From: Janthinobacterium lividum
GTDB taxonomy: Bacteria; Armatimonadota; Armatimonadia; Armatimonadales; Capsulimonadaceae
Direction of reading: 5' to 3'
Assembly: GCA_050954545.1 (NCBI GenBank)
Contig: JBPBQB010000288.1
Location: 1,291-65,290, forward strand
DNA: 64,000 nt
Of this stretch, positions 1 through 64,000 are shown piece after piece. The translations under genes were made by a program, and so were the position numbers. Below the pieces are notes generated by a model. That model did no database searches. It was not told the DNA's origin and saw only the letters and a program-made list of their open reading frames with translations. Position 1 is the stretch's first letter, and the number at the start of each line of letters is the position of its first letter.

Positions 1-142
1 TGACATACCACCATTCAATGTTGACATCGCTATGCGCGGCCACTCCGAAAGCACCTGCCGGAGCAGGGGGAGGCGGTGCGGCAGAAACGGCTTCGCTGAA
101 GACCGTGCAGACGAGAACGAGCGCGAGATAAAGCGAGCGCAT
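1..142 (-). CDS. hypothetical exported protein, 5' part only (continues past left edge)
   Basis: Reverse-strand ATG at 142-140, then MRSLYLALVLVCTVFSEAVSAAPPPP...NIEWWYV. N-terminus looks like a signal peptide and the frame is open to position 1. Not in ORF track because there is no stop in the window. Confidence 0.4.
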   Translation of the reverse strand, partial: MRSLYLALVLVCTVFSEAVSAAPPPPAPAGAFGVAAHSDVNIEWWYV

Positions 143-219
143 AACAGTAGAGGCTTTCTAAAGAGCAAAGATGAACTTGATTATACCCAGTCCCGTGGGC
201 TTCGGCTTCTCTGCTAATG

Positions 220-249
220 TTGACTTCGCAGCGCGTTTCAGGCTATATT
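220..249 (+). promoter_or_regulatory. sigma-70-like promoter TTGACT-18-TATATT directly abutting surE ATG
   Basis: TTGACT 220-225, TATATT 244-249, ATG at 257 (7 nt after -10). No room for a Shine-Dalgarno. Confidence 0.35.
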
Positions 250-256
250 AAGTCCA

Positions 257-1024
257 ATGCGTATTCTCCTGACCAACGATGACGGCGTTCATGCTGACGG
301 CCTCTTTGCTCTCTATCAAGCCTTGTCGGAAGTCGGCGTGGTGACTGTTGTCGCCCCGGAGCGGCAGCAAAGCGCGACCGGCCATGCGATCACACTGCAT
401 AAGCCCCTGCGCCTGTCGCCGGTGCTGCTTCGGGATGGCTCCGCTGCATTTTCGTCCAATGGGACGCCGTCTGACTGCGCCGCGCTCGGCATTCTGGAAA
501 CGATGGGCGGGGAAGTCGATCTGGTCGTCTCCGGCATCAACCATGGCCCCAATCTTGGCTGGGATGTTCACTACTCAGGAACAGTCTCCGCCGCCATCGA
601 AGCTGCCATGATCGGCAAGCCGTCGATTGCCGTCTCTGTCGCAAGCTGGGACGACAACATTCACTGGGAGCCTGCCGCAAACTTCGCCGCCCAGGTTGCT
701 CGGCGTCTGCTTGCCCAGCCCCTGCCGCCAAACACGATTCTGAACATCAATGCTCCCAATCTGCCCCAATCGGAGCTGGCCGGCGTCGCCGTCACCACCC
801 AGGGACGGCGGCAGTATGTAGACCGCATCGAGAAGCGCCTGGACCCCGTGGGCCGTCCCTACTACTGGCTTGGCGGCTCGCTGGCTGAAGAAGCCGCCGG
901 AGCCGAAGCCGGTTCCGATGTCCGCGCCGTCGCCGACGGCAAGATTTCCATCACGCCGATCCATTTAGATTTAACCGCTTACTCGCTTTTGCCGTCTTTG
1001 AAGGAATGGGACAGCTATAATTGA
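257..1024 (+). CDS. surE: 5'/3'-nucleotidase SurE
   Basis: N-terminus MRILLTNDDGVHADGL matches the SurE signature. Length 255 aa. Confidence 0.9.
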   Translation: MRILLTNDDGVHADGLFALYQALSEVGVVTVVAPERQQSATGHAITLHKPLRLSPVLLRDGSAAFSSNGTPSDCAALGILETMGGEVDLVVSGINHGPNLGWDVHYSGTVSAAIEAAMIGKPSIAVSVASWDDNIHWEPAANFAAQVARRLLAQPLPPNTILNINAPNLPQSELAGVAVTTQGRRQYVDRIEKRLDPVGRPYYWLGGSLAEEAAGAEAGSDVRAVADGKISITPIHLDLTAYSLLPSLKEWDSYN

Positions 1025-1038
1025 GCGCCGCTTTGCTG

Positions 1039-1189
1039 CATCACTGGAACCGGCACTGGAAGTGCCGGTCTACTCTTGAATGGAAGTCACTACGCGACTA
1101 AAGACTAGCCTTTATTGGCAGGTTCCGCAGTGTCGGAGACACTTTGATGCAACAGTAGGCCGGCACTTCCAGTGCCGGTTCCAGTGATG
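1039..1189. repeat. perfect 30-bp inverted repeat (1039-1068 / 1160-1189) around a 91-bp spacer
   Basis: CATCACTGGAACCGGCACTGGAAGTGCCGG and its exact reverse complement. Each arm also contains its own small hairpin, CCGGCACT..AGTGCCGG. Confidence 0.9.
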
Positions 1190-1206
1190 AAATCTCCATT
1201 AAAAGG

Positions 1207-1434
1207 ATGAGAGTTATGGCTTTCACATTTACAGCCGTTTACCAAAAAGCGCCTGAAGGCGGCTACATTGGTTTTGTAAAAGAATTGCCAGGAACCAATA
1301 CTCAGGGTGAAACGCTGGAAGAAACACGTGATAACTTGCAGGAAGCGGCTGCCCTCGTTTTAGCAGGAAACCGTATACTCGCTGAAGAGGCTCTTGCAGG
1401 GCAAGAAGCTATCCGTGAACCCCTACATCTATGA
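1207..1434 (+). CDS. hicB: HicB-family antitoxin-like protein (no hicA seen)
   Basis: FTAVYQKAPEGGYIGFVKELPGTNTQGETLEETRDNLQEA resembles the HicB/UPF0150 N-terminal domain. 4-nt overlap with lysC start. Confidence 0.7.
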   Translation: MRVMAFTFTAVYQKAPEGGYIGFVKELPGTNTQGETLEETRDNLQEAAALVLAGNRILAEEALAGQEAIREPLHL

Positions 1435-2807
1435 CAGATACACAACATAATTCGTCTTCTACTAATCCGCCGCACAAGCACCCTCGCCCGATTGTCGCCA
1501 AGTTCGGCGGCTCATCAGTGGCCGATGCGGATCAAATCCGTAAGATCGCCGCGATCGTTCATGCCGATCCCCGGCGGCGGTTCGTGGTCGTGTCTGCGCC
1601 GGGCAAGCGGACGGACAAAGATAAGAAGATCACGGATCTGCTCTATCTCTGCCACTCGCTTGGAGAACAGGGGCTGGATGCCTCCGCGCCGTTCGCGATC
1701 ATCAAAGAGCGCTACTTAGGCATCGCGGCGGATCTGAACGTGCCGGGTGCGTGGGAATGGCTGCGGGACATCGGGCAGCAGATCGCATCGGGCGCGGCGA
1801 AAGACTGGGTGGCATCGCGCGGCGAGTACCTGAGTGCGCGGATCATTGCCGAGTTTTTGGGCGGCGAGTTTGTGGACGCTGCCGACAGCGGTATCCGGTT
1901 CGGCACAGATGGCCGGTTCCATCCCGGCGAAAGCTATGGGCGGCTCGGCGCTCGGCTTCAGTCCGTTCCCGAGGGCAAGATCGCCGTCATTCCCGGTTTC
2001 TACGGCCAGGACACCCAGGGCAAGATCAAGTGCTTCTCACGCGGCGGTTCCGATGTCACCGGTGCGATTGTTGCCCGTGCCGTCCACGCCGCCATTTATG
2101 AGAACTGGACCGATGTGTCCGGGCTTCTTATGGCCGACCCGCGCCTCGTCGAAAACCCCTGCGCGATCGAGGAAATCACCTACCGGGAGCAGCGCGAGCT
2201 TTCCTACATGGGCGCGACCGTGCTGCACGATGAGGCAGTGTTCCCTGTCCGTGAAGCCGGTATCCCGATCCATATCAAGAACACGAACGCCCCGGAAGAC
2301 CCCGGCACACGCATTGTCACTCAGCGGGATTCGCGCAATACCAGCGTGGTCGGGATTGCCGGACGTAAAGGCTTCGCGACACTGTTCACCGAAAAAGCTA
2401 TGATGAACCAGGAGCGCGGCTACGGGCGCAAAGTGCTGGAAATTCTCGAGTCGCACGGCATTTCCTATGAGCATTCGCCGACCAGTATCGACACGCTTTC
2501 GGTGATTTTGACCGACGAAGAGCTCGACGGCAAAGAAGCCGAGGTCGTCGCCGAAATCCAGCGCGTCGTCCAGCCTGACCGCATCGAAGTCCAGCGCGAC
2601 ATGGCCATGCTCGCTGTCGTTGGTCAGGGCATGGTTCACCGGGTCGGCATCGCCGCCCAGGTCTTCGCGGCTCTGGCAGGCGCAGGCGTTAACATCCGCA
2701 TGATCAACCAGGGTTCCAGTGAGCTAAACATCATCGTCGGCGTCCCCGCCGACGACTACGAAAATGCCATCCGTGCCATCTACGACGCATTTGCGGGACA
2801 GGAGTAA
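1431..2807 (+). CDS. lysC: aspartate kinase
   Basis: KFGGSSVAD kinase motif, 458 aa, C-terminal ACT-like region. Confidence 0.9.
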   Translation: MTDTQHNSSSTNPPHKHPRPIVAKFGGSSVADADQIRKIAAIVHADPRRRFVVVSAPGKRTDKDKKITDLLYLCHSLGEQGLDASAPFAIIKERYLGIAADLNVPGAWEWLRDIGQQIASGAAKDWVASRGEYLSARIIAEFLGGEFVDAADSGIRFGTDGRFHPGESYGRLGARLQSVPEGKIAVIPGFYGQDTQGKIKCFSRGGSDVTGAIVARAVHAAIYENWTDVSGLLMADPRLVENPCAIEEITYREQRELSYMGATVLHDEAVFPVREAGIPIHIKNTNAPEDPGTRIVTQRDSRNTSVVGIAGRKGFATLFTEKAMMNQERGYGRKVLEILESHGISYEHSPTSIDTLSVILTDEELDGKEAEVVAEIQRVVQPDRIEVQRDMAMLAVVGQGMVHRVGIAAQVFAALAGAGVNIRMINQGSSELNIIVGVPADDYENAIRAIYDAFAGQE

Positions 2808-2814
2808 GTTCACT

Positions 2815-3582
2815 ATGGCGTATGTTCCTAAAATTCCTGTAGAGGCCCCTGATTACAAAATCTGTTCGGACTTTATAATAGGGCAGATTTCAGCAATTAT
2901 GGCAGATGCCCTAAGTGTCGGCAACAACAAAATTTTTATTCACACAAATCTAAAGCGTGGTTTACCTCTCGAAAACATCAACAAAATTGCCGGACCTTTT
3001 GTTGAAGCCTGGGCAATGGAGCAGTTTGAGAATATCGCGGATATATTTGACAACGCTTACAAATTAATTTACGCAGAAGCAGGAAGGCGATTAGATGCAC
3101 ATGACATCATTTTACAATTTCGTCGCGCTGACAAACAAGCAGGATATGTCTCCGCTTATGTTGATGTCAAAGCAACTGCAGAGGATATATTAAGTTCAGG
3201 GAAAAGCCCGAATATCACTTCATATGCGCGTATCCGCTCTGAGTATATCAATGACCCTGACTATATCTTTATTGTTCTCTCGCTAAAGCATCGTGTTTTC
3301 AGTGAAAAGCAGAAAGATACGGGAATGACGAATGGTATTATGGAAGTCGTGTCATACTCTGTTTACGATCTGAAATTTATTTCTGAGGCCGACCTAAGTT
3401 ACAACCCTTCTCTCGGAACTGGTCAGCTTCAGATTCGGGATATTCATTATGTCCAGCTCGTTGCAAGAACAACTTGGGACTTCTGTCAGATGCTCGACGC
3501 GAAGTTTATGCGATCGCGTTCGCGGGGCGAAGAAGGCTGGTTGCTGATGGCCAAGAAGTATGGATGGGTAAAGGAGATTTAG
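2815..3582 (+). CDS. putative type II restriction endonuclease
   Basis: ATG 7 nt after lysC stop. Ends 4 nt before the methyltransferase gene. Possible PD-(D/E)XK elements (AHDIILQF ... YVDVKAT). No family recognised. Confidence 0.5.
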   Translation: MAYVPKIPVEAPDYKICSDFIIGQISAIMADALSVGNNKIFIHTNLKRGLPLENINKIAGPFVEAWAMEQFENIADIFDNAYKLIYAEAGRRLDAHDIILQFRRADKQAGYVSAYVDVKATAEDILSSGKSPNITSYARIRSEYINDPDYIFIVLSLKHRVFSEKQKDTGMTNGIMEVVSYSVYDLKFISEADLSYNPSLGTGQLQIRDIHYVQLVARTTWDFCQMLDAKFMRSRSRGEEGWLLMAKKYGWVKEI

Positions 3583-3586
3583 TGGC

Positions 3587-4435
3587 ATGGAAGCAGAAGC
3601 TATAGAAACTGACCGGCTGATTTGCGGCGATGCCGTTGCAGTAATGAAGACACTGCCCAGCGGTACGGTCGATTTGATTATCGCTGACCCTCCTTACAAT
3701 TTAGGTAAGGACTATGGCAACAATACTGATCGGAAAGCTAGGCACGAGTACGAAGAGTTTACGACACAGTGGCTAGAGGAAGCTGTTCGGCTCTTGAAGC
3801 CTAACGGTTCTATCTATGTCTTTATGGGTGTTCGGTTCATTTCCAGCCTGTTTCTCATGATGGAGGATAGATGCCAGTTAATTTTCAATGGATGGATTAC
3901 TTGGCACTATACACAAGGGATGGGAAGAAAGCTCGGATTTTCTCCAAGGCATGAGGACATTTTGTATTTTACTAAAAGCACAAAATTCATTTTTAATGTG
4001 GATGACGTAAGAATTCCACAGAAGTACTTTCGCAAGCGCAACAATATGAGTGGTGCCAACCCAGGCGACGTTTGGCAGTTTTCTCATGTTCATTATTGTA
4101 GCACGGAGCGTCAGGAGCACCCAACCCAGAAACCGGAAGCACTGCTGGAGCGCATCATTTTGGCTTCAAGCAACGAGAAAAACGTGATTCTGGATCCATT
4201 TGTTGGCAGCGGAACAACCTGCCGTGTCGCGAAATTATTGAACCGCAAATGGATCGGAATTGAGATCAACCCAGAATACATTTCTATGAGTACTAAACGT
4301 ATAGAAGACTCTAGTTATCAATTGGACTCTGTTGACCCTCGTACTTTACGGACTCCCAAAGACTTGCCAAAGGTGCCATCAGCATCACTGGAAACTTCTT
4401 TATCAACAGGCATTCTATCTCTCCCAGGTTTATAA
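3587..4435 (+). CDS. beta-class DNA N6-adenine/N4-cytosine methyltransferase
   Basis: Motif IV IIADPPYN near the N-terminus and motif I ILDPFVGSGTT near the C-terminus (beta-class order). Confidence 0.9.
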   Translation: MEAEAIETDRLICGDAVAVMKTLPSGTVDLIIADPPYNLGKDYGNNTDRKARHEYEEFTTQWLEEAVRLLKPNGSIYVFMGVRFISSLFLMMEDRCQLIFNGWITWHYTQGMGRKLGFSPRHEDILYFTKSTKFIFNVDDVRIPQKYFRKRNNMSGANPGDVWQFSHVHYCSTERQEHPTQKPEALLERIILASSNEKNVILDPFVGSGTTCRVAKLLNRKWIGIEINPEYISMSTKRIEDSSYQLDSVDPRTLRTPKDLPKVPSASLETSLSTGILSLPGL

Positions 4436-4441
4436 TGGCAT

Positions 4442-4593
4442 CCCAAGTTTTCGCGGCTCTGGCAGGCGCAGGCGTCAACATCCGCATGATCAACCAGGGT
4501 TCCAGCGAGCTAAACATCATCGTCGGCGTCCCCGCCGACGACTACGAAAACGCCATCCGTGCCATCTACGAGGCATTTGCGGGACAGGAATAA
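4442..4593 (+). pseudogene. duplicated lysC 3' end (last 50 codons plus stop), non-functional copy
   Basis: About 95% identical to 2656-2807 by hand alignment. No upstream lysC body. Confidence 0.9.
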
Positions 4594-4812
4594 GCCATGA
4601 GCTTGATTTGGGAAATGGTAAAGAGCGAAAGGAAAAACAAAAGTTTTTTCGGCGGGGTGATCTCCCCAATGTGGCGAACGAAAGTCCCTGGCGGATGGTT
4701 TATCATGATCGTTGGCCCATCGGATGCCGCCTTCTTCTACCCAGACCCGGAGCACCTCTGGGATGGTTCTTCGCTGCCATAGAGGTACAAAAGATGGCAG
4801 GGGGTAACGCCG

Positions 4813-5124
4813 ATGGTATCATCTATAGCTACAACAGATTTAGGTCAGTTACTTCAAGAAAAGCGTGAGGAAATCCTGCGGATCGCAGAACGGCACGGAG
4901 CGTACAACGTGCGTGTCTTTGGCTCGGTTGCACGCGGCGAGGCGGGGCCGAACAGCGATGTGGATTTTCTGATAGATGTCGGGCCAGTGCATTCGGCTTG
5001 GTTTCCCGGCGGTCTAGTTGTTGATTTAGAAACTTTGTTAGGCTGTCGTGTAGATATTATCACGGCGAATGCTCTGCACTGGTTCATACGCGACGAAATT
5101 TTGGCCGAGGCGAAACCGCTCTGA
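4813..5124 (+). CDS. nucleotidyltransferase-domain protein (MNT-type antitoxin-like)
   Basis: GSVARGEAGPNSDVDFLID polymerase-beta-type NTase motif. 103 aa. Confidence 0.8.
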   Translation: MVSSIATTDLGQLLQEKREEILRIAERHGAYNVRVFGSVARGEAGPNSDVDFLIDVGPVHSAWFPGGLVVDLETLLGCRVDIITANALHWFIRDEILAEAKPL

Positions 5125-5148
5125 AAAATTTATGGACATGTTTATGCC

Positions 5149-5706
5149 ATGACACGCAAACGCAAACTGCTTTTGTTTTGTTTTCTGCCGATCTCGGTTT
5201 TCTTTGCTGTGCTGATTGTGATTGGCCTTGTTCGGTTTGTAGAAGAGCCTCGGCGTGAAATAGGAACGACGGGGGCTTCTATTCTGAAGGGCGCGGAGCG
5301 GGTAGAGGCGTTTCGGCTGGACGACGGCGGGGACGGAGACCACGTAAAAGAGGGAACGTCTGGGGATGAGATCGCGGACTATCCCATCAAATCTCAAAGC
5401 AAGACTTTAGGGCCGCACTTTGCCGCGAAGCTAGCGCAGACTGTAATGGATCCGCGGACTTTTCTTGGTCCCAGCGACACTTCCTGCGAAATCAACCCCG
5501 GTGTCGCATTTCGAGCCTGGCAGGGACAGAAGTGCGTTGAAGTGATTATTTGCTTTCACTGCCAGCAAATGTTGATTACGACGAAAGATGCACAAGGCCA
5601 TGAGACTCACTCAGCATACACTCAAATGACAGCCATGTGTGCTGAATTCCTGGCGCTTGCCCGGGAGGCATTTCCTGGAGACAAAGAAATCCAAAGCCTT
5701 AAATGA
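5149..5706 (+). CDS. hypothetical membrane-anchored protein
   Basis: N-terminal hydrophobic helix LLLFCFLPISVFFAVLIVIGLV. 4-nt overlap with the next gene. Confidence 0.5.
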   Translation: MTRKRKLLLFCFLPISVFFAVLIVIGLVRFVEEPRREIGTTGASILKGAERVEAFRLDDGGDGDHVKEGTSGDEIADYPIKSQSKTLGPHFAAKLAQTVMDPRTFLGPSDTSCEINPGVAFRAWQGQKCVEVIICFHCQQMLITTKDAQGHETHSAYTQMTAMCAEFLALAREAFPGDKEIQSLK

Positions 5707-6497
5707 CACACCCAATTTCTACACATTTAATCGTCGGCGCTTCTAGCGGGATCGGGCGGTCGCTTGCCCTAGCACTGGCGCGGGAGCGGCGGCATGTGAC
5801 GCTGGTTGGGCGGCATGAAGGGCGTTTGACGCGAGTGGCCGAGGAAGTGAAGATGTTCGGCGGGGAGCCGCTGGTCGCGATCTCAGACGTTCGTGATCCG
5901 GTGTCGATCCAGGCTGCCCTGGCACAGATCGTGCTGCGTCGAATGCGGATCGAGCTTGCCGTGCTGTCATCAGGAGTTGGTTTAACGACCAATGTCGAAG
6001 ATTTTACCGCCGATACGCTGGAAACCATGCTGGAGACCAACGTGCTGGGCGTCGCCCGGTGGCTGGAAGCTCTGCAGCCGCTGCTGAAGGCGCAGCCGGG
6101 GGGCGCAACTGTTGCGGTGCTGTCCAGTCTCGCTGCCGACCGGGCGTTTCCCGGAGCCAGCGCGGGCTACTCGGCCAGCAAGGCCGCGCTTTCCCATCTG
6201 TGTGACGGTCTGCGGGCTCCGTGGGCCATGCAAAATATTCGGCTGGTGACAGTCGCACCGGGCTACATTCGCACACCGATGACGACGGAGCAGGCCTGGA
6301 TGCCCTTCTTGATGGAACCCGAGGACGCGGCGCAAGTAATCTTGGAAAGCGTTCGGGCAGGTCAGCGGGTCGTTCGCTTTCCCAGGGCCGCGTCGCTGCT
6401 GACCAGCACGATCCGAAGACTCCCGCCGTCGCTGCTTGACCGTTTGTATCAGATCAAAGCGCCGGGCGGGGTTCGAGTCGGGAACGAGCGGGAATAA
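5703..6497 (+). CDS. short-chain dehydrogenase/reductase (SDR) family oxidoreductase
   Basis: VGASSGIGRSLA cofactor motif and YSASKAAL catalytic motif. Confidence 0.85.
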   Translation: MTHPISTHLIVGASSGIGRSLALALARERRHVTLVGRHEGRLTRVAEEVKMFGGEPLVAISDVRDPVSIQAALAQIVLRRMRIELAVLSSGVGLTTNVEDFTADTLETMLETNVLGVARWLEALQPLLKAQPGGATVAVLSSLAADRAFPGASAGYSASKAALSHLCDGLRAPWAMQNIRLVTVAPGYIRTPMTTEQAWMPFLMEPEDAAQVILESVRAGQRVVRFPRAASLLTSTIRRLPPSLLDRLYQIKAPGGVRVGNERE

Positions 6498-6545
6498 TCC
6501 ATCGTAGAATTTAAAGGCGCAGAATTGACAGGAGTATTTTTCACT

Positions 6546-7274
6546 ATGCAGAAGTTCTTTTCTTCTCACGCAGCAGTCTCAGCCCTGGCGCTGATGACTG
6601 TCTGCGGCGCGGCCCATGCCGATCTAAAAGTCGTGCAGACAACCAGCATCGATAGCCCGCAACTCAAAGCTTACGAAGAGACCATGACCCCGCAGCAGAA
6701 GGCGTCTATGGCAAAGTCCGGCAACCCGCTGTTCCAGAACGGCCCGCAGCAGACGACTGTTTACGAACATGGTAGGCAGATAAGAACCGACATCGGCTCG
6801 ACCAGCTACCTAATCAACAGCGCAACCCGCCAAACGATAACTCTGAACCGCCGCATCCGAAATTACACGACACAACCTTATCGAACACCGCCCACAACAG
6901 GCCAGGGAACAGTAAACGTGAAAGACACAGGGCAGACTAAGACATTCGCTGGCCATCTCGCTCGTCACTATCTGCTGACTGCCACCCTGGCAGCTCAACC
7001 CGGCACACTTATTCAAGGCGATATTTGGGCCGCTTCGGATATTCCCCAGCCCACAATGCTGTCGACTGGGTCCGGCCCGTTCGCGGTTCTTCAAAGCCTG
7101 TTTCATAAGATCAAAGGTTATCCGCTAAAGTCGACGCTGACTGTCACCGGCAGCCCGCTCGGCAACACGACTGTCACCACCAACGTGGTTTCGGTCTCGA
7201 AGTCCCCTCTGCCGGATTCGCTGTTTTCGATCCCGGCCGGCTACACAAAATCGGCAGCGGAAGCACGCGGGTAA
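6546..7274 (+). CDS. hypothetical exported protein
   Basis: MQKFFSSHAAVSALALMTVCGAAHA signal-peptide-like start. AGGAG lies 10 nt upstream of ATG 6546. Confidence 0.6.
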   Translation: MQKFFSSHAAVSALALMTVCGAAHADLKVVQTTSIDSPQLKAYEETMTPQQKASMAKSGNPLFQNGPQQTTVYEHGRQIRTDIGSTSYLINSATRQTITLNRRIRNYTTQPYRTPPTTGQGTVNVKDTGQTKTFAGHLARHYLLTATLAAQPGTLIQGDIWAASDIPQPTMLSTGSGPFAVLQSLFHKIKGYPLKSTLTVTGSPLGNTTVTTNVVSVSKSPLPDSLFSIPAGYTKSAAEARG

Positions 7275-7284
7275 AGAGGGGATC

Positions 7285-7455
7285 CCCCCACCCCCGCCGC
7301 TTCGCGTCGACCCCTGCCCCCGCAAGCGGGAGAGGGGTGAAGATTTGGAAGTGAAGTTAGGAGGGAAGCTTTTGCTTCTCTCTTGTCTTAATCCTGTTCC
7401 TACCCCTCTCCCGCTTGCGGGGGCAGGGGTCGACGCGAAGCGGCGGGGGTGGGGG
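7285..7455. repeat. perfect 54-bp inverted repeat (7285-7338 / 7402-7455), 63-bp spacer
   Basis: CCCCCACCCCCGCCGCTTCGCGTCGACCCCTGCCCCCGCAAGCGGGAGAGGGGT and its exact reverse complement, between convergent genes. Confidence 0.95.
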
Positions 7456-7458
7456 CTC

Positions 7459-8520
7459 CTACAGCTTCTTCCCAAAGAACTTCTGCATAGCAGGGTAAAC
7501 GACTTCCGGCGGCGGAACATGACCGTACTGCGGATACCAGACAATCTGCTTGGGATCGTTTGTGGCGTCGAACAGTTCCTGCTGCGCCTGCGGGACGATG
7601 GTCGTGTCTTTGCGGCCTCCCAGCATCAGCAAGGGGCGGGGCGCGATATGTGGCGCGAATGTCAAGGGATCTTCGGGAGCCAGCAAAACGCTGAGGCTAG
7701 CCCAGTTGATATTCTTGAAGGCGGACGTGCTGTGGCCACTTACCGTCGCATTATGCGCCGACAGCGTTTTCAAAATCAGCCCCCAGTCTCCGCCGCCGGA
7801 AACCAAAACAGTGGCTTTGATCCGCGTGTCTACTCCTGACACCACGGTGCCGATGATCGCGCCGAGCGAGACGCCGACGAGGCCGATGCGCTTGCTGTCG
7901 ATTTCCCCGCGTGTCGCCAGATAATCTAGCCCGCGCCGGACATCGACTGTGGTCTGTAATACCGTTGTCGCCAGCTCCTGTGCCTGCTGACCGGGAACGG
8001 TCTTCAGCGGCCCGCGATCTCCCTGCCCGTATTCATCGATCACCAGTGATGCATAGCCCATCTTAGCCGCCGCAAGCGCCATGCCCGACATGATCTCCTT
8101 GCTGCCGCCGAGTCCATGCAAAATCACAAGGCAAGGCATCGCTGGCATGTCGCGATAATTTTTCACGCCGATTGGCCTCGTTGGTGAAAACAGCAGGGCA
8201 GGGACACGCTGACCATTTGTGCTGAGATATGAAAAGCGCAGGAACTGAGCGTCACCAATCTTCTGCACTGCTCCCAATTTGACTGCCAGTGGCTTCGACG
8301 TGTCATATTGGTACGACGGTAGGGCTTTCTGATAGACTGCTGCGCGGTCGATGGTCGGAGTTTGGGCATGAACAGGTGCCAGAAGCAAACAGAAAAGCGT
8401 CAGAAAGAAGGCATGGGAATAAATTCCTACGCTGTGGGTCGCGGACGCCAAATTTCGACCTTCGTCGAGAGGGAGCGGAATATCATTGCTGTCCGGTTCC
8501 CTGTCCGCGAAGGCGGACAT
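7459..8520 (-). CDS. alpha/beta hydrolase (dienelactone hydrolase / S9 peptidase-like)
   Basis: LVILHGLGGSKE, nucleophile elbow GVSLG, C-terminal YGHVPP. Start uncertain: the ORF is open to 8718, the in-frame ATG at 8520 is chosen here, and a signal-like segment FFLTLFCLLLAPVHA follows. Confidence 0.7.
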   Translation of the reverse strand: MSAFADREPDSNDIPLPLDEGRNLASATHSVGIYSHAFFLTLFCLLLAPVHAQTPTIDRAAVYQKALPSYQYDTSKPLAVKLGAVQKIGDAQFLRFSYLSTNGQRVPALLFSPTRPIGVKNYRDMPAMPCLVILHGLGGSKEIMSGMALAAAKMGYASLVIDEYGQGDRGPLKTVPGQQAQELATTVLQTTVDVRRGLDYLATRGEIDSKRIGLVGVSLGAIIGTVVSGVDTRIKATVLVSGGGDWGLILKTLSAHNATVSGHSTSAFKNINWASLSVLLAPEDPLTFAPHIAPRPLLMLGGRKDTTIVPQAQQELFDATNDPKQIVWYPQYGHVPPPEVVYPAMQKFFGKKL

Positions 8521-8556
8521 TAGGCGCTTCGCCCCACAGCGTAGGAATTTATTCCC
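8415..8556. repeat. perfect 24-bp inverted repeat (8415-8438 / 8533-8556), 94-bp spacer
   Basis: GGGAATAAATTCCTACGCTGTGGG and its reverse complement. Overlaps the 5' end/leader of the hydrolase gene. Confidence 0.9.
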
Positions 8557-8588
8557 ACGCTTTCTCTGCCCGGATAGTGTCCAATCTC

Positions 8589-9335
8589 TCATATCACGTT
8601 CCTTAAAATGGCCTGAAGCCGTTCGTAATCTGTTGCCAAAAGCGTTGCTAAAGTCCGGCCTGCGCGGAGCAAAAACGCCTGATCGTCGGCATGGGCTTCC
8701 CGTGCCATCCGCAGACACGCCGCCGCCAGCTCATCCGACGGCACCCCGGCCAGCGACCCCCCCGAAGGCAGGAGCAAAGAGCGCAGGAACGACATGTCTT
8801 CGGTCAGCATCCGCGTTTCTTCCGGGCTGCACGGATAGACCCGGCTGTGGATACGTGGCGGCAGCGGCGGCAAATGACGCCGCAGCGGCTTGTCGCCGCC
8901 TTCGGAATAGGCAATCAGCAGGCCCGAAAACTCCGTTCGCAAAAGCTCGAAAATCTGCGGTTGCTGCAAGCGCATTTCGTCCTCATCCGCAAACCCCAGC
9001 GCGGAGGGGCGACGGTTCGGCTCCAGCGATGCGGTATTTGCTCCATAGACGAGGGCATAGACAGCAGGCGGCAGACCGATGCCTGAACTGACGCGCACGG
9101 GCGGCGCATCCAGCACAGCCGCGAAGGGGTCTTCTTCCTCGTCGTCCCCAGCAATCCCGAGAGGCGGAGGCACCATTTGAGGGGTGGGTTCGCTAGGCTT
9201 GCCGATCTTCACAAACGAGCCGAACGGCGGCGGGTCATAGAGGCGCGGCACGATCTCACGCGGCACTTCCAGGCACTGAGCGACAAACGCCGTCGTTCCC
9301 GCTTCAATAATCTCACCGATGGGCTTGTTTGTCAT
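8589..9335 (-). CDS. hypothetical cytoplasmic protein (last gene of a 4-gene operon)
   Basis: 248-aa ORF overlapping the upstream gene by 23 nt. N-terminus IGEIIEAGTTAFVAQCLEV looks like a small beta-barrel. No family recognised. Confidence 0.55.
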   Translation of the reverse strand: MTNKPIGEIIEAGTTAFVAQCLEVPREIVPRLYDPPPFGSFVKIGKPSEPTPQMVPPPLGIAGDDEEEDPFAAVLDAPPVRVSSGIGLPPAVYALVYGANTASLEPNRRPSALGFADEDEMRLQQPQIFELLRTEFSGLLIAYSEGGDKPLRRHLPPLPPRIHSRVYPCSPEETRMLTEDMSFLRSLLLPSGGSLAGVPSDELAAACLRMAREAHADDQAFLLRAGRTLATLLATDYERLQAILRNVI

Positions 9336-10059
9336 GGCTTTCCTTTTCGGCTTTCACTGCTTCATCGGCGACTTGCTTGTCATGTTTATCCTGGAAATAT
9401 TGCTTCTCTGTCGCTATGATGTCAGCGTCGCAAGTGACTATCTTACCAGTGTTATCGGCGCAAGTCATGTCGACTGACTTGACTTGCCCCTGTGTATCAT
9501 AGGTTGCGGACGCATGAGAAATTGCAATCGCATCGGTAGCTTGGGGCGGGGGTGGAACACTCGTATACCCGACAAACAAAAGAGCTGCAATACAGAGAGC
9601 TAACCCGGCCATTTTATAACCAGTACCGACCATTTCTTGCACAATATAGCGCGGAGGCAGCTCCGAGACGAGCGATATTGACCGGACCGGATAAGCGGGA
9701 CATCCTCGCCGCCTTGATTCTGCCTGTTCCCGCTGTGCTTCTGCCTGCTGTCGGCGATTTTCAGCGATCCGCCGCTCTTCTTCGGCCCGGTGGATGTCAG
9801 CGAGTTCCTGTTCTGCTGCATGAATAATTTTGTCTTCGACGCGCTTTGCCCGTACAGTTTGTAGCAGGCGCTGGACATCTTCGACGGAGATATCTAAGCC
9901 CTCGGCGACATCGGGCACGGCGGGTTTGTCTGTCAGGCCGGTCAGCTCAGTTTGCTCCTGCTGCCACAAGTCGATGACGGCACGGGACTCGTCCGCCGTC
10001 ATGCGCTGACTGCGAAGATTGTCACCCGGTTCTAAAGAGGACTCGAACTGCTGGGCCAT
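9313..10059 (-). CDS. hypothetical single-pass membrane protein with charged coiled-coil segment
   Basis: EEERRIAENRRQQAEAQREQAESRRR followed by TM helix MAGLALCIAALLFVGY. 4-nt gap from the upstream gene. Confidence 0.55.
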   Translation of the reverse strand: MAQQFESSLEPGDNLRSQRMTADESRAVIDLWQQEQTELTGLTDKPAVPDVAEGLDISVEDVQRLLQTVRAKRVEDKIIHAAEQELADIHRAEEERRIAENRRQQAEAQREQAESRRRGCPAYPVRSISLVSELPPRYIVQEMVGTGYKMAGLALCIAALLFVGYTSVPPPPQATDAIAISHASATYDTQGQVKSVDMTCADNTGKIVTCDADIIATEKQYFQDKHDKQVADEAVKAEKESHDKQAHR

Positions 10060-10063
10060 AGCG

Positions 10064-11458
10064 TTATTTTAGCATATCTGATGACAATGGGAGAGGCACC
10101 GCAGGATAGCGAAATACAGAATCTTGGGGCGTCACTTTCTGACCCGGCTTACCGCCATCAAAAGTGCCCGTCGGTCCAGCGCTGTAAACGACAAAACCAT
10201 TCACACCTTCCCGGCGGTAGCCCAGCGGCTTGCCTGTGAATGGGTCGACAAATGACTGCGGCAGCGTTTCGGGATAGATGCCATTCTGCGCTTTTATGGA
10301 CAGAAGTGCTGCTGCTACTTGTGTTACTATTTGCCGCGTCTGTGCACGAGTATCGTTCTCATCGTTGTTTCCGATGGCGGGCATTAAGATCAGGGCAACA
10401 AGATGAGTCGGATTAGAGGGGTTGTCCTCTTCTCTTTCCAGTTGCTTCTCCGCAGCGGCAAAGGCTGTTCTGCGGACTAACGGCGGCATATCACAGGCCA
10501 CGACTAACGGGCGCATATGGGCGAGATAGTCGGCCTGCCAGGCATCGATTAAGCCATGGAGATTTTGCGGTTCAGCGCGAGGCCCATTGATCTTGCTGTC
10601 TGGATCTTGCGGAAGACCACCTGCGGTAAGTGCCGCAGCCATTCCTCGACTTTCTGCCTGATGCATCTTTATAATACATGCACACCCGAAGCCTGATTCT
10701 CCCGCCATCGCCCGGCGCAATGACAGCTTTGGCTGCCGCAATTCCACAGTTCTCTGCATGTCGGCGCCAGCATCGCGATTGGGTCCAGCAATCGCGAGAA
10801 TACTCTGCATTCCAGACAGTGTAATATGGTCGCAGGCGATGCCAAGCAGGTGAGCGAGAAGAACGGGATCGGAAGCGGCATGTTCGGCCACACGGAAACC
10901 ACGGGTTTGATTGGTAATGGCTTTCTGAAAATGACCATCACGGGCCAGCAAATAGCTTTCTGTTTTAAGAAGCCAGACCGCCTTTCGCATTGGCCGGTAT
11001 TCTGGGAATTGGATGTCGGCACCCTGCGACCAATCGCGGGCAAAGACGCACTTAGGGCGGTCCGCCGCTTGGTGCACCAAATCCATAACATCTGTGCGCT
11101 GAGCAAGCGTCTCCCGCACCAACGCGATCTGAGCGGGTGTATAGGTATGAAACGCATCCATTCCATCCGCGTATCTTGGAAGGTGAAGCGGCTTTTGTTT
11201 CAGCAGCACTGTCAGCTTTGTGTAAAGCGGAGCTGCATTCTGACTGGCTGGCGGTAGGGGAGCCTGCATTTGGTCTGGCCCCAGCAGCATACCTAACTGA
11301 CGGTCAGCCGCCTCCTCCCGTGCCAGATTCGCTGGTCCATCTGCCGCAAATTGCTGCATTCGGGTAACAACCCGTTGTGTATGCACCATCACTATGATGG
11401 CTGTAATGGAAAGTCCCAAAATACAGGCTGCCGCGAATGCAATTAAGAAGCGTTTCAT
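10064..11458 (-). CDS. hypothetical envelope protein, paralogue B, pseudopilin(GspG)-like C-terminus
   Basis: N-terminal TM helix. C-terminus DPFTGKPLGYRREGVNGFVVYSAGPTGTFDGGKPG. Collinear similarity to the 11501-13000 product. Confidence 0.6.
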   Translation of the reverse strand: MKRFLIAFAAACILGLSITAIIVMVHTQRVVTRMQQFAADGPANLAREEAADRQLGMLLGPDQMQAPLPPASQNAAPLYTKLTVLLKQKPLHLPRYADGMDAFHTYTPAQIALVRETLAQRTDVMDLVHQAADRPKCVFARDWSQGADIQFPEYRPMRKAVWLLKTESYLLARDGHFQKAITNQTRGFRVAEHAASDPVLLAHLLGIACDHITLSGMQSILAIAGPNRDAGADMQRTVELRQPKLSLRRAMAGESGFGCACIIKMHQAESRGMAAALTAGGLPQDPDSKINGPRAEPQNLHGLIDAWQADYLAHMRPLVVACDMPPLVRRTAFAAAEKQLEREEDNPSNPTHLVALILMPAIGNNDENDTRAQTRQIVTQVAAALLSIKAQNGIYPETLPQSFVDPFTGKPLGYRREGVNGFVVYSAGPTGTFDGGKPGQKVTPQDSVFRYPAVPLPLSSDMLK

Positions 11459-11500
11459 AGTGTAAGTATGGCAGGCTGTCAGAGAGCTGTCAACACGCTG

Positions 11501-13000
11501 CTATTTCAGCATCTCTGCGGGTACTGGAACAGGCACTAACGGATAGCGAAACAATATCTGCACTCCCGCACGTTCGCCGGGCTTGCCGCCATCGAAAGTG
11601 CCGTCTGGCCCGGCACTGTAGACGACAAAGCCATTTGTGCCTTCGCGGCGATAGCCGAGCCGCTTGCTTGTGAACGGATCGCTGAATTGAGACGGCAGTG
11701 TATCAGGATACGCGCCGGTTTGCGCTTTTGCGGCTAAAACCGCCGCGCCTGCTGCTGTCACTTCCCGGCGAGTCTCCAAACGGTTAATTGGCAGATCGAT
11801 CGGGTTCTCCGTGTGCATCGCGGCATTGGTTGCCTCCCAGGTCACCAAAAAGTTGAGCTGATCGGACAGCGCTGCGATGGGATCGGATTTGTTTGCCAGG
11901 GCTTGAGCCTCATCCCTGTCGAATGCTTCTTGACGCTCTGGGCTTGGTAGATCGGTGGCAGCGACTATTTCGCGCATTTGACGCAGACACTCTGCCTGAG
12001 CCGCATCTACCAAAAGGCCAACTTGCTGCTGTTCACCCGGTGTAAACCGGGCTGATGCGGAAACCATATGGGTCCCGAGGAACGGTGAACCTGGATGGAA
12101 TTGTCCAGCGATATCCGCAGGTTTTGCCTGGCGCAGACGTTCAAATTCTGTGTTGTCGACAGCCGGCTCGCCGGTTAAGGAATGACGAAAAGTAAGGACA
12201 TTTGACTGAGCCTGCCGGGCGAGAATATCTGCTTCCATGCCTTTGTCTAAGGCCGAATTCGGGCCGGCTTTTTGCAAGATGCTTTGCATACCATCCATCG
12301 AGATCGCCTCAATCGCCGAGCCGGTTAAGAAGTTCATAAAAAGCGGTTCGGAAGCGGCCTGATCAGCGATGTGGAACCCGCGCTTCTGGTTAGCGACAGC
12401 CTCGGCATACTTGCCCTGGTACGCCAGCAGAATACTCTCAGTTGCGACTTCCCGCGCACTTTCACGCAGGCCCGCGAACTCTGGAAATGAGTAGAAGACG
12501 TTAGTTCCAGTATGAACGAAGACGCATTGTGGCTTGTCGGTGGCCTCATGCAGCAGAGTAAAGATGTCCTGCCGGGCGTCGTATTCTCTCTGAACGACCG
12601 CGATCTGCTCCGGCGTGTAGGCGTACCGGCCATTGAGCCCCTGCGCGTACATGGGGAAATGCAGCGGCTTTTCTTTTCGCAGCGCATCTAATTGAACATA
12701 TAGTGGTGCAGCATTCTGGTCGACAGGAGGAAGAGGCTGCTGAAGCTGATCGGCCCGTGTCAGGAGACCCTCTTTTTCTGCGGCGATTCTTTCTCGGGCA
12801 AGGTCGGCAGGGCCGTCGGTGATCCGCTGATGAATAGCCACCGCTTCGGGATCGGTCGAGCTGTTCAAGGCTTTCAAATATTCCGGCAAATCGGCAAAGT
12901 CGGGCTTTGGCGGCGCGGCTTGGGCGCACGCAGTCGGCAGAAGCAGGGCAAGGGCGAGTGGCAGGAATTGCTGATGTCGCATCGGGTTGTGTCTCCTCAT
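11501..13000 (-). CDS. hypothetical exported protein, paralogue A, pseudopilin(GspG)-like C-terminus
   Basis: Signal peptide LPLALALLLPTACAQA. C-terminus DPFTSKRLGYRREGTNGFVVYSAGPDGTFDGGKPG. GAGGAG lies before the ATG. Confidence 0.6.
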   Translation of the reverse strand: MRRHNPMRHQQFLPLALALLLPTACAQAAPPKPDFADLPEYLKALNSSTDPEAVAIHQRITDGPADLARERIAAEKEGLLTRADQLQQPLPPVDQNAAPLYVQLDALRKEKPLHFPMYAQGLNGRYAYTPEQIAVVQREYDARQDIFTLLHEATDKPQCVFVHTGTNVFYSFPEFAGLRESAREVATESILLAYQGKYAEAVANQKRGFHIADQAASEPLFMNFLTGSAIEAISMDGMQSILQKAGPNSALDKGMEADILARQAQSNVLTFRHSLTGEPAVDNTEFERLRQAKPADIAGQFHPGSPFLGTHMVSASARFTPGEQQQVGLLVDAAQAECLRQMREIVAATDLPSPERQEAFDRDEAQALANKSDPIAALSDQLNFLVTWEATNAAMHTENPIDLPINRLETRREVTAAGAAVLAAKAQTGAYPDTLPSQFSDPFTSKRLGYRREGTNGFVVYSAGPDGTFDGGKPGERAGVQILFRYPLVPVPVPAEMLK

Positions 13001-13007
13001 AGGTCTT

Positions 13008-13169
13008 TAAGAACCCCTCCCGCTCGTCCCTCGCTCCCTCCCCTGTTAGGGAAGGGCTATACAGAATGAGAAAATGCTGCTGATGAAAACAGCACTCTCT
13101 TTGTCCTGCACTTTCCGAGGCCCTTCCCTAACAGGGGAGGGAGCAAGGGACGAGCGGGAGGGGTTCTTA
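13008..13169. repeat. 50-bp inverted repeat (13008-13057 / 13120-13169, 1 mismatch), 62-bp spacer
   Basis: TAAGAACCCCTCCCGCTCGTCCCTCGCTCCCTCCCCTGTTAGGGAAGGGC and its reverse complement. Confidence 0.95.
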
Positions 13170-13254
13170 TAATCAGACCCGGCAGCAGCCGAAAAGTTGC
13201 AGGGTTCAGCCGTGGGTAGAGGCCGTGGGTTTTATACCCACGGCACTACTCTCA

Positions 13255-13284
13255 TTGACACTCCCCTGCTGGGTGGGCTATAAT
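13255..13284 (+). promoter_or_regulatory. sigma-70-like promoter TTGACA-18-TATAAT for the rhomboid gene
   Basis: TTGACA 13255-13260, TATAAT 13279-13284, GGAG 13291-13294, TTG start 13302. Confidence 0.5.
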
Positions 13285-13301
13285 GACGGCGGAGACCCGA
13301 C

Positions 13302-14087
13302 TTGATCCCCCTGCGCGATAATCAGCCTGCCAGTACGTTCCCCCTTGTTACCATTTTGCTGATTGCAGTCAATGTGCTGGTCTATATTGTCCAGCAGACC
13401 CTGCCGCTGGACGGAAGCTGGTCACTGGTTCCCTATGAAATCGTGCATCACACCGACCTCAGCAATGTCATCGGCCATATCGGGCAGAACGGGGCGGTTG
13501 CCCTTTACCAAATCCCACTGCACTCGCCGCCGATTGCGCTGGGACCACGTGATATCTACTATGGTCTCAGCCCCCACCCGCTCTGGCTAACGATCTTTAC
13601 GTCCATGTTCATGCACTCCGGCCTGCTGCATATTGGCGGGAACATGCTGTACTTATGGATCTTCGGCAATAACATCGAAGACGTGCTTGGCCGATCCCGC
13701 TTCCTGATTTTCTATCTCGTCTGCGGGGTCGCCGCTGCCGCTGCCCAGATCGCGACCGATCCCAACTCGCTCATCCCGAATGTCGGCGCGTCCGGGGCCA
13801 TTGCAGGGGTGCTTGGTGCCTATTTTGTGCTGTATCCTAATGCCCGCGTCCTGACCATCATTCCGATCTTTATCGCGTTCTTTGCCGAGATCCGGGCTTA
13901 CTGGATACTGCTGTTCTGGATCGTGCTGAACATTTTCCAGGGTGTCGCCGGACTTGGGATGCCGGGGGCAGGCGGGGTCGCTCACTTCGCCCATATCGGC
14001 GGCTTCTTCTGCGGCGTCGTGTTGATTGTCCTGATGGGCGGGCGCAAACTGACCGCACAGCCGGTGCGTCAATGGGGTGGGTATTGA
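13302..14087 (+). CDS. rhomboid-family intramembrane serine protease
   Basis: HIGGNMLYLWIFG and catalytic GASGAIAGVLGAY motifs. Polytopic. Confidence 0.85.
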   Translation: MIPLRDNQPASTFPLVTILLIAVNVLVYIVQQTLPLDGSWSLVPYEIVHHTDLSNVIGHIGQNGAVALYQIPLHSPPIALGPRDIYYGLSPHPLWLTIFTSMFMHSGLLHIGGNMLYLWIFGNNIEDVLGRSRFLIFYLVCGVAAAAAQIATDPNSLIPNVGASGAIAGVLGAYFVLYPNARVLTIIPIFIAFFAEIRAYWILLFWIVLNIFQGVAGLGMPGAGGVAHFAHIGGFFCGVVLIVLMGGRKLTAQPVRQWGGY

Positions 14088-14118
14088 CGGATTATGATTT
14101 CTGCGTCATAATTTGCTC

Positions 14119-14478
14119 ATGCCAAGAAGGATCATTTACTACCACACGGAACGTGGTGACAGTCCCGTTCAGGAATTCATCGACAGCCTCTCAGTCAAAG
14201 AACAGGCCAAGTGCCTAGCCTACATTGCAGCACTGCGTGACTCGCCGCTTTATCTGCCGGCAAGCATCGCTAAAAAAGTCGAAGGCAGGCGATGGGAGCT
14301 GCGCCCTGAGTTCGGCGGCACAGAGTTTCGTTTGTTGTACTTTTTGTTTTTGGAGGGTGCCATCGTTTTTGTGCATGCTCTGAAAAAGAAAAAGCAGCAA
14401 TCAAAACGTGCCGATATTGAACTGGCCATCCGGCGAATGAACGACTATGAGAAAGCACATTCAACCCATGAAGACTGA
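14119..14478 (+). CDS. RelE/HigB-type toxin (phage Gp49-like family)
   Basis: IIYYHTERGDSPVQEFIDSL ... WELRPEFGGTEFRLLYF pattern. Overlaps the downstream HTH gene. Confidence 0.7.
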   Translation: MPRRIIYYHTERGDSPVQEFIDSLSVKEQAKCLAYIAALRDSPLYLPASIAKKVEGRRWELRPEFGGTEFRLLYFLFLEGAIVFVHALKKKKQQSKRADIELAIRRMNDYEKAHSTHED

Positions 14479-14779
14479 TCCCCTTTCCCATGACGATTAC
14501 CTGAAATCTAAGATGACAAACCCGGAGTTTTCTGAGGAATATGTCCGGGTGCAGCGTGAACTGGAATTTGCCGTGTCTCTATCCCGACTGCGCGAGGCGC
14601 AAGGGTGGACACAAAGCGATCTGGAAGCGCATTCAGGAGTGCCGCAGGAAACGATCTCGCGCATCGAGCGCGGACGGATTCCAGCCGTTCCGACACTTAA
14701 GCGCCTGGCAAAGGCTCTCAATGCCAGTGTGCTGATTCTGCCTGACGAGCGTGTTTTGTTTCAGCCTTTCGTCGGCTGA
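14447..14779 (+). CDS. XRE-family HTH antitoxin (HigA-like)
   Basis: GWTQSDLEAHSGVPQETISRIERG helix-turn-helix. Alternative start at ATG 14468. Confidence 0.7.
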   Translation: MRKHIQPMKTDPLSHDDYLKSKMTNPEFSEEYVRVQRELEFAVSLSRLREAQGWTQSDLEAHSGVPQETISRIERGRIPAVPTLKRLAKALNASVLILPDERVLFQPFVG

Positions 14780-14784
14780 ATTAT

Positions 14785-16767
14785 TTGAGAACTTTTCACT
14801 TGACCAAACAAAAATCACTTCCCGTCAATCTTCTGTTTATCGCGCTTATCGCCCTCGGCCTGATTGGCAGCCTCATCTCGGCCTCCCATCGCTGGAAGGC
14901 GGAAGCGCGGAACCGGCGTGTGGAGCTGGTCATCGATTACGGCGATGCACAGGCGCTCGCGAATACGACCAGCCGGCAGATCGATGACGTACTCACGCAG
15001 CTTAAAGTCGCAGGCATCACAACTGTTGCCGTCACGGAAGATTCGCTGGGGACACTGAACACAAACGGGGTCGTCACCTATGCCCGTAATGGCAATTCGA
15101 CACAGCTTACGTTCGCGCCGGGCTTTCCCGGACAGCGGGCGCGGGTCGTACAGATGCTGGCCCATAAAGCGCCGGGGCTGACTGTGACACCGGTTGGCTT
15201 GAACGGCCTGCTGGTCGGAGCGCCCTGGCCGCAGTTCAACTCCATTCCCATCGGACTGGACAGCGATACGGTAAACACGATCAAGCGAAATAAGCTGCTT
15301 GTCGCCCCGCGCTTGGTCAACTTTACCGGGGTCACGGTTCAGAATATCCCCTGGGAGCTGGCCCAGACCAAGCGGCAGTGCATGGAGGGGGCCGGAATCG
15401 GGCCGGTCATCTTTGCCGGGACATCCGTGCTGGGCAACCGGGCGCTGATCAAAACCACGGCAGATGCGCTTGTCGCCAATCATTTGACTTATGGCAGTGT
15501 AGAGCTTGGCAAGATGTTCGGCGATGATGATCTGTCGCGCATGGCGGACACGCAGACTGTCCGGGTGCATAGCATCGGAACCGACGAAATGGGCACGATG
15601 GAAGAGCCGACTGCTGTGGAGCGGTTTGTCCGGGCCGCAAAAGAGCGCAACATCCGAGTTTGCTATGTGCGCCTCTTTATTTCGGGCCTGCCTCACGATC
15701 CGGACGTGCTTCAGGCCAATACGGCATTCATTGAAAAGATCGTCAGGGGAATGCGGGAAGCGCATCTAACTGTAGGCGAAGGTCCGGCTCACCCGTATGC
15801 CGATGATCCCAAGCCGGGCCTGCCGCTGCGCCTTCTGATGGCGCTGGGCGTCGCGGGTGGAACCCTTCTTCTTCTTCGCGTCTTCACCGGCATTTCAGGC
15901 CGGGCGCTGGTGATCGCGTCGGCGGTCATTCTGGTGCTGGCGCTGGGGGCTGCCGCTCCAGGGACGACTCCGAAAGGACGTGAGCTGCTGGCTCTGGTGT
16001 CTGCCTGCGTCTTCCCGACACTGGGCCTCTGCGCGATCTCCTTGCCGCGCCCCGTCTCGAACGGCTCCAATGCGGAAGTCCTGCGCTGGGCCTTTATCGC
16101 CTATCTCAAAATGACCCTGGTGACAGTCATCGGCATTCTGCTTGTCATTGGCCTGCTGTCCGGGCGGCTCTTCCTGCTGAAAGTCGATGCGTTCTTAGGG
16201 GTCAAGATGGTGCTGGTGACTCCCGTCGCACTGGTCGCGGTGTACTACGGTCTCGGGCTGGGTACACTCAGCGCCCGTGCCGGCTGGGCGGAGCGCCGGG
16301 ATACGGTGCTGGGCAATCTCCGGGTTCTGGCCGCACACCCGCTGCTCTCCGGGCAGGTAGTGATCGGGATTGTCGCGCTGGTTGCCCTGGCTTTCTTTGT
16401 GGCCCGAAGCGGCAATGATCCCGGCGTAGGGGTCTCGGCGACGGAGCTAAAGACACGCGCCCTGCTGGACCACTTCTTGTTTGTCCGTCCGCGATTTAAA
16501 GAGTTCCTGCTGGGTCACCCTGCCCTGCTTCTCGGCCTGGCCGCGTTTGCTTCTAAGCGGTTCTCTCACTGGGTGCTGCCGCTGCTGGTAGTCGGTGCGA
16601 TTGGGCAGTCGTCGCTGATGGATACGTTCTGTCATCTGCATACGCCGCTCGTGATCTCGGCCCTGCATGGACTCATCGGCTGGGTGCTCGGCGCGATCTT
16701 CGGCGTTCTGATCTGGACTGCGGTCGGGATCGTCGAAGCCCGCTTCCCTGCGAAAGCCGCCGAGTGA
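14785..16767 (+). CDS. large polytopic membrane protein co-transcribed with csaB (tentatively DUF5693-like)
   Basis: 660 aa: N-terminal TM, about 330-aa soluble domain, then many TM helices. 4-nt overlap with csaB. Confidence 0.6.
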   Translation: MRTFHLTKQKSLPVNLLFIALIALGLIGSLISASHRWKAEARNRRVELVIDYGDAQALANTTSRQIDDVLTQLKVAGITTVAVTEDSLGTLNTNGVVTYARNGNSTQLTFAPGFPGQRARVVQMLAHKAPGLTVTPVGLNGLLVGAPWPQFNSIPIGLDSDTVNTIKRNKLLVAPRLVNFTGVTVQNIPWELAQTKRQCMEGAGIGPVIFAGTSVLGNRALIKTTADALVANHLTYGSVELGKMFGDDDLSRMADTQTVRVHSIGTDEMGTMEEPTAVERFVRAAKERNIRVCYVRLFISGLPHDPDVLQANTAFIEKIVRGMREAHLTVGEGPAHPYADDPKPGLPLRLLMALGVAGGTLLLLRVFTGISGRALVIASAVILVLALGAAAPGTTPKGRELLALVSACVFPTLGLCAISLPRPVSNGSNAEVLRWAFIAYLKMTLVTVIGILLVIGLLSGRLFLLKVDAFLGVKMVLVTPVALVAVYYGLGLGTLSARAGWAERRDTVLGNLRVLAAHPLLSGQVVIGIVALVALAFFVARSGNDPGVGVSATELKTRALLDHFLFVRPRFKEFLLGHPALLLGLAAFASKRFSHWVLPLLVVGAIGQSSLMDTFCHLHTPLVISALHGLIGWVLGAIFGVLIWTAVGIVEARFPAKAAE

Positions 16768-17861
16768 AACGGCTGCTGCTTTCGGGCTATTACGGCTACG
16801 GCAACGCCGGGGATGAGGCTGTGCTTGCGGGTCTGCTGACCGGCTTCCGGGCTTCTGCCTCTGCCGCTGACCTGGAGCTGACTGTGCTTTCCGGTAATCC
16901 GTCTGAGACGCGCACGGCGCATGGTGTCGATGCCGTAGATCGGTACCGGCCCTCCGCGCTTCTGCCGGCGATTGCCCACTGCGACTTGTTTCTCTCCGGC
17001 GGCGGCAGCTTATTGCAGGATGTGACTTCGGCGCACGGCATCTTTTACTATCTCGGCGTCGTCCGGCTGGCTCAGATGCTTGGCAAAAAGACAATGTTCA
17101 TCGCACAGGGCATCGGCCCTCTGAAGCTGGCCCGATCTCGTAAGCTGGTAGCATCTGTCGCCAACAAGCTGAGTGCCATCACTGTCCGCGATCCCGATTC
17201 GGCTCAACTGCTCCGCGAAATCGGTGTGATACGTCCGCCCATCGAAGTCACCGCCGACCCTGCCCTACTCTTATCCCCTTCTCCTATCCCCTCTAACTCC
17301 CCCAGAATTGGGGGCCGGGGGGCCTCCTCTTTTGGCGTTGCCCTGCGGCCCTGGCATGGGCAGGAGGAGATCGGCGCTCAAGTCACTGACGCTTGCTTCA
17401 GCAGCCTCGGCACTCAGAAGCCGCTGCTGATTCCTATGCAGCCTGCAAGCGATACGCCGGTCGCGGAACAATTCAGGCAGAAATGGGCTCTGCTATCAGG
17501 GCAGGCGAACGCTGCCACGCTTTGCACAGCGACCGACGGACTCGGGCCGCTCTTGTCAATCATCGCCGGGTGTGATATGATGGTAGGGATGCGGCTTCAT
17601 GCCTTGATCTTAGCCGCCGCCGCCGGTGTCCCCTCGGTGGCATTGTCCTACGACCCGAAAGTGACGGCTTTCATGCAGAGCAGCGGCCAGGGCGATGCCG
17701 TTTACGATCTGAACGCACCGTTGGACACGCTGACCAGTCTGCTGGCCCGTGTCTGGGCGGAGCGTTTGGCCCGAGCCGCCGCGCTCGACGCTGCACTGCC
17801 GGGCCTGCGGGCACAGGCGACCCGTAACATAGAAATCGCGCTGAAACAGCTTTCGCTTTAA
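16764..17861 (+). CDS. csaB: polysaccharide pyruvyl transferase CsaB
   Basis: MKRLLLSGYYGYGNAGDEAVLAGLL is the characteristic CsaB N-terminus. Confidence 0.8.
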   Translation: MKRLLLSGYYGYGNAGDEAVLAGLLTGFRASASAADLELTVLSGNPSETRTAHGVDAVDRYRPSALLPAIAHCDLFLSGGGSLLQDVTSAHGIFYYLGVVRLAQMLGKKTMFIAQGIGPLKLARSRKLVASVANKLSAITVRDPDSAQLLREIGVIRPPIEVTADPALLLSPSPIPSNSPRIGGRGASSFGVALRPWHGQEEIGAQVTDACFSSLGTQKPLLIPMQPASDTPVAEQFRQKWALLSGQANAATLCTATDGLGPLLSIIAGCDMMVGMRLHALILAAAAGVPSVALSYDPKVTAFMQSSGQGDAVYDLNAPLDTLTSLLARVWAERLARAAALDAALPGLRAQATRNIEIALKQLSL

Positions 17862-17912
17862 CTTGCTTCACCAGCCACTTATGATCTCCTGCACGAAAGG
17901 GAATATGACTCG

Positions 17913-19532
17913 ATGACTACTCAGACAACGCGGAGCGCACTGCTGCTGCTGGCCGCCGGAGGCACCGCGCTTCTTGCCGGCTGCGGAGGCGGCGGCAGCA
18001 ACGGCAACTTGGGTTCCAGTACCACTGGAACTACGGGGACAACAGGAACCACAACGACAGGTACCTCCACCGGCACGAATAATACGTCGCAGATCGTCGG
18101 CAAAGTCACAGATGTCAATGGCACCGGCGTTTCCGGCGTCAGCATCGCCGTGGATACCGGCGGTCAAATCACCACTACCATCAGCACGGGCGGTTACCGG
18201 CTTAATAACCTGACTGGAAACGTCGCGCACACGATTACCGCGTCTGTGACACAGAATGCCATTCAGTACACCGGCAGTACGCAGGTCTTTACGTCCCCAG
18301 GCAACCTGGTTTCCAACGCCAACATCCTCCTTTCGCCCACCAGTCAGCAGGCGACTGTCAAGGGTACGGTGACTGACAGCACCGGCAGCCCCATTGCCGG
18401 GGCAAGCGTTTACCTGGCAGTCCCGAATGTCGCGCTGGCCGGGACTTCTGGGACTTATTCGTCGCTGGTAGCGTTCACAGACAGCACCGGATTCTACCAG
18501 ATCAAGAACGTCCCCTCCAGCCTGCCTGCCGGGAGCCTGAAGATGACGGCCGCAGCTTCTACGACTACGACGGCGTACCAGAACTCGAACGCCACCCTGG
18601 CCCAGAATACCATCACGCCTGGAAGTGTCTCGACCCAGAACTTCACGCTCACCGCTTCGTCCGGCACGGTGGCAGATGTCCCCGTTGTTCAGAGCATCAA
18701 TGCATTCACGCAGCCGACCGACGGCCTTACCGGCAGTGCGCTCCAGGCCCGGCTTGCGACAGGCACTGTCTACGAGGGCCTGCGCCGCAAGCTGTCTCCG
18801 AGCTATGCCAGCTTCGTTTCCCGCAAGCGCAGCTACGGCAAACGCCTGACCTCCCGCGCTGTCAGCGGCAGCTACGCCGTCGAGACCGATCTTGCCTTCA
18901 CCCCGCCTTCTGCCACCGACACCAACCTTCTAGGGTATTACATTTACCAGACGACCGGTTCGGTGACCACAAATCCGCCCACCGAGGCCAAAAGTGGAAC
19001 CAGTGCCGACTTCTATGATTCGCTCCTCGACCCGCTGGCAAATTACTACACGGATCTGACTGCCAGCACCGATGCGAGCAGCTTCTCGTATGCCGGGGGC
19101 TCAACCTACAACTTCGCCATCAGCTCAATCGCCCCCGCCCCTGCCGGCGGAACAACCAACATCCTTGAGTCCGCCCTGTCCGCTCCGATCACGATCACCC
19201 CGCTCAGCCCGCTGACCCTGAGTGTCCCTGCCGTGAACGCGACAGTCACCACCCCGGTCACGCTGACCTGGACTCCCGTCGCCGGTGCGACCAAGTACTA
19301 CGTGTTCATCTACACCCAGTACCCGACCATCGACACGACGCCGATCTACCAGAGCAGCACCCCTCTCGCTGCCGGAACCAGCACCACAAGCGTAGTCCTC
19401 ACCGGTGGCAGCGTCACCTACTACGCCGTCGTCGTCGGCACCGCCGATGAAACCGAAACCGTCGGTGCGACAACGCCCGTCGTCAACGCCGCCCAGACTT
19501 ACAGCGAAATCACGCAGTTCATCGTTCAGTAA
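17913..19532 (+). CDS. Thr/Ser-rich lipoprotein with carboxypeptidase-regulatory-like repeats
   Basis: Lipobox LLAGCGG. GKVTDVNGTGVSGVSI and GTVTDSTGSPIAGASVYL segments. Poly-T/G linker. Confidence 0.55.
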   Translation: MTTQTTRSALLLLAAGGTALLAGCGGGGSNGNLGSSTTGTTGTTGTTTTGTSTGTNNTSQIVGKVTDVNGTGVSGVSIAVDTGGQITTTISTGGYRLNNLTGNVAHTITASVTQNAIQYTGSTQVFTSPGNLVSNANILLSPTSQQATVKGTVTDSTGSPIAGASVYLAVPNVALAGTSGTYSSLVAFTDSTGFYQIKNVPSSLPAGSLKMTAAASTTTTAYQNSNATLAQNTITPGSVSTQNFTLTASSGTVADVPVVQSINAFTQPTDGLTGSALQARLATGTVYEGLRRKLSPSYASFVSRKRSYGKRLTSRAVSGSYAVETDLAFTPPSATDTNLLGYYIYQTTGSVTTNPPTEAKSGTSADFYDSLLDPLANYYTDLTASTDASSFSYAGGSTYNFAISSIAPAPAGGTTNILESALSAPITITPLSPLTLSVPAVNATVTTPVTLTWTPVAGATKYYVFIYTQYPTIDTTPIYQSSTPLAAGTSTTSVVLTGGSVTYYAVVVGTADETETVGATTPVVNAAQTYSEITQFIVQ

Positions 19533-19615
19533 AAAGAACCTCACCCTGCCGCTGCGCGTCGACCCTCTCCTTGCTAAGGAGAGGGTCGGAATGGAGTTCC
19601 GGGGTGAGGTTCTTT
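19533..19615 (+). terminator. nested palindromic element / probable terminator after the lipoprotein gene
   Basis: Outer stem AAAGAACCTCACCC / GGGGTGAGGTTCTTT. Inner hairpin GACCCTCTCC-7-GGAGAGGGTC. T-rich tail. Confidence 0.6.
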
Positions 19616-19670
19616 CTTTTCCTGCTGAATAAGCAGCAGTGTGATGAGCACGGTTCAGTAGGTGTGAGTT

Positions 19671-21230
19671 ATGGTCACAAAGTTTTTACCTCGTCCACTA
19701 TCATTCCTTTTATTATTGCTTTCGCAGACTTTAGCTATGATTGTCTTCCTGACGATCCATGTGCCTTCTCAGGCATCAATCCTTCATAGTTCAGGCATCA
19801 ACGCGATTGGTCTGGAATCATTACCTGCTTCTGCCAAAGAGAAATTATCTACATCAATCCCATTCATCCAAGACTCACAGAATTCTTTGACCGCTGTTTC
19901 CGTGCGGATCAACGGTCACGATCCGATGCAATTTTTAATTGATACGGGATTGAACCAACCCATCATCATTCAAAAATGGGCAGCCGATCAACTGAAACTT
20001 GTTCCTTCACAAAAGTCCAGCCAATTTTCGCCTAAGATTCACCCTTTCCCAATGACAACGCTGCAAAGTCTCGTCGTCAAAGCGATGGGAGATGACAAAG
20101 ATATTGAGTATGACTCTTTTCCAGCATACATCTCAGATGTCGAATTGCCGAGTTCAAGCACCTCGCATATCGCAGGCGTTTTGGGGTTACCACTGTTTTA
20201 TCAGTTGGTGATGCAGCTAGATTTTTCTCAGCATATCATCAACCTTTCGGAACAACTTGACCACTCACAATTAGAGCCAAATGCGGTTGTTCTGCTACTG
20301 AACCAGCCTGATCCAACAAATGTGCGATTATTCGTGGCTTTTCCGCTGGATTTCGGAACAACTGTCTCGAATAATTTGTTGCTGGATACAGGCGCGAACC
20401 ATTCTTCCTTATCTGAGGCGGTTGTTTCTTCTCTACACCCATCAGTAATGAACGTGGCGTCACAACTTACCGTTGAAGGTTGGGGTCAAAAAAACTTTGC
20501 TTTTGTACCCAAACTCAGCATCGGCAGCTTTGTGATTTCTGGTCTTTGTGTAAGGTCCCTTAACTCTCAGAAAGATGGACTTTCTGCTAATGCCATCGGC
20601 ATGGATATTTTGGAACATTTCCGGGTCACACTCGACTTCCCCGGAAAGCAGATGTTTCTGGACAAGTTTGACAACAAACCGTCGACAAGTGCTCCGACCA
20701 CGACGGGTATTCAGCTAAAAAAACGGGGCACCGGATTCTTTGTCCAGCGCGTCTTGCCCCTCTCGCCCGCTGAAAAAGCCTCCGTTCATGTCGGCGATAA
20801 AGTGACTCAGGTTGACGGAATTGACCTTGCTTCTTACAGCGTCGAATCGGCCCAGCAACTTCTTGACGGTGATGCAGGCGCTGACGCAAAAATCATTGCA
20901 GTCTCTGCCAATGGCAATTCACGACAAATTACATTGCCTCGTTTAACCCTTTATGATGCCTCGCTGTATCCTGACTACGGTTTCTTAGCCATCAAGAGAT
21001 CATCGGACCAAGCTATTCTCGTCGGATACATCTTGTGTTCTTCGCCTGCCTGGAAAGCAGGAATACGGGCAGGGGATGTCCTCACTGCAATCAACAAAAC
21101 TCCCGTCAAGACCACTGACCAGGCAAGAACCTTGCTCAAACCCTGGCCGCAAAAGGCAGTGACACTAAAGATACGGCGTGAAGGCAAGCCGCAATCAATG
21201 ACACTTGACAAAACATTGACATTCCACTGA
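19671..21230 (+). CDS. exported retropepsin-like aspartyl protease (two DTG lobes) fused to two PDZ domains
   Basis: FLIDTGLNQPII and LLLDTGANHSSLS motifs. C-terminal GDKVTQVDGIDL and GDVLTAINKTPV PDZ-like segments. N-terminal hydrophobic signal. Confidence 0.6.
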   Translation: MVTKFLPRPLSFLLLLLSQTLAMIVFLTIHVPSQASILHSSGINAIGLESLPASAKEKLSTSIPFIQDSQNSLTAVSVRINGHDPMQFLIDTGLNQPIIIQKWAADQLKLVPSQKSSQFSPKIHPFPMTTLQSLVVKAMGDDKDIEYDSFPAYISDVELPSSSTSHIAGVLGLPLFYQLVMQLDFSQHIINLSEQLDHSQLEPNAVVLLLNQPDPTNVRLFVAFPLDFGTTVSNNLLLDTGANHSSLSEAVVSSLHPSVMNVASQLTVEGWGQKNFAFVPKLSIGSFVISGLCVRSLNSQKDGLSANAIGMDILEHFRVTLDFPGKQMFLDKFDNKPSTSAPTTTGIQLKKRGTGFFVQRVLPLSPAEKASVHVGDKVTQVDGIDLASYSVESAQQLLDGDAGADAKIIAVSANGNSRQITLPRLTLYDASLYPDYGFLAIKRSSDQAILVGYILCSSPAWKAGIRAGDVLTAINKTPVKTTDQARTLLKPWPQKAVTLKIRREGKPQSMTLDKTLTFH

Positions 21231-21286
21231 TTATGGAAAGTAGAGGTTGTAAAATGGGATTAGTCTAGCAGGTCTTTCCTGATACC

Positions 21287-21733
21287 TTACTTCTTCTGCT
21301 GAATGAGCAGGACTCCGGTCACGACTAGAATGCCGCCTACGATGCGCCACCCGCTGAGGGGCGCACGGGGAACACCCAGCCAGCCGAACGAATCCAGCAC
21401 CAGCGCAGCGGCCATCTGCCCGAAGACGGCGCAGGAGATCACGACGGCGGCTCCCACCCGTGGCACTCCGATGACGGCCAGTGTCACATAAAATGCCCCA
21501 AACAGCCCGCCGATCCAGATCCACCACGGATTACTGCTGAGATCCGGCATCCGCCCCCGCCCGAACGCGCCCAGCGCCGCGAGGATGCCCAGCGGCACGG
21601 CTCCCACTAAGAACGAGATCAATGCACTTAGCACCGGCGCTCCGACCGCTTCCCGCAGCCGCGCGTTCACTGCGGCTTGCAGTGTCAGCCCGATCCCGCC
21701 CAGCATCAGCAGCAAGATAATCACGATTTGCAT
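21287..21733 (-). CDS. DMT-superfamily small transporter (YdcZ/DUF606-like)
   Basis: 148 aa, 5 hydrophobic helices. MQIVIILLLMLGGIGLTLQAAVNARL. Confidence 0.65.
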   Translation of the reverse strand: MQIVIILLLMLGGIGLTLQAAVNARLREAVGAPVLSALISFLVGAVPLGILAALGAFGRGRMPDLSSNPWWIWIGGLFGAFYVTLAVIGVPRVGAAVVISCAVFGQMAAALVLDSFGWLGVPRAPLSGWRIVGGILVVTGVLLIQQKK

Positions 21734-21736
21734 AGG

Positions 21737-22156
21737 TTACGCTTCCACTGCCTGCGGCTTTTGCGCCCGCGTTGCCCGTTTCTTGACAGTGCCATTCGAT
21801 TTAGACGTCGTGGATTGATCCTCGGCACCAGAAATCTGCGTCGACGGGCCTGTAATCACTGCCGCAAGCTCGCCGCGTGTCATTCCTGTGGCAAGCAAAG
21901 CGCGGATCATTAAATCTAGCGAGACATGAGGATCGCCCGCTTCGATTTTAGCAACCCGAGATTGACTGGAATGGATTTTCTCGGCGAGTTCCGCCTGCGA
22001 TAAGCCGCTTATCTTGCGCTGCTGCTGAAGAGCATAAGTCAGATTGAGCTTAATTTCGATAAGCTCACTCTGTTCTGGCGTCAATCCCAGAAACTCCGCA
22101 ACTGTCACGCTCACATACCCTGCCGCCTCCAGCCTTTTGCGCTTTTCTTCATCCAT
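21737..22156 (-). CDS. XRE-family HTH antitoxin
   Basis: ISGLSQAELAEKIHSSQSRVAKIEAG HTH. Downstream of the toxin gene on the same strand. Confidence 0.7.
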   Translation of the reverse strand: MDEEKRKRLEAAGYVSVTVAEFLGLTPEQSELIEIKLNLTYALQQQRKISGLSQAELAEKIHSSQSRVAKIEAGDPHVSLDLMIRALLATGMTRGELAAVITGPSTQISGAEDQSTTSKSNGTVKKRATRAQKPQAVEA

Positions 22157-22191
22157 AAGAGATAACCTGTACTTTCTTTGGAGTAATGAAA

Positions 22192-22518
22192 TTACTCATT
22201 GTCATAATCCGCAAGCCGCTTGCGGCAACTATCGATTACATTTTCAGGCGTTGCCTCTGTTTTCTTAGCAAAGACATCCGCCACTAAGATTGTATCGCTA
22301 TCTATACGGTACACTATTCGCCAGTTGATGTCATGGTCACGTATTCTGAGTTCGTGACACCTTGGTCCAATCGACGGCATCGGACGCGAGTGAGGCATGG
22401 ACAGCATCTTCCCCTGCTGAAGCTGGCGCAGGAAGTATCCAGTTTCATCTTGAGCTTCTTCACTGAACGGTGGCTTCTTTAGCGTCCCATGTAGCAGAAC
22501 CAACTTTTTATCTCTCAT
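22192..22518 (-). CDS. RelE/HigB-type toxin (Gp49-like)
   Basis: MRDKKLVLLHG... HELRIRDHDINWRIVYRIDSDTILVADVFAKKT. AAGGAAG lies before ATG 22518. Confidence 0.7.
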   Translation of the reverse strand: MRDKKLVLLHGTLKKPPFSEEAQDETGYFLRQLQQGKMLSMPHSRPMPSIGPRCHELRIRDHDINWRIVYRIDSDTILVADVFAKKTEATPENVIDSCRKRLADYDNE

Positions 22519-22622
22519 ACAAACTTCCTTGTCACGATTATTATATGTCAAAAATGACATAAATGTCAATCGATATGTTTGGGGCCTTTTCAGCGGTGAA
22601 GTGGCTCTCTTAGTATAGAAAA

Positions 22623-23531
22623 TTGTTTTTGAGGATCATTTTGGCAGACACAGAAGATTGGCTAACACAGGCGACAAACCCGCATTGTACGCTGGCGCAG
22701 AAACATACCGCATTTGACCATCTGGTAAGGAATTATCAGGACATGGCCTTCGGCTGCGCGTATGCGATTTTAGGGGACTTTCAATGCGCTGAAGACGCCG
22801 CTCAGGACGCTTTTCTCGCGGCCTGGCAGCATCTGGGGCAGCTTGTGTATCCGGCAGCTTTTCCTGGCTGGCTGAGGCGCATCGTCGTTACTCAATGCCG
22901 GCGGCAGACACGAAATAGGCGGCTGAACACGATTTCGCTGGACGATGTTGCACTTCAAGCGGACGGGAATATGGCACTCATCGCAGAGCAGCAAGAAACG
23001 CATGGCGAACTGACAGCAGCAATTGGACAACTGCCTGAAGGCGAACGGATCGTGGTTGTCTTGTTTTATCTCAACGAGTACTCGCAGCGCGAGATCGCGG
23101 CTTTCTTGGATATTTCCGAGAGCACCGTCAAAAAGCGCCTGGCCTCAGCCCGCAAGCGGCTGAAAGAAGGGATGACAGTGGTAATGGAAGACCAATTGAA
23201 ACAGCAGCGCCCGTCACGTGATGACGATTTCGAGAAGAAGATTTCTCAGTTTACGCTTGGATTTTCCGTGCTGATTGACGGCGGCGAGTCCATTGTCCGC
23301 TCCCTGCTGACACTCGCTCATCAGCAGGAGGACAGCCTATTCCAGCAGGCTTTAACGCAGATCAGGCTGGATATCGAGACGGCGAGTGATTTCACCCATG
23401 CCCTCTCAGATGCCCTCGCCAAGTATCCGCAATTCTTCCATGAACAGTATGTGGCGCAGGTGCGGGCGGGAGAACAAAGCGACCTGCGAGTAGCCTTTCA
23501 TTCCTTGGCTGTCTCTGACAAGAAGCAGTAG
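22623..23531 (+). CDS. ECF-type sigma-70 family factor with ~110-aa C-terminal extension
   Basis: Region 2 AEDAAQDAFLAAWQHLGQL. Region 4 YSQREIAAFLDISESTVKKRLASARKRLKE ends near residue 190 of 302. TTG start uncertain. Confidence 0.8.
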   Translation: MFLRIILADTEDWLTQATNPHCTLAQKHTAFDHLVRNYQDMAFGCAYAILGDFQCAEDAAQDAFLAAWQHLGQLVYPAAFPGWLRRIVVTQCRRQTRNRRLNTISLDDVALQADGNMALIAEQQETHGELTAAIGQLPEGERIVVVLFYLNEYSQREIAAFLDISESTVKKRLASARKRLKEGMTVVMEDQLKQQRPSRDDDFEKKISQFTLGFSVLIDGGESIVRSLLTLAHQQEDSLFQQALTQIRLDIETASDFTHALSDALAKYPQFFHEQYVAQVRAGEQSDLRVAFHSLAVSDKKQ

Positions 23532-23618
23532 ATGCAGTTATCTTCCGGCCCCGACGGCATTCACATAGCCGGATCATAATCTGCGGGAACTATCTTTTCT
23601 GATTTGGTATTCTGTCTA

Positions 23619-23638
23619 TTGAGTGTGCTAAACTCAAG
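23619..23638 (+). promoter_or_regulatory. HAIR-like operator (HspR binding-site consensus) upstream of hsp20-lon
   Basis: TTGAGT-GTGCTAA-ACTCAAG versus consensus CTTGAGT-N7-ACTCAAG. 94 nt before the hsp20 ATG. Confidence 0.6.
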
Positions 23639-23731
23639 TAACTTCCGAAAAAATCACCGATTGGGAACTGTGCATTCGGGTATCATCGTAGACAGCACCA
23701 ACCCAATTCGAAAAGACACAGGAGACGCAAC

Positions 23732-24232
23732 ATGGCGTTTAACGATTACCGCGACATTATTCGGCAGATGGAACGCGAAATGCAGCAGTTGTCCGATGAG
23801 GCGTTTCGCGGCTTCTTTGCCATTCCCGCCGGCGGGGCAGGCCGGTTCTGGCAGCCGCCAATCGATATTCATGAAACCGACGAAGCCATTCTGGTCAAAG
23901 TCGAGCTGGCCGGGGTCAAAGCCGACGATCTGCAAGTGTCGCTGACGCCTGATGACCGCATCCTGAATATCAGCGGCTCACGCAGCGAAAGCTCTCGGGA
24001 CCGGGAAGGCCGCACCCGCTGTCATCAGATGGAGATCTATTTTGGACCGTTTGAGCGGGCAGTCGCCCTGCCGAGCGGTATTCGACTCGACCGCGATGCG
24101 ATCAAAGCGACGTACCGAGAAGGCTTTTTGCTGGTGGCTCTGCCAAAGAAGCGCAGCGCCGAGCAGGCTGGACCGCAGATTATTCCGATCAGCACCGAAG
24201 AGACTACACAAGAAAACGAGGACAACAAGTAA
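23732..24232 (+). CDS. Hsp20/alpha-crystallin small heat-shock protein
   Basis: Alpha-crystallin domain PPIDIHETDEAILVKVELAGVKADDLQVSL. Confidence 0.85.
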   Translation: MAFNDYRDIIRQMEREMQQLSDEAFRGFFAIPAGGAGRFWQPPIDIHETDEAILVKVELAGVKADDLQVSLTPDDRILNISGSRSESSRDREGRTRCHQMEIYFGPFERAVALPSGIRLDRDAIKATYREGFLLVALPKKRSAEQAGPQIIPISTEETTQENEDNK

Positions 24233-24234
24233 CC

Positions 24235-26796
24235 ATGTCCGATTATAATAACGAAAACGAAGAAATACAAACACCGGTGGACGCCATCGCCGAAGATATG
24301 CCGATTGAAGGCGAAGTCGCCGAGCAGATCGTCAAACAGATCAATCAGGATGGCGACGGCCATCCGCCGATCCCCGAAGAGCTGGCATTATTGCCTCTGC
24401 GCGATACGGTCATTTTTCCGGTGCTGGTCGCCCCGATCGCCGTGGGCCGCGAAAACAGCATCAAATTGGTCGACGAAGCCGTGTCCGGCGGCGACCGTAT
24501 CATTGGCGTCGTCGCGCTCAAAGATTCGTCGGTGGAGAACCCCAGCGCAGGCGATATTTACCCGATGGGCGTCGCAGTCATCGTCCGCATGATGGCGAAA
24601 GTCCCGGATGGCATCCGTATGATCGTTCAGGGCGTGGCACGGATCCAGATCCAGCAGATCACGAGCGAAGAGCCGTATCTGAAGGCGCGGGTCAAAGTGC
24701 TGGATGCCAAGACAGAGATTGCGGAAGAAGATAAAGTCGAGATCGAGGCTCTGAAGCGCTCTATCGGCGAACTGTTCCGCAAGACCGTCGCTCTGTCTCA
24801 AAATATGCCTGATGAGCTTGGCGGCCTGTCGACGTCGATTGACGACCCTGCTGTGATGACTGACCTTATCGCCGCGCATTCGCCGATCAGCCCGGAAGAC
24901 AAGCAGAAGATCTTAGAAACGGTCAACCTGAAAGACCGGATGAACGCGCTTCTGACTCTGATGACCGCCGAAGTGCAGGTGCTGGAGCTTGGCTCGAAAT
25001 TGCAGTCTCAGGTGTCGTCGGAGATCAACAAGACTCAGCGCGATTACTACCTGCGTGAGCAGCTCAAAGCCATTCAGAAAGAACTGGGCGATGGCGACGA
25101 CCGTGGCGACGAGATGGAAGAGCTGCGGGCGAAGATCGACGAAGCCCATATGCCCGAAGATGCCTTGAAAGAGGCGAACCGGGAGCTGGAGCGCCTTCAG
25201 CGCATGTCGCCGGGAGCGCCCGACTACACCACGACCCGAACCTATCTGGACTGGCTCGTTGCCATGCCGTGGGACAAGTCCACGCCTGATAACCTGGACA
25301 TTCCGAGTGTCAAGAAGACCCTAGACGAAGACCACTTCGGCTTGGAGAAGATCAAGGACCGGATTCTCGAATATCTCTCGGTCCGCAAGTTCAAGCCCGA
25401 AGGCGATCTGCGTCAGCCCATCCTGTGCCTGACCGGCCCTCCCGGTGTCGGCAAGACCAGTTTGGCAAAGTCTATCGCCAGTGCGATGGGCAAGAAGTTC
25501 GTGAGAATCAGCCTCGGCGGCACTCACGACGAGTCCGAGATTCGCGGCCACCGGCGTACCTATATCGGCGCACTGCCGGGCCAGATCATTCAGGGCATCA
25601 AACGGGCTGAAAGCAACAACCCGCTGTTTGTGCTGGACGAGATCGACAAGGTCGGCGCAGACTATCGGGGCGACCCGTCTTCGGCACTTTTAGAAGCGCT
25701 GGACCCGGAGCAGAACGCGACGTTCCGTGACAACTACTTGGATGTCAACTTTGACCTCTCTAAAGTGCTGTTCGTGACGACGGCCAATCAGCTTGACACC
25801 ATTCAGCCCGCACTGCGGGACCGGATGGAAATTATCGAGCTGTCGGGCTACACGGAAGAAGAGAAAGTCCAGATCGCCGTGCGTCATCTGGTGCCGAAGC
25901 AGCTTGGCGAACATGGCCTGACTGCGGTGAAGTTCACTGAAGACGGTGTCAAAGCCCTCGTTCGCGGCTACACCCGAGAAGCAGGTGTTCGTTCACTGGA
26001 GCGTCAGATCGCTGCGGTCTGCCGTAAAGCCACCCGCGAGTTCGCCGAAGGCCGCAAGGCATCGATGACCATCAACGCCAAGCAGATCGAGAAGTACCTG
26101 GGTTCGCCCCGCTTCGAGTACGAGGAAGTGGCTGAGCGGACCGAGCAGCCGGGTGTGGTCACAGGCCTTGTCTGGACACCTGTCGGCGGCGACGTCGTCT
26201 TTATCGAAGCCAGCCGCATGGATGGCGGCAAGGGTCTGCAGCTCACGGGTCAGTTGGGCGATGTCATGAAGGAGTCGGCACAGACCGCGCTCTCTTACGT
26301 CCGCGCTCACGCTCAGGCGCTGAATATCAAGCCGGACTTCTACGAGAAGTCTGACCTTCATATTCACGTCCCTGCCGGCGGTGTGCCGAAGGATGGCCCG
26401 AGCGCGGGTGTCACGATGACTTCCGCCATCGCGTCCCTGCTGACAGGCCGCCCGATCAAGCAGGCCCTGGCAATGACTGGTGAGGTAACGCTGAGCGGGA
26501 AAGTGCTTCCCGTCGGCGGCATCAAAGAGAAGGTGCTGGCGGCAAAGCGAGCGGGGATCAAGACGATCATCCTGCCCGAGCGCAACCGCAAGGACTTGAT
26601 GGAAGAGATCCCAGCCGAGCTTCGTAAGGGAATGTCGTTTATCTTCGCTAAGAATGTCCACGAAGTCATCGACGCTGCCCTGGAGCCGCTGGACATGCCG
26701 AAGCCCGAGAAGGCCAAAAGCAAAGTCCGTCTAAAGACGATGGAGACCGCTCCGCCGTCCGCCGACATCGTCGCCAACGTCCCAAGCGCCGCTTGA
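24235..26796 (+). CDS. lon: ATP-dependent Lon protease
   Basis: Walker [10 protein letters not shown], catalytic PKDGPSAG, 853 aa. Starts 3 nt after hsp20. Confidence 0.95.
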
Positions 26797-26810
26797 CATT
26801 CATCTGAAAA

Positions 26811-26845
26811 AGCCCCAGTCTCAAAAGAGATTGGGGCTTTTTTCT
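26811..26845 (+). terminator. rho-independent terminator after lon
   Basis: AGCCCCAGTCTC-AAAA-GAGATTGGGGCT followed by TTTTTC. Confidence 0.75.
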
Positions 26846-26912
26846 TGAAGAGACTGAAATCTGGGTAAAGTTTTCTGCGAATGACACTCAAAGAAGATAA
26901 GGAGCAGATGTT

Positions 26913-27332
26913 ATGGGACGGGAAGTGACTTTGGACGCGGCGATGGCTGTGATTGCCGCCGCGCAGCAAAAGGCGAAGGAGATTGGGGTTCCGATGAATG
27001 TTGCGGTCGTGGATGCCGGCGCGAACCTGACAGCGTTTGCCCGGATGGACGGGGCCTGGTTGGGAAGCATCGAAATCTCGCGGAACAAAGCGTACACCGC
27101 GCGGGCATTCGATCTGCCGACGGGCGACTGGGCGAAGCTGACGCAGCCGGGCGCTCCGGCCTACGGCATCGCGGAAAGTTCGGACCACAGGATCGCGATT
27201 TTCCCAGGTGGCATTCCGCTGAAATCAGATGGCAAAGTTGTCGGCGGGGTTGGTGCAAGCGGTGGTCTGCCCGATCAAGACCAAGCAGTGGCTGAAGCTG
27301 GCGCACAGGCGTTTCTGAGCTATACCAGTTAA
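26913..27332 (+). CDS. GlcG/HbpS-like (DUF336) heme-binding protein
   Basis: FPGGIPLKSDGKVVGGVGASGGLPDQDQAVAEAG matches the DUF336 core. Confidence 0.75.
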   Translation: MGREVTLDAAMAVIAAAQQKAKEIGVPMNVAVVDAGANLTAFARMDGAWLGSIEISRNKAYTARAFDLPTGDWAKLTQPGAPAYGIAESSDHRIAIFPGGIPLKSDGKVVGGVGASGGLPDQDQAVAEAGAQAFLSYTS

Positions 27333-28138
27333 TCCCTATGCGGGAGAACCTTGCGAAGAAATGTCAGCAGGACAGTGTTGAATTGTTCTGGTCTCTGAAG
27401 CGGCGCGAAATGGCTGACGTTGGGGAGGATCGTCAGCTCTGCGCCAGGAATGCTTTGGGCAAGGTACTCGGCGTGTTCGAGATTGATAAATTCATCGAGC
27501 TTGCTTTGCACGATCTCGACAGGGATGCTGACTTGCGCTAAATCGGCAGCCGAGTAGTTGGGCTGTGTCTGCATCATCAGGCCGACGGCATCGGAAAACG
27601 CTTCGAACTGGTCTGGCGTCGCTGATAAAAGGGCATAATCTCTGGTGTGACGGCTGAAACACCGGCGAATAGTAGGAGTGAACTCGAACTCTTTTGTACC
27701 GCTGGGGTCCATATTGCAGGCAAAGAAAAACACGCCTGCGATACGTCCCGGAGCGTTCGCTCCGAGGATCAAGGCGATACAAGCACCGTCACTCCAGCCA
27801 GCAAGAGTGGCCTTTTTTAAGTGCAGGAAATCCATGACCGCGAGGACGTCCGATGCCATCAGCTCATAGGAAAACGGACGCTCGTCGCGCGTGCTGCGTC
27901 CGTGGCCCCGGCTGTCGATAAGCACGACTCGGTAGCCTGCTTTGACAAGCGCTGGGACCTGATAGCCCCAATTGCCGCTGTGACCGAGGCCGCCGTGGAG
28001 CAGGACAACAGGCGGGCCCGCCCCGTAAGAAGCATACCAGATCTGTGCGCCATCGTGCCCCAGACGGCCTTCTACCGCTGCTGCGGGCAAAGGCGCGGCA
28101 CCGTTGGCCTCAAACTTTTCAAGATTGTCATCGTGCAT
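27329..28138 (-). CDS. alpha/beta hydrolase
   Basis: VVLLHGGLGHSGNW and nucleophile elbow GWSDG. Confidence 0.8.
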   Translation of the reverse strand: MHDDNLEKFEANGAAPLPAAAVEGRLGHDGAQIWYASYGAGPPVVLLHGGLGHSGNWGYQVPALVKAGYRVVLIDSRGHGRSTRDERPFSYELMASDVLAVMDFLHLKKATLAGWSDGACIALILGANAPGRIAGVFFFACNMDPSGTKEFEFTPTIRRCFSRHTRDYALLSATPDQFEAFSDAVGLMMQTQPNYSAADLAQVSIPVEIVQSKLDEFINLEHAEYLAQSIPGAELTILPNVSHFAPLQRPEQFNTVLLTFLRKVLPHRD

Positions 28139-28206
28139 TTTTGCCTCTTCAGCTTCCTTGCTCGTTTCTATCCTCTATCTGCCAGCCGGACGGGTACACT
28201 CAAGCC

Positions 28207-28884
28207 ATGCTGTCTTCATTTCTCACGCCTCTGATTCTACGACGCTTGGCGCTTTTGGCGCTGCTGCTAGCTGACGTTTTGTATGCTGCGTTTGCTGCGC
28301 CTAAAGGCGATCCGCCAGGAAATCTGTTTGTTCAATTGGCACTAGGGCAAGGCCCTGCGCGGAACCCGGCGATCTGGGGCGTCTTTCAGCTTCTCGGCGT
28401 TATTCCACTCATGTATTGGGCGCTGCTGTTCCCGGATGGACGCGGACAGAAAGTCTGGGCCGGGCCATTTGCGCTGGGAATGATGGCACTCGGGTCGTTC
28501 TCGCTGCTGCCCTATCTGATCCTGCGACGGCCTTACCCGGTTCCGGTATCGGGCGCACGGAATCTGGCTGTGCGCTGGTTTGCGGGTCGTCCGTTTGCGG
28601 TCTTAGTCGGGCTGGCGTTAGTCGCACTGCTATTCACGATCATGGTCTGGGGGAATCTGGCCGAGTACGTGGTCTGGTTCCGGCGCAGCAATTTTGTCCA
28701 CGTAATGACGATCGACTTACTGGTGCTGACTTTGCTCTTCCCTACCCTCCTGCGTGATGATATGGAGCGGCGGGGCGTTTCTGAAGAAAGCACTCTTGGG
28801 CGAATTGCCTTGGCAGTTCCGTTGCTTGGGCCTGCCTGGTACCTTGTGCGCCGTCCCGACGAGCGGGGCTCCGCTAACCACTAA
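28207..28884 (+). CDS. hypothetical polytopic membrane protein
   Basis: ATG 28207 begins MLSSFLTPLILRRLALLALLLADVLYA. Several hydrophobic helices. Confidence 0.55.
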   Translation: MLSSFLTPLILRRLALLALLLADVLYAAFAAPKGDPPGNLFVQLALGQGPARNPAIWGVFQLLGVIPLMYWALLFPDGRGQKVWAGPFALGMMALGSFSLLPYLILRRPYPVPVSGARNLAVRWFAGRPFAVLVGLALVALLFTIMVWGNLAEYVVWFRRSNFVHVMTIDLLVLTLLFPTLLRDDMERRGVSEESTLGRIALAVPLLGPAWYLVRRPDERGSANH

Positions 28885-30973
28885 TGTCCAGCGTATCTAA
28901 AGTGTTGCGGAGGGCCGTGCGGGCGGCATCGGCGGCATTGCGCTGCTGGAGAGCGTCGGCGCGGAGATTAGTAATCTGCGTTTCCTGATGTTCCAGTTCA
29001 CCGACATAACGCTTGTAGAGAGGCGAAGCGTGGTCTAACGCAGCCATGTTCTTGCGGATGCGGTCCTGCTCGGCGGCAAACTGGGTGACCTGGATCTCGT
29101 CGCTGCCGGCCTGCTCCAAAAGGTTCTGGATGTGACGCCGCTGACGGGCGACGTCTTCCAGCGCAGTGCGGGTCGCGGCAGGAATGTCTTTGGCCTCGGC
29201 ATAGTAAGCGAACGAGTTGATGTCGCCGTCGAGCAGGGCAATCGTAGATGAAATCGGCTTCTCAGTGACGACATCCAGTGAAGCCGTTTTGCCGGCGCTG
29301 ACTGGAACGGCGAAACGGTACAAGTCTGAGGTTCGCTCGGCGGCTGCCGGTGGCGTGACTAACTTGGCATCTGCGTCGAAAGGATGCTCGACAAGCACAG
29401 TCTTGTCGGTCGGCGACTTGCTCTTGAAATTGTACTTGGTTTCGGTCCGAGTGTGGACGGTGATTGTCAGGACACCGCTGTGGATCGCAAGCGTCGTTCG
29501 TATCTGGTTCGTACCGAGCTGCTGCCGCTCACCGACAATCGAGAGGTCGACGGCGTAGGAGATCAGGCGCGTGTCGCCGGGCGGCACATCTTCCATCGTG
29601 GCATCACCGGCGTAGGTGCCGCCGTCGAAGAGCGTCACCGGCCCGCCTTTGAGGTGCAGCGCCGTGTTGTTCTTCAGCCGCACGGCGTTCAGAGGGTAGC
29701 GTGGGTCGCTGTCGGCATTGTAGAGCGAGACTTTGTCGGCACTTATGTTTTGAGCGATCACCGGAATCATCGCCGCCTGCTGTCGGGGCAGTGTCACGGG
29801 CGTCGTGATATTGTACGCAAACTGCTCCCCGGCATCCGTTCCATTCGCCTGTGCTGTTACGGAGTTCACCGCATCGAAGTACGTGCTCCCGGAATTCGTT
29901 GCGCGAGATGCATCAGCTTCTCCGATAATATTCGCCTCCCCTCTGGCTTTGAAGCGATGCTGCTCATTCACTATTGCGCCCGAAACGCCTTGATCTATAG
30001 GCAGCGCGGGGGCTGCTGCAGGCGGTGCAGGTGCCATTGCTGAGACGGGGGCATCGGCCTGCATATTGTCATCATGGGTTTGGGGCGTCGGTGACGCAAC
30101 AATGTCCGGCTGGACAACAGGGCGCGGCAGATAAAGAGGCTGGTACAAGTCTTCGATGAACGAAATGGGACGGCCTGAGACGAGCGACAGATGGATATTC
30201 GACCAGTCATCATCGCTGGTATTTTCTACCAACGCCCAGCCCTGAATATACGACGTTTTTGGCATGTCCAGCAGCAGCCTGTACGAGATCTTCCAGAGCG
30301 GCGACTCCGTGATGTACCCAACACTCACCTCCCGCTTGCCAGAGCCTGTAAAGTGCAGGGTTACCGACCGCCGCTGATTGTCTGCGCCGGAGGCCAGCGT
30401 GGTCAGCGCCGCCCGGAACTCCTGGTCCAGACGCGCATCCAGCAGCTTGATCCCGAGGACATCATCCAGCCGAACCGAGCGCAGGCCATCGGCCCCAAGC
30501 AAGTTCAGTGTATCGACGGTAGTAGTCGTGTTGTTTGGTCCCGTAACCGATTTTGACTCGACACTGATGATCTGACCGGTCTCTGTCGTTTTGGTGACTG
30601 TGGTAACCGAAACAGACGAGCCGCGCAACTGGTTCAAAAGCTCGGCTCGGCTCTGCGGCGTGGTAACATCAATCGCGAACGACTGCAAAGTCCGGCCAAT
30701 CGGGTCACGTGCCCCGTAGATGACCGGCTGCACCTGGCCCTGCGAGTCGGTCAGTGTCAGCGATTTGAGCAGATCGTTGATCTGCGCCGTGCGGAAAGTC
30801 AGCGGCACGGTCGCATCGCCATTGACTGAGCCGTCCCGCTCGATATACGAAACGCCGGAAGTAAAGACAGTGACCTGACGGATCGGCAGTGGGCTGGGAG
30901 GCGATGTCTGGGAAAAGGCGGGGGCAGCGAACAGCAGCAGAGCAAGTGAAAGTGGGTGTTTTGTAACGAGCAT
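28874..30973 (-). CDS. large exported protein with C-terminal coiled coil (tentatively DUF4139-like)
   Basis: Signal LSLALLLFAAPAFSQT. QVTVFTSGVSYIERDGSV...LTFRTAQINDLLKSLTL. 699 aa. Confidence 0.5.
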   Translation of the reverse strand: MLVTKHPLSLALLLFAAPAFSQTSPPSPLPIRQVTVFTSGVSYIERDGSVNGDATVPLTFRTAQINDLLKSLTLTDSQGQVQPVIYGARDPIGRTLQSFAIDVTTPQSRAELLNQLRGSSVSVTTVTKTTETGQIISVESKSVTGPNNTTTTVDTLNLLGADGLRSVRLDDVLGIKLLDARLDQEFRAALTTLASGADNQRRSVTLHFTGSGKREVSVGYITESPLWKISYRLLLDMPKTSYIQGWALVENTSDDDWSNIHLSLVSGRPISFIEDLYQPLYLPRPVVQPDIVASPTPQTHDDNMQADAPVSAMAPAPPAAAPALPIDQGVSGAIVNEQHRFKARGEANIIGEADASRATNSGSTYFDAVNSVTAQANGTDAGEQFAYNITTPVTLPRQQAAMIPVIAQNISADKVSLYNADSDPRYPLNAVRLKNNTALHLKGGPVTLFDGGTYAGDATMEDVPPGDTRLISYAVDLSIVGERQQLGTNQIRTTLAIHSGVLTITVHTRTETKYNFKSKSPTDKTVLVEHPFDADAKLVTPPAAAERTSDLYRFAVPVSAGKTASLDVVTEKPISSTIALLDGDINSFAYYAEAKDIPAATRTALEDVARQRRHIQNLLEQAGSDEIQVTQFAAEQDRIRKNMAALDHASPLYKRYVGELEHQETQITNLRADALQQRNAADAARTALRNTLDTLDISG

Positions 30974-30977
30974 AGAG

Positions 30978-31064
30978 GCCCCCTAGCCCCCAATAATGGG
31001 GGAACTGGAAAAGATCACGCGGAATCGTCCCTTCCTGCTCCCCCATTATTGGGGGCTGGGGGGC
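30978..31064. repeat. 27-bp inverted repeat (30978-31004 / 31038-31064, 2 mismatches) between two co-oriented genes
   Basis: GCCCCCTAGCCCCCAATAATGGGGGAA versus the reverse complement of CTCCCCCATTATTGGGGGCTGGGGGGC. Confidence 0.9.
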
Positions 31065-31069
31065 GATTA

Positions 31070-31870
31070 TTACACTTCGCGGCGGTCGAAGATCAGCGCG
31101 GCAATGGTCAGCAGAATCGCGGAGTAGACAATCGCATAGAGAATATTCGACGTGATGAAGAAGGTCTCGTTCGTGATTGTCAAGTTAGGCGAGAGAATCT
31201 GATTCTGGACATTGTACTTAGTGAAGTCCGGGATCACGGCGTGGATGACCTTGAAGATCAGCACGACAATCGCGTTCTTAGGATGCGCCGGGTCCGCACT
31301 CGGGTCGGCCAAGGCTTCGGTGACGGACGAAGACAGCCCGAGCAGGAAGATCGCGAGTGTCAGGAAGAAGTTGACAAACGGCGAGACAAACACGGAAAAG
31401 AACATCGCAATGGCGCAGACCAGAAGGATCTGGAACAGCAGCAGCAGGACACCTTTGCAGGCATTAACCGCTTCATGGTCGAATCCTCGCTCTTTGATCA
31501 AAAACAGCACCAGGAAAACAGCCGACATGACCAGCACACTTGCAAGCACTGTGACCAGGCCACCTAAGAACTTGCCGACCAGAAACTGATACCGATGCAC
31601 GGGCTTGGAGAGGATCGTGTAGATTGTCCGCCGCTCGATCTCAGTCGGCAGCAGGTTGATACCGAGAATGACGCTGATAAAGACGCCGACCAGGCCGATG
31701 ACGCCCAGCCCAAGTGTCTCGACCACCAATGTATCATGTCCCGGCTGGAAGGAAGAGTTTGCTGCCCCGAGAATGAGGACGACGGCGGCAACCGCCAGAA
31801 AAATCAGCAGTGTCCGTCGTCGGATCGCCTCACCGAAGGTGCCGCCTGCAATAAGCCAGATAGTATTCAT
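31070..31870 (-). CDS. ABC-2-type transporter permease
   Basis: 266 aa, 6 predicted TM helices, N-terminus MNTIWLIAGGTFGEAIRRRTLLIFL typical of ABC-2 permeases. No ATPase gene adjacent. Confidence 0.6.
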   Translation of the reverse strand: MNTIWLIAGGTFGEAIRRRTLLIFLAVAAVVLILGAANSSFQPGHDTLVVETLGLGVIGLVGVFISVILGINLLPTEIERRTIYTILSKPVHRYQFLVGKFLGGLVTVLASVLVMSAVFLVLFLIKERGFDHEAVNACKGVLLLLFQILLVCAIAMFFSVFVSPFVNFFLTLAIFLLGLSSSVTEALADPSADPAHPKNAIVVLIFKVIHAVIPDFTKYNVQNQILSPNLTITNETFFITSNILYAIVYSAILLTIAALIFDRREV

Positions 31871-32071
31871 AAAAGCGTTCAGTGACCCCTTTTGGATGAC
31901 GCATCGGTGCGTCAGATCAATTCTATCTCATCATACCAGAGTAGCAGGGATTCTGCAAGATGCTTGAACTGCATCTTGACGTCGGGAACCTAGAACAGTG
32001 CCTGAGAGTTTTCTCACTAGCAGGACAAATTGCAGCCGCTGTCCGCATTATGTGCTTCTGATGTCCCTTTT

Positions 32072-32851
32072 ATGAATTATTTGTTGTTACGTTCTACCAT
32101 TGCCATGCTGATCGCATTTCTAGGCGGTGGAATTGGAGTCATGCTGGGCAATGTCCCGGCGCAGCGGCTCAGGGTGCTGGTCTACGCCGCGATGGGGACA
32201 CTTCTGGCGGTGACCTTGTTTGATGTCCTGCCGGACGCAAAAGAGCTGCTCAACTGGCCGGAGTTTCTGCTGGCAGGCCTCAGCGGGTTTGCGCTTTTCT
32301 GGGTGATAGGCAAATATGTGTACCATCTTTGCCCAGCCTGCTCGATTGGTGCGTTTGACCAGGCTACGACTGAGCGTCTGGGTCAGACTGTCCTGCTGCT
32401 GATGATTGCCCTCGGCCTGCACAGCGCCATGGACGGAATCGCGGTCGTTGTAGGGGACCGGATCGCGGGCCGTCCCAATTTCGCCTTGCTGTTCGCGGTC
32501 TCATTCCACAAGCTGCCCGAGGGTTTAGCACTGGCACTGCTTTTGCTTGGAGCAGGCTACACACGCCCGAAAGCATTCTGGTGGACAGTCGCTATTGAGT
32601 CGCTGACCGAAATGGGCGCACTGCTCGGTATTTTTGGCTTGCAGCACGCGTCGCTGCTGAATCTGGGTCTGCTGTTCGCAAATGTCGGCGGCGGTTTTAT
32701 CTATTTGATTGCAAGTACGCTGGGTGTATTTACTCGTCCGCACGCCGTAGGGCGCACACAAATCAGCGCAACAAAGTTTGCGCTGAGTGGCGGCTTGGCT
32801 TTTACTCTCACGGCGGGCTTGATTTGGACACTGCATCGCTGGCTGCCCTGA
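32072..32851 (+). CDS. ZIP-family metal cation transporter
   Basis: HKLPEGLALALLL and HSAMDGIAV motifs. Polytopic. Confidence 0.8.
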   Translation: MNYLLLRSTIAMLIAFLGGGIGVMLGNVPAQRLRVLVYAAMGTLLAVTLFDVLPDAKELLNWPEFLLAGLSGFALFWVIGKYVYHLCPACSIGAFDQATTERLGQTVLLLMIALGLHSAMDGIAVVVGDRIAGRPNFALLFAVSFHKLPEGLALALLLLGAGYTRPKAFWWTVAIESLTEMGALLGIFGLQHASLLNLGLLFANVGGGFIYLIASTLGVFTRPHAVGRTQISATKFALSGGLAFTLTAGLIWTLHRWLP

Positions 32852-32893
32852 AAAATAAAGACGCAGATATATTTGATTTATTTTAATTCTTCC

Positions 32894-32922
32894 TTGACAA
32901 ACGCATTCACTTTCGCTAGAAT
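32894..32922 (+). promoter_or_regulatory. sigma-70-like promoter TTGACA-17-TAGAAT, 6 nt before ATG 32929
   Basis: TTGACA 32894-32899, TAGAAT 32917-32922, ATG 32929, no SD. Confidence 0.5.
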
Positions 32923-32928
32923 GCATAT

Positions 32929-33600
32929 ATGGACTTTGAACCCGCAACACCGCAAAGCGAAACAATTGCGTCTGTGCGCCCTGACGTTGAAATCGTGTGG
33001 GATCAGCAGCCGGAGCAGCTCACGACGCGCGAAGTGGCGTCACTTTTCGGCAAATCGGCTGCCAACATCCGTGCCCGTGCCTCACGAGGGGATTTTGGCA
33101 ATACCGTAACCGGCGATGATGGCCTGCCGCGTTATGATCGAAGCCGAGTCCGTGCCCTCTACGAGCGCGTCACCCAGCGGGAAGCGCAATCAAGGGCCGT
33201 AACAAACCTGCACAGTGTTGCGGGGCCGTCTTACTCGACAAGCCTTTCTCCTGTTGTCACAACTGCAATTGCAGAGATCCAAGCGCAGCATCGTGAACAA
33301 GTTGCGCTCTGGTCTGCGCGGTTTGAGGATTCCCAGCAAGCGGCGCAACGCGCACATGAAGAAACGCAATCGTTGCGGGAACTGCTGAGAGAACGTGAAG
33401 AAACGACCCGCGCAACATTGTCGCACATGGATATGCTGTATGCGGAAAGTTTGACTCAGCTACGCCAGACACTCAGTCAGGAGCAGGCGCACAAGGCTGA
33501 ACTTATTGCGGCGAAAGACTCGGAGATTTCGCGGCTTAGATCAGTGGAGAGCAGTCAGCAAAACCGCGGTTCTTTCTGGCATCGACTGTTCGGAGGCTGA
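32929..33600 (+). CDS. hypothetical protein, N-terminal HTH-like segment plus coiled coil
   Basis: LTTREVASLFGKSAANIRARASRG (MerR/excisionase-like HTH guess). Gln/Glu/Arg-rich helical C-half. Confidence 0.5.
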   Translation: MDFEPATPQSETIASVRPDVEIVWDQQPEQLTTREVASLFGKSAANIRARASRGDFGNTVTGDDGLPRYDRSRVRALYERVTQREAQSRAVTNLHSVAGPSYSTSLSPVVTTAIAEIQAQHREQVALWSARFEDSQQAAQRAHEETQSLRELLREREETTRATLSHMDMLYAESLTQLRQTLSQEQAHKAELIAAKDSEISRLRSVESSQQNRGSFWHRLFGG

Positions 33601-33628
33601 CTCTTCGAATAGAGCTTTGGAGTATTTA

Positions 33629-33901
33629 TTGAAAACAGTTGCGAAGTATAAAGTCAGCGTCTCATTTCAGGGAACGGCTGTCTTAGAGATCGAAGCGGAC
33701 TCGCCGGAAGCTGCTCGTGTTGCTGCTACCGAAATGACCATTGACGATCTTGCCCGCAAAAGTCATTCCGACATCTATACACTGAAAGTCGCAGCGAAAG
33801 AGATTATCCTGGCCTCATCACTCGGCGGGCAGGACGATGACGGCTCCGACGAGAACAAGCCTCGTCAAGCACGTCCTTCCGGCTGGTACCGGCCCCTCTA
33901 G
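33629..33901 (+). CDS. hypothetical small protein
   Basis: TTG 33629 preceded by GGAG 33619-33622. Frame continuous to stop at 33901. Confidence 0.35.
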   Translation: MKTVAKYKVSVSFQGTAVLEIEADSPEAARVAATEMTIDDLARKSHSDIYTLKVAAKEIILASSLGGQDDDGSDENKPRQARPSGWYRPL

Positions 33902-34588
33902 TTAAGGTTTGCTTAGAGTTGGTGATTTTGGCGCGAACACGTCGATGCTCCAGCTCAGCACTGCATAGCCCCAGAGCTTATATCCGGCAGCATTCGAGAC
34001 ATACAAAGAGGGGTTAAACTGCAATTGCGGAGTGACATTGTAAGTGAAGCCTGCCGTTGCTGAGTTTGCTGAACCGCTCTGGTAGTCGATCTGCAACAGT
34101 ACACGCGGGTTGATCCGGTAGCCATAGCCAAAAATTGCTTGGTACTGATGCTTGTTCTGCATAAAGCCCGCGACATCGGGTGCCTGAGCCACGACACGGG
34201 CCGTCCCCAGCATGATCTCGGTATTCCCCTGATAAAATCCACCCTCCAAGTACGGCTGAGGCGCAGAGCCTTTGGTCGTCCAGTTAAAGAAGCCTGTCGA
34301 GAGCAGGTACGGGCCATCGGCTAGAATGCTGTACTCAGCGTTGGCGACTTGCTCCGGCGGCGAAGCACCCTGAAAGATCGCGACTTCAAAACGTGGCGTC
34401 AGTCCCAGTTCGATCTGTGCCTCATACCGGTTGGCGATGTTCGGGTCCTGCTGCTGAAGACTGAACGAAAGTGTGCCGACCGGTTGAACATCCGGTGTGA
34501 CAATCTGGTTTAGGCCTTTGGTCGTCGCCAGTGCAGGCAGAGCGCTGAACACCAACAAAGCCGAAAGGCTGACTGCGAAACGGCCCAT
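33902..34588 (-). CDS. exported beta-barrel-like protein (possible outer-membrane protein)
   Basis: Signal LSALLVFSALPALATT. Alternating hydrophobic beta-strand pattern with aromatic-rich C-terminal strands. Confidence 0.5.
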   Translation of the reverse strand: MGRFAVSLSALLVFSALPALATTKGLNQIVTPDVQPVGTLSFSLQQQDPNIANRYEAQIELGLTPRFEVAIFQGASPPEQVANAEYSILADGPYLLSTGFFNWTTKGSAPQPYLEGGFYQGNTEIMLGTARVVAQAPDVAGFMQNKHQYQAIFGYGYRINPRVLLQIDYQSGSANSATAGFTYNVTPQLQFNPSLYVSNAAGYKLWGYAVLSWSIDVFAPKSPTLSKP

Positions 34589-34669
34589 GAAAAGTCTCCT
34601 CCGGCGGTAAGCCGCTCAATTATGACACGGATACGCCAAAGGCACAAGCATTTGTATCTAATTTTGTGA

Positions 34670-35425
34670 TTAAAACCGCCAGTTCAAATCGTCAATCGGA
34701 ATGCGCCGATGGGTCCAGTTGAGCTGCTTCTCGGTCAATCGGCAGTCCACAAACCACCAGGGGTAAGCCAGCGGGTCATGGATACGGAATGTTTCACGGT
34801 AGCTCTGGATCGCCGGGAAAGCCGCACAGAAGCCGCATCGATGCAGTGTCAGAAACAATGCCAGCAGACGAATACGCAGCTTAACGGCACTGGTGTTTTC
34901 CAGCGGGATCGCGAGTGACTGGGAAAGTGCAAATACTTCCCGTTGAGCCAGATGCAGGCTGACCGTGTCGATGCCTTTCAGGATACCGATCTTGTCCGGG
35001 GTGCCTGTCTCATTCAGGTGTGCAGTCAGGGTCAGGACATAGCGCTCGATGCTGTTCGACCAGCCGTCCTCAACCCGCCGGGCGATGGTGACTACTTCTT
35101 CAAGCTGTGGGGCACGGCCTAAATAGTCGCGCAGATGCGTTTCCGCCCAATCCCAGCGCCGTATCGCCTTCATAGGAAGCCGCCCCATGTCTTCCGTCGG
35201 GCAGAGACGACAGATGCCGCCGCGCGTCCCTAGCAGGCGGCTGTAGGCGAACTCAATGCCGGATGCGCTTGCACGGGGATCCAGTAAACCTTCTACAAGA
35301 CGTGCATAGCCTTCAATCAAAAAATCCAGCGCATCGTGCGATATTTCCGGCGGCGGAGCTTGAGTCCGCAGCCGCCGGGCCATGTCTGCACAAGGGCGGC
35401 GATCAGCTTCTGTGAGTGGTGCCAT
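34670..35425 (-). CDS. hypothetical protein
   Basis: 251-aa ORF with coding-like composition. No motif recognised. Confidence 0.45.
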   Translation of the reverse strand: MAPLTEADRRPCADMARRLRTQAPPPEISHDALDFLIEGYARLVEGLLDPRASASGIEFAYSRLLGTRGGICRLCPTEDMGRLPMKAIRRWDWAETHLRDYLGRAPQLEEVVTIARRVEDGWSNSIERYVLTLTAHLNETGTPDKIGILKGIDTVSLHLAQREVFALSQSLAIPLENTSAVKLRIRLLALFLTLHRCGFCAAFPAIQSYRETFRIHDPLAYPWWFVDCRLTEKQLNWTHRRIPIDDLNWRF

Positions 35426-35527
35426 TAAACGTGGTGTTCTCCCACGCTTATTGTCGGCAGAATACTTACCTTGTGCTTACAGTAGATATAATGGGAGTTA
35501 AAAAGATATTGGAGGAATTGAAAAGAG

Positions 35528-35557
35528 TTGACGCCGCCAAGCAGCCTGTGATAGAAT
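35528..35557 (+). promoter_or_regulatory. sigma-70-like promoter TTGACG-18-TAGAAT for aqpZ
   Basis: TTGACG 35528-35533, TAGAAT 35552-35557. AAGGAG 35615-35620 before ATG 35629. Confidence 0.45.
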
Positions 35558-35628
35558 AAGCCGGGTTTGCTCATTATAAGGCTCCCTAGCACTCATTGCT
35601 GCTGTGCTCACCAAAAGGAGTCGCGATC

Positions 35629-36399
35629 ATGTCTACCGTCCCTCTCGCCAAACGTGTTTTTGCGGAACTGCTTGGCACTGCCTGGCTTGTCTTCGGCGGC
35701 TGCGGAAGCGCTGTCCTCGCCGCGCATTTCCTGGCCTCCGACAACTCTAATATCAACATGGGTATCGGCTTTGTCGGGGTCGCCCTGGCATTTGGGCTGA
35801 CAGTCTTAACTATGGCCTACGCTATCGGCCATATCTCCGGCTGCCACCTGAACCCGGCCGTTTCGGTCGGCCTATGGGCCGGCAAGCGCTTCCCGGCTTC
35901 GGACCTGCTTCCCTACATTATTGCTCAGGTGGTCGGCGGAGTTGTCGGCGCAGGTGTCCTGTACGCTATTGCCAGCGGTCAGACCGGCTTTGACGCGCAC
36001 ACAAGTGGATTCGCCTCCAACGGTTACGGCAACCATTCGCCTGGACACTATTCGCTCGTTTCCTGCCTCGTCGCCGAGGTCGTGCTGACGTTCTTCTTCC
36101 TGATGATTATCTTAGGCTCGACTGACGGACGCGCTCCAAAAGGCTTTGCGCCAATCGCGATCGGACTAGGCCTGACCCTGGTCCATCTCATCGGCATTCC
36201 AGTCACGAACCTGTCTGTCAACCCCGCTCGCAGCACCGGCCCTGCCCTGTTCGCAGGCGGCTGGGCAATTGCACAACTCTGGCTGTTCTGGCTCGCTCCG
36301 ATGGTCGGCGGCCTTCTTGCAGGCTTTACCTACCGCTGGCTGGAAGTCGACACGACAGCTTCTCCCTCAGACCCCGTTGTCGGTGAAATGACCCGCTGA
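35629..36399 (+). CDS. aqpZ: aquaporin Z
   Basis: [15 protein letters not shown] plus two NPA boxes (HLNPAVS, SVNPARS). Confidence 0.9.
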
Positions 36400-36467
36400 T
36401 CTGCTGCGACGCTCTCGGCTTCTCAGTCGAGAGCGTCGCTTCGTTTTGAGGACTGTTCTCAAACATC

Positions 36468-36746
36468 TCACTCTTTTTCCGGCTTGTCCTGTTTTTTGCC
36501 GAAGGCATACCCCGTACTGCCGATGATGGCCGCTGTCAGCACAGTTGAGGCATATAGCCTTTGCTCATCATTTATGTTCGGCTTGAAGGCAAGTATATAA
36601 ACGCTTACGCCCAAGTACACGAAAAGGAAAATCCCAGCGAAGCCGAGTTTTATCAGCATCACCAAGCGCTTGTGGTTCGCGTTCGCGCTATCTTTAGTTT
36701 CGAGTATTTCAAGCATTGAATTCACCTCAAACCTACTATTGTGCAT
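36468..36746 (-). CDS. hypothetical small membrane protein
   Basis: Two hydrophobic helices (LGFAGIFLFVYLGVSVYILAF, STVLTAAIIGSTGYAFG). Confidence 0.45.
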   Translation of the reverse strand: MHNSRFEVNSMLEILETKDSANANHKRLVMLIKLGFAGIFLFVYLGVSVYILAFKPNINDEQRLYASTVLTAAIIGSTGYAFGKKQDKPEKE

Positions 36747-36752
36747 AGTTAC

Positions 36753-36782
36753 TTGACTCTCCTGCCTCCCAGCGTCTATACT
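36753..36782 (+). promoter_or_regulatory. sigma-70-like promoter TTGACT-18-TATACT of the T-box leader
   Basis: TTGACT 36753-36758, TATACT 36777-36782. Confidence 0.55.
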
Positions 36783-36788
36783 AAGTCC

Positions 36789-37035
36789 AATCCCGGCCTT
36801 GATGGGGAAGAGTAAGCGGCACCGACTGCATTAGAGAGGGAACGCCACCGGCTGCAAGCGTTCCCGCAGCCAAGCCGCCGAAGGTCGCCCCGGAGCCGAA
36901 GTCGAAAATGAGTGTTTGCGCTGGGTTTACTGGCGCAGAAAGCAAGGTGGTACCGCGCGTCGGCTACGTTCAGCGTAAAGCCCCCGCGTCCTTGCGATAG
37001 GTTAAACCCTGTCGCGATGGACGCGGGGGCTTTTG
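36789..37035 (+). promoter_or_regulatory. T-box riboswitch leader, probable Val (GUC) specifier, with terminator
   Basis: T-box sequence AAAGCAAGGTGGTACCGCG at 36939-36957. Stem I elements GATGGGGAAGAGTAAG and TTAGAGAGGG. GAAGGUCG at 36881-36887. Terminator AAAGCCCCCGCGTCC ... GGACGCGGGGGCTTTT at 36977-37034. Confidence 0.8.
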
Positions 37036-37050
37036 TGGTTTGGAGCGATT

Positions 37051-37662
37051 ATGAGAACAGCCTACAGCGTAATTGTTGCCCTAATTCTGCTGACAGGAGT
37101 GTCAGTGCAGGCACAGCAGGTGGTCGTGCCGGGCCGCAGCATAGGAACAATCACGCTTGGAATGCCAGGGCCCGAAGTTTGGAAGCATTTGGGCAGGCCA
37201 ACAGTCTATTTCCTGCACCTTGCCGGACGGTCTTACGTCTGTGACTGCTTTGAAGTCAGCAACAAGCGTGAGATTGTGACTTCGCATTACGGGCAGGTCG
37301 TTCAGATTGAGCGCGATGTGACGGACGACGAACGCCGCAAATATTTCTTTCCGTTCCTGCGCGGGCAATACCCGTACCTAAAAGCCACATTGTATGATGT
37401 ACCTGAAGAAGATGGCTGTACGATTAAGGCAGATAATGTTTCGCAAGGTATAGCATGGGCAATTTTCATTATCCACTATCAAGATGGCGCGTTTAGCGCT
37501 AAAGTACTAAACGACATCGGTCCGGGCAGAGTAATTGTGCATTGGCCTGGCACAAAGGTTTTGCCCAACGCCGGAGAAATTAAAGATGAGCACGACTCAT
37601 CTTTCGGTGATATTCGCGCCTGGTTTGCGGCAAAGCCACCCAAGCCGCATAAAGGAAACTAA
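37051..37662 (+). CDS. hypothetical exported protein directly after the T-box terminator
   Basis: GGAG 37042-37045, ATG 37051. MRTAYSVIVALILLTGVSVQAQQ signal peptide. 203 aa. Confidence 0.6.
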   Translation: MRTAYSVIVALILLTGVSVQAQQVVVPGRSIGTITLGMPGPEVWKHLGRPTVYFLHLAGRSYVCDCFEVSNKREIVTSHYGQVVQIERDVTDDERRKYFFPFLRGQYPYLKATLYDVPEEDGCTIKADNVSQGIAWAIFIIHYQDGAFSAKVLNDIGPGRVIVHWPGTKVLPNAGEIKDEHDSSFGDIRAWFAAKPPKPHKGN

Positions 37663-37663
37663 T

Positions 37664-37741
37664 ATGGAAAAAGCTTGCGAACCTAAAGATGTGGAAGCGC
37701 GGCTGTGCCCAGAGTGGAAAGATGGCTCTTTAAATGGATAA
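37664..37741 (+). pseudogene. truncated duplicate of the valS 5' end (19 valS codons, then stop)
   Basis: MEKACEPKDVEARLCPEWK versus the true valS MEKAYEPKDVEARLYPEWE. Part of direct repeat 37651-37721 = 39350-39420. Confidence 0.85.
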
Positions 37742-39188
37742 TGCGGAATTATCGAGCCTGCTTACGACTTTACGCGCCGAACCTCATGAATCGGAGTGGA
37801 TAGAGTTCAAGGAGAACAACGAAGCCCCAGACATGATCGGGCAACGACTGTCTGCGCTTGCCAATGCTGCGGCTCTGCTTGGGAAAGAGCGGGCTTACTT
37901 CGTCTGGGGTATCGAAGATGGCTCCCATCGCATTGTTGGCACGACGTTTTCTCCGCGTCGGGCAAAAGTAGGCAATGAAGAACTCGAATCCTGGCTGTCA
38001 CATCATCTGAGTCCCTGTCCTGACTTTCGGATCCATGTCTTACCGGTCCAGGAAACTTCAGTCGTTTTGTTTGAAATTACTCCAGCACAGCACACTCCTG
38101 TTCGCTGGAAGGAAACTGCGTATGTCCGCATCGGAAGTTATACGAAAAAGCTTCAAGATTACCCTGAAAAGGAACGGTCCCTCTGGCTCACACTATCTCG
38201 GCATCCCTTCGAGAGTCGGGTCGCGCTTTCTGGCTGCTCGGAAGATGATATTTTGTCCCTTTTGGATTATGATGCCTACTTTCGACTGACAAAGCAAAGT
38301 CTTCCAGCCACTAGAATCGGTATTTTAGAGCGTTTAGCCAGCGAAAAGATGATTGTTCGCAAAGAAGAACGTTTTGACGTTCTCAATCTTGGAGGGTTGC
38401 TTTTTGCCCGCAGGTTATCCGATTTCAGTACGCTGAGTCGTAGGGCAACACGAGTTATTGATTACTCGGGAAATGCACGAATTAGTGGAGGTCGAGAGCA
38501 TATTTCGCTTTCTGGATACGCTGCTGGTTTCGAGTCTTTAATTGCTTACATAAAGACCCGCTTGCCGAACAATGAGCACATTGCTCAAGCCCTCCGAGTC
38601 GAAACCGAAATTTATCCTGAGATCGCGCTTCGTGAACTCGTGGCCAATGCAATTATCCATCAGGACTTGGACGCTCAAGGCGACAGTCCCTTTGTCGAGA
38701 TGTTTGAAGATCGCCTTGAAATCACCAATCCTGGAAGGCCGCTAATCAGTCCACTGCGTTTTATTGATGAGCCGCCACAGTCGCGCAACGAAACACTTGC
38801 AGCATTTATGCGGCGTGTTAACATCTGTGAAGAACGTGGCAGTGGTATTGACAAAGTCATCCATGCCGTCGAAATCTGGCAGTTACCAGCACCGGAATTC
38901 ACGGAGACAGAGCGGCACACACGGATTTACCTTCATGCGCCGCGAACTTTCCGGGAAATGAGCACTAAGGATCGAACTCGTGCTTGTTATCAGCATGTTT
39001 GTTTGATGTATGTCTTCAATCAATCCGCGACGAATTCAAGCCTTCGTAAACGATTTTCTTTTCAAGATGAGGATTACAAGATTGTCTCTAAAATTATCAA
39101 TGACACAACGAAAGAGGGCATGATTAAACCTTACGATTCTGAGAACCGTTCGCGGCGTCATGCACGGTATATTCCTTTCTGGGCGTAG
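37734..39188 (+). CDS. AlbA_2 (Schlafen-like) DNA-binding domain protein with HATPase_c_4-like C-terminal domain
   Basis: N-terminus ESEWIEFKENNEAPDMIGQRLSALANA. C-half RELVANAIIHQDL...LEITNPGRPL. 484 aa, typical length for this architecture. Confidence 0.7.
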   Translation: MDNAELSSLLTTLRAEPHESEWIEFKENNEAPDMIGQRLSALANAAALLGKERAYFVWGIEDGSHRIVGTTFSPRRAKVGNEELESWLSHHLSPCPDFRIHVLPVQETSVVLFEITPAQHTPVRWKETAYVRIGSYTKKLQDYPEKERSLWLTLSRHPFESRVALSGCSEDDILSLLDYDAYFRLTKQSLPATRIGILERLASEKMIVRKEERFDVLNLGGLLFARRLSDFSTLSRRATRVIDYSGNARISGGREHISLSGYAAGFESLIAYIKTRLPNNEHIAQALRVETEIYPEIALRELVANAIIHQDLDAQGDSPFVEMFEDRLEITNPGRPLISPLRFIDEPPQSRNETLAAFMRRVNICEERGSGIDKVIHAVEIWQLPAPEFTETERHTRIYLHAPRTFREMSTKDRTRACYQHVCLMYVFNQSATNSSLRKRFSFQDEDYKIVSKIINDTTKEGMIKPYDSENRSRRHARYIPFWA

Positions 39189-39201
39189 GCGGATTGTGTA
39201 A

Positions 39202-39341
39202 TTTCTTATATCCCTCTTATATCAGATTTATGGTATTACAGATAGCTCTCGGAAACAATATCTAGATAAAGGTATTGAATTGATACTATATCTAGGGTTT
39301 TATTCCATTTAGGAGCAGGTTTCTTATATCCCTTTTATATC
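39202..39341 (+). repeat. 22-bp direct repeat pair in the AT-rich cassette tail
   Basis: TTTCTTATATCCCTCTTATATC (39202-39223) and TTTCTTATATCCCTTTTATATC (39320-39341), 1 mismatch. Confidence 0.85.
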
Positions 39342-39362
39342 TTGTTTGCAAAGGAAACTAAT

Positions 39363-42206
39363 ATGGAAAAAGCTTACGAACCCAAAGACGTGGAAGCGCG
39401 GCTGTACCCGGAGTGGGAAGCGGCAGGGCTGTTTCATGCGGAGCCGACACCGGGGAAGCCGAAGTTCAGTATCAGCATTCCCCCGCCTAATGTCACGGGC
39501 AGCCTGCATATGGGCCATGCCCTCAACCATGCGGTGCAGGATACGCTTGGGCGCTGGCACAAGATGCAGGGCGATACGGTGCTGATCCTGCCCGGCATGG
39601 ATCATGCGGGGATCGCGACACAGACGGTTGTTTCCCGGCAGATCGAGAAGGAAGGGCTGACGCGCTTTGATCTGGGCCGCGAGAAGTTTGTCGAGCGTGT
39701 ATGGGCCTGGAAGGAAGAATACGGTTCACGCATTCTCGTTCAGCTCAAGCGGCTGGGCTGCGGGTACGACTGGTCACGCCTCCGCTTCACGATGGACCCG
39801 GAATATGCCGAGGCCGTGGCGGAAGCGTTTGTCCGCTTCTTTGATGCCGGGCTGATCTACCGGGGCAAACGAATGGTGAACTGGTCGGTGGGCCTGCAAA
39901 CGGTTATCTCGGATATTGAAGTGGAAAATATCGAGACCGACGGCTCACTCTGGCACATTAATTACCCGTTCGCTGATGGTTCCGGCACTGTTACGGTGGC
40001 GACGACGCGCCCGGAAACACTGCTCGGCGATACGGCTGTGGCAGTCAACCCGGCCGATCCCCGCTATGCCGGGCTGATCGGCAAGATGCTGCTCCTTCCG
40101 CTGACCAATCGCGAGATCCCGCTGATCGCCGACGATTACGCGAGTATGGAGTTCGGGACGGGCGCAGTCAAGATCACCCCGGCCCATGACCCGAACGACT
40201 ATGAAGTAGGCCTGCGTCACAATCTGCCTCAGATCGCCGTGATCGGCTTCGACGGCAAAATGACCGAAGACGCCGGGGTTCGTTACGCAGGGCAGGACCG
40301 CTTTGAGGCGCGGGACCTGATTGTCGGTGATTTGGAAGCCGCCGGTGTACTCGAAAAGATCGAGCCATACCGTCATTCCATCCCGCATTGTGACCGGAGC
40401 AAGACCGTGATTGAGCCGCTGCTGTCCGAGCAGTGGTTCATGAAGATGGCCGGCACGGAACTGATCCAGAAGGCCACCGACATCGTGAATGACGGTGCGA
40501 TCCAGTTCGCCCCGAACCGCTACGCCAAGACCTATGTCGATTGGATGGACGGCATTCGCGACTGGGCCTTGTCTCGTCAGCTCTGGTGGGGCCACCGCAT
40601 TCCCATCTACTACAAGCCCGATGGGACTTATGTCGCCGCGAGAAATCTCGCCGAAGCGGTGGACCGTGCAGGCACTGACCAGTTGACGCAGGACGAAGAC
40701 GTACTCGATACGTGGTTTTCGTCTGCTCTGTGGCCGTTCGCGACTCTGGGCTGGCCGCACCAGACTCCTGATTTGGACTATTTCTATCCGACCGATTTCC
40801 TGACTACCGCCGGCGAAATCCTGCGCCTCTGGGTCGCGCGTATGGTGATGACCGGCTTAGAGTTCACCGGTAAGAAGCCTTTCTCCGACGTCTACATCCA
40901 TGCGACGGTGCTTGACAAAAAAGGCCGCCGGATGTCTAAAAGCCTCGGCAACGGCGTTGACCCTGTCGAGATGATCGATAAGTACGGGGCCGACGCCCTG
41001 CGCTTCTCCCTGCTGCGTCTGGCTTCCAAAGGCCAGGACATCAAGTTCAGCGAAGAGCGGGTACCTGAATCGCGTAACTTTGCCAACAAGCTCTGGAACG
41101 CCGCCCGCTTTGTGCTGATGAATATGGAACCCACCCCTGCTCGTTCCTCGCTTTCCCCTCCCGAAACGGGAAGGGTAGGAGATGGAGAAAAGATCACGGG
41201 CATGGACACTGACGTTCCTCTTCCAGACTTTACCGAGTTTTTCGCTGAACATACTAATGCCAGCATCGCTAAAACTCTTAGTCCTCCCGTTTCGGGAGGA
41301 CCCCTGCGAAGCAAGGAGGTGGGTTCCCTCCCGGAACGCTGGATACTCTCACGTTTGCAGCGGACGGTACAAACTGTGAACAGTGCGCTGGGAACTTACG
41401 ACATGGACGATGCCTGCGGGGCGCTCTATGAGTTTGTCTGGGGCGAGTATTGTGACTGGTTTGTCGAGCTGTGTAAGCCTTCGCTGCAAGGTGAAGACGA
41501 CTCGGCTAAAGACTCGGCTCGGGCAGCGCTTTATACAGTGCTCGAAACGACACTACGCCTGCTGCACCCGATCATGCCATTTGTGACGGAAGAAATCTGG
41601 CAAAATCTGCCGGGTAAGACCGAAAGCATTAGCCTGGCCCCTTACCCTATTTTAGATGAGGCTTTGATCGATACTGAGGCTGAGGCCGGGATCGGACTGC
41701 TGATCGAGAGCATCACGGCTTTGCGCGGCTTGCGGGCGGAATTCACGCCGGGCGGACAGGAAAACGAAGCCGCACGGGCCGCAATGCTCAACCGAAAGTT
41801 GACAGTCATTGCCGTTGCTGAAAGCGCAGCAGCGACCGCAACATTGCGCGGACAGTTGCCCGCCCTTGTTGCGCTTGCGCGTCTCGGTGAAGTGTCTGTT
41901 GCGGACGCTGTGCCGACAAACGGCAAATATGTTCCCGCCGGTGTTTCCGGCGCGGCGTTCTACGTCCCTGCCGGTGAGCTGCTGGAAGGTCTCGACCCAG
42001 CAAAAGAGTCCGCACGGCTGGAAGCAGAGATCGTTAAACTAGACAAAGAGCTTGCCGGAGTGCAGGGGCGATTGAACAATCCAAGCTTTGTCGAGCGAGC
42101 GTTGCCGGAAGTCGTCGAAAAAGCACGGGCTGACGCCGCTGATTTGGTTCAGCGTCAGACAAAACTGGAAATGCGGCGCGGACTGCTGACAAGCACCCAG
42201 GATTGA
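39363..42206 (+). CDS. valS: valine--tRNA ligase
   Basis: HIGH-type SLHMGHALN, KMSKS-type RMSKSLGN, C-terminal coiled coil. ATG 39363. Confidence 0.95.
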   Translation: MEKAYEPKDVEARLYPEWEAAGLFHAEPTPGKPKFSISIPPPNVTGSLHMGHALNHAVQDTLGRWHKMQGDTVLILPGMDHAGIATQTVVSRQIEKEGLTRFDLGREKFVERVWAWKEEYGSRILVQLKRLGCGYDWSRLRFTMDPEYAEAVAEAFVRFFDAGLIYRGKRMVNWSVGLQTVISDIEVENIETDGSLWHINYPFADGSGTVTVATTRPETLLGDTAVAVNPADPRYAGLIGKMLLLPLTNREIPLIADDYASMEFGTGAVKITPAHDPNDYEVGLRHNLPQIAVIGFDGKMTEDAGVRYAGQDRFEARDLIVGDLEAAGVLEKIEPYRHSIPHCDRSKTVIEPLLSEQWFMKMAGTELIQKATDIVNDGAIQFAPNRYAKTYVDWMDGIRDWALSRQLWWGHRIPIYYKPDGTYVAARNLAEAVDRAGTDQLTQDEDVLDTWFSSALWPFATLGWPHQTPDLDYFYPTDFLTTAGEILRLWVARMVMTGLEFTGKKPFSDVYIHATVLDKKGRRMSKSLGNGVDPVEMIDKYGADALRFSLLRLASKGQDIKFSEERVPESRNFANKLWNAARFVLMNMEPTPARSSLSPPETGRVGDGEKITGMDTDVPLPDFTEFFAEHTNASIAKTLSPPVSGGPLRSKEVGSLPERWILSRLQRTVQTVNSALGTYDMDDACGALYEFVWGEYCDWFVELCKPSLQGEDDSAKDSARAALYTVLETTLRLLHPIMPFVTEEIWQNLPGKTESISLAPYPILDEALIDTEAEAGIGLLIESITALRGLRAEFTPGGQENEAARAAMLNRKLTVIAVAESAAATATLRGQLPALVALARLGEVSVADAVPTNGKYVPAGVSGAAFYVPAGELLEGLDPAKESARLEAEIVKLDKELAGVQGRLNNPSFVERALPEVVEKARADAADLVQRQTKLEMRRGLLTSTQD
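41127..41326. repeat. degenerate palindromic element lying in frame inside valS
   Basis: Arms 41127-41175 and 41283-41326 share the GAACCCACC terminus and a CTCCCGAAACGGGA(A)GG core in inverted orientation. The left arm aligns with the arm of the 13008 element. Confidence 0.6.
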
Positions 42207-42378
42207 AATCCTGGGCTGAGGAGCCTATGGCTGGTTGTCCTGCGGACAAAAGAACATAAGAAAATGGATTATCTCGTAGTCTTCTGTCCGCAGGACAGCC
42301 GGCGCGAAGCGCCCTTCAGCCATGCACTTCAGTGCGTGGAAAACGTGATTCACGCAAGTTAGGGTACAATGGCGGACA

Positions 42379-44028
42379 ATGACGAAGTTCTCTGCTAGTC
42401 CCCTCCCCTTGCTCTGCGTTTTGCTGCTTGCCCTGGCATTGCGGGTCTGGGGGCTGACCTGGGGACTGCCCTCGGCGACCCACTATTTTTCGTATCATCC
42501 GGATGAAAGTGTCGTGCTGGGATATGCCTCGCAGACGATGAATGTCTTTGCGGGGCATCTGCTTCCGCATTTTTACCGGTACGGCTCTTTGCAGCTTTAT
42601 CTGGTCTGTTTTGCCAATACTCTGGCCGCTCTGTTCGGGGGCGTGGAGATCGTGCCGAAAGATTATGCTGTCTGGTACCCTGAGTGGGCCAAAATGTATT
42701 TGATCGGACGCTGCCTGACAGTCGGCATGGGTGTCGGCACCGTCTGGGCGACTTATGCACTGGGACTGCGTTTGTGGGGGAAGCGGGCAGGTCTGCTAGC
42801 AGCACTGATACTCGCGATCACTCCGCTGCACGCTCAGCATTCGCATTTTCTGACGGTCGATGTTCCAGCGACGTTTTGGGTCATGCTGTCACTGCTTTGG
42901 ACAGTACGCCTTGCCACTGGTGACTCAAAACCACTCAAAGCCGCTCTCTGGGCAGGAGTCTTTGCCGGGTTGGCCGCAGCGACCAAGTACAACATGGCCC
43001 TGGTAATCCTGCCGCTGATTGTGGCTAGTTTCATAAACTCCTCACCTACCCGCTTCGGGAGGGGGGGCGCTTGCGCCGGGGTGGGTTTTTTAGCCTTCGT
43101 TTTGGCATTCTTCGCCGCCTGTCCCGGTGCGCTTCTCGAAACGAATATTTTCCTGAGCGACTTCCACGCGGAAGCCGTTCATGTCCAGAATGTCAATGAT
43201 CCGACATTCCGAGACACAGGCAACGGATTCATCTACCATATCACGCACAATCTGGATGCAGGGCTGGGTCTGCCGCTTCTGCTGCTCGTGCTGGTCTCGA
43301 TTGGTTATGCGCTTTACCGGCGAGAACGTGGGGATGGATTGCTGGCGGCATTCGCCCTGCCCTATTACATCTTGATTGGTTTAGCAGCCGTGCGCTATGC
43401 CCGTTATGCGATCCCGCTTCTGCCTATTTTATCACTGTGGGCTGGCAGAATGGTTGCGGTTGGGACACGAGAAAGCGCGAAAATCGCACCAGGGTTTGTT
43501 AAGATAGTCAGTGCATGTGTGCTTTTGGCGACTTTTGCGCTGACGTTGTTGCTTATCCAGCCGATGGCACAAATTGATCCGCGCGATCAGGCAATACTAT
43601 ATCTTAGACCACGTGCTACTGGAGCCAATTTCGCAGGAGCCCCTTTTTTCTCCGAGGGGCCTATCGGCTTTCCTGTACAGCCCTGGTTTGGTACAGTTCC
43701 AGTTAGTCCCTATTTCACTCTGCCGCGCCCCGGTGCATGGCAGGCTGTCACATCGCCGAAGACGCTCAAAAACATTGTGTATGACGGCCAAGATTGGGAT
43801 GCCAAAGACTTGAAAGCTAAAAAGCCACCGTATGTGGTGCTGAGCGAATATGACTACGATGATGCACTACGGCTCAAAGACCCGGCGGCGGAGGTTTATC
43901 TCAAGTTGCTGACGCATAATTATGACCGGCTTTGGATGAATGAAAATACACCGCAATTTAGCTCACGCGGCTTGCCACATGATATGACTTATACTGATCC
44001 AATTATTTACATCTATGGGCGGAATTAA
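42379..44028 (+). CDS. GT39/ArnT-like lipid-carrier-dependent glycosyltransferase
   Basis: Polytopic N-half with SYHPDESVVL loop motif, 549 aa, soluble C-terminal domain. Confidence 0.65.
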   Translation: MTKFSASPLPLLCVLLLALALRVWGLTWGLPSATHYFSYHPDESVVLGYASQTMNVFAGHLLPHFYRYGSLQLYLVCFANTLAALFGGVEIVPKDYAVWYPEWAKMYLIGRCLTVGMGVGTVWATYALGLRLWGKRAGLLAALILAITPLHAQHSHFLTVDVPATFWVMLSLLWTVRLATGDSKPLKAALWAGVFAGLAAATKYNMALVILPLIVASFINSSPTRFGRGGACAGVGFLAFVLAFFAACPGALLETNIFLSDFHAEAVHVQNVNDPTFRDTGNGFIYHITHNLDAGLGLPLLLLVLVSIGYALYRRERGDGLLAAFALPYYILIGLAAVRYARYAIPLLPILSLWAGRMVAVGTRESAKIAPGFVKIVSACVLLATFALTLLLIQPMAQIDPRDQAILYLRPRATGANFAGAPFFSEGPIGFPVQPWFGTVPVSPYFTLPRPGAWQAVTSPKTLKNIVYDGQDWDAKDLKAKKPPYVVLSEYDYDDALRLKDPAAEVYLKLLTHNYDRLWMNENTPQFSSRGLPHDMTYTDPIIYIYGRN

Positions 44029-44031
44029 TTG

Positions 44032-45033
44032 ATGAACGAAAAACGCGCACTGGAAATCTTAGACAATTTTATGGGCAAGCGTGTTCTTGTCGTCGGCGAT
44101 GTCATGCTCGACGAATATGTCTGGGGCCGTGTCAACCGCGTCTCACCGGAAGCGCCTGTGATGATTGTCGATGCCGACAGTCATACGTTTGTGCCGGGCG
44201 GTGCGGCAAATGTCGTTAACAATGTCTGTGCGCTCGGCGGCAAAGCGTTCATCTCCGGCATCATCGGGACAGACAGCGCGGCAGTGACGTTGAAAGAGAA
44301 GCTTGTCGAAGAGGGCGCAGATGTTGCGGGGCTTGTTGCGGTCTCCGAGCGCCCGACTACTCTGAAAACACGTGTGATCGCGCACACGCAGCAGGGCGCA
44401 CAGCAGGTTGTGCGGGTCGACCATGAGCGCCGGGATGCGATCAGTCCCGACGTGCAGGCGCGGATGCTGGCTCTTCTGCACGAATCTATCCTGAACTGCG
44501 ATGCCCTGTTGCTGTCTGACTATCAGAAAGGCTTGCTGACCCGTGAGCTGGTTGCCTCTGTGGTTCAGCGAGGACGTGAGCAGGGTAAGATAGTGACCGG
44601 CAACTTGAAGCCAAAGGGTATCGCGAGCCATTGCCGCCTTTCAATGATTACTCTCAATGTTTTCGAGGCCAGTGAAGCCTCCGGGCTGCTGTTAGGCGAT
44701 GGCGGGAGTGATTCGGGGACGCTGCATGAGGCGGGGCGGATGCTGTTGCGGAAGTCCGGCGCGGAGAATGTGCTGATCACGCGCGGCGCTCACGGACTGT
44801 CGCTTTTCAGTAGCGATGGCACGACTTTTGATCTGCCTGCTCATCCTGTCGAAGTGTTTGATGGAACGGGTGCCGGGGATACGACGATCACGACCCTGAC
44901 ACTGGCATTAGCATCCGGGGCGACCCCGAAGGAAGCCGTGACACTGGCGAATGCCGCAGGAGCGGTTGTAGTCCGCAAATTAGGTGTCGCGACGGCGACT
45001 CGGGCTGAGATACTGGAGCGGGTGATCGAATAA
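44032..45033 (+). CDS. PfkB-family sugar kinase, RfaE domain I / HldA-like (heptose-7-phosphate kinase)
   Basis: KRVLVVGDVMLDEYVWGRVNRVSPEAPV and C-terminal GAGDT motif. Confidence 0.75.
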   Translation: MNEKRALEILDNFMGKRVLVVGDVMLDEYVWGRVNRVSPEAPVMIVDADSHTFVPGGAANVVNNVCALGGKAFISGIIGTDSAAVTLKEKLVEEGADVAGLVAVSERPTTLKTRVIAHTQQGAQQVVRVDHERRDAISPDVQARMLALLHESILNCDALLLSDYQKGLLTRELVASVVQRGREQGKIVTGNLKPKGIASHCRLSMITLNVFEASEASGLLLGDGGSDSGTLHEAGRMLLRKSGAENVLITRGAHGLSLFSSDGTTFDLPAHPVEVFDGTGAGDTTITTLTLALASGATPKEAVTLANAAGAVVVRKLGVATATRAEILERVIE

Positions 45034-45073
45034 GCCCCCACCCCAGCAGGAAGGCCGGGGTGAGGTCATATGC

Positions 45074-45499
45074 TTACGGGGTGGCAGGAGCGGCGGGGAC
45101 AGCCGTTTTAGGTGCCCGGATATGAACAGTCTTGGCGACGGGAGTTGTAGCGTCGCCGTTGGTCATCGCACTGATGCGCGTGTCCAAGACTAAATCGGCG
45201 AACGTGCCGGTCGGCTGGCCTTTTGCATCACCGACCTTGTAGATCTTGGTGCCATCGGGAACAGACAGTGTGACCGTCTTTTTACCGTGCGATAGTGTGA
45301 TAGTCTTAGCAGCCGCATCGATGGCAGAGATTTTGCCGCCGACACGGTCGGCGTTCTTCGGTGCCGGTGCTGCGGCAGCAGGATCGGGTGTGACAATCGG
45401 TGCTGCCGGCACTGTGGGAGCGGGCACTGTCTGAGCAAAGGTCGTGATCGGGCAAAACAAAGCAGCCGTGAGGGCTAAAGGTAATAAGCGGCGCAGCAT
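45074..45499 (-). CDS. hypothetical exported Ala/Pro-rich protein
   Basis: Signal LLPLALTAALFCPITTFAQ. 141 aa. Confidence 0.5.
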   Translation of the reverse strand: MLRRLLPLALTAALFCPITTFAQTVPAPTVPAAPIVTPDPAAAAPAPKNADRVGGKISAIDAAAKTITLSHGKKTVTLSVPDGTKIYKVGDAKGQPTGTFADLVLDTRISAMTNGDATTPVAKTVHIRAPKTAVPAAPATP

Positions 45500-45601
45500 A
45501 GTTCAAGTTCCTCCAACATAGGTGTGATAGCGGTACTGACGCAGGATTTCAAGCAGTGTTCACCGAACAGTGAAGAAAGATAAAGCAGGGGAAAAAGACC
45601 G

Positions 45602-46345
45602 ATGACTTATTGTTTAGGCGTTATGACCAAAGAGGGCCTGGTCATGATGTCCGACTCTCGCACGAATTCCGGCTATGATCAGGTCAATGTCTGCCGCAAG
45701 ATGTATACGTTTGTCCTGCCCGGTGAGCGCGTTTTCATTCTGCTTGCCAGCGGCAGCCTGTCCCTGACTCAGAGCATTATCACCCTGCTGGGACGAGACT
45801 TCGACCGGGGCGTCGGGCTGGCGTCTGCTCCCTCGCTTTATGATGCTGCGCGAGTAGTTGGGGAACAGGTTCGTCAGGTCTCCGACCTCGACCGGGCAGC
45901 TTTGGAGCGTGACGAATACCGCTTCAATGTCCACTTTATACTCGGTGGTCAGATCAAAGACCAGCCGCATGACCTTTATTTAGTGTATCCGCAGGGTAAC
46001 CCCCTCCGGGCGACCGAAGACTCTCCGTTTTTGCAGATCGGCGAGCATAAATATGGTCGTCCTATCCTAGTGCGAGGGATCAGATACAACGAAACTCCGC
46101 TGGAAGAAGCGGCCAAGTATTCGCTGATCTCTATGGATTCGACCATGCGCTCCAATGTCACGGTCGGCCCGCCCATTGATCTTGCGATCTACGGTAAAGA
46201 CGAGTTAGAGCTGCATCGCCGCCGCCGGATGACTGCCACCGACCCGGACCTGCGCGAAATTCATACCCTCTGGGAACAGGCACTGCGCCGGGGCGTTTCT
46301 GAGCTTCCCGAGATCGATTTTGAGACATTCGGACAGAAAATATGA
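45602..46345 (+). CDS. proteasome-type (Ntn) peptidase, Anbu/COG3484-like
   Basis: MTYCLGVMTKEGLVMMSDSRTN: Thr immediately after Met, with conserved Asp and Lys (CRKMYTF) spacing like proteasome beta subunits. Confidence 0.65.
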   Translation: MTYCLGVMTKEGLVMMSDSRTNSGYDQVNVCRKMYTFVLPGERVFILLASGSLSLTQSIITLLGRDFDRGVGLASAPSLYDAARVVGEQVRQVSDLDRAALERDEYRFNVHFILGGQIKDQPHDLYLVYPQGNPLRATEDSPFLQIGEHKYGRPILVRGIRYNETPLEEAAKYSLISMDSTMRSNVTVGPPIDLAIYGKDELELHRRRRMTATDPDLREIHTLWEQALRRGVSELPEIDFETFGQKI

Positions 46346-46815
46346 ACCTTTATTTGAAAGCTACCGCCATCGGTGTCGTTGCAGGCATGAGGAGTATGTC
46401 GGCGCCGGCCTTCACATCTGACTATTTCGTGCGTCAGCCGTCGCTATTTCTGGACGCATCGCCGTTGAAGTGGATCGGCCTGCCTTTGACCGCAAAGATT
46501 CTGAAGGTGATGGCACTCGGCGAACTCGTAGGCGATAAGCTGCCGAATACTCCTAACCGTACTGCCCCGCTGCCGCTGGTCGGCCGGGCCGTCACGGGTG
46601 GCCTGTGCGGCGCGGCTGTGTTTCGGGCTGAGGGTGAAAAGTCTGAGCTCGGGGCACTTGTCGGAGCAGTCTCTGCCGTGGCGTCGACTTTTCTGTTCTT
46701 TCAGCTTCGTCACAACCTTGGCAAGAGTGGTAAGATCCCTGATTACGTGACTGCAGCAGCCGAAGACGCGCTCGTACTGGGGATCGGACGAAGCGTGTTT
46801 CCCAAAACCGCGTAA
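46342..46815 (+). CDS. DUF4126-like membrane protein
   Basis: 4-nt ATGA overlap with the upstream gene. AIGVVAGMRSMSAPAF and Gly-rich hydrophobic helices. Confidence 0.5.
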   Translation: MNLYLKATAIGVVAGMRSMSAPAFTSDYFVRQPSLFLDASPLKWIGLPLTAKILKVMALGELVGDKLPNTPNRTAPLPLVGRAVTGGLCGAAVFRAEGEKSELGALVGAVSAVASTFLFFQLRHNLGKSGKIPDYVTAAAEDALVLGIGRSVFPKTA

Positions 46816-46929
46816 AATTACCAAAAATAGTTTTTGGTTTGGGCGAAATCGCCCTAAAGAAATCGTTCACTTTGACCTATAATAGTTTTGTTACCGGCCA
46901 GAGTGGCGCGGGACAAATAAATGACGACG

Positions 46930-47060
46930 ACACTAAAGGCAAACCCGCCGGCATTGCCGGGTGATCGAAAGACGGGGACGCAAAGCTAAAGGGTCTAAGG
47001 CCGCTCACGCTGCTATGATCGCCAAGCCGCCGCACCGCCTGCGTAAACGGGTGAAGACCC
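46930..47060 (+). promoter_or_regulatory. c-di-GMP-I (GEMM-I) riboswitch candidate upstream of flgM
   Basis: AAAGGCAAACCC 46935-46946, GAAA tetraloop 46967-46970, GGGGACGCAAAGC 46974-46986. Tetraloop-receptor-like CTAAGG ... TATG at 46995-47016. Confidence 0.6.
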
Positions 47061-47122
47061 GCATCGAGCTTCTCTTTGAGGGAACAACTCAACACTAAGG
47101 CATTTTAGGGGGCAAAAGACTC

Positions 47123-47464
47123 ATGAAAATTTCTAATGACGAAGCCGTTCGTGCCAGCAGCAGTATCGATCCTGTTGCCGCAGCAAAATTGGGATCCCAA
47201 ACACCGGCGTCGACAATCGCCAAATCCACCGCGCCGGGAACCGGACCAGCCGCTCAAATCGAGCTGTCAGCACAAGCAAAGGCTTTGACAGCCGCAAAAA
47301 CCGAGGCCGCGAGCTACGTCTCGGCAGTCAATGCCGCGCCGGATACTCGTGATACCCTTGTCAGCAAGCTTAAAGCGCAGGTTGACAACGGCACCTACCA
47401 TGTCAGCAGCGCGGACATCGCCGATCAGATCGTGCGCCGGGCACAGGCAGACAGAATTCAGTAA
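47123..47464 (+). CDS. flgM: anti-sigma-28 factor FlgM
   Basis: C-terminus RDTLVSKLKAQVDNGTYHVSSADIADQIV fits the FlgM sigma-28-binding region. Disordered Ala/Ser/Pro-rich N-half. Confidence 0.75.
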   Translation: MKISNDEAVRASSSIDPVAAAKLGSQTPASTIAKSTAPGTGPAAQIELSAQAKALTAAKTEAASYVSAVNAAPDTRDTLVSKLKAQVDNGTYHVSSADIADQIVRRAQADRIQ

Positions 47465-47502
47465 AATCGTACATAGGTTCGATTTATCTAGAGAAAATAC
47501 AG

Positions 47503-47536
47503 AAGACGCAGAGGCAATTGCCTCTGCGTCTTTTTG
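47503..47536 (+). terminator. rho-independent terminator after flgM
   Basis: GACGCAGAGGC-AATT-GCCTCTGCGTC followed by TTTTT. Confidence 0.85.
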
Positions 47537-47636
47537 TGTCTGGCTTGACTCTGACGCAGGATTCTCGCCACAGATGTGGAACTTGGTAGACAGAAACAAG
47601 AGCTAGTATAAAGGCTACACAAAGGAAAAATCACGC

Positions 47637-48404
47637 ATGGCTTGGACATTGGCAGTCGTCAACCAGAAAGGCGGCGTCGGCAAGACTACCACGGCAGTCA
47701 ACCTAGCGACCAGTTTGGCGCAGGCAGGCAAACGGGTGCTGCTGATCGACTGCGACCCGCAGGGCAACGCGACCAGCGGCCTCGGTCAGAAAGAAGTAGT
47801 CGAGCACAGCATCTATGATGCCCTAACCGGCGGTGCTTCACTCGCGGACGTTATTTTGAGAGACATCACGGTGCCTGGGCTGGACCTGGCACCCGCGACA
47901 TTAGATTTGGCCGGAGCAGAGATGGAGATGTTTCAGGAGCTGTCCCGCGAGACGATCCTGAAAAAGATCATCAAGCCCATCGAAAAAAACTACCAGTATA
48001 TCTTCATCGACGGCCCCCCGTCTCTGGGCCTGCTTACCCTAAATATCCTAACAGCAGCGGATGCCGTACTTATCCCTATCCAGTGTGAGTACTATGCTCT
48101 GGAAGGCATCTCCCAGCTCATGAACATCGTTGAGCGTGTCCAGCATCATCTTAATCCGAAGCTTGCTATCGGGTTGGTCGTGCTGACCATGCACGATGAG
48201 CGGATCAATTTATCGCGTCAGGTGGTTGCCGAAGTGCGGGAGTTCTTCGGGGACTCAGTTGCAAACACTATTGTCCCGCGTAACGTCCGTCTTAGTGAAG
48301 CGCCGTCCTTCGGTCAGCCAATCGCGCTTTACGACCCCAAATCAAAAGGAGCAGTCGCTTATGCGGATCTGGCTCAGGAGATAATCGCACTTGGAAAAGA
48401 ATAA
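47637..48404 (+). CDS. parA: chromosome partitioning ATPase ParA/Soj
   Basis: Deviant Walker A NQKGGVGKTTTAVNLA. Confidence 0.9.
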   Translation: MAWTLAVVNQKGGVGKTTTAVNLATSLAQAGKRVLLIDCDPQGNATSGLGQKEVVEHSIYDALTGGASLADVILRDITVPGLDLAPATLDLAGAEMEMFQELSRETILKKIIKPIEKNYQYIFIDGPPSLGLLTLNILTAADAVLIPIQCEYYALEGISQLMNIVERVQHHLNPKLAIGLVVLTMHDERINLSRQVVAEVREFFGDSVANTIVPRNVRLSEAPSFGQPIALYDPKSKGAVAYADLAQEIIALGKE

Positions 48405-49371
48405 GACTTTAGAAAAGAGCCGTCTTGGCCGAGGTTTATCATCGCTGATCCCTCCAAGCGCTAAAGTGGCCGTTGCTGCAAGCTCTTCTCGTGTTGAGAC
48501 CCTTCCTTCAGTTGCAGAAACCTCGGTTGAAGCCCCGCAGCCCCAGCCGGAACCTTCTGCCCCTGATCTCAGCGAAGGCGTTCAGCAGATCGCCATAGAC
48601 AAGATCATTGCGAATACTTACCAGCCGCGCTCTGAGTTTGACCAAGCTGCTCTCGAAGAGCTGACAGCGTCTATCCAAGTACATGGCGTGCTGCAGCCGG
48701 TCATGGTTCGCCCGCGCGGCGGTGGTCGGTACGAGTTGATTGCCGGGGAGCGCCGCTTCCGTGCCGCGCGTCAGGCGGGATTAACTCAGATCCCGGTCGT
48801 CATCCGTCATATGACGGATGAAGAGTCGCTGACAGTCGCACTGATCGAAAACATTCAGCGTGAAGACTTGAATGCGATGGAAGCGGCACGCGGCTACAAG
48901 CAGCTCTTAGACCAGTTTGGACTTACGCAGACAGAACTAGCCCGTCAAATCGGTAAGTCTCAGTCAACGATTGCCTATGCACTCAGCCTGCTGCGTCTTT
49001 CGCCTGAGATGCAGGATAGTATTTCCATCGGACAGATCACTATGGAGCACGGAAAAGTGCTTCTGTCGATTGCATCTTCAGAAAGCCGTGGCGAACTCTG
49101 GTCGTCAATGGTCACACAAGGGCTGAGTGTCGCGGAATCACGCAAACGTGCTTCACAAGAGACGTCATCACCCACACGCACCGTCCGCGCAGTGGCGGAA
49201 GATACAGAACCAGATGACGATATACACTTGAAAGCCATTGAAGACCGGTTACGGAGCGCTCTAGGCCTGAAAGTAAGCATACGCAATGGCCGAACCGGGC
49301 GCGGTGTCGTTACTGTAGATTTCTCAAACATGGACGAACTAGAAACAATTATTGATAGAATCGTGGGATAA
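48391..49371 (+). CDS. parB: chromosome partitioning protein ParB/Spo0J
   Basis: RLGRGLSSLIP, GERRFRAA box, HTH QTELARQIGKSQSTIAYAL. Confidence 0.9.
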   Translation: MEKNKTLEKSRLGRGLSSLIPPSAKVAVAASSSRVETLPSVAETSVEAPQPQPEPSAPDLSEGVQQIAIDKIIANTYQPRSEFDQAALEELTASIQVHGVLQPVMVRPRGGGRYELIAGERRFRAARQAGLTQIPVVIRHMTDEESLTVALIENIQREDLNAMEAARGYKQLLDQFGLTQTELARQIGKSQSTIAYALSLLRLSPEMQDSISIGQITMEHGKVLLSIASSESRGELWSSMVTQGLSVAESRKRASQETSSPTRTVRAVAEDTEPDDDIHLKAIEDRLRSALGLKVSIRNGRTGRGVVTVDFSNMDELETIIDRIVG

Positions 49372-49377
49372 AGAAAC

Positions 49378-49997
49378 ACGACTCAAGAGTCGTATTATGC
49401 GCCGGCGCAACTTCCGACTCTTGAGTCGTGTATTTATTATCTAAATGGGGCAAATCATGGATGAAATTGATAGAGAACGATTTTCTTTAAGCTATGTGTT
49501 TATAGATGACTGCTGGATCTGGTTTCGCAGCCTTGTCAAAGATGGCTACGGATCAATTCGTATTGCGGGCAGAACACGTCGCGCTCATCGGGTGTCTTAC
49601 GAACTTGCTTATGGTGTAGTATTGTCTCCTGACCAATTCTTACATCATATATGTAAGAATAAGGCTTGTGTGAATCCACTGCATCTTGAAATTACCACCC
49701 AAGCGCCCTATGTCGACAGTGCAATTTACGGCAACAAAGAAAAGACGCATTGTCCTTACGGGCATGAATACACAGAAGCGAATACCTGCTGGCGTAAAAA
49801 CAAGAAGCAAAGAGAATGTATGACATGCAAATTGGCTAGAATGAAACGGCGTCAGGTACGTATACAGCAGGCGGCGGCAGAAAAGCTGGAAGCATTAGCA
49901 CTGAAATGTCGCCTGACGACACCTCAATAAACATATACACAGTATACGATTCAAGAGTCAGAAGTTGCGCCGGCGCATAATACGACTCTTGAGTCGT
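49378..49997. mobile_element. HNH nuclease gene flanked by inverted copies of a 52-bp hairpin
   Basis: 49378-49429 and 49946-49997 are reverse complements (2 mismatches). Each is itself a 15-bp-stem hairpin. Interior AT-rich. Confidence 0.6.
49445..49930 (+). CDS. HNH endonuclease
   Basis: CWIW...DGYGSIRIAGRTRRAHRVSYEL...HHICKNKACVNPLHLE plus C-terminal Cys/His cluster THCPYGHEY...CMTC. Confidence 0.8.
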   Translation: MGQIMDEIDRERFSLSYVFIDDCWIWFRSLVKDGYGSIRIAGRTRRAHRVSYELAYGVVLSPDQFLHHICKNKACVNPLHLEITTQAPYVDSAIYGNKEKTHCPYGHEYTEANTCWRKNKKQRECMTCKLARMKRRQVRIQQAAAEKLEALALKCRLTTPQ

Positions 49998-50019
49998 ATA
50001 TGAAACGAGTGGGATTGTT

Positions 50020-51297
50020 ATGAACGCAGAAATTGTCTCTGTTGGAACGGAACTGCTTTTAGGGCAGATTATCGATACGGATGCTGTCTTTCTTGCGAAG
50101 ATGCTTTCCGGGCTAGGCATCAGCATTTATCACCGAACCACCGTCGGGGATAACCCGGAACGGATCAAAGAAACGCTGCGACTGGCGTTCTCGCGGGCTG
50201 ATTTAGTCATTACCATCGGAGGACTAGGCCCCACGCAAGACGATTTGACCAAAGAGATGGTCGCCGAAGTACTCGGTGATACGTTTATCGAAGACGCAGC
50301 TCACTCACAGTGGCTGCGCGACCGAGTCTCGGTGCGAGGCTGGCAGGACTTACCGCCGAGCTTCTGGAAACAGGCACTCGTGCCTCTGCACGGTCGGGGT
50401 ATCCCCAATCCACAAGGTACGGCGCTTGGCGCACTCTTTGAGATCGGCGGCAAGATCGCAATCTGTCTGCCTGGTCCACCGAATGAACTGATCCCGATGA
50501 CCCAGCAGTCAGTCGAGCCCTATTTAAGCGAAAAGACTAGCGGCAGCCGGACCGTGATCCAGTCCCGGACACTGCGGATCGTCGGCATTGGCGAGTCCCT
50601 GGTCGAAGAAAAAGCACAGGACTTGATGCAGTCCAGCAATCCGACCGTCGCGCCCTACGCGAAGACTGGGGAAGTCCATCTGCGAATCACAGCGAGGGCG
50701 GCATCGTCCGAAGAAGCGCACGCTCTGATCGCGCCGCGCGAAGCCGCAATCCGGGAACGTTTAGGCGACGTTGTCTACGGGATTGATAATGAGAGCTTAG
50801 AAGGTGCTGTCGTTGGTCTCCTGAAACTGATGGGCCAAAGCATTGCACTCGCCGAGTCCTGCACGGGAGGGTTAATTGCCAAACGCGTTACGGATGTTCC
50901 GGACGCGTCCCAGATCTTCGGGCTGGGCTTGGTCACGTATTCCAATGAAGCGAAGATTGAGTTTCTGGGCGTTCCTCAAGGAACGATTGCTCGAACAGGG
51001 GCTGTCAGTCCCGAAACTGCCAAAGCAATGGCTGTTGGGGCTCGAAAAGTGGGTAATGCCGATCTCGGTGTCAGCGTTACCGGCATCGCGGGACCGGGTG
51101 GTGGATCGGACGCAAAACCTGTCGGCACAGTGCATATCGGCCTGGCCTGGAATGGGGGAGTTATCTCGGAGCATCACCACATTCTCGGCAGCCGTGCGGA
51201 TATTTCCTACCGGGCTTCGCAGATTGCGCTGGCTCTGGTTCGGCGGTTCCTAATGAACTCGGACGATCCGCAGTTCCAGGAAGCAGAGCAGGTATGA
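50020..51297 (+). CDS. cinA: competence/damage-inducible protein CinA (MoCF-binding + PncC-like deamidase domains)
   Basis: MNAEIVSVGTELLLGQIIDTD N-terminus. C-terminal AESCTGGL motif. Confidence 0.9.
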   Translation: MNAEIVSVGTELLLGQIIDTDAVFLAKMLSGLGISIYHRTTVGDNPERIKETLRLAFSRADLVITIGGLGPTQDDLTKEMVAEVLGDTFIEDAAHSQWLRDRVSVRGWQDLPPSFWKQALVPLHGRGIPNPQGTALGALFEIGGKIAICLPGPPNELIPMTQQSVEPYLSEKTSGSRTVIQSRTLRIVGIGESLVEEKAQDLMQSSNPTVAPYAKTGEVHLRITARAASSEEAHALIAPREAAIRERLGDVVYGIDNESLEGAVVGLLKLMGQSIALAESCTGGLIAKRVTDVPDASQIFGLGLVTYSNEAKIEFLGVPQGTIARTGAVSPETAKAMAVGARKVGNADLGVSVTGIAGPGGGSDAKPVGTVHIGLAWNGGVISEHHHILGSRADISYRASQIALALVRRFLMNSDDPQFQEAEQV

Positions 51298-51878
51298 ACC
51301 ATTTCTTTGCCCTCAAGCTCTCCAAAGAAGCAGAACAAACGGTTTGCCAGAGCGCTGAGGAATGGCATGGCCTTGTGACAGAAGCAAAGTGGTATGAACC
51401 CGAAGACTATCACATCACCCTCAAATTTCTGGGAAACATTGATGGAGCGAAACAACCAGGATTAATCGAAGCCGCCAATCAAGTCGCAGCGGAGACCCTG
51501 CCTGTGACTATCAGCGCAGCGTCCTACGGTGGGTTCCCCGATATGCGGGCACCAAGTGTCTTGTGGGCAGGTATTCTCATCAGCCCTGAACTCGACAGGC
51601 TGGCCTCGCATCTAGATCAAGCAATGGCTGGTCTCGGATTTCGTGCAGATCATAGAAAATATCAGCCTCATATTACGGTTGCACGATGTCGGCTGGGAAA
51701 CAAGGCATCACAGAAGCGGCCGCTTCCCAGCGAACGCTTGTTTGCGCCGTTCATTGTCGATCAGTTTGTACTCATGCAAACATCGCTGACTGGCGAACGT
51801 GCAAACGGGCCAAAAGCAAGGTACAATATCGTACACACGTTCCCTTTTGGGAACGCGCACTCATCAGACGTATCATAA
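51294..51878 (+). CDS. thpR: RNA 2',3'-cyclic phosphodiesterase (2H family, ThpR/LigT)
   Basis: Two H-x-T-x motifs: HITLKFLG and HITVARC. Confidence 0.85.
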   Translation: MNHFFALKLSKEAEQTVCQSAEEWHGLVTEAKWYEPEDYHITLKFLGNIDGAKQPGLIEAANQVAAETLPVTISAASYGGFPDMRAPSVLWAGILISPELDRLASHLDQAMAGLGFRADHRKYQPHITVARCRLGNKASQKRPLPSERLFAPFIVDQFVLMQTSLTGERANGPKARYNIVHTFPFGNAHSSDVS

Positions 51879-51915
51879 GACGGAATAATTCGCCCCTGGC
51901 GACAAGGAGACAGCA

Positions 51916-52929
51916 TTGGATAAAGACAAAGCATTGGAAATGGCGCTGGCGCAGCTTGAAAAGCAATTCGGCAAAGGCAGTGTCATGCGCCTCGGCGAAT
52001 CCCCGCGTATGACCGTCGATACGATCTCCACCGGCTCACTCGCCCTAGACATCGCGCTCGGGGTGGGGGGCGTCCCGCGAGGCCGAATCACGGAGATTCA
52101 TGGCGCGGAGTCATCGGGTAAGACAACCCTTGCCTACCATATTGTCGCCGAAGCGCAGAAAGCCGGCGGAGTCGCGGCCTTTGTCGATGCCGAGCACTCG
52201 GTAGACCCCGAGTATGCCCGGAACTTGGGTGTCGACATTAATAAGCTCTTGATCTCCCAGCCGTCCACCGGCGAAGAAGCGCTGGAAATCATGGACGCCT
52301 TAGTGCGCTCCGGGGCAGTCGACGTTGTCGTGCTGGACTCCGTCGCCGCGCTTGTTCCGAAAGCCGAGATCGAAGGCGAGATGGGCGACAGCCATATGGG
52401 CCTCCAGGCCCGTCTGATGTCCCAGGCCATGCGAAAACTGAACGGCTCTATTTCCAAGACCAACACGGCAGCCATCTTTATCAACCAGATCCGCGAAAAG
52501 ATCGGCGTCATGTTCGGCAACCCCGAAACGACTCCCGGCGGTCGTGCCCTCAAGTTCTACGCTAGCATCATGCTCGATGTCCGGCGCATCGAGACCTTGA
52601 AACAGGGCACGGACATGGTCGGCAACCGGGTCAAAGTCAAAGTGGTCAAGAACAAAGTCGCCCCGCCCTTCCGTCAGGCCGAGTTCGATATCATGTTCGG
52701 CAAAGGGATCTCCCGCTCCGGCTCGATCATCGACATCGGTGTCGAGATGGAGCTGATTGCCAAGCGCGGCGCGTTCTTCTCCTACGGCGAGACCCGTATC
52801 GGTCAGGGCCGCGAGAATGCCAAGACATTCCTGGAAGACCACATCGAAATGATGGACGAGATCGAGAAGATCATCCGAGGCAACGACAAAGCCTCCGCAA
52901 TCCTGACCGTCGGCGCTGCCGAAGAATAA
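51916..52929 (+). CDS. recA: recombinase RecA
   Basis: [22 protein letters not shown], Walker [13 protein letters not shown] start after AAGGAG. Confidence 0.95.
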
Positions 52930-52999
52930 AATCAACCCAGCAGCCTATTGAAGCAGGCAGGAGCTTGTTTCAATGGGCTGCGGCAGTCACGGAGGACTT

Positions 53000-53308
53000 A
53001 TGCGAATTGATGAATTTCTGTGGAACTGGGATGTCGTAGACAAACTTGCTTTCAAACATGGCATTGAGACATGGGAAGTCGAAGAAGTATTAGATAGCGA
53101 TCCGTTTATTCGGTTTCGAGAAAAAGGACGTCGTGACGGCGAACATTTATATTCCGCGCTTGGGCAGACTGGTGCTGGACGATACCTGATCGTCTTCTTT
53201 ATTTACAAGCCTCCAAGTACAGAGTATCCGTTCAGTGAAGCATTTATCGTCAGCGCCCGCGATATGGAGAGGAAGGAGCGAAAAGAATATGAGCGACACC
53301 AAAACTGA
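53000..53308 (+). CDS. BrnT-like ribonuclease toxin (DUF497)
   Basis: FLWNWDVVDKLAFKHGIETWEVEEVL ... GRYLIVFF ... IVSARDMERKERKEY follows the BrnT pattern. Confidence 0.6.
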   Translation: MRIDEFLWNWDVVDKLAFKHGIETWEVEEVLDSDPFIRFREKGRRDGEHLYSALGQTGAGRYLIVFFIYKPPSTEYPFSEAFIVSARDMERKERKEYERHQN

Positions 53309-53579
53309 TCTTAAAGAACAGTCTGCTGATCTTGAATATTTTGCAGAAGCGATTCAGTATTTCGAAACACATGACATCGGGGATGAACTAGCCGCCTCGC
53401 CACTTGTGCATTTTGAGATTAGTCCGCAGGCACGCCGCAAAAGATACCCGTTAGACACTGAACTTGCCTCTAAGCTGGATGGTATTGCAAGTCAGCGCGG
53501 CATCTCCGCAGAGACTCTGCTGAATGAATGGGTACGGGAAAAAGCCGAAGAAAGCGATGCTGTCGGCGCGGCGAAGTAA
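53289..53579 (+). CDS. BrnA/CopG-like antitoxin
   Basis: Overlaps the toxin 3' end by 20 nt. C-terminus LDGIASQRGISAETLLNEWVREK is RHH/BrnA-like. Confidence 0.55.
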   Translation: MSDTKTDLKEQSADLEYFAEAIQYFETHDIGDELAASPLVHFEISPQARRKRYPLDTELASKLDGIASQRGISAETLLNEWVREKAEESDAVGAAK

Positions 53580-53880
53580 AGGGGAAAATGCCTCAGCACA
53601 AGGACCGGAGTGAATGGCTTTTTGCAGGTGCTGGTTTATGTGTTGTCGTGGCCTCTTGCCTGATTGCTTCTTTATATCATTTCGCGGCGGGACATTATCA
53701 AATCGCATTGCTTTATGCCATACCTGCGGCCTAGTGTATTCAGGCCTTCTCAAGATATTCGGTTTAAGCCATGCGCTTGAAGTAGGTCTGTTTGCGTTCT
53801 TGATCTCTATTATTTGCTTGATTTTGATGCCTCTTGGAAGCAATTTGTATGAGAAAGCATCATTTTAGGAGAACACATTC

Positions 53881-54411
53881 ATGCTGCAAGGTCTTCGATC
53901 ACAGATTTATCAAGTCGCTGATTTAGCGGCGGCAAAAGCTTGGTACACCAAGCTTCTTGGCAAGCCACCCTATTTCGACGAGCCGTTTTATGTCGGTTTC
54001 GATGTCGGCGGTTTTGAGTTAGGCTTGCAGCCAAGTGACAACCCCGACGAGGCGCAGGCGAAAGATGCTGCAACTTACTGGGGTGTTTCTGATGCGGAAG
54101 CCGCCTACGCACAGCTTTTGGCGCTTGGGGCAAAAGACTACCAGCCCGTTCAGGATGTCGGCGGTGGTATCAAGTTAGGGGCCGTCATCGACCCGCAAGG
54201 CAGCATTCTCGGCGTCATTGAGAACCCGCATTTCATCATGGCTCAGTCTCAAAGTGATGCTGACGAGACCGGTCCAGGCCTGACATTTTCGATGCACATC
54301 AATCAGGGCTTGCTGGAACAGGTAACGGCGGGGGCCAGCTCAGCCAGCGTCAGCGTATCCGAGTACATCGGGGAATGCATTGTAGACGGTCTATGCCGGG
54401 GCTATCGGTAA
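53881..54411 (+). CDS. VOC (glyoxalase/bleomycin-resistance) family protein with ~55-aa C-terminal tail
   Basis: IYQVADLAAAKAWYTKLLG ... GGIKLGAVIDPQGSILGVIE beta-alpha-beta-beta-beta pattern. Confidence 0.65.
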   Translation: MLQGLRSQIYQVADLAAAKAWYTKLLGKPPYFDEPFYVGFDVGGFELGLQPSDNPDEAQAKDAATYWGVSDAEAAYAQLLALGAKDYQPVQDVGGGIKLGAVIDPQGSILGVIENPHFIMAQSQSDADETGPGLTFSMHINQGLLEQVTAGASSASVSVSEYIGECIVDGLCRGYR

Positions 54412-54452
54412 CTTCAAGGCGGCGTTTCAATCTCCAGGGAAGAGCAACTCAC

Positions 54453-55073
54453 ATGGCATCATTGCCCAAAACTCGCTATACACCGGAGCAATATCTGGAA
54501 ATCGACCGCAAGGCTGAACACCGCAGTGAATATGTCAATGGCGAGATTCGGGCGATGGCCGGGGCAAGCCGGGAACATAACCTGATTGTCACAAATCTTG
54601 TACGAGAGCTGAGCCTTCGTTTGCGCGGTCAGCCGTGCGAGACATACTCTAATGATATGCGCGTCACCATCAGCCTAGTTCGTTATGCTTATCCTGATGT
54701 GGTTATTGCCTGCAATCATCCACAGTTCATAGACGGTCAACTGGACACTCTAACCAATCCTAGCGTCATAATAGAAGTGTTATCATCGACAACTCAAAAT
54801 GACGACCGAAGCTGGAAATTTGCACATTACCGGCGTCTGGCAACGCTTACCGATTACGTGATGCTTTCTCAATACCAGCCGTTTGCAGAACATTACGCGC
54901 GGCAAAGCGATAACCAGTGGGTTTTAACAGAGCTGAGTGGCCTGGAGGCCGTTTTGCTTCTGCCTTCTCTTGGCTGTGAGCTATCACTGGCTGATATTTA
55001 CGAGCGCATCGAGTTCACGCCTGACCCGGACATGCCTGCACTGGAACTGTGGAAAAACGAACCCCAGGGTTAA
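54453..55073 (+). CDS. Uma2-family (DUF820) endonuclease
   Basis: YTPEQYLEIDRKAEHRSEYVNGEIRAMAGASREHNLIVTNL is the Uma2 N-terminal signature. Confidence 0.8.
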   Translation: MASLPKTRYTPEQYLEIDRKAEHRSEYVNGEIRAMAGASREHNLIVTNLVRELSLRLRGQPCETYSNDMRVTISLVRYAYPDVVIACNHPQFIDGQLDTLTNPSVIIEVLSSTTQNDDRSWKFAHYRRLATLTDYVMLSQYQPFAEHYARQSDNQWVLTELSGLEAVLLLPSLGCELSLADIYERIEFTPDPDMPALELWKNEPQG

Positions 55074-55084
55074 GACAGAAAACT

Positions 55085-55348
55085 ATGACGACAATCACAC
55101 TCACACCCGACCTAGAAGAAGCCATCTCAGCACAGGCACGTAAGCAAGCGACGACACCCGAGCAGGTCGTCTTGGAAATACTTCGCGAGAAATTCCTGCC
55201 GCTGCTGGAACAGATAAACGAAACAGACACGCTGAGTGACTGGGAGCGGCAGATGCAGGACGCAGCAATCGCGGTCGAAGAAGCACTGGCGCAGAACTGT
55301 GCGGTGCTAAAGGGAAAAAATAATGACGACAATCACATTGACACCTGA
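55085..55348 (+). CDS. small antitoxin-like protein, copy 1 of a tandem pair
   Basis: MTTITLTPDLEEAISAQARKQATTPEQVVLEIL. Its 3' end reads through the duplicated start region of copy 2. Confidence 0.45.
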   Translation: MTTITLTPDLEEAISAQARKQATTPEQVVLEILREKFLPLLEQINETDTLSDWERQMQDAAIAVEEALAQNCAVLKGKNNDDNHIDT

Positions 55349-55604
55349 ACTGGAAGCAGTTCTTAATCAGAGGGCCGCGACCCAAGGAATAACGCCTGAG
55401 CGGCTGGCGCTTGATGGCTTGCGACAGCTTTACATGACACCGCCGGTGAATGAAAAAAGACCCGAGGAAGAAAGCAGCGAGACTCTATTTGACTTCCTGA
55501 ATGGATATGTCGGAACTATTGCGGGAAGCACGGAAGCCTTTTCAGAGAACGGCGGTGAGAGGTTTGCACAGGGGCTTGCCGAGAAGCACGAGCTTCAGAA
55601 ATGA
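55323..55604 (+). CDS. VapB-type antitoxin candidate, copy 2
   Basis: MTTITLTPELEAVLNQRAATQGITPERLALDGL. ATGA overlap with the vapC start. Confidence 0.55.
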   Translation: MTTITLTPELEAVLNQRAATQGITPERLALDGLRQLYMTPPVNEKRPEEESSETLFDFLNGYVGTIAGSTEAFSENGGERFAQGLAEKHELQK

Positions 55605-56014
55605 TGACCCTTACGGACGCTGGGCCGATGGTTGCCCTGATCAACAGAAACGACCCAAACCATAGTCGCTGCATTGATATTTCGACGCGCTTGCCGAAGG
55701 ACCCGATGCTTTCGACATGGCCTTGCTATACCGAGGCAATGTACCTTTGCTACAAAGCAGGTGGACACCCGGCACAAGCAGCCCTCTGGGCATTACGCAC
55801 TCTGGGTCGCCTAATTCTGCGTGATCTTGCCCCGCAAGAAGCAGATCGCATGATCGTCTTGATGGAAAAGTATCGAGACACGCCGATGGACTTAGCGGAT
55901 GCCTCTTTGATCGTCACTGCTGAAAGTTTATCTCTAAGCCGGGTCTTCACTGTGGATTCTGACTTTTACGTCTACCGTCTTGCCGATGGATCTGCCCTGG
56001 AGGTGATTCGCTGA
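55601..56014 (+). CDS. vapC: PIN-domain toxin VapC
   Basis: LTDAGPMVALINRNDPNH ... PMDLADASLIVTAE ... VFTVDSDF acidic PIN residues. Confidence 0.8.
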   Translation: MMTLTDAGPMVALINRNDPNHSRCIDISTRLPKDPMLSTWPCYTEAMYLCYKAGGHPAQAALWALRTLGRLILRDLAPQEADRMIVLMEKYRDTPMDLADASLIVTAESLSLSRVFTVDSDFYVYRLADGSALEVIR

Positions 56015-56691
56015 TGCCCGAAATCACAGCGTTAGAACCGCAGCGCCGCCCAGGGCGGCTAAATATTTTTGTGGACGGTCAGTTTGTGATTGGGGTGGGG
56101 GAGGCTGTTGCCGCCGATCTTAATCTAAGAGTCGGACGTGAGATCACGGCGGAGAAGCTGACTGAGATTGCAGGGGCAGAAGAAGTGCAGAAAGCGATGG
56201 ACTCTGCGCTGGTGCTTCTGGAAGTCCGGGCGCGGGCAAAACGCGAGATTGAAACGCGGCTGACCCAAAAAGGGTATGAAGAAGATGTCATCGCTCTGGT
56301 CACGGCAAAGCTGATTAAGCTGGGACTGCTGGACGATGCTCAGTTTGCTGCCCAGTGGGTGGAAGCGAAGACCCGTGTCGGCGGCAGTCGGCCAGTGGGC
56401 AGGCGGCGTTTATCTTCCGAATTGTACGCAAAAGGCGTCGCCAAAGACCAGATCGCGGAGGCCGTAGACGTTGTCACAAACGACGCTGAGCTGATACTGG
56501 CCCGTGCCGCTGCGTCAAAAAAAGTCCGGGTCGTACCGACCGACCGGGATTTATTGCAGGCAGAGCGCCGCAAGCTGATGGGTTTTTTGCAGCGACGTGG
56601 CTTCGGCTGGGAAACAGTCAAACAAGTCACCCGTGAGAGTCTCCCGACCCCAAGCGAGGCTGACGATGATGATTTTGAACTTGATGAATAA
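56014..56691 (+). CDS. recX: recombination regulator RecX
   Basis: ITALEPQRRPGRLNIFVDGQFVIGV N-terminus and three-repeat helical body. ATG shares one nt with the vapC stop (TGATG). Confidence 0.8.
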   Translation: MPEITALEPQRRPGRLNIFVDGQFVIGVGEAVAADLNLRVGREITAEKLTEIAGAEEVQKAMDSALVLLEVRARAKREIETRLTQKGYEEDVIALVTAKLIKLGLLDDAQFAAQWVEAKTRVGGSRPVGRRRLSSELYAKGVAKDQIAEAVDVVTNDAELILARAAASKKVRVVPTDRDLLQAERRKLMGFLQRRGFGWETVKQVTRESLPTPSEADDDDFELDE

Positions 56692-56872
56692 CAAAGTCGT
56701 CAAGATTACAAAAGCCATGCAGGATAATCGAAAAGGAATGCCGAATTAATTAACCCTAGTTCGCCAGTAACTTGACGGGAAACGTAGCTGGACTTTTTAT
56801 GCTTTTTGTCTTCAGCCACGGAAACCCGTCCGCTCAACCTCAAACAAGATAACATTTGGGGGTGAGGGAACG

Positions 56873-58405
56873 ATGACCATACTTTTCGGGATTCTGGCTG
56901 CTGCGGCACTGCTCGCATTGGTTGGGACCCTGCTATTTTATTCGAAACCACAGCGCGAAAGCCTGAATAGACAAATCACTGAACTTGACGCCGAACGGGG
57001 TAAACTCAACGCGCAGGCCGAAGCCCGGCAAAAAGAACTGCTGATTGAGGCCCGTGAAGAAGCGCTTCGGCTCCGAGCCGAAGTGGAAGCCGATAACAAA
57101 GATAAACGCGCTGAACTGCAGCGGGTTGAGCGAAAACTGGCACAAAAAGAAGAAATCCTGGAAGATAAACTTTCCAGCATAGACGGACAGCGCGAAACAC
57201 TGGCCCTGCAGGAACGGGCTGCACAGCAGCATATGCAGGAATCTTGGGATCTTAAGGAGCAGCAGCGAGCGGAACTAGCTCGAATCGCCGGGCTGAATGC
57301 CGACGAAGCTCGGCTTATTCTGATGAAGGATGTCGAGAATCAGGCTCGCCATGATCTGGCAAAGCTGGTCATGCAGATCGAGAACGAAGCCCGAGCCGAA
57401 GGGGAAAAACGGGCACGCAGCATTGTCGCGACCGCTATCCAGCGGATTGCTGCGGACCATGTCTCGGAAACGACTGTCTCTGTCGTACAACTGCCGTCGG
57501 AAGACGTCAAAGGACGGATTATCGGGCGCGAAGGCCGAAATATCCGCGCCTTCGAGACGTTGACCGGTGTCGATGTCATTATTGACGACACGCCGGAAGC
57601 TGTTGTGCTGTCGTCGTTTGACCCGGTACGGCGCGAAGTGGCTAGGCTTGCCCTGACAGCGCTGATTATGGATGGACGGATCCATCCTGGGCGGATCGAA
57701 GAAACCGTCGCCAAGGCTCAGGAAGAAGTCGAACAGAGCCTGCGTCTGGCCGGGGAGCGTGCAGTCATGGAGTCGGGCGTGACCGGGCTGCATCCCGAGA
57801 TCGTTAAGCTGCTCGGACGAATGCGCTACCGGACTTCCTATGGGCAGAACCTGCTGGACCATTCGATAGAAGTCTGCCACATCGGCTCAAGCATTGCCGC
57901 CGAGCTGGGTGCTAACGTGACTATCGCGAAACGGGCGTCATTGCTGCATGATTTGGGTAAAGTCGTACCGGACTCGGAAATACCGCATGCCCTGCTGTCT
58001 CAGGAGCTGATGCTGCGCTACGGGGAAAGCCCTGCCGCCGCCCATGCTGCCGGAGCGCACCATGAAGAGATCGCGATGGATACAGTCGAAGATGTCATCG
58101 TGCAGCTTGCCGATGCCATTTCCGCCGCCCGGCCCGGTGCCCGCCGCGAGATGCTGGAAAGCTATGTCAAGCGTCTTCAAAAGCTGGAAGCATTGGCAGA
58201 CTCATTTCCCGGCGTCGAGAAGACCTACGCCGTGCAGGCGGGCCGCGAGATCCGCCTGATGGTTCGCCCTGAGATCATCGACGATGCCTCTGCCCACAAG
58301 CTCGCCTACGATGCGGCTAAGAAGATCGAAGAAGAGATGGACTATCCGGGCCAGATCAAAGTGACGGTCATTCGCGAGACCCGCGCAATCAACTACGCAA
58401 AATAA
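56873..58405 (+). CDS. rny: ribonuclease Y
   Basis: N-terminal TM, coiled coil, KH GRIIGREGRNIRAFE, HD LLHDLGK. Confidence 0.95.
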   Translation: MTILFGILAAAALLALVGTLLFYSKPQRESLNRQITELDAERGKLNAQAEARQKELLIEAREEALRLRAEVEADNKDKRAELQRVERKLAQKEEILEDKLSSIDGQRETLALQERAAQQHMQESWDLKEQQRAELARIAGLNADEARLILMKDVENQARHDLAKLVMQIENEARAEGEKRARSIVATAIQRIAADHVSETTVSVVQLPSEDVKGRIIGREGRNIRAFETLTGVDVIIDDTPEAVVLSSFDPVRREVARLALTALIMDGRIHPGRIEETVAKAQEEVEQSLRLAGERAVMESGVTGLHPEIVKLLGRMRYRTSYGQNLLDHSIEVCHIGSSIAAELGANVTIAKRASLLHDLGKVVPDSEIPHALLSQELMLRYGESPAAAHAAGAHHEEIAMDTVEDVIVQLADAISAARPGARREMLESYVKRLQKLEALADSFPGVEKTYAVQAGREIRLMVRPEIIDDASAHKLAYDAAKKIEEEMDYPGQIKVTVIRETRAINYAK

Positions 58406-58458
58406 CGTAATGGCTATACAACTCAGCAAGAGCATTTAGGAAAGAGCGATGGATTATC

Positions 58459-59247
58459 GTGCGAATATTGATGCTCGGCGATATTGTCGGGAAAATCGGT
58501 CGTGATGCCGTCCAGACAATCCTACCGACACTGAACGAAATGTACCTGCCGCACTTTGTCATTGTCAACGGCGAAAACTCGGCGGCAGGGCTCGGTATCA
58601 CGCCGGAGATCGCCCGGCGGTTCTTCGGATGCGGCATCGACGTCATCACCCTGGGAAACCATACGTGGAGCAAGCGCGACATCATTGAGTATCTGGACCA
58701 TGAGCCGCGCCTGCTGCGTCCCGCTAATTACCCGGCAGGGACACCCGGCGCGGGCTATGGGATCTTTCCCTGCCGCAGCGGCGGCAGTCGGATCGGAGTC
58801 GCGAATCTTATGGGGCGCACGTTTATGGACCCTTTGGACGATCCCTTCCGGCTTGCCGACACGATCCTGGAGTACTTTCGGGGGCAGGCAGCGGTTTCGT
58901 TTTTTGATTTCCATGCCGAAGCGACTTCGGAAAAAAATGCGTTCGGTTCTTATCTGGACGGCCGGGCCAGTGTCGTCGTTGGGACACACACGCATATTCA
59001 GACGGCTGACGAGCGCATTCTGCCGCGCGGCACGGCGTATATCACGGATGTCGGCATGGTCGGCCCGCAGAATTCCATTCTCGGCATGAACGCGCACGAA
59101 AGCGTGCAGCGATTTGTCACGCAGATGCCACACCGCTTCGAGGTTGCCGACGGGCCGGTTGTTTTATGCGGCATTGTGGCGGACATAGATGACAAAACAG
59201 GCCGCGCGTCCCGGATCGAGCGCATTCAAATGCGGGACATTCATTGA
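58459..59247 (+). CDS. ymdB: YmdB-family (TIGR00282) metallophosphoesterase
   Basis: MRILMLGDIVGKIGRDAV ... VNGENSAAGLGIT ... GNHTW. Conserved position after rny. Confidence 0.9.
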   Translation: MRILMLGDIVGKIGRDAVQTILPTLNEMYLPHFVIVNGENSAAGLGITPEIARRFFGCGIDVITLGNHTWSKRDIIEYLDHEPRLLRPANYPAGTPGAGYGIFPCRSGGSRIGVANLMGRTFMDPLDDPFRLADTILEYFRGQAAVSFFDFHAEATSEKNAFGSYLDGRASVVVGTHTHIQTADERILPRGTAYITDVGMVGPQNSILGMNAHESVQRFVTQMPHRFEVADGPVVLCGIVADIDDKTGRASRIERIQMRDIH

Positions 59248-59277
59248 TTTTTGTGATCGAGATTGTGAGACACTTAA

Positions 59278-60189
59278 ATGAAAAAAACTCTTCTGGCATC
59301 ACTGCTGTTTTTAGGATTATCCACTTTAGGATTTCCTGCCGCCCACGGTGCCGCAAACGCCGTGCCTGATGTTTCGCTTTATGATGGCAAGGCGCTTGCC
59401 CAGGACAATCTAGCTGCGGCTCCCTGGGGCGGTGGCACAGTCGAAGACAGCACGGACCTGTTTTTATTTGGCGGTCATTCACTGAAGATAATGACACTTG
59501 ATCTTTATCAGGGGGCAAAAATCAACTTCCTGACTCCTGTCGCGCTGCCGAATGACAGCCGCGTCTTTCAAGTCACCTTGCAGCGGGGCGGCGTCACGCT
59601 GCATTATGACCCGGCGACCGTCCCCAGCGCGGCTCAAACAAATCCCCAGAATCAGCAGGGAGGCGGCCAGGGTGGTGGAGGTCGCGGCGGGCGTGGAGGT
59701 CGCGGCGGTCGCGGCGGCGGTCAGTTTGGTGGTGCCGGTGCTGGGGGCCAGTTTGGCGGCGGTCAATTTGGAGGTCCTGGTGGCGGCCAGTTTGGCAATC
59801 GCGGGCGGGGTCGAGGCGGGGTCGCTGCGCCGCTGATACCCCTCATTACCAAGCTGCGTTTGGAGTTCACCCTTGCTGATGGACGTCAGGCAGACTACGT
59901 CCAAACAATCCCCGATACCGCAGATGCGATTGCCGGAGACGGATGGTATAGTGTCAATGTCCCGCTTTCGGCTCTGAAATTCGGAACCGGTTCAAATGCG
60001 ATGCTCAAAAGCGTGACAGTGGCAGGAGACCAGTTTGGTGTTTTCTTTATCGGAAGAATGCAGATCGCGACAGCCACAGCGCTACCAGCCAAGGCCGTTC
60101 CTGCAACGACAGACACTGCTGATCCCAACGAGGAAGATAATACTCAGCCGATGGGCGGAGGAACTTTCCCGCCCCAGCGTGAGAATTAA
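59278..60189 (+). CDS. exported protein with central RGG / GGQFGG low-complexity repeat
   Basis: Signal LLASLLFLGLSTLGFPAAHGA. GGGRGGRGGRGGRGGGQFGGAGAGGQFGGGQFGGPGGGQFGNRGRGRGG. Confidence 0.6.
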   Translation: MKKTLLASLLFLGLSTLGFPAAHGAANAVPDVSLYDGKALAQDNLAAAPWGGGTVEDSTDLFLFGGHSLKIMTLDLYQGAKINFLTPVALPNDSRVFQVTLQRGGVTLHYDPATVPSAAQTNPQNQQGGGQGGGGRGGRGGRGGRGGGQFGGAGAGGQFGGGQFGGPGGGQFGNRGRGRGGVAAPLIPLITKLRLEFTLADGRQADYVQTIPDTADAIAGDGWYSVNVPLSALKFGTGSNAMLKSVTVAGDQFGVFFIGRMQIATATALPAKAVPATTDTADPNEEDNTQPMGGGTFPPQREN

Positions 60190-60247
60190 GCCGGCGGCAA
60201 GCGGGAGGATGGCTTTGGTGCATGAATCAAAACCATGCCCCAGCAAG

Positions 60248-60393
60248 ACCATGCCATAAATGGCACGGCTAGACGGCGCGGACGCCAAGAAGTGCCGCTT
60301 CGCGGGACTCGGAACCGATTGATCTGCTCTTAACTCCGCGAAGCGGTGTTTTATGGCGTCTTCGCCGTGTAGCCGTGCCATTTATGACATGGT
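60248..60393. repeat. nested inverted repeat: outer 31-bp arms (2 mismatches) and inner 11-bp arms
   Basis: ACCATGCCATAAATGGCACGGCTAGACGGCG (60248-60278) versus 60363-60393. Inner CCGCTTCGCGG / CCGCGAAGCGG. Confidence 0.9.
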
Positions 60394-60402
60394 TCAGGAA
60401 TT

Positions 60403-61371
60403 ATGCTGAGGATTATTATTATGGCGCTCTCCGCAACGCCGCCCCAGGAAGACCTGCCTCTGCCGCGTCGCCGGGGGCCACTGAAAGCCCTGCTTGTTTC
60501 GCTGAGGCCTAAACAATGGATTAAAAATCTACTGCTGTTTGCCGGACTGCTTTTTACTCTGGACCAGCATCACTCTTTCGGGCAGTTCGAACGTGTCGGT
60601 CTGAGCTTTGTCCTATTTTCGGCCCTTTCCAGCGTCGTCTATCTGATTAACGATCTGGCAGACCGGGAGAGCGATAAGCGGCATCCCAAGAAACGGCGTC
60701 GTCCGATTGCCTCGGGTGAGCTTTCTCCGGCGCTTGCGCTGACTGCCGCTGCCGTACTGGGAGTTGTTGGTCTTACCGGGTCGTTTATGCTCGGCGCTCG
60801 TTTTGGTGCGATTGCTCTGCTCTACTTCGTGCTGACACTTGGCTACACGTTCCGCTTCAAGCATGTGGTCATTCTGGACGTTCTGGTGCTGGCCGCAGGA
60901 TTTGTCTTCCGTGCCATAGCCGGAGCCGTAGTGATCCAGGTCGGCATCTCTCCCTGGCTGATCTTATGTACGCTCATGCTGGCTTTGTTTCTCGGGTTGT
61001 CCAAGCGGCGTGCCGAGCTGATCTCCGTGCAGCTTTCCGGGACACCTGGCACCCGGCGCATTCTGGAAGAGTATTCGCCTGCCCTGCTGGACCAGATGAT
61101 CGTGATTGTCACGTCTGCATCGCTGATGTCGTATTCTTTGTATACCGTGAACTCTCCGACGGCGCAAACTCACCATTATCTGATGCTCACCATCCCTTTC
61201 GTCATCTACGGCATCTTCCGCTACCTGTATCTGATGCACCGGCACTCACTCGGCGAATCGCCGGACGCTGTTCTCGTGGAAGACCGTCCCATGCTCATCA
61301 ATGTTTTGCTGTGGGGCCTGACTACGGCGCTGATCGTCACCGATACGATTGATAAGATTATCCCGCATTAA
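60403..61371 (+). CDS. UbiA-family prenyltransferase (decaprenyl-phosphate phosphoribosyltransferase-like)
   Basis: LRPKQWIKNLLLFAGLLF and NDLADRESDKRHPKKRRRPIASGEL motifs. Confidence 0.8.
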   Translation: MLRIIIMALSATPPQEDLPLPRRRGPLKALLVSLRPKQWIKNLLLFAGLLFTLDQHHSFGQFERVGLSFVLFSALSSVVYLINDLADRESDKRHPKKRRRPIASGELSPALALTAAAVLGVVGLTGSFMLGARFGAIALLYFVLTLGYTFRFKHVVILDVLVLAAGFVFRAIAGAVVIQVGISPWLILCTLMLALFLGLSKRRAELISVQLSGTPGTRRILEEYSPALLDQMIVIVTSASLMSYSLYTVNSPTAQTHHYLMLTIPFVIYGIFRYLYLMHRHSLGESPDAVLVEDRPMLINVLLWGLTTALIVTDTIDKIIPH

Positions 61372-61455
61372 TCTCCCTGTCTCCTCGCGCAAAACAAGGT
61401 ACAATAATTCTCAAGTCTCCGTGACTTTGCAGCGATTGCTCCCGAAAGGCACTTT

Positions 61456-62559
61456 ATGAAAGTCGGTCTCATCGGCTTGCCCCAATCGGGCAAGACCACA
61501 CTCTTTAACGCTCTCACACGCGGCGACTCAAGCCCGGCAGGGGGAGGCAGCGCCGCGATGGTCAGTGTCGTGCCCGTCCCCGACCCGCGCTATGATTTCG
61601 CGATCAATCTGTTCCATCCCAAGAAGCGCACTCAGGCCACGATTGAGTTCACGGACGGTGCCGCCCAGCTTTCGGGTGAAGGTGGCAAGACCGCCCAGAA
61701 GTTCGGCTCCGACTTCTTTGTCGGCATCCGTTCCGTGGATGCCCTCGTGCTGGTTGTCCGCGCCTTCGAGACTCCGTCCCTGCCTGCGCCCGCCGGTGGG
61801 CTAAATCCGCTCAAAGACTATCAAGCCATCACCGAAGAGCTCCTGCTGGGTGATCTGACCGTGATCGAAACCCGTCTGGAGCGCATCGATAAGCAGCTCA
61901 AGACACGCAAGCAGGGAGTGCCCAGCCCGGAAGTCACCGAGCGCGAGATTTTGCTGAAGATCAAAGCAACGCTGGACAAATTCAAACCCGTCTCCAGCAT
62001 TGATCTCGACGAAGACGAAAAACGCATCACCCGAAACTTCGACTTTTTGACCGGCAAGCCCTTAATCGCCGTCGCCAATGTCGGCGAAGGAGATTTGGCC
62101 TCGGGGATTGACCTGCCGCTGCTGGCGACGCTAAAAGCTCAATGTGCGTTAGAAGGAATCGAGCTGATTACCCTCTGCGCTTCTGCCGAAGAGGAAGTCG
62201 CCCAGCTTGAAGAAGCCGACCAGAAAGAGTTTCTGGATGCCCTCGGGATCGAAGAGCCTGCCGGCAACCGCCTCATTCGGGCTTCGTATCAAGCCCTCGG
62301 CGTCATGTCCTTCTTCACCGTCGGCGAAGATGAAGTTCGGGCCTGGACTGTTCCCCTCGGCGCGAATGCCCTGACCGCCGCAGGCCGCATCCATTCCGAC
62401 CTCGCCCGAGGCTTCATCCGTGCCGAAGTGCTGGCTTTCGACGACCTCATCGCAGCCGGAACCGAAGCTGCCGCCAAAGCTGGAGGCAAGTTTCGCCTCG
62501 AAGGCAAAGAATACCCCGTCAAAGACGGCGATATTCTCAACATTCGGTTTAAAGTGTAG
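61456..62559 (+). CDS. ychF: YchF/OLA1-type ribosome-binding ATPase
   Basis: P-loop GLPQSGKTTLFNALT. C-terminal TGS-like EGKEYPVKDGDILNIRF. Confidence 0.75.
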   Translation: MKVGLIGLPQSGKTTLFNALTRGDSSPAGGGSAAMVSVVPVPDPRYDFAINLFHPKKRTQATIEFTDGAAQLSGEGGKTAQKFGSDFFVGIRSVDALVLVVRAFETPSLPAPAGGLNPLKDYQAITEELLLGDLTVIETRLERIDKQLKTRKQGVPSPEVTEREILLKIKATLDKFKPVSSIDLDEDEKRITRNFDFLTGKPLIAVANVGEGDLASGIDLPLLATLKAQCALEGIELITLCASAEEEVAQLEEADQKEFLDALGIEEPAGNRLIRASYQALGVMSFFTVGEDEVRAWTVPLGANALTAAGRIHSDLARGFIRAEVLAFDDLIAAGTEAAAKAGGKFRLEGKEYPVKDGDILNIRFKV

Positions 62560-62593
62560 CAAAGTAGAATGCTGCGGAGATCGGAAAAGTCAG

Positions 62594-63106
62594 ATGCAAA
62601 CTCGTTTCGCCGTACTGATTATATTTGCGGGTATGCTCGGCATGGTTCCCACTTCCCTTGCAGACCCTGGTACTCTGGCACCCCGAGCGGCAATCCAGGC
62701 CAACTACGACTGCATCTATTCCGCTGCTCGGCACAAAGACTTGAGTCGAGCTGTTCGCTACTTTTCCGCAGATTTCAGAGGCGAAGATAGAATTAACACT
62801 CCGGCTAATAAAACGCCCATGATGGATCTCGCACAATTTCGGCAGTTGGCCGCTGACTACTCGCAGTCAGCACAGTTTATCACAGGCCATGCCGTTATCC
62901 AGCGGCTTGTCTTGAATGGAAACGAAGCGACCGCAACTATCGTACATCATGTTATTGTCCTCGGTACTCCAGACCCCAGAACCGGCAAGTGCCTTCATTG
63001 TGTGTTCGATGCGACCACTCAGGATACATGGAAACAGGAACCTGAAGGATGGACTATGCAGCAGGGGCGCGGCATCTCTCTGAAAGTGCAGCGACACGAT
63101 AGTTAG
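62594..63106 (+). CDS. hypothetical exported protein
   Basis: ATG 62594. MQTRFAVLIIFAGMLGMVPTSLA signal peptide. 170 aa. Confidence 0.5.
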   Translation: MQTRFAVLIIFAGMLGMVPTSLADPGTLAPRAAIQANYDCIYSAARHKDLSRAVRYFSADFRGEDRINTPANKTPMMDLAQFRQLAADYSQSAQFITGHAVIQRLVLNGNEATATIVHHVIVLGTPDPRTGKCLHCVFDATTQDTWKQEPEGWTMQQGRGISLKVQRHDS

Positions 63107-63237
63107 GTTCATCCTTTGGACAAAAGAAAAGCCAGCGCAGTCTATCTTTCGTCCGAACGACGGCTTTTTTCAGCAGATACGCAGTAATGCCGCAGGCATA
63201 GAGAAGTTTACTTCCTCGCTTTCCCTCAACAATTCTG

Positions 63238-64000
63238 ATGAACTTTTCCTTCACACAGCTATTCGGCAGCCGGGCGGGCGGGATTTCCTGGCTGTCCGCC
63301 CTCTCGGGCATCCTTCTGTTTGCCCTGCTCAGCCTCCTGCTGACTTTTTTGCTGCCGGGCAGATACGCCCACACAAATGACGCCGCATTGGCAATCACCG
63401 GAATCGCCGTGCTGCTGTCCATTGTCATCGCGCCGTTCCTCATCCGCATCTTTGATGGGATGCAGCAGACCCTGACCCGCCAGAACAGCGAGCTTCGCAG
63501 TCTTCATGTCATTGACCGGGCCATCGCGGGGACAATGGAATTGCCGACCATCCTGCAAGTCGCGATCAAAGAAGTGACCCTGGCCGTCGACGGTGAATTC
63601 GGCGCTCTCTGGCTGCTCTCCGACAGCGAGACCAAGCCGGAGCCGGTCGCCCAGGCATTTTATAACCTTTCCCCCGGAATGCAGGGGCCGCTGACGGATC
63701 GCCTGAATGCAGGCGCGGCTGACCTCGCCCGCCGGACCGGAGTGACCCAGCGGCGTCATGGCATGGAAGACTCCTGGGGCACAGACCGCACCGCAGCGTT
63801 CCTCAAGATACGGAACGTCATTGTCGTTCCCATTCTCCACAATGACCAGGTGCTCGGCCTCGTGCTGGTCGGAAACCGGGGCAATTCTTTTTCTCCCCTG
63901 GAAGGCTTCAGCGGAAGCGACCAAACCCTGCTGGAAGCGGTCAGCGCGACAGTCGGGGTCGCCGTGCAGAACGCCCGCCTGTACCGGGAAACCCTGCGGC
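63238..64000 (+). CDS. membrane-anchored GAF-domain sensor protein, 5' part (continues past right edge)
   Basis: ATG 63238. Two TM helices, then LHVIDRAIAGTMELPTILQVAIKEVTLAVDGEFGALWLL ... VVPILHNDQVLGLVLVGN ... GVAVQNARLY (GAF pattern). No stop in the window, so absent from the ORF track. Confidence 0.6.
   Translation, partial: MNFSFTQLFGSRAGGISWLSALSGILLFALLSLLLTFLLPGRYAHTNDAALAITGIAVLLSIVIAPFLIRIFDGMQQTLTRQNSELRSLHVIDRAIAGTMELPTILQVAIKEVTLAVDGEFGALWLLSDSETKPEPVAQAFYNLSPGMQGPLTDRLNAGAADLARRTGVTQRRHGMEDSWGTDRTAAFLKIRNVIVVPILHNDQVLGLVLVGNRGNSFSPLEGFSGSDQTLLEAVSATVGVAVQNARLYRETLR

Follow-up and report, generated by a model that had tools for sequence, protein, structure and literature searches.

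Genomic islands whose target is the 3′ end of a gene restore that gene on integration and come to be flanked by long direct repeats. Insertion of restriction-modification (R-M) units with long target duplication was reportedly described by Nobusato et al. in 2000. Criteria for such insertions were given by Furuta, Abe and Kobayashi (2010, NAR 38:2428; PMC2853133), namely, R and M homologs inside an insert of less than 20 kb, a target duplication of more than 30 bp that is neither a tRNA/att sequence nor a dispersed repeat and is single-copy in a relative without the insert, and no integrase or transposase in or beside the unit; an integrative island is recognised by a recombinase gene in the element. 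The locus analysed here lies at the 3′ end of lysC in a Capsulimonadaceae bacterium (Armatimonadota), in a 64-kb window, i.e., the whole stretch of DNA under analysis. It agrees with each of these criteria, and the initial annotation, which had likened it to insertion with long target duplication, was correct in this respect. The element is probably a compact, integrase-free type II operon with R followed by M, which was inserted with long target duplication, entered once and early, and whose repeat copies have kept recombining. The features of the locus are as follows.

1431-2807, plus strand: lysC, aspartate kinase, 458 aa, intact (PF00696 AA_kinase, E = 2.6e-37, and ACT domains).
2649-2808, plus strand: repeat copy 1, the functional lysC 3′ end, consisting of the last 52 codons, the stop and 1 nt (repeat search, codon-by-codon comparison).
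2809-4434, plus strand: inserted segment, 1,626 nt, GC 0.437, with R and M as its sole genes (composition; missing from at least 17 related loci).
2815-3582, plus strand: R, predicted type IIP restriction endonuclease, 255 aa, EcoRV/HincII/SwaI fold class (homologs, AF2 model, Foldseek).
3587-4435, plus strand: M, predicted beta-class N6-adenine DNA methyltransferase, 282 aa (PF01555, E = 3.5e-66).
4435-4594, plus strand: repeat copy 2, the lysC tail, an intact 52-codon ORF (4435-4593) in the lysC frame (repeat search; ACT_9, E = 6e-19).
4597-4782, plus strand: orf61, the immediate 3′ neighbour of lysC at empty sites (tblastn panel, junction sequences).

The two direct repeats are 160 nt long and 94% identical (150/160 positions, 10 mismatches), and nine of the ten differences fall at third codon positions. 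The shorter pair described in the initial annotation (2656-2807 and 4442-4593, with 7 mismatches) was recounted at exactly 7/152. Its other statements on the insert were also borne out: only two genes, R and then M, lie between the copies, R starts (ATG 2815) 7 nt past the lysC stop (2805-2807), M stops (4433-4435) 6 nt before position 4442, and the interior is richer in AT than the flanks (GC 0.437 vs. 0.57). In the extended alignment the M stop overlaps the first base of repeat copy 2, and the ATG of the copy 2 ORF at 4435 overlaps the M stop (TAATG). The repeat search detected no further copy in the 64-kb window; the repeat lies within the lysC coding sequence and is specific to it, and is thus not the widespread repeat that had been considered as an objection. 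R and M are foreign, AT-rich DNA, and lysC stays intact despite the insertion. Analysis of ORFs and Pfam domains revealed no integrase or transposase gene in or beside the insert. Its neighbours are a HicB-like gene, lysC, orf61 and an NTP_transf_2 gene, and relatives of the lysC product with 85–91% identity are encoded in Capsulimonadaceae MAGs. The locus thus resembles R-M units with long target duplication in having R and M as sole cargo without a mobility gene, a direct repeat far longer than transposon or att duplications, a deviant GC content of the insert, and a repeat that overlaps a gene 3′ end and is single-copy in relatives with an empty site.

No match for R was found in Pfam, NCBIfam or PDB sequences, and its fold was therefore predicted. 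According to the Foldseek analysis of the AF2 model (pLDDT 89), the top match is R.SwaI (5tgq, E = 5e-9; TM 0.61/0.68), followed by HincII (1e-7) and EcoRV (6e-4), the sequence identity to these structural matches being only 13–17%. The motif D97...D117-x-K119 is invariant in 36 homologs. Both the modelled fold and the catalytic residues fit a type II endonuclease of the PD-(D/E)XK, EcoRV/HincII/SwaI class, in line with the putative REase of the initial annotation. As in type IIP systems of this class, the predicted fold and the PD...(D/E)xK motif are accompanied by an adjacent co-oriented PF01555 methyltransferase; unlike them, R has no sequence-level match to any solved structure. Among the 2,953 homologs of R, several are annotated as restriction endonucleases. 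One of them, 68% identical, was named HpaI by its depositor, and this name alone links R to HpaI; GTTAAC occurs twice in the window vs. 3.8 expected, which is uninformative. No R homolog was found in phage records, and one homolog (53% identity) is carried by a small MOBQ plasmid of Acinetobacter junii. In M, the DPPY motif (motif IV, residue 34) precedes FVGSGTT (motif I, residue 205), and this order together with PF01555 points to a beta-class N6-adenine methyltransferase, the class previously assigned to it. Its closest solved relatives by PDB sequence matches are M.MboIIA, M.RsrI and CcrM. Strong purifying selection acts on both R and M: dN/dS does not exceed 0.12 for the two genes in pairs where dS could be estimated, and 0.07 for R in pairs allowing an estimate.

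A sequence scan of the lysC-R junction revealed no promoter-like or terminator-like site, and matches in the promoter and terminator scans were no more numerous than the AT-richness of the insert predicts. An AGGAG in the last lysC codons, 10 nt upstream of the R ATG, doubles as the predicted Shine-Dalgarno sequence of R, and an AAGGAG located within the R 3′ end precedes the M ATG by 10 nt. The cassette would thus have no promoter of its own and would be transcribed from lysC, with the terminal AGGAG as the ribosome-binding site of R; such read-through expression fits the sequence. Copy 2 carries an AGGAA ribosome-binding context for orf61. The duplicated tail would restore the upstream context of orf61, so that the insertion probably harms neither neighbour. 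The lysC 3′ end was also examined for unusual synonymous constraint that might betray a concealed DNA or RNA element, and this idea was rejected: the region is conserved, but not above other parts of lysC.

Empty sites were found in at least 17 related Capsulimonadaceae loci (L005, L006, L010, L012-L016, L021, L027, L047, L052-L057), in which a single lysC 3′ end runs into an orf61 homolog 2–10 nt past the stop. These are the relatives that the initial annotation had predicted; its opposite case, a duplicated tail without the cassette in all relatives, was seen in none of them. They are related to the window at the species level or above (83–91% nucleotide identity, none of the same species). 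The cassette recurs behind an equivalent left junction (stop, 6–7 nt, R start) in L001, L002/L003, L008, L022 and L068/L069. L004 also has this cassette and a tail, on a contig that breaks off before lysC is reached; with it, there are eight cassette-bearing loci besides the window. In a tree of about 110 homologs, all lysC-linked R proteins form one clade. The insertion is old, and is not a recent event in the window genome. The flanking genes of the lineages that share the cassette are only 75–84% identical at the DNA level, and therefore the 94% identity of the repeats cannot date the duplication. We infer that this identity reflects later recombination between the copies.

Nucleotide identity between the window and L001 was 75.5% for R, 75.8% for M, 75.6% for SurE and 76.1% for SDR; between L001 and L008 it was 87.6% for R, 87.2% for M, 88.4% for SDR and 87.6% for lysC. 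Since R and M of the window have reached synonymous saturation relative to the other lineages, co-divergence of the cassette with its host is read here from overall identity and dN alone, and a comparison of cassette and host dS is usable for L001 vs. L008 and nearby pairs only. Some data speak against a single history, as the deep branches of the R and lysC trees disagree in some quartets. In addition, the GC3 of the cassette varies (0.42–0.46 in the window, 0.60 in L001, 0.45 for M of L022), a spread that equal residence times would not lead one to expect. Lineages with the cassette are interspersed with those whose site is empty.

An exact look-up with the lysC protein of the window gave no match. 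Scanning metagenomes with degenerate DNA for PADDYENAIRAIY(D/E), a peptide specific to the window, also gave none, hence no close relatives; a second metagenome scan yielded 11 loci. No near-identical pair of occupied and empty genomes above about 92% was detected, the closest having about 91% identity in the flanks, and for this reason gain and loss of the cassette are deduced across species and not seen within one. In other phyla (L063-L065), this R-M pair was found to lack flanking repeats; thus, the duplication is not a fixed property of the cassette.

Other R-M systems occupy the same position in other relatives. L007 contains a BsoBI-family R-M system followed by a lysC tail of 73–87 nt, L048 contains a Bpu10I-family system followed by a 154-nt tail with boundaries within 3 nt of those of the window, and in L051 a BsoBI-type cargo directly follows the lysC stop. 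The lysC 3′ junction is thus a hotspot used also by unrelated R-M systems. The content of the lysC-SDR interval, varied R-M systems and toxin-antitoxin-like pairs, changes from relative to relative, and in this the interval is similar to the sites of R-M allelic substitution and to defence hotspots; exchange at this interval likely proceeds through homologous flanks. Unlike in the core-gene hotspots, one "flank" at lysC moves together with the cargo and consists of a duplicated part of the adjacent gene, not of an independent core gene.

A second insertion of the same architecture had been placed at 37651-39420. The repeats there are real, empty sites exist and the insertion is of the same kind, but the target is the 5′ end of valS, and the cargo is a single gene and not an R-M pair:

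37651-37721, plus strand: repeat copy 1, the last 13 nt of ORF209 and the first 19 valS codons (repeat search).
37734-39188, plus strand: cargo, a 484-aa protein with Schlafen/AlbA_2 and HATPase_c_4 domains (Pfam, E = 1.3e-17 and 1.5e-22).
39350-39420, plus strand: repeat copy 2, the true valS start, with ATG at 39363 and gene end at 42206 (repeat search; empty sites).

The valS repeats are 71 nt long and 92% identical. In copy 1, a 25-codon ORF (37664-37741) begins that extends over the ATG of the cargo, and the 161-nt region 3′ of the cargo contains two copies of TTTCTTATATCCCT(C/T)TTATATC (39202-39223 and 39320-39341). Homologs of the cargo with 85% identity are found at the same position in L058-L061, and the site is empty in L070 and L071. 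In L058, the 3′ end of ORF209 precedes valS copy 2, though this locus has no ORF209, and copy 1 has the native T-box-to-ATG sequence upstream. Judged from its sequence, this flank is recombinant and indicates lateral spread by homologous recombination in the valS case.

Several features separate the lysC locus from the described cases. Those in PMC2853133 are within-species polymorphisms, whereas the lysC insertion is common to lineages that differ at the species level or above, and the host belongs to another phylum, Armatimonadota. Furthermore, the lysC frame holds at least two unrelated R-M systems, its repeats show concerted, coding-like evolution, and a non-R-M defence-type gene with the same architecture is present at valS of the same genome.

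The evolution of the tails was analysed in six genomes. The tail reading frame is open in all of them, and 57 of the 83 differences between the tail and the resident lysC end are at third codon positions (p = 1e-5 vs. 45% expected); for changes polarised to the tail branch, the proportion is 24/33. This is not the pattern of pseudogene decay. Over 107 sites, the window tail shows 4 differences from the lysC end of its own genome, but 15 or more from other tails; dS between the copies is 0.13–0.22, and that of lysC between lineages is at least 0.89. Private amino-acid changes are common to both copies in the window and in L068. The tails of L048, L008, L001 and L007 are nearest to the functional lysC end of the empty-site genome L006, and that of L004 to those of L053/L057. 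Some decay is nevertheless visible, as two tails have lost the invariant Arg of NIRMINQG (R>C in L068, R>H in L048). Tails are shorter in L001, L004, L008 and L007 and have almost or completely disappeared from L002, L003 and L022, and the repeat length ranges from 73 to 160 nt among loci.

These data suggest the following history. The cassette would have entered once, early, at lysC in Capsulimonadaceae, and since then the repeats would have been subject to gene conversion within the genome, to homologous recombination between relatives, or to both. Between relatives, the repeat would permit precise loss of the cassette and would also serve as a homology arm for its regain and for exchange of cargo. 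Continued recombination between the copies would account for their 94% likeness despite a cassette about 25% diverged from its orthologs, as well as for the coding-like evolution of the tails, which the excess of third-position differences (57/83) suggests have been kept lysC-like in this way. The scatter of cassette-bearing lineages among empty-site ones would result from repeat-mediated loss and regain. This proposal concerns the history of the repeats since insertion, not the mechanism that first made the duplication.

A stronger version, which we consider possible rather than probable, is that the tail is a working homology arm of an integrase-free site, where R-M systems of Capsulimonadaceae genomes are excised, regained and swapped by homologous recombination between the tail and functional lysC ends. 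If so, each tail was a functional gene end in the recent past, which would explain both the coding-like tails and their likeness to the lysC ends found where the site is empty. The proposed R-M life cycle includes "release and re-infection", steps that are without experimental evidence (Furuta et al. 2010, PMC2853133), and the tails would supply evidence of a comparative kind for them. The valS case with its recombinant flank would represent the same process acting on the 5′ end of a gene, with a defence gene other than an R-M system as cargo.

The third-position bias could also stem from direct selection on a translated tail, either as an ACT-fragment peptide of 35–52 aa or as ribosome read-through that couples translation of orf61. 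The frame open in all six genomes and the bias itself are in accordance with such use, as are the ATG overlapping the M stop in the window, the TTG directly after the M stop in L068, and the changes assigned to the L068 tail, which with few exceptions are third-position GC-to-AT changes and resemble those of a constrained gene whose codon bias has been relaxed; the valS fragment copies lack such a bias. On the other hand, no start codon is conserved (none is present at the tail start in L008, L004 and L048), the tail has been shortened in four loci and nearly or fully lost in three, the NIRMINQG Arg has been replaced twice, and coupling alone would select against stops and not against missense changes. 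Overall, we regard maintenance of the tail by use as unlikely.

A recent one-off insertion in the window lineage, with the 6% difference between copies as the divergence since then, has a low probability. The high identity of the copies and their shared lineage-specific characters are compatible with it, and the GC3 of the window cassette, together with that of M in L022, is the least host-like. However, the same cassette with the same 6–7-nt spacer occurs in at least five other lineages with R genes of one clade, and independent de novo insertions would not share junctions; besides, a neutral copy should change at all codon positions, yet nine of ten changes are at the third.

About equally improbable is the remnant of a genomic island that integrated site-specifically at an attB in the lysC 3′ end, with the repeats as attL and attR and with the integrase and the rest deleted. 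Like tyrosine-recombinase islands at gene 3′ ends, the locus has a regenerated target, a duplicated gene end as direct repeats and varied cargos, the latter resembling different islands that share one attB, and the window and L048 have common repeat boundaries. Unlike them, it has a two-gene cargo only, repeats of variable length (73–160 nt) and no recombinase gene in or next to the insert or inside the repeats at any occupied locus, the sole nearby transposase (L001) being located beyond the tail. Among about 45 related loci, no integrase-bearing version of the site was found, and three unrelated cargos abut both boundaries within 0–30 nt, without any island remnant. Finally, a tandem duplication of the lysC end that preceded the cargo, with R-M units landing between the copies by chance, is the least probable history: two unrelated cargos do lie within the same two boundaries, an HpaI-like one in the window and in L068 and a Bpu10I-like one in L048, but cargo swapping by homologous recombination in the flanks explains this equally well, no second lysC tail is seen in any of the 17 or more cargo-free relatives, and a cargo-free duplication would vanish quickly by recombination.

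The lysC locus is a clear example of a known entry route for defence genes and bears on how R-M systems without a mobility gene move between genomes. The example is informative owing to many empty sites, several diverged occupied sites of one origin, three unrelated R-M cargos at one position, and the parallel valS case in the same genome. Tails that are coding-like and resemble empty-site alleles offer a testable handle on cassette cycling by homologous recombination. The locus may also illustrate how a defence operon can become a putative expression passenger of a housekeeping gene, with lysC and its downstream neighbour apparently undamaged.

The initial annotation described a restriction-modification (R-M) gene pair inserted at the lysC stop codon with a 152-bp target duplication, and every detail of this observation was confirmed. 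The direct repeat at 2649-2808 and 4435-4594 (160 nt, 94% identity) is the only long one in the first 8 kb of the window, and a recount of the 152-nt pair 2656-2807 / 4442-4593 gave exactly the 7 mismatches found by hand. The features of the locus are:

1431-2807, lysC, aspartate kinase (458 aa) with AA_kinase and ACT domains
2649-2808, repeat copy 1: the last 52 lysC codons, the stop and 1 base
2815-3582, R ORF (255 aa)
3587-4435, M ORF (282 aa)

The R and M genes are, as claimed, the sole ORFs between the copies, with the R ATG 7 nt past the lysC stop. The M stop overlaps an ATG (TAATG) that starts a 52-codon ORF spanning copy 2, the duplicated lysC end (tail). The interior (1,626 nt), said to be AT-rich, has a GC content of 0.437 versus 0.57 in the flanks.

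The M protein matches the PF01555 DNA methyltransferase family (E 3.5e-66), and its DPPY motif (residue 34) precedes FVGSGTT (residue 205), which is the proposed beta-class order; its closest solved relatives are M.MboIIA, M.RsrI and CcrM. No match to R was found in Pfam, NCBIfam or PDB sequences. Several of its 2,953 homologs are annotated as ‘restriction endonuclease’, and one was called HpaI by the depositor. The AlphaFold model of R, obtained from 36 homologs (pLDDT 89), shows the best structural match with R.SwaI (E 5e-9, TM 0.61/0.68), followed by HincII and EcoRV, and the catalytic-type residues D97 and D117-V-K119 are invariant. From the model matches and these residues, R is predicted to be a type IIP endonuclease with an EcoRV-class fold, partnered with an m6A methyltransferase. 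The dN/dS of R and M is ≤0.12 in pairs with estimable dS. In locus L022 (7357-8117), the lysC-linked R gene is frameshifted near codon 160 and M is intact, which may represent a stage with a lone methyltransferase or result from faulty assembly. The R-then-M pair also occurs in other phyla at unrelated sites; no long flanking repeat was found around it at L063 and L065, where both flanks are readable. An R homolog with 53% identity is carried by a 6-kb MOBQ plasmid.

Scanning of one genome per species yielded 42 lysC loci, the nearest of which (79–91% protein identity) belong to MAGs of Capsulimonadaceae and other Armatimonadota. The expected empty site, in which a single lysC end runs straight into a homolog of orf61 (4597-4782 in the window), exists in genomes (L005, L006, L010, L012-L016, L021, L027), where this homolog starts 2–7 nt after the lysC stop, and with the same layout in metagenome loci (L047, L052-L057). 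A lysC tail lacking any cassette had been named as the refuting case, and none of the cargo-free loci contains a second tail. The final lysC codons at empty sites (AAGGAG) are found 6–9 nt upstream of the orf61 start, so that the lysC end would be the orf61 ribosome-binding site. In the window, AGGAG of copy 1 is located 10 nt before the R ATG, and an AGGAA version in copy 2 retains its position ahead of orf61; this arrangement suggests that the duplication spares lysC and supplies translation context to both R and orf61.

This cassette is also found directly after lysC in other loci (L001, L002/L003, L008, L022, L068/L069), all with the same left junction (stop, homologous 6–7-nt spacer, R start); L004 contains the cassette and tail on a contig without the lysC side. 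The tail after M is about 153 nt long in L068, 115–119 nt in L001 and L008, about 117 nt in L004 and a ~20-nt remnant in L002 (junction sequences read by eye), and L022 has no lysC tail after M. The lysC-linked R proteins form a single clade in a tree of about 110 homologs.

Nucleotide identity of cassette and flanking genes
Window vs. L001: R 75.5%, M 75.8%, SurE 75.6%, SDR 76.1%, lysC 83.3%
L001 vs. L008: R 87.6%, M 87.2%, SurE no value, SDR 88.4%, lysC 87.6%

The divergence of the cassette thus appears to parallel that of the flanking genes. In the lysC tree, occupied lineages are interspersed among empty-site lineages. These sequences would be explained most simply by a single early acquisition at the lysC junction, after which the functional system was retained for a long time and was lost or transferred several times in the family. 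Strict vertical descent is not proven, because synonymous sites are saturated between the window and all other lineages and cassette GC3 varies among lineages. In addition, a deletion in L001 (7566-7769) has produced an in-frame fusion of the lysC tail with the C-terminal portion of orf61 (...AFAD-S-AFFYPDPEHLWDGSSLP); the resulting predicted ORF of 67 aa matches ACT_9.

Different cargos were found at the same position. In L007, lysC is followed by a PF01555 methyltransferase gene and a convergent BsoBI-family endonuclease gene (E 5e-74), then by a tail of 73–87 nt and orf61; L051 carries a cargo of this type immediately after the lysC stop. In L048, the methyltransferase ATG overlaps the lysC stop, a Bpu10I-family endonuclease gene comes next (E 1.4e-85), and the 154-nt tail starts ≤3 nt from the start point of the window's tail. 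Judging by these differing cargos, at least three unrelated type II systems occupy the post-lysC position. Both boundaries are common to two of the three systems, which points to cargo exchange within a pre-existing lysC/tail frame.

The lysC-to-SDR interval as a whole is a variable islet (L001, L009, L010, L013, L020, L026, L049, L068). Depending on the relative, it contains an MNT/HepT toxin-antitoxin pair, an IS (L001) or a small-ORF pair, whose larger member has weak Asp_protease_2 matches in L001 (most pair assignments by eye). ORF translations read by eye revealed two acyltransferase-like ORFs in L009 and, farther along the interval in L049, Dcm-, Vsr- and HATPase-like ORFs. The window has an MNT gene at 4813-5124 without a HepT partner.

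If duplication and cassette are of equal age, a tail evolving neutrally would be expected to have diverged by far more than 6%. At 107 shared sites, the window tail shows 4 differences from its own lysC end, and 15 or more separate it from the tails of other genomes. Private amino-acid changes (PADDYENAIR...GQE), absent from other lineages, are common to both window copies, and L068 follows the same pattern. The dS between the window copies is 0.13–0.22, versus ≥0.89 for lysC between lineages. The lysC frame is open in all tails, and 57 of the 83 differences between tail and own lysC (pooled, six genomes) fall at third codon positions (p = 1e-5 against ~45%, our own estimate of the share expected when one copy is neutral and the other constrained), as do 24/33 changes polarised to the tail branch. 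The functional lysC end nearest to the tails of L048, L008, L001 and L007 is that of the empty-site genome L006, and the L004 tail is nearest to the empty-site loci L053 and L057. According to one of three readings, the tails would be recently functional gene ends: the cassette would be lost via repeat recombination and regained when a tail pairs with a recipient lysC end by homologous recombination. A second reading is indirect selection on the tail, since it can convert lysC. The third reading, a tail translated and selected as a peptide, is opposed by a non-conserved start codon, shortening or loss of the tail in several lineages, and substitution of the invariant Arg in two tails. We infer from the sequences that the repeats are not decaying scars and have remained recombinationally active.

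A second insertion of the same architecture had been proposed at 37651-39420. It is indeed bracketed by repeats (71 nt, 92%) and has empty-site counterparts, but it lies at the valS start and holds a non-R-M gene:

37651-37721, valS repeat copy 1: the last 13 nt of ORF209 and 19 valS codons, a short ORF overlapping the cargo ATG
between the copies, cargo: a 484-aa Schlafen/AlbA_2 + HATPase_c_4 gene and a 161-nt 3' region
39350-39420, valS repeat copy 2: the true valS start

Differences between the valS fragment copies show no third-position bias (3/6 and 2/7). As empty sites, an ORF209 homolog directly abuts valS in L070 (valS 87% identical), and a T-box leader runs directly into valS in L071. 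Loci L058-L061 carry an 85% identical cargo with a 155-nt valS duplication (95% identity). L058 has GCAAAGGAAACT, the ORF209 3' end, before copy 2, no ORF209 is present upstream of valS, and the sequence upstream of copy 1 is of the L071 type. Given this combination, the L058 cargo and right flank seem to have been acquired through homologous recombination with a genome of the ORF209 type, and such a flank supports probable lateral spread of the repeat-flanked architecture.

The T-box leader of the window (36790-36996, with 37033-37662 and 39363; full-length RF00230 match, 73.8 bits, E 3.7e-16, under the gathering score of 93) is cut off from valS by three intervening features: ORF209, a 5' fragment of valS, and AlbA_2. 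Since the leader directly precedes valS in L071, tRNA sensing may now regulate the inserted genes, or valS may no longer be subject to it. Two copies of TTTCTTATATCCCT(C/T)TTATATC (39202-39223 and 39320-39341) are located in the cargo 3' region just upstream of valS; both are kept in L058 (about 6470-6493 and 6592-6613) and could be promoter or operator elements imported with the cargo.

In the host part of the window, a large number of 6-bp palindromes are strongly avoided (observed/expected): CAGCTG 0/20, GCGCGC 0/29, TGCGCA 0/24, CCCGGG 1/24, CCGCGG 2/30, GGCGCC 2/26 and CTCGAG 1/10. Such avoidance points to a long history of contact with numerous type II restriction systems. Other features of the window are:

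46928-47034, plus strand, c-di-GMP-I riboswitch aptamer (RF01051, 50.8 bits, over the gathering score)
7285-7338 / 7402-7455, perfect inverted repeat, 54 nt, spacer 63 nt
1039-1099 / 1129-1189, inverted repeat, 61 nt, 84% complementarity, spacer 29 nt
49378-49433 / 49946-50001, direct repeat, 56 nt, 80%
55072-55121 / 55310-55359, direct repeat, 50 nt, 78%

Each inverted repeat may be MITE-like or form a large hairpin; the last pair resembles the beginnings of two small paralogs in tandem.

Insertions with long target duplication are recognized by R and M genes inside, a size of <20 kb, a duplication of >30 bp, alignment of the repeat with an insert-free genome, and the absence of another mobile element (Furuta, Abe and Kobayashi 2010, PMC2853133). 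All of these are found at the lysC locus, as the initial annotation had suggested, and it belongs to this known class. An integrase-borne island is unsupported because all occupied loci lack a recombinase. The published cases come from Proteobacteria, Thermus, cyanobacteria and Actinobacteria (PMC2853133), whereas the lysC case lies in a different phylum, its cassette persists across lineages, several cargos share the lysC/tail frame, the repeat evolves in concert and in a coding-like manner, and a sister case (valS) holds a non-R-M gene. The R-M life cycle proposed in the same work includes invasion, repeat-driven amplification and release, with release and re-infection stated to lack evidence (PMC2853133). 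The weight of the lysC case would grow if population data confirm cycling of the cassette through the repeat.

What the first reader, a model, noticed from the sequence alone, without database searches (positions are those of the whole stretch)
37651..39420. Schlafen-like (AlbA_2) ATPase cassette inserted at the valS start with a 71-bp target duplication, capturing the T-box-controlled leader
37651-37721 and 39350-39420 are direct repeats (71 nt, 6 mismatches by hand). Each contains the valS ribosome-binding context, the ATG and 19 codons. The upstream copy is a dead fragment (MEKACEPKDVEARLCPEWK, stop at 37741) with Tyr-to-Cys and Glu-to-Lys changes relative to the live gene. Between them lie 1,628 bp. 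These carry one gene (AlbA_2 N-terminal domain plus HATPase_c_4-like C-terminus) and a 161-bp AT-rich tail. This is the same architecture as the lysC/R-M insertion: a housekeeping gene terminus is duplicated, the insert is ~1.63 kb, and its GC is lower. The window therefore holds two independent examples. The cassette ATG lies 12 nt after the duplicated valS start. The cassette gene is thus positioned to be expressed from the Val T-box leader, in response to uncharged tRNA-Val. The essential valS may now depend on read-through or on a new promoter in the AT-rich tail. Any functional link between a Schlafen-like protein and tRNA-charging status is speculation.
Basis: partly seen in the sequence, partly recalled or inferred. 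Interest (0 to 1): 0.7.

Follow-up and report, generated by a model that had tools for sequence, protein, structure and literature searches.

The report
Schlafen gene cassette inserted before valS
One foreign gene for a bacterial Schlafen-type protein sits between a valine-sensing T-box riboswitch and the essential valyl-tRNA synthetase gene, with 71 bases of the target duplicated so the essential gene stays whole; this way of inserting was known for restriction enzymes, but the cargo, the site and a repeat-bearing tail shared by the whole gene family are new details.

Summary
37651-37721 and 39350-39420 are a 65/71 direct repeat of the valS ribosome-binding site, ATG and 19 codons. It flanks 1,628 bp that hold one gene (Schlafen/AlbA_2 + histidine-kinase-like ATPase + HTH, 484 aa) and a 161-bp AT-rich tail.

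The two closest relatives have clean empty sites. A sister clade carries the same cassette at the same place. The window's copy nests inside that clade's cassettes although its ValS does not, so it arrived by horizontal transfer.

The Val (GUC) T-box is real but lies about 650 bp upstream, with an unrelated secreted-protein ORF in between. No terminator or consensus promoter separates T-box, cassette and valS. All eight related loci keep the Val T-box, so co-transcription is likely but not shown.

The structure matches "insertion with long target duplication", described for restriction-modification genes by Nobusato (2000) and Furuta (2010). The lysC/R-M case in this window is a textbook example with empty sites.

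Two family-wide features are new. About half of the cassette gene's relatives across phyla carry a pair or array of 11-nt-phased direct repeats straight after the stop codon. About 15% are flanked by long direct repeats.

Function and insertion mechanism remain inferred.

The parts
36753..36782 (+). sigma-70-like promoter (TTGACT-18-TATACT) just before the T-box
   Evidence: consensus match only
36790..37040 (+). Val T-box leader (specifier GUC, T-box sequence AAGGUGGUACCGCG) with terminator hairpin 36977-36991/37019-37033 and a U-run
   Evidence: Rfam RF00230, 73.8 bits (below gathering score 93), E 2e-15. Hairpin I3. GUC specifier kept in 8 related loci.
37051..37662 (+). ORF209: 203 aa from the ATG, signal-peptide-like N-terminus, no family match. 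It lies between the T-box and valS, and its last codons and stop lie inside the repeat.
   Evidence: Homologue at the same place in L001, 50% identical.
37651..37721 (+). upstream copy of the 71-nt target duplication (end of ORF209, valS RBS, ATG, 19 codons)
37664..37741 (+). valS' mini-ORF (25 codons). Its TAA overlaps the cassette ATG (ATGGATAA); proposed translational-coupling leader.
   Evidence: Same 8-nt overlap in L003; stop 2 nt before the ATG in L015. Inference.
37734..39188 (+). cassette gene: prokaryotic Schlafen (AlbA_2) + His-kinase-like ATPase (HATPase_c_4) + C-terminal helical/HTH region, 484 aa
   Evidence: Pfam. AF2 pLDDT 85.6. Foldseek 3LMM E 1e-18 and SLFN13/14/11/5 N-domains E 1e-4 to 1e-5. 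GC3 45.8% against 67.0% for valS.
39189..39349 (+). AT-rich tail of the cassette: two 22-nt motif copies (39202-39223, 39320-39341), each with two TTATATC half-sites 11 nt apart, plus single ATATC sites at 39258 and 39288, all on the + strand
   Evidence: Homologous tails in L003, L011, L013, L015, L016, L017 and L018. No conserved RNA fold.
39350..39420 (+). downstream copy of the target duplication, joined to the live gene
39363..42206 (+). valS (valine-tRNA ligase, 947 aa), intact
   Evidence: Pfam. Homologues. Downstream synteny PMT_2-PfkB as in relatives.
2649..4594 (+). second case in the window: lysC 3' end (2649-2808) duplicated at 4435-4594 around a type II REase (2815-3582) and MTase (3587-4435)
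   Evidence: Empty sites L097 and L098.

Best explanation
What it is. The insert is a one-gene, apparently promoterless cassette. The gene encodes a prokaryotic Schlafen protein of the Slfn-HisKinase-HTH class, and it carries its own ~165-bp tail of phased direct-repeat sites.

How it got here. The cassette entered this Armatimonadota lineage by horizontal transfer. The source was a sister clade in which the same cassette already sits between the Val T-box and valS. Integration used the highly conserved first ~60 nt of valS and left a 71-bp duplication of the target (RBS, ATG, 19 codons). This is the 'insertion with long target duplication' pattern known from restriction-modification genes. 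The R-M pair after lysC in the same window shows the same pattern.

What the duplication does. The downstream copy keeps valS and its RBS intact. The upstream copy gives the cassette gene a ready-made RBS and start codon. These head a 25-codon leader ORF that ends on the cassette ATG.

Expression. The transcript most likely runs promoter, T-box, ORF209, valS', Schlafen gene, tail, valS. Both the Schlafen protein and ValS would then be switched on by uncharged tRNA-Val.

Shown: the repeat, the domains, the empty and occupied sites, the tree conflict, and the lack of terminator or promoter signals.
Inferred: co-transcription, translational coupling, the recombination route, and any tRNase or defence activity of the protein.
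For: Structure
- Repeat and insert anatomy.
- Empty sites in the two nearest relatives, with the same ORF209-valS junction in L001.
- The same cassette (77-85% aa identity) lies between T-box and valS in L003-L010, L011, L013, L015, L017 and L102.

Horizontal transfer
- ValS groups the window with L001, L002 and the genomes of L016 and L018 (79-89%). It is 70-75% identical to L003, L011 and L013.
- The cassette protein groups the window with L003 and L011 (85%, 82%), inside that other clade.
- At DNA level the window-L003 cassette identity is 75.2%. That exceeds L003-L013 (73.2%), although valS shows the opposite order.
- Cassette GC3 is 46% against 67% for valS.

Origin of the repeat copies
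- Both copies carry the clade-A-specific Pro16 codon. They are closer to each other than to any relative, so both derive from this lineage's own valS.
- The left and right pairs in L003 and L015 behave the same way, but with different end points (+153, about +60).

No other mobility genes
- No integrase or transposase lies in the insert or among its neighbours.

Transcription
- The GUC specifier and T-box sequence are kept in all 8 loci.
- The tail has no terminator-like site, no consensus promoter and no stable or conserved fold.

Known class
- Furuta 2010 (PMC2853133) notes that such repeats often span a start or stop codon and leave the target gene intact.
- The lysC/R-M case has its own empty sites.
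Against: - There are no expression data. Co-transcription and coupling rest on the absence of signals and on T-box conservation.
- The T-box hit is below Rfam's gathering score (73.8 against 93).
- The donor is unsampled. The nearest cassette is only 75% identical in DNA.
- Both repeat copies are of recipient type. Simple import of a ready-made repeat-flanked cassette by double crossover is therefore not directly supported. Gene conversion between the copies cannot be excluded.
- The site is occupied in at least 7 lineages. L003 and L011 co-diverge with their valS, so part of the distribution is vertical. L001 and L002 could be secondary losses through recombination between the repeats.
- All sequences are metagenome assemblies.
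Confidence: 0.65

Rival explanations
1. Ancient resident, not a recent insertion. The cassette entered the T-box-valS unit once in a common ancestor and was inherited vertically. The 'empty' relatives lost it through recombination between the repeats. Gene conversion keeps the repeats similar within each lineage.
For: - The cassette sits at the same site in at least 7 lineages spanning ValS identities of 70-90%.
- L003 and L011 show matching divergence of cassette and valS.
- Deletion mediated by the repeats would leave a clean site such as L001.
- The T-box is conserved everywhere.
Against: - The window's cassette nests inside the other ValS clade.
- Cassette GC3 is far below host GC3 in the window, L013 and L017.
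- Left junctions and repeat end points differ between loci: none, about +60, +57, +153.
- Clade-A relatives L016 and L018 carry a different cassette lineage at another site.
Confidence: 0.2
2. Self-mobilising cassette. The Schlafen-ATPase-HTH protein binds the phased repeats in its own tail and itself promotes excision and insertion (a DNA break or strand transfer). That would explain the long target duplications without any integrase.
For: - A repeat pair starts within 30 nt of the stop codon in 44 of 85 family loci, against 1% of control windows.
- The motif differs between lineages but is always two half-sites 11 nt apart on the gene strand.
- Spacings cluster at multiples of 11.
- Flanking repeats of at least 38 nt occur in 12 of 78 family loci against 2 of 133 control intervals.
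- The second motif copy marks the right edge of the cassette in every valS-linked locus.
Against: - No recombinase-like domain was found. The known activity of Schlafen domains is tRNA/RNA cleavage (PMC13056530).
- The repeats lie on one side of the gene only.
- Some of the 12 flanking repeats are copies of the tail itself rather than target duplications (L058, L059, L061, L091).
- The R-M insert at lysC has the same duplication type without this protein or motif.
Confidence: 0.1
3. Remnant of an integrase-mediated island. The 71-bp repeats are attL and attR of a larger element that later lost its integrase and other genes.
For: Integrative elements often target gene ends and carry a replacement copy of that end. 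The repeats are imperfect (92%).
Against: - None of the 8 occupied loci has an integrase within or beside the insert.
- Repeat length differs between loci (0, about 60, 71, 155 nt).
- Both copies are of recipient type.
- The insert is a single gene in every case.
Confidence: 0.04
4. Assembly artefact of a metagenome bin.
For: The contig comes from a MAG carrying an implausible species label.
Against: - The two copies differ at 6 of 71 positions.
- The same layout recurs in 22 contigs read (8 places shown) from different metagenome samples, and in a long-contig genome assembly.
Confidence: 0.01

Closest known systems
Insertion with long target duplication of restriction-modification genes (Nobusato et al. 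2000, Gene 259:99; Furuta, Abe & Kobayashi 2010, PMC2853133)
   Same: - A small insert with no integrase or transposase.
- Flanked by direct repeats longer than 30 bp that match a single-copy sequence in an empty-site relative.
- The repeat spans a start or stop codon, so the target gene survives.
- The insert has lower GC than the host.
- The lysC/R-M insert in this window fits in every respect.
   Different: - The valS cargo is not an R-M system, whereas the published screens required R and M genes and proposed restriction-type DNA breakage as the cause.
- The site is occupied repeatedly in related lineages.
- The cassette brings a conserved repeat-bearing tail.
- The target is inside a riboswitch-controlled operon.
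Prokaryotic Schlafen proteins, Slfn-HisKinase-HTH class (Nat Microbiol 2026, PMC13056530); Photorhabdus TrlG (PMC7554251)
   Same: - PF04326 N-terminal domain with invariant acidic residues.
- PF13749 His-kinase-like ATPase and a C-terminal helical/HTH region.
- Patchy distribution across phyla, plasmids, a phage and satellite phages.
   Different: - No member of this architecture has a shown biochemical activity. By the abstract's count (seven systems expressed, two protective, of the DUF262 and Ig-like types), the HisKinase fusions gave no protection in E. coli; TrlG limits growth at high temperature.
- T-box control, linkage to valS and the 3' repeat tail are not mentioned in the passages of these papers that I retrieved by term search.
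Integron gene cassettes
   Same: A promoterless single ORF followed by a ~60-170-bp non-coding element, inserted downstream of a resident promoter. Different unrelated ORFs accumulate at the same spot (ORF209, ORF220, ORF181/80).
   Different: The tail has direct repeats rather than the imperfect inverted repeats of attC. There is no integrase or attI, and long target duplications do not occur with integrons.
Campbell-type / 'ends-in' homologous integration of DNA carrying a short stretch of target homology
   Same: It yields an insert flanked by a duplication as long as the shared homology. The conserved valS 5' end (about 91% identical between clades, against about 72% for the whole gene) is a plausible anchor.
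   Different: The simple hybrid pattern expected (donor-type sequence in one part of each copy) is not seen, because both copies are of recipient type. No circular form has been observed.
T-box-regulated aminoacyl-tRNA synthetase operons
   Same: A Val-specifier T-box leader with a terminator upstream of valS, conserved in all relatives.
   Different: Foreign genes lie between the leader and the synthetase gene, so accessory proteins come under tRNA-charging control.

Membership tests
Insertion with long target duplication (Furuta 2010 criteria) | Insert flanked by direct repeats longer than 30 bp | tested here: met
   71 nt, 65/71 identical. lysC case: 160 nt, 94%.
Insertion with long target duplication (Furuta 2010 criteria) | The repeat matches a single-copy sequence at an empty site in a related genome | tested here: met
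   L001 and L002 for valS. L097 and L098 for lysC.
Insertion with long target duplication (Furuta 2010 criteria) | Insert under 20 kb with no other mobility genes | tested here: met
   1,628 bp with one ORF. Of the eight neighbouring ORFs scanned against Pfam, four match non-mobility families and four match nothing; none matches an integrase or transposase family.
Insertion with long target duplication (Furuta 2010 criteria) | Insert contains R and M gene homologues | tested here: not met
   The valS cargo is a Schlafen-ATPase-HTH gene with no R-M match in PADLOC. The criterion is met for the lysC insert.
Prokaryotic Schlafen, Slfn-HisKinase-HTH | PF04326 Schlafen/AlbA_2 domain above the Pfam cut-off | tested here: met
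   64.9 bits against a cut-off of 25.3. Foldseek hits to SLFN13/14/11/5 N-domains.
Prokaryotic Schlafen, Slfn-HisKinase-HTH | His-kinase-like ATPase domain | tested here: met
   PF13749, 79.8 bits. Weak fold matches to histidine-kinase CA domains.
Prokaryotic Schlafen, Slfn-HisKinase-HTH | Acidic nuclease site (E/D five residues apart, as E15/D20 in RorSlfn5) | tested here: inconclusive
   E19, E21, E24 and K26 are invariant in 37 homologues. D62 is D in 30 and N in 7. No residue-level superposition was done.
Prokaryotic Schlafen, Slfn-HisKinase-HTH | tRNA cleavage / phage defence | not testable with these tools
   Needs biochemistry and phage assays.
T-box leader (RF00230) | Score at or above the Rfam gathering threshold | tested here: not met
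   73.8 bits against 93; E 2e-15, full-length match 1-219.
T-box leader (RF00230) | Specifier codon, T-box sequence and terminator | tested here: met
   GAA-G-GUC-G specifier context, AAGGUGGUACCGCG, and hairpin 36977-37033 plus a U-run. Conserved in 8 loci.
Integron cassette | attC-type imperfect inverted repeat at the 3' end; integrase/attI nearby | tested here: not met
   The tail repeats are direct and all on one strand. No integrase.
Integrase-mediated genomic island | Tyrosine or serine recombinase inside the element; att repeats of fixed length | tested here: not met
   Single ORF. Repeat length ranges from 0 to 155 nt among loci.

The most novel reading that the evidence does not exclude
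The Slfn-HisKinase-HTH gene together with its 3' array of 11-nt-phased repeats is an autonomous one-gene mobile unit. Its HTH binds the array, and the protein (or the nucleoprotein complex it forms) drives insertion at gene ends with long target duplications. In this Armatimonadota group the unit has settled in the T-box-valS operon. That places a tRNA-directed nuclease under control of tRNA-Val charging. If the nuclease destroys the T-box's own inducer, this would form a feedback loop.
Probability: 0.12. Interest if true: 0.8.

Novelty: new variant of a known kind. Interest (0 to 1): 0.55.

Why it matters
- Long-target-duplication insertion has so far been tied to restriction-modification genes and explained by their DNA cutting. 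A non-R-M cargo with the same footprint lies 35 kb from a canonical R-M example in the same genome. This argues that the mechanism belongs to the host or to the DNA-uptake route, not to the cargo.
- The case shows how a foreign gene can enter an essential, riboswitch-controlled operon without harm. The duplication rebuilds the essential gene's start and lends the newcomer a translation start.
- The most common class of bacterial Schlafen proteins has no known function. A conserved, phased repeat array directly after the gene gives a concrete, testable ligand for its HTH domain. Stable linkage to a T-box and valS in one clade gives a testable connection to tRNA biology.

Tried and rejected
- Rfam on the tail, at both gathering and E-value thresholds: no family.
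- RNAalifold on eight tails: zero conserved pairs. The single-sequence fold is no better than shuffles, z = -0.17. A structured RNA or a terminator in the tail is therefore rejected.
- Promoter scan: no consensus sigma-70 site in the tail.
- PADLOC and NCBIfam give no meaningful hit for the cassette protein. PDB sequence search gives none.
- Shared terminal motif between the valS and lysC inserts: none.
- Integron attC and integrase-island readings: rejected (direct repeats only, no recombinase).
- Simple Campbell or double-crossover import with hybrid repeats: not supported, because both copies carry recipient-type codons.
- ORFs between T-box and cassette in other loci (ORF220, ORF181, ORF80) are unrelated to ORF209, so ORF209 is not part of the cassette.
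- Metagenome pattern scan for tail-plus-valS junctions: two true loci (L102, L103), neither closer to the window; five chance hits.
- General link of the family to tRNA synthetase genes outside this clade: not seen with a ValS probe.


Full report
**1. The observation**

The region was read directly. Positions 37651-37721 and 39350-39420 are an ungapped direct repeat, 65 of 71 identical (E 2.4e-25). The 64-kb window holds no third copy.

Each copy contains AAAGGAAACTAAT, an ATG and 19 codons of valS. The downstream copy continues into an intact 947-aa valine-tRNA ligase gene (39363-42206; Pfam). The upstream copy carries Y5C, Y15C and E19K and runs on to a TAA at 37739-37741.

The 1,628 bp between the copies are:
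- a 12-nt junction;
- one ORF at 37734-39188 (484 aa);
- a 161-bp tail with 31.5% GC.

**2. The cassette protein**

The ORF matches SLFN_AlbA_2 at residues 19-140 and HATPase_c_4 at residues 316-399, both well above the Pfam cut-offs.

An AlphaFold model built on 37 homologues has mean pLDDT 85.6. Its Foldseek matches are:
- the whole of 3LMM (DIP2311, E 1e-18);
- the N-terminal nuclease domains of SLFN13, 14, 11 and 5 (E 1e-4 to 1e-5);
- 2KYY;
- more weakly, histidine-kinase ATP-binding domains.

E19, E21, E24, F25 and K26 are invariant. D62 is Asp in 30 of 37 sequences.

This is the Slfn-HisKinase-HTH architecture. A 2026 survey found it in 19% of 5,930 prokaryotic Schlafens (PMC13056530). 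That paper shows that a differently built member, RorSlfn5, is a phage-activated, Mn-dependent tRNase. By its abstract's count (seven systems expressed, two protective, of the DUF262 and Ig-like types), the HisKinase fusions tested did not protect E. coli. The only studied protein with the same two Pfam domains that I found is Photorhabdus TrlG, whose loss allows growth at 36 °C (PMC7554251).

PADLOC, NCBIfam and a PDB sequence search gave nothing useful.

The family is spread across bacterial phyla, CPR and archaea at 47-71% identity. It also occurs on 67 plasmids, one Burkholderia phage and three streptococcal satellite phages.

**3. The T-box**

No T-box passes Rfam's gathering score. A full-length match (73.8 bits, E 2e-15) lies at 36790-36996. 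Its features are:
- a GAA-G-GUC-G specifier context (Val);
- the sequence AAGGUGGUACCGCG;
- a terminator hairpin at 36977-37033 followed by a U-run;
- a TTGACT-18-TATACT promoter-like site at 36753-36782 just before it.

The T-box is not adjacent to the repeat. A 203-aa ORF with a signal-peptide-like start and no family match (37051-37662) lies between them. Its last three codons and its stop are the first bases of the repeat.

**4. Relatives**

The contig is labelled as a Janthinobacterium lividum MAG. All relatives are Armatimonadota/Capsulimonadaceae.

The two closest ValS relatives have empty sites:

| Locus | ValS identity to window | Layout |
|---|---|---|
| L001 | 87-90% | T-box, ORF209 homologue, CACAAAGGAAACTAGAG, valS ATG |
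| L002 | 83-86% | T-box, valS |

Homologues of the cassette protein at 77-85% identity all lie between a Val T-box and valS in another clade:

| Locus | Layout |
|---|---|
| L003-L010 (22 contigs read) | T-box, 51-codon valS fragment, cassette, valS; 155-nt repeat with 7 mismatches |
| L015 | T-box, unrelated ORF220, ~20-codon valS fragment, cassette, valS; ~60-nt repeat |
| L011 | T-box, unrelated ORF181 and ORF80, cassette, valS; no repeat |
| L013 | T-box, cassette directly, valS; no repeat |

L017 and L102 resemble L013 but carry a more distant cassette (69-70%). In L016 and L018, which are clade-A genomes by ValS, a 69-71% homologue sits elsewhere, after a DUF4337 gene.

Nothing is conserved upstream of the cassette ATG. 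The tail is homologous in all loci and ends 10-45 nt before the valS ATG. The mobile unit is therefore the ORF plus its tail, with no promoter of its own that I could see.

**5. Insertion or inheritance?**

Trees and identities:
- ValS groups the window with L001, L002 and the genomes of L016 and L018 (79-89%). It is 70-75% identical to L003, L011 and L013.
- The cassette protein places the window next to L003 and L011 (85%, 82%), inside the group formed by L003, L011, L013 and L015.
- In DNA, the window-L003 cassette identity (75.2%) exceeds L003-L013 (73.2%) and L003-L015 (73.3%). valS shows the reverse order (72.8% against 79.8% and 81.5%).

Composition: cassette GC3 is below host GC3 everywhere. 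It is far below in the window (46 against 67), L013 (51 against 80) and L017 (50 against 77), and nearly equalised in L011 (83 against 88).

Reading: I take this as horizontal arrival in the window's lineage from the other clade's pool, with some vertical descent inside that clade (L003/L011).

Rough timing: the six differences between the repeat copies, set against the five synonymous differences between the window and L001 over the same stretch, put the duplication (or the last gene conversion) after the split from L001. This is a rough estimate.

**6. How the duplication arose**

Within each repeat-bearing locus, the left and right copies share lineage-specific codons. In the window both have Pro16, typical of clade A. 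L003 and L015 have their own variants. Both copies therefore derive from the recipient's own valS or have been homogenised. The end points also differ between loci (+57, about +60, +153).

A simple double crossover that imports a ready-made repeat-flanked cassette, or a Campbell integration leaving hybrid copies, is not directly supported.

The pattern does fit the empirical class 'insertion with long target duplication' (Nobusato 2000; Furuta 2010, PMC2853133):
- repeats longer than 30 bp;
- no mobility genes;
- an empty site in a relative;
- repeats that often span a start or stop codon, so the gene survives.

The mechanism of that class is unknown. The authors suggested double-strand breaks made by the restriction enzymes.

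The first ~56 nt of valS are about 91% identical between clades, against about 72% for the whole gene. This makes them a natural anchor for homology-dependent ('ends-in') integration with gap repair from the recipient. That route is my preferred one, but it is an inference.

**7. The second case in the window**

lysC 2649-2808 is repeated at 4435-4594 (160 nt, 94%). Between the copies lie 1,626 bp with 43.7% GC. They encode a type II REase (E 2e-87) and a MTase (E 3e-85).

Relatives with 90-91% LysC go straight from lysC to a 61-aa ORF and a nucleotidyltransferase gene (L097, L098). The two window copies are closer to each other (94%) than to those relatives (82-84%).

This is a canonical member of the known class. 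It shares no terminal motif with the valS cassette.

**8. Expression (inferred)**

- No terminator-like site above shuffle expectation and no consensus promoter lies between the T-box terminator and valS.
- The tail has no stable or conserved fold.
- All eight loci, occupied or empty, keep the GUC specifier and the T-box sequence. This is expected if the leader still governs valS through the inserted genes.
- The valS' mini-ORF (37664-37741) ends in ATGGATAA, overlapping the cassette ATG by 8 nt. L003 has the same 8-nt overlap, and L015 has the stop 2 nt before the ATG, although the junction sequences differ.
- L013 and L017 lack the fragment and have their own Shine-Dalgarno-like sequence before the cassette ATG.

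The 'dead' copy thus probably supplies the RBS and start for translational coupling.

**9. A family-wide feature**

The window's tail has two 22-nt copies of TTTCTTATATCCCTYTTATATC, 118 nt apart. Each copy has two TTATATC half-sites 11 nt apart. In all there are six ATATC sites, all on the + strand, against 0.72 per kb in the window.

Across 85 loci of the family:
- 44 have a 16-nt direct-repeat pair (at most 2 mismatches) whose first copy starts within 30 nt of the stop codon. Controls give 12 of 1,230 random windows and 2 of 1,700 shuffles.
- The motif differs by lineage (TTATATC, TNATGTGAY and TTTGTTGAT types). It is always two half-sites 11 nt apart on the gene strand.
- Spacings cluster at 66, 77, 88, 99, 110 and about 130 nt. 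The Rayleigh R is 0.71 at period 11, the best of the periods 8-15. The loci are not independent.
- Peribacillus L037 has 6.2 tandem 66-nt units.

Flanking direct repeats of at least 38 nt occur in 12 of 78 family loci, against 2 of 133 control intervals in the same loci. Examples are 406 nt in L044 and 166 nt of the 3' end of the upstream gene in L056. Some of the 12 are copies of the tail itself (L058, L059, L061, L091).

The term searches I ran on the two Schlafen papers returned no mention of either feature; I did not read them in full. The natural guess is that the protein's HTH binds this array. Whether the array serves regulation, sensing or mobility is open.

**10. Verdict**

| Element | Status |
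|---|---|
| Kind of event | known |
| Cargo class | known, but functionally unexplored |
| Non-R-M cargo with this footprint | new |
| Repeated occupation of a T-box-valS operon | new |
| Likely reuse of the duplicated start for translation | new |
| Repeat-array tail | new |

Interest is moderate.

Noticed in passing
window 2649-4594; L097, L098: A type II restriction-modification pair is inserted after lysC with a 160-nt duplication (94%) of the lysC 3' end. Relatives with 90-91% LysC lack the insert. The R gene ATG lies 7 nt after the lysC stop.
   Followed up: yes
tails of 85 family loci (L003-L096), e.g. L037 5454-5841; window 39189-39349: About half of all relatives of the cassette gene, across phyla and archaea, have a pair or array of direct repeats starting within 30 nt of the stop codon. 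Each repeat is two half-sites 11 nt apart, and the spacings are multiples of about 11 nt. L037 has 6.2 tandem 66-nt units.
   Followed up: partly
L044 3547-3952/5724-6129; L056 3574-3739/5685-5850; L024, L085, L046, L065, L052: Other members of the family in unrelated phyla are also flanked by long direct repeats (38-406 nt): 12 of 78 loci against 2 of 133 control intervals. No empty-site genomes were available to confirm that these are target duplications.
   Followed up: partly
window 37051-37662; L001 5376-5998; L015 3243-3905; L011 3175-3978: The stretch between the Val T-box and valS collects unrelated ORFs in different lineages: ORF209, ORF220, ORF181 and ORF80. ORF209 is only 50% identical between the window and L001, although ValS is 87-90% identical.
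   Followed up: partly
window 46928-47034; L001 12666-12768; L002 13646-13743: A c-di-GMP-I riboswitch passes the Rfam gathering score. In L001 and L002 the homologous element lies directly before a FlgM-family gene.
   Followed up: no
window 49378-49433 and 49946-50001: 56-nt repeats flank a 161-aa ORF (49445-49930). The outer parts match directly, while the inner parts look swapped between the two copies. This could be an invertible or palindromic element.
   Followed up: no
whole window: NCBI labels the source contig as a Janthinobacterium lividum MAG. However, ValS, LysC and the cassette all have their nearest relatives in Armatimonadota/Capsulimonadaceae, and the locus uses a T-box. The label is probably wrong, or the contig is a bin contaminant.
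   Followed up: partly
window 55072-55121 and 55310-55359: A 50-nt repeat (78%) spans the RBS and first codons of two short tandem ORFs 238 nt apart, probably paralogous small genes.
   Followed up: no
L003 609-3782: The UvrD-family helicase gene upstream of the L003 T-box carries an intein (Pfam Intein_splicing and Hint_2 hits on record).
   Followed up: no

Follow-up and report, generated by a model that had tools for sequence, protein, structure and literature searches.

The locus described here raises the question of how a palindromic repeat of an intergenic kind could come to lie within the reading frame of valS, the gene encoding valyl-tRNA synthetase (ValRS), which is essential. The window, meaning the whole 64-kb stretch of DNA that was analysed, is part of a metagenome-assembled contig from an uncultured Armatimonadota bacterium. 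As the preliminary description had stated, the frame stays open through positions 41127-41326 (ORF 39342/39363-42206, + strand); the ORF opens at a TTG codon at 39342, and the N-termini of the homologues agree with the ATG at 39363. The Pfam domains tRNA-synt_1, Anticodon_1 and Val_tRNA-synt_C were detected in the ValRS homologues, the AF2 model of the protein matched the Thermus thermophilus enzyme (1GAX) with an E of 6.7e-66 and a TM of 0.83, and ValRS was highly conserved outside the insert. Between NKLWNAARFVLMN and ERWILSRL there are exactly 70 residues. Measured from motif to motif, the distance at this loop is 91 residues in the window protein versus 37-42 in 68 of the 120 homologues, and 1GAX has 57 residues fewer at the insert position. 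An expanded loop was observed in 45 of these 120 homologues, and this loop is the only major indel site of ValRS among 100 relatives.

Orthologues lacking the 70-residue segment were found, both near and more distant. The native 19-residue loop, LPDDFD.RDWSHVLHAEGT, is kept in many relatives with a ValRS identity of 85-90% and in one more distant clade, and in the window protein M588 and residues 589-655 (68 residues) stand in its place. The earlier proposal of an insertion within valS was right about the repeat origin and the reading frame, but the native loop was replaced and not added to; this in-frame replacement is established by the comparison with orthologues. When mapped on the AF2 model, the insert appeared as an unstructured loop between two confident helices (564-587 and 656-677), with no secondary structure at residues 588-655 and a pLDDT below 50 at residues 595-647, versus a pLDDT of 84 for the remaining ValRS. 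It corresponds to the short loop at about 592-604 of 1GAX, and on this model its position, a surface loop, is compatible with the host fold. An intein or intron is disfavoured: no domain was seen in the inserted segment, which is predicted to be without structure and whose frame is conserved.

Judged by nucleotide comparison, the valS segment is a true member of a dispersed repeat family, and this membership is established by matches both inside and outside the window. Its left arm aligned with the intergenic element at 13008, as had been reported (72% over 67 nt, 32.6 bits, a score reached in 0 of 200 shuffles). The spacer motif GAGAAAAGATCACGGGC, formerly taken as a link to the 30978 element, turned out to be at chance level (23 of 200 shuffles). 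Among relatives and metagenome contigs, more than 20 copies resemble the left arm, with 85-91% identity across 55 nt; its identity to the intergenic L012:60-113 is 89% (E 7e-13). Furthermore, an intergenic sequence on a metagenome contig, L131:5781-5926, can be aligned with the valS inserts from one end to the other and across both arms, with 120 identical bases among the 131 aligned for the window insert (z 13.5) and 119 among 140 for the valS insert of L080 (z 20). Set against shuffled controls, the similarity between the repeat and valS is therefore highly significant for the left arm and for L131 end to end. The right arm is 94% identical to that of L081 and 90-92% identical to those of L014 and L080; with the intergenic L131 its identity is 92% across 37 nt. 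Taken alone, it had no significant match within the window (87 of 200 shuffles). The core pattern of the repeat matched at least 120 metagenome contigs, and a degenerate arm pattern was found in Armatimonadota loci only (0 of 62 unrelated loci). At the protein level, a word-index search of protein databases with the insert peptide gave no candidates, and a full HMMER scan gave just two long repetitive proteins.

The 200-bp copy at 41127-41326 encodes 67 residues of ValRS and is made of two arms and a spacer (Table 1). Both the inverted termini, GAACCCACC / GGTGGGTTC, and the inverted cores (41157-41181 and 41275-41299, 84% complementary) were present as first described. A 212-nt stretch containing the insert folds at -86 kcal/mol, versus -62.9 ± 4.7 for 200 dinucleotide shuffles, none of which was as stable (z -4.9). 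The spacer (41182-41274) had no match anywhere in the fetched DNA, and the right arm lacks a GTRAC-TTG-TYAC sub-hairpin that is present in L131, L014 and L080. The window copy is an old, modified one, with a spacer about 60 nt longer and one right-arm sub-hairpin lost. Its arms are imperfect, as had been noted and ascribed to coding constraint, but the cause is mostly the element subtype: since the intergenic L131 has the same asymmetric arms, the mismatch is largely a subtype property and not an effect of coding constraint. In other intragenic copies (L008 valS and L081 PMT_2) the arms are 97-100% complementary. A permissive Rfam search of the insert found nothing, and only sub-threshold generic hairpin matches were obtained with the 13008 element. 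The sole Rfam match at the gathering threshold was a c-di-GMP-I riboswitch elsewhere in the window.

Table 1. Features of valS, its insert and the other palindromic repeats of the window.
Feature	Position	Strand	Evidence or remark
valS (valine-tRNA ligase), 947 aa	39363-42206	+	ORF, Pfam domains of homologues and AF2 model
In-frame family-A palindromic repeat, ValRS residues 589-655	41127-41326	+	Repeat matches, fold and orthologue comparison
Left arm: terminus GAACCCACC, module GCTCGTTCCTCGC, hairpin CCCTCCCGAAACGGGAAGGG, then TAGGAG	41127-41181	+	Matches in relatives/metagenome contigs
Spacer, 93 nt	41182-41274	+	About 60 nt longer than in compact copies
Right arm: hairpin CCTCCCGTTTCGGGAGG, module ACCCCTGCGAAGCAAGGA, terminus GGTGGGTTC	41275-41326	+	Matches to L081, L014, L080 and L131
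Predicted junction peptides of the window ValRS insert, examples: FVLMNMEPTPAR, EVGSLPER			
Intergenic family-A palindrome, 50-nt arms (98% complementary), 62-nt spacer	13008-13169		RNA fold z -15.4
Intergenic palindrome, related family-A variant, 54-nt arms 100% complementary	7285-7455		
Intergenic cloverleaf-like palindrome, AAAGAACCTCACCC...GGGGTGAGGTTCTTT	19533-19615		
Intergenic family-B palindrome (GGAACCGGCACTGGAAGTGCCGG...)	1039-1189		Matches within family B: 82-86% across 50 nt (E 4e-8 to 7e-10)
Intergenic family-C palindrome (CCCCCAATAATGGGGG core)	30978-31064		Matches within family C: 87-94% across 32-39 nt (E about 1e-6)
Single family-A arm in frame in the PMT_2 glycosyltransferase gene, encodes NSSPTRFGRGGACAGVGF	43038-43087	-	
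Family-C hairpin in frame in a csaB-like ORF (16764-17861)	17298-17323	-	

Repeats in frame were also observed in other genes. The gene neighbouring valS (42379-44028, Pfam PMT_2) carries a single arm resembling the left arm of the L014 valS insert (88% identity across 50 nt, E 1e-11); orthologues at a greater distance (L077, L007 and L013) lack this arm, and a full palindrome is found at the same site in L081 and L015. The csaB-like protein of the window has 8 extra residues at the family-C hairpin, and in L163 an NTP_transferase gene holds an in-frame copy, with the Pfam domain spanning the insert.

Within the ValRS loop itself, copies of at least four repeat families were found at the same place in different species. 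The occupants belong to families A, B and C and to the type seen in L010, each of which matches intergenic copies, and three of these at least four families have intergenic copies in the window; the L010 type is that of the palindrome at 19533-19615 and of an element downstream of valS in L002. Family B occupies the loop in L011, the closest relative, and family C in L006 and L012, and in L002 a left arm is followed by the retained native RDWSHVLHAEGT. Among the valS loci whose loop is complete, all 15 kept the frame, irrespective of insert length. The recurrent occupation of the loop by several families is established by these alleles, and such a multi-family hot spot is unusual. In the ValRS tree the family-A alleles did not come out as monophyletic, a result that is weakly resolved because the phylogeny of the clade is star-like. 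Between species, the arms are conserved at 88-96%, versus 74-86% for the flanking coding DNA.

Taken together, the valS segment is very probably a copy of the family-A repeat that replaced the native loop and is translated in frame as an unstructured loop. The repeat unit would be a non-autonomous palindrome of roughly 145 bp, abundant in this Armatimonadota clade, bounded by the termini GAACCCACC / GGTGGGTTC and with a hairpin CCCTCCCG-AAA-CGGGAGGG in each of its two arms. One copy would have landed in the DNA for the loop joining the first two helices of the ValRS anticodon-binding domain, displacing the native 19 residues, and would then have been transcribed and translated in frame, giving a loop of 67 residues that is rich in Pro, Gly, Ser and Glu and has no fixed structure. 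It may persist because the ValRS loop, lying between two intact helices, tolerates almost any length or sequence. We infer that the insert peptide is kept in the mature ValRS and that it is functionally neutral. Several observations speak against this explanation: a single insertion followed by simple vertical descent fails to account for the non-monophyly of family A, the arms are more conserved between species than the flanking coding DNA, and, as detailed below, no target-site duplication is readable, no transposase was found in the fetched DNA and four arm-arm base pairs show compensatory changes.

It is possible, if on the unlikely side, that the hot spot reflects targeting and not tolerance alone. 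A preferred DNA site or a resident palindrome would then attract the elements, perhaps by way of template switching at hairpins or of a transposase that recognises them, and lineages would acquire or exchange them repeatedly. The at least four families do lie at an identical position, always ending ...GGGTTC before CTN CCN GAA CGC TGG, and the same full family-A element is present in lineages whose nearest ValRS relative is native (P0005 vs P0023, 94%; P0006 vs P0018, 93%), without a raised flank-identity tract of the kind that recent allele transfer would leave. Orthologous intergenic sites likewise hold different families across species, as in the valS-PMT_2 spacer and at the site orthologous to the 30978 palindrome, where L012 has a family-A element instead (L012:60-193), and in PMT_2 an older right arm was joined by left arms of two subtypes. 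Nevertheless, selection alone could look alike, since the loop may be the sole permissive spot and intergenic space is scarce, and the non-monophyly is weakly resolved on a star-like phylogeny. The intergenic copies showed no consistent flank and no conserved adjacent target motif, and no enzyme candidate was found in the fetched DNA. Recent allele transfer between lineages was considered as well and rejected, the sliding-window identity near the insert being raised no more than in native alleles.

As to mobilisation, a search of all fetched DNA (the 64-kb window and fetched flanks) yielded neither an autonomous element nor a transposase of the RAYT type, and the mobility of the element is therefore deduced from its distribution only. 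No family-A terminus pairs enclosing a transposase were present in the fetched DNA; the only pairs 0.4-4 kb apart were the valS and PMT_2 copies themselves. A target-site duplication cannot be read at valS because the native loop is gone. The sole repeat-flanked small ORF in the window, at 49445-49930, encodes an HNH endonuclease, and the repeat that flanks it is a different, unrelated one.

The neutrality of the family-A copy was weighed against a role for it. That the insert is kept for a nucleic-acid function (in valS translation, mRNA stability or replication), or that its peptide has been recruited as a ValRS appendage, is quite improbable. Arm conservation reaches 0.91-0.92, equal to the best valS coding segments (gene mean 0.82), though the loop is disordered; 95% of the arm-arm positions pair across seven sequences, and the insert folds with the z of -4.9 given above. 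Moreover, four compensatory double changes were counted versus 1.5 ± 0.9 in shuffles (10 of 500), two of them altering residues (K to E and S to P) with the base pair kept. These four changes hint at a constraint at the level of nucleotides; for a purely neutral passenger such a constraint would be superfluous. However, the covariation comes from few events in related sequences, with a false-positive rate of 5-25% for such alignments, and the independent insertion of self-complementary copies or arm conversion would give the same pattern. The insert has no Rfam match, and since in other lineages the same place is taken by an unrelated sequence or by the short native loop, no one sequence is needed. 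A wider proposal, which we consider unlikely, is that the elements of this clade home to resident hairpins or to the DNA context of the ValRS loop, replace one another and keep their arm complementarity while being translated; selection on RNA/DNA structure or arm-to-arm conversion may account for that upkeep. If true, this would be site-directed, self-correcting protein-coding selfish DNA, not random insertion filtered by selection.

The replacement of the loop by a single family-A copy was also compared with two independent single-arm insertions around a diverged remnant of the native loop, a reading that we regard as very improbable. The middle of the insert, LPDFTEFFAEHTNASIAKT, has 19 residues, like the native LPDDFDTRDWSHVLHAEGT; LPDF resembles LPDDF, and the middle differs from that of L081 by synonymous-type changes. 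Lone arms do exist (43038-43087, L002 valS, P0004 and P0007), the one in L002 standing before the native RDWSHVLHAEGT. Nevertheless, the middle aligned with native loops no better than shuffles did (222 of 1000 and 340 of 1000), and L131 and the compact L080 and L014 inserts have both arms and the spacer joined in a single unit, 85% end to end. The middle as a native-loop relic was rejected, its local alignment to 13 native loop variants being at shuffle level. Finally, it is hardly credible that no mobile repeat is involved and that the segment arose by slippage of a low-complexity loop, as an assembly artefact or in a pseudogene: loop slippage is real (an (EPGTAE)n array in L011, tandem arms in L013) and the window comes from a metagenome-assembled contig, but this reading is refuted by the matches to dispersed copies, with near-identical intergenic sequence in other genomes, homologous valS inserts in six independent assemblies (long-read chromosomes among them), an intact frame and a highly conserved remaining ValRS.

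For annotators and phylogeneticists, these results are a warning that differences in length at this ValRS loop stem from repeats and are not homologous across lineages. They also provide a natural series in which selfish DNA becomes protein sequence, within one loop of an essential enzyme across dozens of related genomes, the loop being either native or occupied by full, half, expanded or decayed copies of different families. Such a series could reveal how far an aminoacyl-tRNA synthetase tolerates insertions, whether such elements choose their sites, and whether the nucleic-acid structure remains constrained once translation of an element has begun.

In a literature search, no paper was found that ties Armatimonadota to such repeats, and the core sequences were in no relevant paper. 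Among known systems, bacterial MITEs with in-frame fusions include ERIC, Nezha and the Anabaena MITEs (PMC10969869). Family A resembles them in being small and without coding capacity of its own, in having terminal inverted repeats and many copies, and in being sometimes read through in a host ORF. In contrast to MITEs, which have short terminal repeats around unique DNA, the whole family-A element is palindromic, and neither a target-site duplication nor a parent insertion sequence was identified here. The RAYT-linked REPs, REPINs and BIMEs are short palindromes, single or in inverted doublets (Di Nocera et al., 2013, PMC3733652), lying mostly downstream of genes and at times inside ORFs, where they encode 20-80 residues; their intragenic hosts include tRNA synthetase genes of X. 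oryzae, E. litoralis and S. alaskensis (PMC3733652). Single units (43038-43087, L002 and L163) and inverted doublets with arms 98-100% complementary occur here too. Nevertheless, the family-A arms are about 50 nt long with two internal hairpins, versus 20-40 nt for REPs, and a conserved GTAG/CGTC end tag is absent: all family-A copies have the termini GAACCC...GGGTTC, and GTAG is found in some copies only, and internally. The 64-kb window and the fetched flanks showed no RAYT gene.

The parallel first drawn was with the Rickettsia palindromic elements (RPEs). It held in that the valS element is palindromic, multi-copy, in frame and absent from orthologues; the novelty of the lineage is smaller than assumed, since in-frame palindromes in bacteria other than Rickettsia, some of them in tRNA synthetase genes, have already been published (PMC3733652). 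RPEs, as summarised in PMC10969869, are multi-copy palindromes of about 100-150 bp, intergenic and in frame in unrelated housekeeping genes, with the peptide at fold-compatible positions and several families per genome (Ogata et al., 2000, Science 290:347; 2002, Genome Res 12:808). The valS element shares the multi-copy palindromy, the intergenic and in-frame sites, the fold-compatible position and the coexisting families. It differs in its hosts, free-living Armatimonadota versus obligate intracellular Alphaproteobacteria, and in its arms, which are GC-rich nested hairpins; the likeness is one of features, and homology to RPE-1 to RPE-10 is unlikely given the different phylum and base composition. 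We know of no report of RPEs in which one loop was taken by several families with the native loop replaced. Here, one loop of one gene holds at least four families across related species in place of the native loop, and protein-coding palindromic repeats are thereby extended to a free-living, poorly studied phylum.

The 70-residue spacing ascribed to this ValRS between the NKLWNAARFVLMN helix and ERWILSRL was counted as exactly 70, and the inverted termini (GAACCCACC / GGTGGGTTC) and inverted cores (CCTCCCGAAACGGGAAGG / CCTCCCGTTTCGGGAGG) described for 41127-41326 were present in the DNA, where a repeat finder returned 25-nt arms, 84% complementary, with 93 nt between them. The valS ORF opens at TTG 39342. 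The RNA fold of the insert was a single long arm-to-arm structure of -86 kcal/mol; dinucleotide shuffles averaged -62.9 ± 4.7 (z -4.9, 0/200), and the clean intergenic palindrome 13008-13169 folded with a z of -15.4.

A native 19-residue loop (LPDDFD.RDWSHVLHAEGT), and not the longer segment, was common to many relatives with 85-90% ValRS identity and to one more distant clade. In the window ValRS, 68 residues stand where this loop was; the extra in-frame segment proposed in the preliminary description, absent from these orthologues, thus replaced the native loop and did not simply interrupt it. The middle of the insert (LPDFTEFFAEHTNASIAKT, likewise 19 residues) was considered as a relic of that loop and rejected, its similarity being indistinguishable from that of shuffles. 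In an AlphaFold2 model built with a 50-sequence alignment (mean pLDDT 84; match to the Thermus thermophilus structure 1GAX, E 6.7e-66), residues 588-655 had no secondary structure, with pLDDT <50 at 595-647, and lay between helices 564-587 and 656-677, as a surface loop would; Thermus ValRS has 57 residues fewer at this point. The reading frame, noticed as open from the start, was kept at every insert length in 15 of 15 valS loci whose loop was complete, which argues that the segment is translated and not removed.

Within the window, the left arm matched the 13008 element as proposed (at 13011, 32.6 bits) and also 43029-43087 with the same score, equalled by none of 200 shuffles. The supposed link of the spacer to the 30978 element via GAGAAAAGATCACGGGC failed, since 23/200 shuffles were as good within the window, and the right arm had no significant match there (87/200). 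The relatives compared were Armatimonadota MAGs from genome collections, labelled Armatimonadales or Capsulimonadaceae. In one of them (L012), the left arm of an intergenic palindrome was 89% identical to the valS left arm over 55 nt (E 7e-13). A metagenome scan with the arm core pattern matched at least 120 contigs, and more than 20 copies among the matches listed reached 85-91% across the full arm. Among fetched loci, matches to a degenerate arm pattern were confined to those of Armatimonadota (0/62 unrelated loci obtained alongside them). One intergenic copy, between an oxidoreductase gene and ruvC (L131:5781-5926), aligned over its full length with valS inserts, spacer and unlike right arm included (119/140 identical, z 20, for L080; 120/131 aligned positions, z 13.5, for the window), so that repeat-to-valS similarity was significant against shuffles and the valS insert is one complete repeat element. 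In the window copy, the spacer is longer by about 60 nt, and a small right-arm sub-hairpin has been lost.

In 100 relatives, this loop was the one place where ValRS length varied to a major extent, and it was expanded in 45 of 120 homologues. At the DNA level, the valS loops of different species were copies of different repeat families (see table). Family-A alleles were no closer to one another (mean identity 0.890) than to native alleles (0.887), some being nearest to native ones (P0005-P0023, 94%; P0006-P0018, 93%), and no tract of raised flank identity indicating recent allele transfer was found around the insert. Other sites followed this pattern: the valS-PMT_2 spacer (42207-42378; L001-L015, L080, L081) held a hairpin or palindrome that differed in every species, and the site of the window 30978 element was occupied in L012 by a family-A element. 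The hot spot may reflect targeting of the site, or tolerance combined with high insertion pressure without targeting.

Features of the window and occupants of the valS loop (L, fetched relative or metagenome loci; P, ValRS homologues; A, B, C and the L010 type, separate palindromic repeat families)
Feature	Position or loci	Strand	Remarks
valS (valine-tRNA ligase), 947 residues	39363-42206	+	ATG 39363 agrees with homologue N-termini
Schlafen AlbA_2 / HATPase_c_4 protein gene	37734-39188	+	directly upstream of valS
Single family-A arm in frame in PMT_2 gene (42379-44028)	43038-43087	-	adjacent to valS; read as NSSPTRFGRGGACAGVGF
Family-C hairpin (CTCCCCCAGAATTGGGGGCCGGGGGGC) in frame in csaB-like ORF 16764-17861	17298-17323
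c-di-GMP-I riboswitch aptamer	46928-47034	+	Rfam RF01051, 50.8 bits, above gathering score
HNH_3 endonuclease ORF, 161 aa	49445-49930		between parB and cinA
Family A in valS loop	window, L080, L081, L014, L202, L203		intergenic counterparts 13008-13169, L012, L131
Family A, left arm alone, in valS loop	L002, P0004, P0007
Family B in valS loop	L011 (closest relative)		intergenic counterpart window 1039-1189
Family C in valS loop	L006, L012, L004		intergenic counterpart window 30978-31064
GAACCTCACCC...CCCTCTCC type in valS loop	L010		intergenic counterparts L002, window 19533-19615
valS loops of other types	L005, L007, L008, L013		no assigned intergenic counterpart

The L011 loop (10270-10660) also carries 18-nt units in tandem, (GAACCCGGCACGGCAGAG)n, read as (EPGTAE)n; the array, broken by an assembly gap of Ns, is derived from a family-B palindrome terminus. 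Many of the valS-PMT_2 spacer hairpins are of the terminator-like form AAAGAACC...GGTTCTTT, the window palindrome lying at 42230-42303. In the closest syntenic relatives (L080, L081), other genes lie upstream of valS.

The arm in the glycosyltransferase gene PMT_2 shared 88% identity with the valS arm of L014 (E 1e-11), and more distant orthologues were without it. L081 and L015 carry a full palindrome at this site (arms as much as 100% complementary), and in L001 a left arm of a different subtype has been added; PMT_2 is thus a second recurrent in-frame site, adjoining valS. At its hairpin, the csaB-like protein has 8 residues more than the L009 orthologue. About one fifth of the family-A copies among the metagenome matches listed were inside long ORFs, one of them mid NTP_transferase domain, read as EEPTPARSSPPLPKREGEE in the same frame as in valS. 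A family-A palindrome in L009 (4880-5190) has tandemly multiplied termini, with two copies of GAACCCACC... at the left and three of CCTATCCTGCGGGGTGGGTTC at the right, which suggests slippage at the hairpin foot. A different large repeat family, CCCTCCCC-GCTCGTTCCTCGC-GACCCTCCCGGAGGGAGGGTGAAG, accounts for about half of the listed pattern matches (L082-L201) and has its 13-nt core in common with the Armatimonadota family; many of these matches came from JGI (Ga...) contigs whose numbers form a few consecutive series, and one copy (L186), inside an FG-GAP/sulfatase ORF of 878 aa, is in frame.

Arms were 88-96% identical between species, compared with 74-86% for flanking valS DNA and about 60% for third codon positions. 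Across six orthologous inserts and L131, 95% of arm-arm positions paired, and four pairs (shuffles, 1.5 ± 0.9; 10/500) had undergone compensatory double changes, such as GAAAC/GTTTC to GGAAC/GTTCC in L081 and L203, altering two amino acids, and GAACCC/GGGTTC to GAACCT/AGGTTC in L080. Self-complementary copies that had inserted independently would give this picture too. Given the small number of sequences and their relatedness, the covariation is only suggestive of nucleotide-level constraint on the arms.

Elsewhere in the window, the HNH_3 ORF lies between a pair of related palindromes with the core GACTCAAGAGTCGTAT (49376-49431 and 49943-50000); this stretch (49376-50000) looks like a small mobile cassette, since the ORF found there in relatives is of only 47 or 105 aa. 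The same repeat type occurs in L004 (20092-20333).

No Rfam family matched the insert, and no paper mentioning such repeats in Armatimonadota was found in the literature. The element may be a MITE; a target duplication and a parent element were sought in the fetched DNA, and neither was seen. The GTAG/CGTC tag that defines the REP family is absent from the ends of the valS element, which is therefore not a REP. Its behaviour matches that of Rickettsia palindromic elements (Ogata 2000 and 2002), as far as summarized in PMC10969869, and that of intragenic REPs (Di Nocera et al., PMC3733652). The suggested Rickettsia parallel thus holds, but its novelty for a different lineage is reduced, since intragenic REP-type inserts are already known from several phyla and from tRNA synthetase genes (Di Nocera et al., PMC3733652). 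With corrections, the preliminary observation and interpretation stand: the valS insert belongs to a known kind of selfish DNA, and what deserves follow-up is the hot spot that several families occupy in an essential enzyme.
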